Assembly (NCBI GenBank): GCA_965649115.1
Contig: CBFGJN010000057.1
Coordinates: 1 to 12,251 of the forward strand
Source of the DNA: a candidate division WOR-3 bacterium
GTDB lineage: Bacteria; Hydrothermota; Hydrothermia; LBFQ01; DSFT01
Length of the DNA stretch: 12,251 nt
Direction: 5' to 3'
Part shown: one piece after another, positions 1 to 12,251 of the stretch
Layout: each line of letters starts with the position of its first letter
Position numbering within the stretch: position 1 is the stretch's first letter
The notes under the pieces: generated by a model
Databases searched by the model: none
Seen by the model: only the letters and a program-made list of their open reading frames with translations
What the model was told of the DNA's origin: nothing
Translations under genes and position numbers: made by a program

Positions 1-316
1 GTATAACTTTAAACATATTGACAATTGTGGATTTTGCTGAACCAGGAGGGCCAATAAGCAATAGAATTCTTTTTGCTATATCTTGTCCTTGAGCAGCAGC
101 ACTAAAATATTGCATTATTTTATCAAGGACATAATCAATTCCGAATATCTCGTTTGAGAATGCTTTGTACTTTGTATATCCCTCTGGTCTTCTTTCAGTT
201 CCTTTTGATAGGATAGCATTGTATAGGATTTCATGAGCAAAAAGTGGTTCTCTTTCACCATTTTCTAATTTTTTTAATAGGTCCCTATACCAGAGACCAA
301 GTTTTAAATTGGTCAT
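1..316 (-). CDS. prkA: PrkA/YeaG-family serine protein kinase (AAA+ ATPase), 5' part; runs off the left edge
   Basis: Manual translation from ATG at 316: MTNLKLGLWYRDLLKKLENGEREPLFAHEILYNAILSKGTERRPEGYTKYKAFSNEIFGIDYVLDKIMQYFSAAAQGQDIAKRILLLIGPPGSAKSTIVNMFKVI. The FG...YF.AAAQG...KRILLL.GP.GS.KS segment matches the PrkA Walker A region. Strong SD GGAGGTG (332..326) lies 9 nt upstream. Confidence 0.88.
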   Translation of the reverse strand, partial: MTNLKLGLWYRDLLKKLENGEREPLFAHEILYNAILSKGTERRPEGYTKYKAFSNEIFGIDYVLDKIMQYFSAAAQGQDIAKRILLLIGPPGSAKSTIVNMFKVI

Positions 317-344
317 ATTATTTTTCACCTCCATTCAGTTCCAA

Positions 345-373
345 ATTTTAAGGCTAAACATTTTCACTGTCAA
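345..373 (-). promoter_or_regulatory. sigma70-type promoter for prkA
   Basis: Minus strand TTGACA (373..368), 17-bp spacer, TAAAAT (350..345), followed by the SD and ATG. Confidence 0.75.
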
Positions 374-395
374 GAGGGGTCATAAATGGCTCATT

Positions 396-504
396 ACTGT
401 GTCTGACAATTTTGAAAGTCCTTATTTTATCATATTTTCTCCCACCCACTCTGAAAATAAAGCTTCGCTTTATAAAGGACTTAACATTATTTATTAGACA
501 AAAC
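396..504. mobile_element. MITE-like repeat, copy A (109 bp)
   Basis: Degenerate left end ACTGTGTCTGACAA and right end TTATTAGACAAAAC. Core TTATTTTA..ATATTTT.TCCCACCCAC, hairpin ATAAAGC-TTC-GCTTTAT (457-473) and tail ACTTAACATTATTTATTAGACAAA all align with copy D. Confidence 0.7.
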
Positions 505-505
505 T

Positions 506-808
506 TTAGGAGAAAATTCCTTGAAACATTAATTCATATATATTGATTTTTAAACGATTATTAAGTTCGTCTTTTATTATTGGTTCAATCAAAATTTCAA
601 TTTCCAGAAGATTCTGTTCTAAAATTATATTATCAATTGCATCATAATCTTTATAGTTTTCGTATTCTGCAATTAAGTATCCGTTTGCGTCAAGATAAAT
701 ATAGCCTATAAGTCTTTTATTTTTATATAAGTTGAACAAAATTGGCTTTCTTGATAAGGCGAAGATCTGTAAAATTTCTTCTAAATTTCCATTAACAATC
801 TTCATCAT
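506..808 (-). CDS. Stand-alone DUF4388 (PATAN-like) domain protein
   Basis: GNLEEILQIFALSRK...GYIYL..GYLIAEY...DAI..I...KINIYELM fits the DUF4388 pattern (L..LLQ....S.K.G, G.IYF..G....A, ...EA...L, I......LL). TATAAT lies 7 nt upstream of the ATG. Confidence 0.6.
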   Translation of the reverse strand: MMKIVNGNLEEILQIFALSRKPILFNLYKNKRLIGYIYLDANGYLIAEYENYKDYDAIDNIILEQNLLEIEILIEPIIKDELNNRLKINIYELMFQGIFS

Positions 809-956
809 ATTTTAAATTATAATTTTATTTCTTAACAAATTCTAAACGGGTATTAAGTGTGCGGATATTAAGGATAAATCAGTTTGGTGATGCCGTGTTC
901 AATTATTTCTATTCTTTAATTATGGATTTATGACAAGCCCCCAAGGCAAAAGAATT

Positions 957-1016
957 GCTTTGTCCAGTAAAAGGAGGAAAAATATAGAAAAATATATGTT
1001 TAGTACTATACAAAGC
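957..1016. mobile_element. MITE-like repeat, copy E (60 bp, internally deleted, inverted relative to A-D)
   Basis: TGCTTTGTCCAGTA (956-969) and TACTATACAAAGCA (1004-1017) are inverted repeats matching at 12/14. The interior GGAAAAATATAGAAAAATATATGTTTAG aligns with the reverse complement of copy D (GGAAAAATATAGTAAAATAAATGATTTTAG). ATT flanks both sides. Confidence 0.7.
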
Positions 1017-1033
1017 ATTAAAATTTTCGTATT

Positions 1034-1450
1034 TTGCTATCTGTAATAACAAAGTCAGAGGAAGAAACACAAAAATTCGGTTATGATTTTGCCAAAAGCT
1101 TAGACTTAAATCAATTACCTGTCATAATAAAATTAATAGGTGAAGTCGGAAGTGGTAAAACTACATTTACAAGAGGTTTTTTAAAGTTTTTCAATATTGA
1201 AAATGCCAGAAGTCCAAGTTTTACAATTATAAATGAATATAATGCCAATAATTTGAAAATTTATCATATTGATTTTTATAGGATAAAAGGTTTTGAATTT
1301 GAAAATTTAGGAATTGATGAAATTTTAATGAGAAAAGCAATAATTATTATTGAATGGCCTGAAAATGTTAGTTTAAATCTTGAAAAAACAATTGATATAA
1401 AATTTGAGATTTTGTCAGAAAGTGAAAGAAAAATTACAATTATAGAATAA
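1034..1450 (+). CDS. tsaE: tRNA threonylcarbamoyladenosine biosynthesis ATPase TsaE (YjeE)
   Basis: SEEET..FG, Walker A GEVGSGKTTF, SPSF, YHIDFYRI and IIEWPE motifs; TTG start. Confidence 0.96.
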   Translation: MLSVITKSEEETQKFGYDFAKSLDLNQLPVIIKLIGEVGSGKTTFTRGFLKFFNIENARSPSFTIINEYNANNLKIYHIDFYRIKGFEFENLGIDEILMRKAIIIIEWPENVSLNLEKTIDIKFEILSESERKITIIE

Positions 1451-1581
1451 TTCTTTATTTTACCCACCCGCCCAAAAATTAAGCCATTGGCTTAAAAAAT
1501 CCTCATCTTTGGGAGGCTTTGCCTCCCTTTAAAACTCCCAAATAAATTTATAATTTCAGAAAGTTTTTCATATAATTACTC
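1451..1581. repeat. MITE-like repeat, copy B (core intact, termini eroded; boundaries approximate)
   Basis: TTATTTTACCCACCCGCCC, hairpin TTAAGCC-ATT-GGCTTAA (1479-1495), second hairpin, then TTTAAAACTCCC...TATAATTT, in the same order as copies C and D. Terminal inverted repeats are not clearly recognisable. Confidence 0.65.
1511..1530 (+). terminator. GC-rich hairpin within copy B that could act as an intrinsic terminator for tsaE
   Basis: GGGAGGC-TTT-GCCTCCC followed by TTTAAAA; the U-tract is short. Confidence 0.4.
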
Positions 1582-1599
1582 TTCTATAAAATTTAAACC

Positions 1600-2079
1600 T
1601 TGATGAACTACGTTTATATTTCACTTGGAACAAATTTGTTTGATAAAGTTAAAAATTTGAAGTATGCTATTAAAAAAATTAATGATTTTTCTAAAATTAT
1701 TCAAACTTCAAGTATTTATGAAAGCGAACCATATGGATATGAATTTCAAAATACTTTTTTAAACATTAGTATTCTTATTTCAACATCGCTAAACCCGTTT
1801 GACTTATTAATGGAATTTAAAAAAATAGAAAATTTAATGGGAAGAAAAAATTTATTTAGATATTCTCCAAGAATTATTGATATTGATATTCTTCTTTTTA
1901 ACGAATTTGAAATTAAAACGGAAAATTTAATTATTCCTCATCCCGAAATCTATAATAGAAGTTTTTTTGTAATTCCACTTCTAGAAATTATTTCAAAAGG
2001 TTTTAGAACCCTAAATTTTGATATAAGTAAAATTAATTTTAAGAATGGATGGTTGAGTAGAATTCCTCATCGTGTTTGA
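1600..2079 (+). CDS. folK: 2-amino-4-hydroxy-6-hydroxymethyldihydropteridine diphosphokinase (HPPK)
   Basis: YISLGTNL, SSIYESEPYG, FLN, IENLMGR, PRIIDIDILL, IPHP and RSF..PL.EI motifs. Start is TTG 1600 or ATG 1603. Confidence 0.96.
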   Translation: MMNYVYISLGTNLFDKVKNLKYAIKKINDFSKIIQTSSIYESEPYGYEFQNTFLNISILISTSLNPFDLLMEFKKIENLMGRKNLFRYSPRIIDIDILLFNEFEIKTENLIIPHPEIYNRSFFVIPLLEIISKGFRTLNFDISKINFKNGWLSRIPHRV

Positions 2080-2860
2080 TAAATTCAAAATCTTTGTCAT
2101 CCATAGCCAAAAACTTATATTCTATATTTGTTTCAATAGCTTTTTTAAGATTTATTATAGCATTTTTTTTATCTTTTAATAATGCATATGCACAAGATTT
2201 AATGTAATAAGCTTCTCCTCTATTGACATTTTTCTTAATGATTTCCTCACATATTTCAATTGATGCTTTGGGATCTATTTCTAGCATTAACTTTGCTTTG
2301 TGTAATAAACCTGAAATATAATTTGGATTTATTTTTAATGCTTTATCTACTAATTCTTTTGCTTCGTTTATTTTTCCAAGTTTATATAAAAGGATTGATT
2401 TTCCCGTTAAGCTATAAAAATCGTTTGGATTTTCATCTAATATACTATTATAGATTTCAATTGCTTCGTTATAAAAACCCATTTCAGATAAAATGGCAGC
2501 TTTATTTGGTAATAAAATTCTTTTAGCATCACTTTCTATATCTAAACCTTGCTCTATACAATTTAGAGCTTCTTGGTAGTGTTTTAGTTGTAAATAAATA
2601 AGAGCCTTTAAATTATAACCTCTTATGAATTTTGGATTTATTTCAAGAACCTTATTAACGCATATAAGGGCTGTTGTCCATTCCATGGTGTAATAATACT
2701 TTGTAGCAAGAATGAAATAATCTATTTCGTCTAATTTATAATCAAAATCAACAATCATTTTATTTAATAAATCACAAAATTCATTTATCTTAGGCAAATC
2801 ATTAAGGTATAAAATTCTTGAAGATAATTCAAATTTTAAATCTTCAAACTTTTCATTCAT
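2039..2860 (-). CDS. Tetratricopeptide-repeat protein
   Basis: Several TPR-like 34-aa units (KVLEINP, YQEALNCIEQGL, YNEAIEIY...ENP, KALKINP) and a C-terminal AYY.KSCAYALL...AI..LKKAI...A..D.DF cap. Start overlaps the yebC stop. Confidence 0.85.
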   Translation of the reverse strand: MNEKFEDLKFELSSRILYLNDLPKINEFCDLLNKMIVDFDYKLDEIDYFILATKYYYTMEWTTALICVNKVLEINPKFIRGYNLKALIYLQLKHYQEALNCIEQGLDIESDAKRILLPNKAAILSEMGFYNEAIEIYNSILDENPNDFYSLTGKSILLYKLGKINEAKELVDKALKINPNYISGLLHKAKLMLEIDPKASIEICEEIIKKNVNRGEAYYIKSCAYALLKDKKNAIINLKKAIETNIEYKFLAMDDKDFEFIKHDEEFYSTIHS

Positions 2861-3599
2861 TAAAACTTTCTAAAATATCTTTTTCAATATCAAAATTTGC
2901 GTAAACTTCTTGAACATCATCATGTTCATCAAGTGCATTGTACAATTTTAAAACTTTTTGAGCTTTTTCTCCCTCAACTTTAATTGTATTGTTTGGAATT
3001 AATGTGATTATTGATGAATCAATTTCTATTCCTTCTTTAATAAGGGCATCCTTTACATTATGAAAATCTTTTGGATTTGTATAAATTACAAAACAGTCTT
3101 CTTCTTTTATATCTTCAACATTTAAACTTAAAGCTAATTCAAATATCTTTTCTTCATTAACTTTATTTTTATTTATATATATAATGCCTTTTTCAGAGAA
3201 TTGCCAGAGAACGGAACCACTCGTTGCCAAATTTCCTCCATATTTTGAAAAAATGTGTCTTATCTCATTTACTGTTCTATTTTTATTATCAGTTAAAGCT
3301 TTTACAACAAAAGCAATTCCTTCTGGACCATAACCTTCATATATTACCTCTTCATAATTTGTCCCTTCTTCATTACCTAGCGCTCTTTTTATTGCTCTTT
3401 CTATGTTTTCCTTTGGAAGATTAACTTCTTTTGCCTTTTCCAAGATAAGCCTCAATCTAGGATTACTTTCAGGATCAGAACCACCAATTTTAACTGCTAT
3501 TGTAATTTCTCTTATAATTTTAGAGAATAATTTACCTTTTCTAGCATCTTTTAAAGCTTTTTTGTGTTTTATTTGAGCCCATTTACTATGTCCTGCCAT
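2853..3599 (-). CDS. yebC: YebC/PmpR family protein
   Basis: MAGHSKWAQIKHKK, NPRLR, YEGYGPEG, TDNKNRT and LDEHDDVQEVYANF signature motifs. Confidence 0.97.
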   Translation of the reverse strand: MAGHSKWAQIKHKKALKDARKGKLFSKIIREITIAVKIGGSDPESNPRLRLILEKAKEVNLPKENIERAIKRALGNEEGTNYEEVIYEGYGPEGIAFVVKALTDNKNRTVNEIRHIFSKYGGNLATSGSVLWQFSEKGIIYINKNKVNEEKIFELALSLNVEDIKEEDCFVIYTNPKDFHNVKDALIKEGIEIDSSIITLIPNNTIKVEGEKAQKVLKLYNALDEHDDVQEVYANFDIEKDILESFNE

Positions 3600-3634
3600 A
3601 TTTAAATTTTAAAGGATAAGAAGTTCAAATAATT

Positions 3635-3752
3635 GATTTGTCTAGTAATTCTAAAAGTATCTATTTTTCCCGCCCTAAAAATAAGCCTTTGGCTTAAACC
3701 CCCTTAAATTCCCACATTAAAACAATAATTTCAAAAAGCAATTAACAAAAGC
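3635..3752. mobile_element. MITE-like repeat, copy C (118 bp)
   Basis: TTGTCTAGTAATTCTAAAA (3638-3656) is identical to 12104-12122. Then TATTTTTCCCGCCCT, hairpin TAAGCC-TTT-GGCTTA (3682-3696), CCCCCTTAAATTCCC, and a shortened right end TTAACAAAAGC. ATT flanks both sides. Confidence 0.75.
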
Positions 3753-3753
3753 A

Positions 3754-4608
3754 TTATTGAAGTTTCGTTAATATAATACCGAAAATTATAATTATTATTG
3801 AAATTATAGCCCAAATTTCAATTTTTTCACCAACAATGATGCTCAACAAAAAAATTGATATAATTGGGGTTAAGTACATTAAATTGGCAACTATCGGAAT
3901 ATATATTTTTTCCTCAATAGCTTTTGCATAAATTAAAAATGTTATACTCATTTCAAAAATGCTAATATAAAAACTTCCGATTATTCCATAAATGTTGAAC
4001 TTTAAACTACCAAAAAATATCATAAAAAAGCTAATATAAAAAAAGCCAAATAAAAAGTTATAAAAAAGTTTAATTTCAATTTTTCTTTCATCGTTAGCAT
4101 TTAAAATCCAATAGATAGCCCAAATGATAGCACAGGAAATGCCTAACAAAAACCCAAAAGGATTAGAAAATTTAAAATTTATAACATTGCCCTTCGTTGC
4201 TAAAATCAAAATACCAATAAAACTTATCAAAATTCCTAAAACTTGAAAAAGTTTGATTGTTTTGAAAAAGAAAATTACTGAAAAAATAAAGAAAAAAATT
4301 TGCCATGTATTATTTAAAATTAGCATTTCTTGCCCTTTCATTATTGAATATCCTAAAAACAATAGCATATAATATAGAAAAGGGACAAGAAAACCTAAAT
4401 AAATAGAATTTCTATTACTGCTAAAATTAAGAATTTTCTTTAAATTTCCAAGCTTTAAATTTAAAAGAAACAAAATTAAAACTGAAAAAAAGCTTGAATA
4501 AAAGAGTAAGCTAAAAAAGTCAATAAATTTTAATGTAATTTTAAATGCACTAGCACTTGTTGACCAAAATAAAATTGAAATGATAGCATAAGTTAAGCTT
4601 TTTCTCAT
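3754..4608 (-). CDS. DMT/EamA-family transporter
   Basis: About 10 hydrophobic segments in two repeats; ILFWSTSASAFK, WAIYWILN, YLTPIIS and IVGEKI motifs. Confidence 0.9.
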   Translation of the reverse strand: MRKSLTYAIISILFWSTSASAFKITLKFIDFFSLLFYSSFFSVLILFLLNLKLGNLKKILNFSSNRNSIYLGFLVPFLYYMLLFLGYSIMKGQEMLILNNTWQIFFFIFSVIFFFKTIKLFQVLGILISFIGILILATKGNVINFKFSNPFGFLLGISCAIIWAIYWILNANDERKIEIKLFYNFLFGFFYISFFMIFFGSLKFNIYGIIGSFYISIFEMSITFLIYAKAIEEKIYIPIVANLMYLTPIISIFLLSIIVGEKIEIWAIISIIIIIFGIILTKLQ

Positions 4609-4612
4609 AGAT

Positions 4613-4641
4613 TTGAAATTTTAAATCTTATGCTTTATAAT
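4613..4641 (+). promoter_or_regulatory. sigma70-type promoter, predicted leaderless start at the ATG at 4649
   Basis: TTGAAA (4613-4618), 17-bp spacer, TATAAT (4636-4641), 7 nt, then ATG; no SD. Confidence 0.75.
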
Positions 4642-4648
4642 TTTCGGT

Positions 4649-4975
4649 ATGACAAGAAGAACATTCTTAAAGGTAGTTGGGGTTGTGGGGTTGATGGGTA
4701 TAGCGCTAAGAGGGAATGCTCTTGCTCAAGCTTCAAACTCAAAGTCCATAAACTATATTGAGGAAACTACAGATGGATATAATGTTATATTTTCAGATGG
4801 TTCTGTAATGAATGTAAATGAAACTGGTCTTTATGTTCTTGGAAGATTAAAGGAAGGTGCTTCTATAAGTCAAATAGCTAATGAAATTTCTCAAATTACT
4901 AAAAAAGATCCAAAAACTATTAAAGAAGATATAGAGGTTTTTGTGGATAATTTGAGGGTTCTTAAAATTATTTAA
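4649..4975 (+). CDS. Twin-arginine (Tat) signal peptide fused to a PqqD/RiPP-recognition-element-like domain
   Basis: MTRRTFLK Tat consensus, hydrophobic h-region and ALA|Q cleavage site. The mature part has three predicted beta strands then VNETGLYVLGRLKEGASISQIANEI...DPKTIKEDIEVFVDNLRVLKII, which matches the PqqD pattern LN.TG..IW..L....T...I...L......IE.D...FL..L....LI. Confidence 0.75.
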   Translation: MTRRTFLKVVGVVGLMGIALRGNALAQASNSKSINYIEETTDGYNVIFSDGSVMNVNETGLYVLGRLKEGASISQIANEISQITKKDPKTIKEDIEVFVDNLRVLKII

Positions 4976-5722
4976 TTGAAAAATATAATTGCAATTCCTG
5001 CACGTTATAATTCTTCTCGTTTAAGAGGTAAGGTTCTTTTAAAAATTGGAAAAAAAACATTAATAGAGTGGGTTCTTGAAAATGTTTCAAAATCAAAAAT
5101 TGCGGATGAAATTGTAGTAGCAACCGAAGATGAGAATGTTTATAATTTTGTAATTAAACTTGGATATAAATGCTTTATAACTTCTGATAAGCATCAAAGT
5201 GGAACGGATAGAATTGGAGAAGTTATTATGAATTTTCCAAATTATTATTTTATCGTTAATGTTCAAGCTGATGAACCATTTATAAAATCTGAAATTATAG
5301 ATAAAATTTTTTATGAACTTCATAACGATAGAACAGCTCATATTATAACTCCCATAACTCAAATAAATAATTTAGAAGAAATTAACAATCCAAATATTGT
5401 AAAAGTTGTTTTTGATAATCATTTTTTTGCAATTTATTTTTCAAGAAGTCCTATACCTTATAATAGAAGTGGGAATGCTATTTATTATAAACATATTGGA
5501 GTTTATGGATATAAAAGAGATTCATTGTTTAGCTTCATAAACCTTAAAAAATCAAAATTAGAAGAAGTTGAAGGACTTGAACAATTAAGGGCAATTGAAA
5601 ATGGTCTTAAAATTAAATGTATTATTGTGGATTATGATGGAATATCAATTGATACAATTGAAGATCTAGAAAAGGCAAGACAATTGGCTTTAAAATTTCA
5701 AAGTTATGATTATTCAAGATGA
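4976..5722 (+). CDS. kdsB: 3-deoxy-manno-octulosonate cytidylyltransferase (CMP-Kdo synthetase)
   Basis: IPARYNSSRL.GK, VVATED, HQSGTDRI, NVQADEP, YFSRSPIP, KHIGVYGY, LEQLRAIENG and IDTIEDL motifs. TTG start directly follows the upstream TAA. Confidence 0.96.
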   Translation: MKNIIAIPARYNSSRLRGKVLLKIGKKTLIEWVLENVSKSKIADEIVVATEDENVYNFVIKLGYKCFITSDKHQSGTDRIGEVIMNFPNYYFIVNVQADEPFIKSEIIDKIFYELHNDRTAHIITPITQINNLEEINNPNIVKVVFDNHFFAIYFSRSPIPYNRSGNAIYYKHIGVYGYKRDSLFSFINLKKSKLEEVEGLEQLRAIENGLKIKCIIVDYDGISIDTIEDLEKARQLALKFQSYDYSR

Positions 5723-6134
5723 GGAAAAACTTTTAAATTATCTAAAAAGTGCTAAAAGGATAGCAGTTATAGGTATAAAAGACAATCACGATGAGCCTGC
5801 TGGGAGAATTCCTAGATACTTATTAGCTAATGGTTATGATGTTATTCCGATAAATCCAAAATTGGAAAAGTGGCTTGGTAGAAAAGTATATAAAAGCATA
5901 GATGAAGTTGAGGAAGAAGTGGATATTGTAGATATATTCAGAAGATCAGAAGCTGTATTAGAGCATGCGAAGGAGATATTAAGAATGAAACATAAACCGA
6001 AACTTGTTTGGATGCAAGAAGGAATTATAAATGAAGAAGCAGCAAAATTGTTATCTGAAAATGGAATAGATGTTGTAATGAATAAATGTATTTATAAAGT
6101 TCATAGCTCATTTAAAAGTAGGGGGTTGTTATGA
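5706..6134 (+). CDS. CoA-binding domain protein (YccU-like)
   Basis: AKRIAVIG, YL..GYDVIPINP, VDIVDIFRRSE, VWMQEGI.NEEA and VVMNKC motifs. Confidence 0.92.
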   Translation: MIIQDEEKLLNYLKSAKRIAVIGIKDNHDEPAGRIPRYLLANGYDVIPINPKLEKWLGRKVYKSIDEVEEEVDIVDIFRRSEAVLEHAKEILRMKHKPKLVWMQEGIINEEAAKLLSENGIDVVMNKCIYKVHSSFKSRGLL

Positions 6135-6484
6135 GAAGAAAAATTTTTGTAGGAGCACATGCAAAAAGAGAAAGAAAAGCTTTTAAAGAATTTTTAATAA
6201 AATATCTAAAAGATAAAGTAAGAAACATATATGATAAAATTGCAGAAATGATATTTGAAGATGAAAATAATGTTAGAACTTCAAAAATTTTACAAAGAAT
6301 TTTTGTTGAGGTTTATGAGTTTTACATAAAGGGTGATGAGAAATTAGAAAGCGCTCTTGTAAAAGAATTAAAAATTGTATATAATAAAAAAGATATGAAT
6401 CCAAGTGATGTTCTTTCAAAACTCGTTTCTTATTTAAAAAATCAAAGAGAAATCGTGGAAGAGGAAAGTTATGAAGAGTACTGA
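6131..6484 (+). CDS. Hypothetical protein
   Basis: ATGA overlap with the upstream stop, GGGGG SD-like run, typical amino-acid composition, overlaps the next gene. No family recognised. Confidence 0.7.
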   Translation: MRRKIFVGAHAKRERKAFKEFLIKYLKDKVRNIYDKIAEMIFEDENNVRTSKILQRIFVEVYEFYIKGDEKLESALVKELKIVYNKKDMNPSDVLSKLVSYLKNQREIVEEESYEEY

Positions 6485-7799
6485 ACTTTTTGATATAGCA
6501 GAACAAATCATAAGAATTTCTAAATTTTCAACAGATGTTATCATTTTCTATAATGAATATCTTTTTCAAAGATTTGCAAACTCATTTATCCATCAAAGTA
6601 CTTTTGAAGAAAATTTAATAATTTCAGTTAGAATAAAATCTGAAAACAGGTACGCAATTTTTTATATAAATAATTTTGATATTGAGAAAATAAAATTGCT
6701 TTTAAAAACATCTGAAAATTCAATGATTGAAAGTGAATTTTTGTTTCCATTAGAAAAGAAAGAAATTCCAAAATATGAATTTGCTTTTGATAATTTTGAA
6801 ATAAATCCTGATGAAAGTTCAAGGATTATTAAAGATATTATAAGAATTGGCGGAGATTATAAGGCATTTGGTAATTTTTATAGAGGTTTTCAACATATTG
6901 CTATGTTAAGTTCAGATGGTTTTGAGGCATATAATAAATGCTCAATAAATCATTTAACAATAAATTACATCAATTCAAATAGCTTCTGGTCTCAATATAG
7001 TAGTTATAAATTTAATGATATTCTTGAAAACTACGAGAAAATTGCCAAAAATTGTTTAAATATGGCAATTTTAAATGAAAATCCAATTGAAATAAAGGAA
7101 GGAAAATATGATGTTATTCTTTCAAGTTTAGCTTTAAGTGAAATTATTGATTATCTTAATTATTTTGCTCTTTCTTCAAAAAATTATTATGAAGGCACAA
7201 GTCCTTTTAGTGGTAAATTAAATGAAAAAATTTTTTCTGAAAAAATGAATTTATATGAAGAACCTTATAATTTATTGTTATTTCCAAGAGGATTTGATTT
7301 TGAAGGGAATATTAAGAAAGAAATTCCAATAATAGAAAATGGAGTTTTAAAAAACATAGCTCTTAATAACAAGTACTCCAAACTTCTCAATTTAGAAAAC
7401 AATGCATCTTCTAATGTCCCTTTTCAAGATTATCCTTTCTTCCTTCATCTTCATCTTAAAGGGGGTAATAAGAGTTTAGAAGATATAATAAAAGAAACGG
7501 AAAGAGGAATTTTTGTAAATAGAATTTGGTATTTAAACTTAGTTGAACCAATGAGTTTTACATTAACAGGAATGACAAGAGATGGTTTGTTTTTAATAGA
7601 AAATGGAAAAATTAAATCTGCTATTAAGAATATGAGATTTACCCAAAGTTTTATAGAAGTTTTTAACAGTGTAATTGAAATTTCAAGAGATGAAAAGCTT
7701 ATTATTAATTCTAATTTTTACGAATTTTATCCAAGAGGTTCTTTAATGCCTGATATTAAAGTTTCAAATTTTAATTTTATAAGTAAAACTGATTTTTGA
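6471..7799 (+). CDS. TldD/PmbA-family protein, PmbA/TldE-like (no HExxxH)
   Basis: RFANSFIHQ, GKYDVIL, FDFEG, IIENGVLK, ETERGIFV..IWY, TGMTRDGLFLIENGKI and NMRFTQS motifs. The position where TldD has HExxxH reads LSEIIDYL. Confidence 0.9.
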   Translation: MKSTELFDIAEQIIRISKFSTDVIIFYNEYLFQRFANSFIHQSTFEENLIISVRIKSENRYAIFYINNFDIEKIKLLLKTSENSMIESEFLFPLEKKEIPKYEFAFDNFEINPDESSRIIKDIIRIGGDYKAFGNFYRGFQHIAMLSSDGFEAYNKCSINHLTINYINSNSFWSQYSSYKFNDILENYEKIAKNCLNMAILNENPIEIKEGKYDVILSSLALSEIIDYLNYFALSSKNYYEGTSPFSGKLNEKIFSEKMNLYEEPYNLLLFPRGFDFEGNIKKEIPIIENGVLKNIALNNKYSKLLNLENNASSNVPFQDYPFFLHLHLKGGNKSLEDIIKETERGIFVNRIWYLNLVEPMSFTLTGMTRDGLFLIENGKIKSAIKNMRFTQSFIEVFNSVIEISRDEKLIINSNFYEFYPRGSLMPDIKVSNFNFISKTDF

Positions 7800-8773
7800 A
7801 TATGAGGGAAGATGAAATTTTGAAAAATATATTTAAATTCTATAAGTCAAATCCAAGGATTATATTAGGTCCTGGTGACGATTGTGCCATTATTTCAGAA
7901 ATGGTTAATAAGAACTTACTAATAACTAATGATGCCTTTATTGAGAATATCCATTTTAAATATGATTTGCTATCGTTTTATGAAATAGGTTATAAAAGTG
8001 CTACTGCTGTTTTAAGTGATATATGTGCTATGGGAGGCACTCCTATTGCTGTTCTTGTTAGTTTAAATATAAATCAAAAATCAATAAATAAAATTGAAGA
8101 AATATATAAAGGAATTTCTGATGTTTGTGATAAGTTTTGCATTTCAATAGTTGGTGGAAATATAGAAAAGTACGATAGATTAGAATTACATTTAACTGCA
8201 ATTGGTGAAGTAAAAAAAGATAAAGCATTATTAAGAAGTAATGCAAAAATTGGTGATTTAATAGCAATAACAGGAGATATAGGAAGGTCAAGAGGTTATT
8301 TCATTGCTTATGAAAAGCATTTAATAAGTGGTGTTAAATGGTGGATAAATGAAATGCGAGAAAAGTTTGCTCGTCCAATTGTAAGGTTTGAAGAAATAAA
8401 TAAAATTTTAAGCAATATAAATGTAAATGCTTGTATAGATATTTCGGATGGTCTTGGAATAGATGGTTATAGAATGGCTAATTTGAGTGAAGTTCAAATT
8501 GTGATATATGCAAATAAGCTTCCAATTAAAGATTCTGTAAAGTTTCTTGCTAAAAAACTTGAAATTAAAGATTGGTTTATAGCAGTAGAAAGTGGTGAAG
8601 AATATGAGTTATTGTTATCAATACCAAGGGAAGAAGAAGAAAAAATAAAAAAATTAAATTTACCAATTACAATAATTGGAGAAGTTATTGAAGATAAACC
8701 AGGTATTTATATTATTGATGGTGATTTAAAAATTGATATATCAAGGAGAGGATATGATGCCTTTGCTATTTAG
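7796..8773 (+). CDS. thiL: Thiamine-monophosphate kinase
   Basis: GPGDDCA, D.FIENIHF, LSDICAMGG, VGGN, RSNAKIGD, IDISDGL and SGEEYELL motifs. Start is TTG 7796 or ATG 7802. Confidence 0.95.
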   Translation: MNMREDEILKNIFKFYKSNPRIILGPGDDCAIISEMVNKNLLITNDAFIENIHFKYDLLSFYEIGYKSATAVLSDICAMGGTPIAVLVSLNINQKSINKIEEIYKGISDVCDKFCISIVGGNIEKYDRLELHLTAIGEVKKDKALLRSNAKIGDLIAITGDIGRSRGYFIAYEKHLISGVKWWINEMREKFARPIVRFEEINKILSNINVNACIDISDGLGIDGYRMANLSEVQIVIYANKLPIKDSVKFLAKKLEIKDWFIAVESGEEYELLLSIPREEEEKIKKLNLPITIIGEVIEDKPGIYIIDGDLKIDISRRGYDAFAI

Positions 8774-9440
8774 CTATACATTAAATTTAAACGAGAAATT
8801 AGAATATAAAGCAAAATATGGACCAATAAATATAGGAGAAATGTTTCTAAAAGTTGAAGGAATAGAAGTCATTAGAGGTATTCCTTGTTATAAATTGAGA
8901 TTGTTTGCAAAAGGTGGTGCACTTGGTATAAATTTATATGAGGATTTTATATCTTGGGTAGATACGCAAAATTTTAGAACAGTTAAATTTTATAAAAGAC
9001 AAATTGAACCAGGTTGGAATTATGAAGTGACAATAAATTACTATGAAAATTATGCTGAATATGATGAAATTAAAGATGGAAAGAAGGATAAAAAGACTTT
9101 TCAAATACCCAAAAATGCTCTTGATCCAGTTGCATTAATTTATATTGTTAGATTTCTTGATTTAAAAGACACGATTTTATTACCTTATCACATGGATGGT
9201 TTTTCAGGATATGCTAAAATTTTTATTAAAAGAAAAGAAAAATGTAAATGGCTTGGAGTTGAAGAAGATTGCTATGCTATATCACCAATTTTACCTATGG
9301 ATGAAGGAAAGAAAAAAGAGGTTTTTGGTGATAGAGGCGGTGAAATTATTATTTCAAGTTCTAAAAAAATTCCTATTAAAATTAAAGTTAATCTTGTTGT
9401 TGGAAGTATGATTGGATATATTGTGAAAATTTTTCCATAA
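8754..9440 (+). CDS. DUF3108-like protein
   Basis: EKLEY...YG.I..G...L, F.SWVD, LDP..LIY..R and IP.KI.V....GS match the DUF3108 pattern. SD AAGGAG (8743-8748) favours ATG 8754 or 8757 over the TTG at 8733. Confidence 0.7.
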   Translation: MMPLLFSYTLNLNEKLEYKAKYGPINIGEMFLKVEGIEVIRGIPCYKLRLFAKGGALGINLYEDFISWVDTQNFRTVKFYKRQIEPGWNYEVTINYYENYAEYDEIKDGKKDKKTFQIPKNALDPVALIYIVRFLDLKDTILLPYHMDGFSGYAKIFIKRKEKCKWLGVEEDCYAISPILPMDEGKKKEVFGDRGGEIIISSSKKIPIKIKVNLVVGSMIGYIVKIFP

Positions 9441-9975
9441 CAATTTGTCTAACTTTTTCAATTCTCGTTTTTAATGTATTTCTTACAATAAATCCTCTTT
9501 CTTTATCTTCAACAACAATACCAAACTTAACATTTTCATCTTTTATAATTTGAAATTGATTTAAAAATTTTTTTATTATTTCAAAATCTTCTGGATTAAC
9601 ATAAACAACTGGGTTTTGAAAACTATTATTTTTGAAAACTTCATCAACAATTCTTTTTAAATAATTTTCATAAATGCTTTTATCTTTAAACAATTTTATA
9701 ATTTCATCTTCTAAATTTTCAAAGACTTTATTTAAAATTTCATTTTGAATATCTATTAAATGCGAATTAATTTCAAGTTGAACACTACCTATAATTTTCT
9801 GTCTTTGAGAATGAATGTAATTTTTTGCTTTTTTAATATATTCTTCAATAATTGTAGGGATTTTTTCTTTTGCTTTTTCAATGATTTCAGAGGCACCCAA
9901 AAGGGCACCAGATATAATTTCTTCTGCTTCTTTTTTTGCCTTGTTTAGTACAATACTTTCAATGTGTTCTATCAT
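9388..9975 (-). CDS. atpE: V/A-type ATP synthase subunit E (peripheral stalk)
   Basis: N-terminal coiled coil (KAKKEAEEII...A.EIIEKAKE) and C-terminal VYVNPED...GIVV....NTL..RIE; follows subunit K with an ATGA overlap. Confidence 0.88.
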   Translation of the reverse strand: MIEHIESIVLNKAKKEAEEIISGALLGASEIIEKAKEKIPTIIEEYIKKAKNYIHSQRQKIIGSVQLEINSHLIDIQNEILNKVFENLEDEIIKLFKDKSIYENYLKRIVDEVFKNNSFQNPVVYVNPEDFEIIKKFLNQFQIIKDENVKFGIVVEDKERGFIVRNTLKTRIEKVRQIVMEKFSQYIQSYFQQQD

Positions 9976-10280
9976 TGCGTCATTATCAAGAACATTACAA
10001 CGAAACCAAATATAATAATAGTTTCAGGAATTACGAAAAGTGTAAGAACAGTACCAAGCATGCTTCTGTCTTCTGATATTGCACCTACACCAGCAGCTCC
10101 AATTCTGCTTTGTGCTATACCAGTTCCTATACCTGTCAAACCAATAGCAAGACCCATACCTATATATTTCCCAGCTTTTGCTATGTCAGAAGATGTTGAA
10201 GGTTCAGCAGCAAAAGCTAAACTTACAAACATCAAAATGCCAATTATAGCAAGCGCAAATCCCAAAATTTTACGAAACAT
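9972..10280 (-). CDS. atpK: V/A-type ATP synthase proteolipid subunit K (c/L), single hairpin with N-terminal signal-like segment
   Basis: GMGLAIGL.GIGTGIAQSRIGAAGVGAISEDRS...IPETIIIFG with the conserved Glu; SD AAGGAGG (10295..10289). Confidence 0.95.
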   Translation of the reverse strand: MFRKILGFALAIIGILMFVSLAFAAEPSTSSDIAKAGKYIGMGLAIGLTGIGTGIAQSRIGAAGVGAISEDRSMLGTVLTLFVIPETIIIFGFVVMFLIMTQ

Positions 10281-12060
10281 AGTTTAGCCCTCCTTTTTTC
10301 AAAGGTTTAAATACCCTTTCTCCGGTTTTGTAAAATTGAATGAAGAACTCAACAATTTGAAGACGCATACCTTGAATTGTTGGATCTAAAAATCCAAGTA
10401 AAAATGCCAAAAGATGGAAAATTAAAGCAGTTATAATAGCAAAAATCAAACTTGGTATCATTGAAAAGAACATATTACCCATTTCTGCTAAAACCGCTGA
10501 TGCTAATGCTACTGCTGCTAATCTTGCAAAACTTAAAATTTGTCCTGTTGTTGAAATTAGCTCAATTGGTGCAATAAATCCATGTGTTAATATAACACCA
10601 ATAATTGATATAACAATTAGAGAAATTGAGATATAAAGAAAAATGCTAATTTGAATAACTTTTAAGAAATAAAGACCTAAAATAATAAAGCCAATTACCC
10701 CAATTAGTCTGAATATTTCATAAAATGCTAAATGTTTATCTTTTAATTTTAAATTATTAAAGATACCAAATAAAATACCAAGAATAACTTGAATAATTCC
10801 AAGGATTATTGAAATACCAATTATTAAACTTGCTGAATGAAGTCTATGAATAATAGGCTTTAATATACCAAGTTTATAAAATAACTCACCAAAAGCTTCT
10901 CCATATAAAAATCCAAAAAATATAGCCCAAGTTAATGCCCACAAATAAATTGTTGTTAAATCTTTAATAATTTCATTTTTTGAAAATTTAGCTCTAAAAA
11001 ATAAAACAATTATTAACATTATTAAGGCATAACCAATATCACCAAGCATCATTCCAAAATAAGGTGGGAAAAATAACCATAAGAAAAATGTTGGGTCAAT
11101 TGTTCCATATTTTGGATAACCATAAAAATCTAAAACTCTTCTAAATGGCTTTGAGAAATTCATCGTTTTGATAAGTGTTGGCACCTTGTCGTACTCAAAA
11201 ATGCTTGGTTCTTCAAACTTAATGAAGTAATAACCTTCAAAATTTTTTAGGGCACTTAATAATTTTTCTTTTTGTGATTTCTCAACCCACCCTTTAATAA
11301 AGAAAACATAATTTGAAAATGAAGCATATTTTCTTAATATATTTAAATTTTCAAACTTTTCAAGAACCGAAAGTTTTACATTTGAAAATTCATTTAAAAT
11401 TTTTTCTTTAGATGATTTAATTTCATTATCAATATTGCTAATCTCATTTTTTAAAATTGATATGTCAATTGAAATTTTTTCAAATGCTTGGCTTAGTGTT
11501 AAATTTTTATATTCGTTTGGTAAAATAAATTCATTAAAACCCTCTTTATATATTAAATCTCTAACTTCTTCATAAATCAAAATTGCAAATCTATCTTCCC
11601 TTATTTTAACAATTTGAAATTTTTTTAAGTTAAGTTTTTTAAATGTTTCTAAATCCTTCTTTATAGCAATAATAATTAAATTGGGTGTAGGGAAATTATA
11701 AATTTTTGAAATTGTTAAATAGTAATCATTTAACAAGTTTAATTTTGATATTTTTTCTTCTTTCTTATAAATTAAGTTTTTTACATTTTTTAAAATTCCT
11801 TCAAGCCAATCTATTGTTTTTTCATTAACATCAACAAAATTATTACCAACAGGAAAAGGACCAATCAAATGTTCAATATCTGAAATTAAATTTCTTGCTT
11901 TTTTATATATATCTTCGTTTTCTATGGTCATTTCGGGACTTTTATACTTTTGAGGATATTCATCAATATGAACAATTCCAAGTTCCTTTATTACATTTAA
12001 AATATCAAAAAACTTTTCTTTATCTCCCACCAATTCAAATTTTAGGAGTGGTTTAATCAT
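10270..12060 (-). CDS. atpI: V/A-type ATP synthase subunit I (a)
   Basis: IKGWV, VPTL, YG.PKY.TIDPT, FGMMLGDIGYA, FGFLYGE.FG, ILSFARL (essential Arg) and RLQIVEFF..FY.TG...F.P motifs. Confidence 0.96.
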   Translation of the reverse strand: MIKPLLKFELVGDKEKFFDILNVIKELGIVHIDEYPQKYKSPEMTIENEDIYKKARNLISDIEHLIGPFPVGNNFVDVNEKTIDWLEGILKNVKNLIYKKEEKISKLNLLNDYYLTISKIYNFPTPNLIIIAIKKDLETFKKLNLKKFQIVKIREDRFAILIYEEVRDLIYKEGFNEFILPNEYKNLTLSQAFEKISIDISILKNEISNIDNEIKSSKEKILNEFSNVKLSVLEKFENLNILRKYASFSNYVFFIKGWVEKSQKEKLLSALKNFEGYYFIKFEEPSIFEYDKVPTLIKTMNFSKPFRRVLDFYGYPKYGTIDPTFFLWLFFPPYFGMMLGDIGYALIMLIIVLFFRAKFSKNEIIKDLTTIYLWALTWAIFFGFLYGEAFGELFYKLGILKPIIHRLHSASLIIGISIILGIIQVILGILFGIFNNLKLKDKHLAFYEIFRLIGVIGFIILGLYFLKVIQISIFLYISISLIVISIIGVILTHGFIAPIELISTTGQILSFARLAAVALASAVLAEMGNMFFSMIPSLIFAIITALIFHLLAFLLGFLDPTIQGMRLQIVEFFIQFYKTGERVFKPLKKGGLNYVS

Positions 12061-12100
12061 AAAGAAAGAAAATTTTAAAGTTCAAAAATTTAAGTTATTT

Positions 12101-12248
12101 GCCTTGTCTAGTAATTCTAAAATCATTTATTTTACTATATTTTTCCCACCCACCCTATGAATAAGCCTTCGGCTTTAAACTTCGCCCCCCTTAAATCCCC
12201 CGTAAAATCTATAATTTGAGCAACTTAACATGATTTATTGGACAAAGC
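12101..12248. mobile_element. MITE-like repeat, copy D (148 bp, both terminal inverted repeats intact)
   Basis: Left GCCTTGTCTAGTAA (12101-12114); right TTATTGGACAAAGC (12235-12248, reverse complement GCTTTGTCCAATAA). Core CCCACCCACCC, hairpin AAGCC-TTC-GGCTT (12163-12175), CTTCGCCCCCCTTAAATCCCCC. Confidence 0.78.
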
Positions 12249-12251
12249 ATA

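Follow-up and report, generated by a model that had tools for sequence, protein, structure and literature searches.

A ~205-bp non-coding transposon family and its resident IS903-type parent found next to putative promoter boxes in a candidate division WOR-3 bacterium

A single kind of short repeat recurs between the genes of the DNA considered here, which raises the question of what these repeats are, what moves them and how they came to lie where they do. The window, i.e. the whole stretch of 12,251 nt that was analysed, is the entire contig C57 of a hot-spring candidate division WOR-3 bacterium with a genome of 1.85 Mb (G000). As claimed in the initial annotation, every large intergenic gap was occupied: a copy or fragment of the repeat was present in each of the five inter-ORF gaps that measure 100 nt or more. 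Copies A to D were located by nhmmer with a profile built from 113 canonical genome copies (203-207 bp, median pairwise identity 78 %). Copy E was too short to be reached by this profile and was detected by blastn with copy D (1017-976, 81 % identity, E 1.3e-4). Coordinates are given in Table 1.

Table 1. Repeat copies, large gaps and putative promoter boxes of the window.
Feature	Position	Strand	Description
Gaps of at least 100 nt	335-505, 809-1033, 1451-1599, 3600-3753, 12061-12251		one copy per gap
Copy A	395..505	+	internally deleted MITE, ~111 bp; nhmmer 397-476, model 3-81, E 1.9e-8
Copy E	956..1017	- (inverted)	62-bp mini-derivative; both termini flank ~30 nt of left-arm sequence
Copy B	1447..1572	+	internal fragment without termini; nhmmer model 30-160, E 2.7e-17
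Copy C	3634..3753	+	deleted MITE; nhmmer 3634-3732, model 1-145; degenerate right end to 3753
Copy D	12100..12249	+	150 bp, both termini, lacking ~55 bp of interior; nhmmer model 1-205, E 4.8e-26
prkA-like gene, variant putative promoter box CCTTAAAATTT	343..353	-	41 nt to copy A, non-canonical spacing
yebC putative promoter box CTTTAAAATTT	3604..3614	-	4 nt (3600-3603) to start codon ending at 3599
V-type ATPase subunit I gene, putative promoter box	12070..12080	-	gene ORF 10270-12060, Pfam V_ATPase_I

The five window repeats are decayed copies of a ~205-base non-coding transposon. Copies B, C and D were joined directly by the window repeat search (families D1, D3 and D5, copy B belonging to D1 and D5), and the module order described initially is that of the genome-wide consensus. 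Copy B, situated between tsaE and folK, contained a C-rich box and both hairpins. Termini were recognised by eye in copy A (left TACTGTGTCTGAC, right TTATTAGACAAAACT, which extend the profile match to 395-505) and in copy E (TGCTTTGTCCAGTAA and TATACAAAGCA); copy C displayed a left terminus (TGATTTGTCTAGTAATTC), whereas its right end (AACAAAAGCA) was degenerate. The right end of copy D lies 2 nt from the contig end, and its termini align with the ends of the parent insertion sequence (IS) described below and with those of IS903B. The early view of a single family differing by internal deletions was correct, but none of the window copies is the full form and all derive from the 205-bp element.

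Genome-wide, the copy number of the family was far above chance. Copy D gave 658 blastn HSPs and the profile gave 781 matches totalling 99,217 bp (5.4 % of the genome), or one match per 2.4 kb. Repeats accounted for 93,220 of 220,880 intergenic bases (42 %), 683 of the matches lying outside called ORFs; copies were encountered in 314 of the 476 gaps that reach 100 nt versus nine of 394 shorter gaps, and 107 of 198 contig ends fell inside one. The canonical element is 205 bp long, non-coding and bounded by imperfect inverted termini (TGCTKTGTCYARTAA...); among 112 distinct copies, 88-100 % pair positions 6-12 with 211-217. The two termini are related yet unequal (left TGCTKTGTCYARTAATTC, right ...ACATTATTTATTGGACAAAGCA), and a CCCACCCACCC box lies in the interior together with two GC-rich hairpins. 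Copies with both ends measured 124-256 bp. The family thus displays the short length (below ~300 bp), the absence of coding capacity and the terminal inverted repeats of MITEs. An undescribed, genome-wide family of such elements had been suspected from the window, and these counts bear out its genome-wide spread; no earlier description was found within the literature searched. Two to five matches were present at 196 of 485 loci, as head-to-tail arrays with constant short spacers.

No duplication was found in the flanks of copy A (ATGGCTCAT / TTAGGAGAA) or copy E, and those of copy C do not match. The initial remark that 9-bp duplications were not visible therefore holds for the five window copies, but genome-wide the duplication is unmistakable. 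Among 240 full copies, 119 displayed flanks identical at eight or more of nine positions (100 perfect pairs and 19 with one mismatch), against one of 234 shuffled pairings. Flank identity was 0.62-0.73 exactly at positions -9 to -1, compared to 0.30-0.39 for shuffled pairs, and equalled the control beyond, i.e. a target duplication of fixed length with sharp edges. A recognisable duplication was absent in the other 121 full copies. The partner flank lay at another contig end in 40 cases, versus 20 exact matches in a reversed-flank control run on all left flanks; part of the missing duplications corresponds to such partner flanks, through assembly path errors or real recombination.

The cognate autonomous element resides in the same genome. 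The left and right termini of the MITE match, respectively, the two different ends of a multi-copy IS, of which 16 copies of one end and ten of the other were gathered, each set being 98-100 % identical and situated 100-236 nt from contig ends. Only ends were seen, at contig ends, because the short-read assembly collapsed the IS. Their flanks included six perfect 9/9 duplications pairing ends of different contigs; chance pairings did not exceed 6/9, except for one 8/9 pair whose partner also belonged to a perfect pair. One end (read from contig C93) encodes a transposase N-terminus of 56 aa, which matched NF033579 (E 3e-5, below the cut-off owing to its short length) and was 92 % identical, over 86 % of the 56 aa, to metagenomic protein P0001. 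This 300-aa protein displays the domains DDE_Tnp_1 (PF01609, E 4.8e-25) and DDE_Tnp_1_5 (PF13737, E 2.3e-20) and scored 245.5 bits on NF033579 over residues 5-292 (cut-off 140). The opposite IS end in G000 encodes the P0001 C-terminus MNSFYSYSNLAD, and the IS interior in G000 is probably equivalent to P0001.

A complete copy was not found assembled in G000 or in four congeners, where searches with PF01609 and PF13737 returned nothing. The IS would be ~1,053 bp long (68 nt + 903 nt + ~82 nt); IS903B has 1,057 bp between its repeats, and a metagenomic copy (L062), whose ORF is broken internally, spans 922 bp. Like IS903 and IS903B, the parent is a one-ORF IS of ~1.05 kb with both DDE domains and 9-bp duplications. 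The right terminus of IS903B from plasmid locus L069 (GGCTTTGTTGAATAAATC) and the terminus of copy D (TGCTTTGTCCAATAAATC) were identical at 15 of 18 positions, in keeping with the 15 of 17 first counted for the IS903 repeat. In contrast, P0001 was only 26-27 % identical to IS903B transposases, over 96 % of the protein (tblastn, E ~1e-13). Matches to the family models, the duplication and size, and the IS903-like terminus identify the parent as an IS5-family, IS903-type IS. The parent family, left unsettled by the initial annotation, is thereby settled, a transposase bounded by the same inverted repeats, whose search it had suggested, was recovered at both its ends, and its notion of elements mobilised in trans found its cognate IS.

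These results also bear on the possibility that the repeats belong to another prokaryotic class, such as REP/BIME with RAYT, BOX-like modules or a CRISPR-like array. Hairpins, modular structure and the head-to-tail arrays would suit such repeats, but the present elements end in inverted repeats that also bound an IS encoding a DDE transposase, their flanks are 9-bp direct duplications, and the array spacers are 9-nt duplications rather than unique 30-nt spacers. We consider this class extremely improbable and retain the DDE-derived MITE.

The copies were not positioned at random. A CTTTAAAATTT box was encountered ~16 nt before the start codon in roughly one quarter of all gene starts and, judging by its position, probably serves leaderless mRNAs as a -10-type promoter element. 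Left ends of the MITE pointed towards gene starts in 268 cases and towards stops in 46, with a median distance of 36 nt to the start codon. The end of a TTTTAAAG box lay 19 nt from 102 of 451 left ends and 18 nt from 42; a minor class of 43 displayed it at 10-13 nt, and 161 left ends had a unique flank in which no strict box stood 18-19 nt away. Conversely, 96 of 338 strict promoter boxes lay 18-19 nt from a left end. In the window, copies C and D were separated from the yebC and V-type ATPase subunit I boxes by exactly 19 nt (3615-3633 and 12081-12099), and only these two displayed this spacing, copy A lying further away, copy E abutting a box-like sequence and copy B having no termini. The parent behaved alike: nine of 16 IS copies had a box at 18-19 nt by pattern, visual inspection added two with a variant box 19 nt away, and three lay 9 nt from a MITE end. 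In metagenomic relatives (61-88 % amino-acid identity), a box followed by a start codon was located 18-19 nt from six out of six IS ends. The same end is thus placed 18-19 nt upstream of the box in MITEs, IS copies and metagenomic relatives.

Such a pattern could be left by purifying selection if insertion were nearly random and harmless only just outside promoters. The genome is compact (a crude ORF call puts the coding share at ~88 %), so that neutral space is scarce, and the divergence of the canonical copies (median pairwise identity 78 %) marks them as old, which has given selection time to act. Selection would however produce a one-sided boundary with a tail, whereas the left ends at 18 and 19 nt form a peak bordered by two each at 17 and 20 nt. 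The IS copies are recent, since their ends are 98-100 % identical, yet 11 of 16 already lie at 18-19 nt, and the spacing recurs in all six relatives from other metagenomes. Moreover, within 60 nt of the 338 strict boxes, a left end was found for 127 and a right end for only 11, which under selection requires a polar element, and no promoter- or terminator-like site above chance was found in the MITE. We regard selection as an unlikely cause; the spacing appears to reflect target choice, not survival of neutral insertions.

Copies varied in presence between sister species and strains, and empty orthologous sites, which had been proposed as a check, were encountered for three window copies. In a related strain (run X6), one contig joins 385 to 509 with nine other letters in between, i.e. 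without copy A. Copy C was absent from sister genome G002 (88 % nucleotide identity), where the orthologous yebC/eamA gap is only 12 nt long, against 131 nt here. At the position orthologous to copy D, G001, G003 and G004 were empty and G002 contained only a terminus relic, TGCCTTGTCC. At element-free orthologous sites of close relatives, the promoter box was unchanged.

This variation concerns a further reading, in which the copies are host regulatory modules kept at promoters (upstream promoter elements, insulators or terminators, or small RNAs with C-rich anti-Shine-Dalgarno boxes), transposition being only their origin. Both hairpins are conserved, pairing in 96-100 % of 112 distinct copies, and one stem pair is swapped from CG to GC in 36 of the 112, although this may be a single inherited event. 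The fixed distance at 96 of 338 boxes and the relic in G002 would also agree with a retained function. Yet relatives do without copies while keeping the box unaltered, 194 of the 338 strict boxes have no copy, and internal deletions of all sizes are tolerated among both-ended copies. Rfam gave no match at E ≤ 1 in the window and, in two stacks of canonical copies, a single one below threshold (18.4 bits versus 58.6), so that none reached the gathering score and the suggested comparison disclosed no known RNA family. No consensus promoter or terminator was found in the copies: a simple scan of a stack of canonical copies yielded no terminator-like site and one promoter-like site, against 3.4 expected. 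A regulatory role seems slightly less likely still than selection, and the partial domestication proposed at first is not supported, given the missing copies and the lack of an Rfam family, consensus promoter or terminator.

We therefore favour, with good though not complete confidence, a MITE moved by the resident IS903-type IS and targeted 18-19 nt upstream of the promoter box. The ~1.05-kb IS, through its ~300-aa IS5-family DDE transposase, would mobilise the MITE in trans. Target strands would be cut 9 bp apart, and this stagger would account for the 9-bp duplications. The terminus adjoining the 3' end of the transposase ORF, which corresponds to the MITE left end, would be placed 18-19 nt upstream of the CTTTAAAATTT box. 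As the duplicated 9 bp would cover approximately -35 to -27 from the start codon, the promoter would be kept intact by the promoter-proximal copy. Repeated strikes at the same 9 bp may produce the head-to-tail stacks with 9-nt spacers. The 9-bp target at about -35 to -27 is also the region lying under bound RNA polymerase, which is awkward for recruitment of the transposase by polymerase.

For IS903, a preference for a symmetric arrangement about the 9-bp target has been described. Correia elements carry 26-bp inverted repeats and duplicate TA, and no active parent is known for them, whereas the present family duplicates 9 bp and has an active parent; the 9-bp duplication rules out membership in Correia (NEMIS). 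Within the literature searched, as far as its text was accessible, a fixed distance and orientation from a promoter box was not reported for IS903-type elements. According to the accessible text of PMC6382973, MITEAba12 is likewise a short derivative sharing its termini with co-resident copies of ISAba12, a relative of IS903, with 9-bp duplications in AT-rich targets that are visible in only 40 % of copies; it numbers 90 copies over 31 genomes, compared to 781 matches in 1.85 Mb here. Correia elements of Neisseria and ERIC of enterobacteria resemble the present family as abundant intergenic MITEs with inverted termini and size variants, being 100-200 bp long, and ERIC reaches 711 copies in Photorhabdus (PMC10969869); the present density (one per 2.4 kb, 42 % of intergenic DNA) exceeds the figures in the accessible part of that source.

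The TnGBS conjugative elements and the insertion sequences ISLre2 and ISKra4 target sigma-A promoters, entering 15-17 bp upstream of the -35 box, their orientation being set by the dissymmetry of their two inverted repeats (PMC3942029, accessible text). They share with the present element unequal termini and a fixed orientation, but lie upstream of the -35 box, whereas this element occupies, 18-19 nt upstream of a -10-type box, the -35 position itself. Their transposases are Mutator-like, in contrast to the IS5/IS903-type enzyme found here, which rules out membership in the promoter-targeting Mutator-like (p-MULT) group; the resemblance is one of working only. The accessible text of PMC3942029 makes no mention of MITE derivatives of these elements.

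MITEs and IS903-type elements are well known; unusual here are the load, the precision and the promoter map. One family makes up ~5 % of the 1.85 Mb of G000, amounts to 42 % of the non-coding DNA and interrupts the assembly at over half of all contig ends, and one end is located 18-19 nt from a promoter box in the MITE, its living parent and distant relatives of other samples. According to PMC3942029, in its accessible text, homing to promoters has been demonstrated, among bacterial elements, only for the Mutator-like TnGBS, ISLre2 and ISKra4. If targeting is true, a second, unrelated transposase family would show that transposons of compact genomes have resorted to promoter homing more than once, and its small enzyme, with an inherent 'safe harbour' preference, could be studied. 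The closest transposase relatives in species-representative genomes were mostly archaeal, displayed a TGCTGTGTTGAATAA terminus and in several copies lay 13-16 nt from TATA-like boxes. Tentatively, and with somewhat less than even confidence, we suggest that an IS903-type transposase of ordinary size and without extra domain reads promoter architecture and inserts itself and its MITE one way at the -35 position of leaderless promoters; that the pair thereby saturated a small thermophile genome without breaking genes; and that promoter homing may be an old trait of a cross-domain IS903-like clade using AT-rich boxes in bacteria and archaea. The element also serves as a promoter marker in an uncultured lineage in which leaderless mRNAs seem to be widespread, and its 9-bp duplications allow contigs of G000 to be joined across IS copies.

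The source genome (G000) comprised 1.85 Mb in 99 contigs, the smallest being 2.8 kb long, with 27.6 % G+C; the window is all of its contig C57. Each of the five intergenic gaps of at least 100 nt in the window contained a copy or a fragment of the repeat, in agreement with the initial annotation, and the module order described there was also that of the genome-wide consensus. The commonest full length throughout the genome was 204-206 bp, and all window copies were internally deleted forms. The surrounding ORFs were of housekeeping type. Two of them overlapped on opposite strands; the plus-strand ORF is spurious because only the minus-strand one belonged to a family.

Positions of the repeat copies, boxes, genes and loci considered
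Feature	Position	Remarks
Copy A	397-476	profile of canonical genome copies
Copy B	1447-1572	profile of canonical genome copies
Copy C	3634-3732	profile of canonical genome copies
Copy D	12100-12249	profile of canonical genome copies
Copy E	956-1017	inverted; 62-bp mini-copy with both termini; blastn only, E 1.3e-4
Box CTTTAAAATTT	3604-3614	window
Box CTTTAAAATTT	12070-12080	window
Box CTTTAAAATTT	5688-5698	window
Overlapping ORF	9964-10287	window, plus strand
Overlapping ORF	9972-10280	window, minus strand; ATP-synt_C, V-ATPase proteolipid
Other window ORFs		prkA fragment, tsaE, folK, TPR protein, yebC, EamA transporter, kdsB, pmbA/tldD, thiL-like gene, DUF3108, V-type ATPase subunits E, K, I
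Locus L038 (G000:C23)	575-1340	class I SAM-methyltransferase-like ORF
Locus L061 (metagenome contig)	966-1052	IS relative upstream of tuf (EF-Tu)
Contig pairs with perfect 9-bp duplications		C43/C93, C16/C38, C22/C1, C33/C83, C39/C20, C76/C88

With copy D as query, blastn returned 658 HSPs in G000, and two rounds of nhmmer gave 664 hits, 269 of which spanned both ends. The final profile, built from 113 copies that were 203-207 bp long and had a median pairwise identity of 78 %, retrieved 781 hits totaling 99,217 bp or 5.4 % of the genome. When genes were called crudely from ORFs (1,694 in total), 683 of these hits touched no ORF and 93,220 of the 220,880 intergenic bases (42 %) were occupied; among the 476 gaps with a length of 100 nt or more, 314 contained a copy. 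Contig ends fell in or beside a copy in 107 out of 198 cases.

MITE ends were imperfect inverted repeats, and the copies were flanked by sharp-edged direct duplications of 9 bp: identity between the two flanks was 0.62-0.73 at exactly nine positions and equaled the shuffled control beyond. Among 240 copies, 100 displayed perfect duplications and 19 had one mismatch, versus one of 234 shuffled pairs. Duplicated 9-mers were AT-rich and lacked a consensus. The anatomy of the repeat family is that of a MITE. Half of the full copies had no duplication; for 40 of them, the absent partner 9-mer was located beside a different element, in most instances at the end of a contig, while a control with reversed flanks, in which all left flanks were tested, yielded 20 exact matches. 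These displaced partners may reflect either recombination among copies or errors in the assembly path. Stacks of two to five hits were found at 196 of 485 loci, with a median spacer of 9 nt; the spacers within a stack could be identical (e.g. C5:47713-48240), and head-to-tail stacks arise because the same nine bases are used repeatedly.

Pfam searches of G000 and four congeners revealed neither DDE_Tnp_1 nor DDE_Tnp_1_5, the IS5-type transposase domains; the IS interior is simply missing from the assemblies. Two other sources of a parent were rejected: L013-L018, which are IS copies from the sister genus, did not display MITE-like termini, and terminus pairs 0.6-3 kb apart all bracketed housekeeping genes (a RadA-like ATPase, alanine racemase, biotin carboxylase, a XerC-like integrase and others), none of the 13 scanned proteins being a transposase. 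Listing termini that were not followed by MITE sequence uncovered two recurrent ends, always situated 100-236 nt from a contig end. The first, starting with TGCCTTGTCCAATAATTCCCCC, occurred 16 times and the second, starting with TGCTTTGTCCAATAAATAATGTCAAGGGG, ten times, and copies of each were 98-100 % identical. Such a pattern is left by a multi-copy element when the assembly cannot bridge it.

In the second IS end, a box, ATTTAAAATTT, preceded an ATG situated at 68 nt from the tip. On contig C93, the 56 codons present at this end matched the IS5-family transposase model NCBIfam NF033579 (E 3e-5), and Pfam assigned no family to this fragment. Its one match among longer proteins was the metagenomic protein P0001 (300 aa, 92 % identical, PF01609 and PF13737), which aligned with NF033579 over its whole length (245.5 bits, cut-off 140) and served as a stand-in for the IS interior. 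The C-terminal residues of P0001, MNSFYSYSNLAD, were encoded in G000 at the first IS end, followed by a stop codon and ~82 nt to the tip. Six cross-contig pairs of IS-end flanks shared a perfect 9-bp duplication, chance pairings peaking at two to three of nine positions; these duplications pair the IS ends, so the six contig pairs can be joined as scaffolds across an IS copy. The left terminus of the MITE and the IS end at the 3' side of the transposase had the TAATTC signature in common, and the right terminus and the other IS end shared TAAATAATGTYAAG. With each MITE terminus matching a different IS end, the IS is the natural mobiliser. From these shared termini and coding ends, an IS5-family, IS903-type element was identified as the parent of the MITE. 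The exact 34-nt IS pattern had no match in metagenome contigs, nor did P0001 in the genome contig collection.

By tblastn, IS903B transposases on plasmids were 26-27 % identical to P0001, the alignments spanning 96 % of its length. The likeness to IS903 noted in the initial annotation held when the IS903B terminus was read from one of these plasmid loci, with 15 of 18 positions matching the right terminus of copy D. Among known elements, IS903-type ISs with MITEs, such as ISAba12/MITEAba12, are the closest; their 9-bp duplications arise at AT-rich targets, and 40 % of copies bear a duplication (PMC6382973).

Box CTTTAAAATTT was located at -16 (+/-2) of 379 out of 1,671 start codons, and the Shine-Dalgarno sequence GGAGG at -12 of 280 other start codons. 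The distance from TAAAAT within the box to the ATG is as expected of a -10 element with transcript start at the start codon, which is why the box is read as a probable promoter of leaderless mRNAs; a box at -16 leaves no space for a Shine-Dalgarno sequence. This arrangement suggests that about a quarter of the genes, probably those first in operons, may be expressed leaderless from a -10-type box.

Because of this box, MITE left ends (matching the IS tip beside the 3' end of the transposase) face gene starts: they pointed toward a start 268 times and toward a stop 46 times, at a median of 36 nt from the start codon. A box lay within 70 nt of 195 of 451 left ends, at a distance of 19 nt in 102 and of 18 nt in 42; a minor class of 43 left ends was found at 10-13 nt, and almost none elsewhere. 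Conversely, 96 of the 338 strict boxes had a left end at 18-19 nt and 127 had one within 60 nt, where right ends were present for only 11. In the window, copies C and D were situated at exactly 19 nt from the box, and a variant box was present at 41 nt from copy A. The rarer arrangement, with the right end toward the promoter, was exemplified at L038, where a solitary fragment of the MITE right end was followed, 34 nt beyond its tip, by the CTTTAAAATTT box belonging to an ORF with the motif LDAGCGVG (by eye). The nine duplicated bases would cover approximately -35 to -27, and the promoter would stay whole beside the promoter-proximal copy.

The 18-19-nt spacing could result from target choice or from survival of the copies. 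Three observations favored target choice: the peak is only two bases wide, recent near-identical IS copies also lie at 18-19 nt, and IS relatives in other metagenome contigs display the same spacing. By pattern, nine of the 16 IS copies had a box at 18-19 nt and two more had a variant box at 19 nt, while three were located 9 nt from a MITE end, i.e. stacked. In three of ten right-hand flanks of the IS, a MITE left end directly followed the duplication, making the IS the newest stack member and the nearest to the promoter. The metagenomic relatives (61-88 % aa identity) had the same two termini and some had MITEs of their own; in six out of six, the box was found 18-19 nt past the same end, followed by a start codon. 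At L061, the IS of a relative was separated by 19 nt from a downstream box of variant sequence, CTTTATACTTT, after which came a 5' leader containing the Shine-Dalgarno sequence AAGGAGG; homing is thus not limited to leaderless genes.

The insertion target is where bound polymerase would be, and the transposase showed no domain beyond those of the family model. Nested insertions beside the MITE's own CTTAAAATTT-like box were found at none of 25-50 sites, a test of low power; there are hints that the bare box sequence is insufficient for insertion. Promoter homing with fixed orientation is described for TnGBS, ISLre2 and ISKra4, which insert 15-17 bp ahead of the -35 box (PMC3942029). These Mutator-like elements are unrelated to the IS5-family parent considered here. 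No report of promoter homing by IS5-family elements or MITEs was found in the open-access literature covered. Relative to known MITEs, the novelty resides in the promoter-homing behavior and the extreme density.

The initial annotation also considered the family partly domesticated, of which no sign was found: there was no Rfam match, deletions of any size were tolerated and 194 of the 338 boxes were without a copy. In a stack of canonical copies, terminator-like sites were absent and promoter-like sites were less frequent than in shuffles. Hairpins were well conserved, and one stem pair was swapped in 36 of 112 copies; covariation was rejected as RNA evidence since a single swapped pair may be one event, and together these features fall short of what a claim of structural selection would require.

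Among the 41 genomes searched, the family was confined to the genus. Full-length matches were restricted to G000, its sister genome G002 and the congener G003; G004, G019 and G036 had short matches only (22-35 nt), and none was detected in G001 and the other 34 genomes, two of the sister genus included. The site of copy C was a 12-nt gap in G002 (~88 % nucleotide identity). Copy A was missing from a related-strain contig of another hot-spring run, a comparison in which most joints were cross-matches between copies. At the site of copy D, nothing but a relic of a terminus remained in G002, and the site was empty in the genomes G001, G003 and G004, with two divergent promoter boxes 7-16 nt apart. 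No clean excision footprint was found, as the empty A and C sites in relatives do not collapse to a single 9-mer. When window positions 335-1600 were compared with G002 contigs C7, C1 and C31, gene-order breaks coincided precisely with copies A, E and B; the neighbors prkA, a 100-aa ORF, tsaE and folK were on separate contigs or 10 kb apart in G002. Either MITEs mediated a rearrangement or the contig is chimeric at the repeats.

Among species-representative genomes, those with the closest relatives of the transposase (at most 43 % identity) were mostly archaeal, the relatives being found in Thermoplasmatales, Nitrososphaerota and a Methanoperedenaceae genome with ~18 copies (L077-L081, L085, L113-L123, L126 of record LR991653.1, and other loci). 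The Methanoperedenaceae IS was ~1,010 bp long with termini TGCTGTGTTGAATAAC. One of its copies adjoined another terminus after 8 nt, and a TATA-like box was seen by eye 12-16 nt past the IS end adjoining the 3' side of the transposase in ~8 of the 18 copies.
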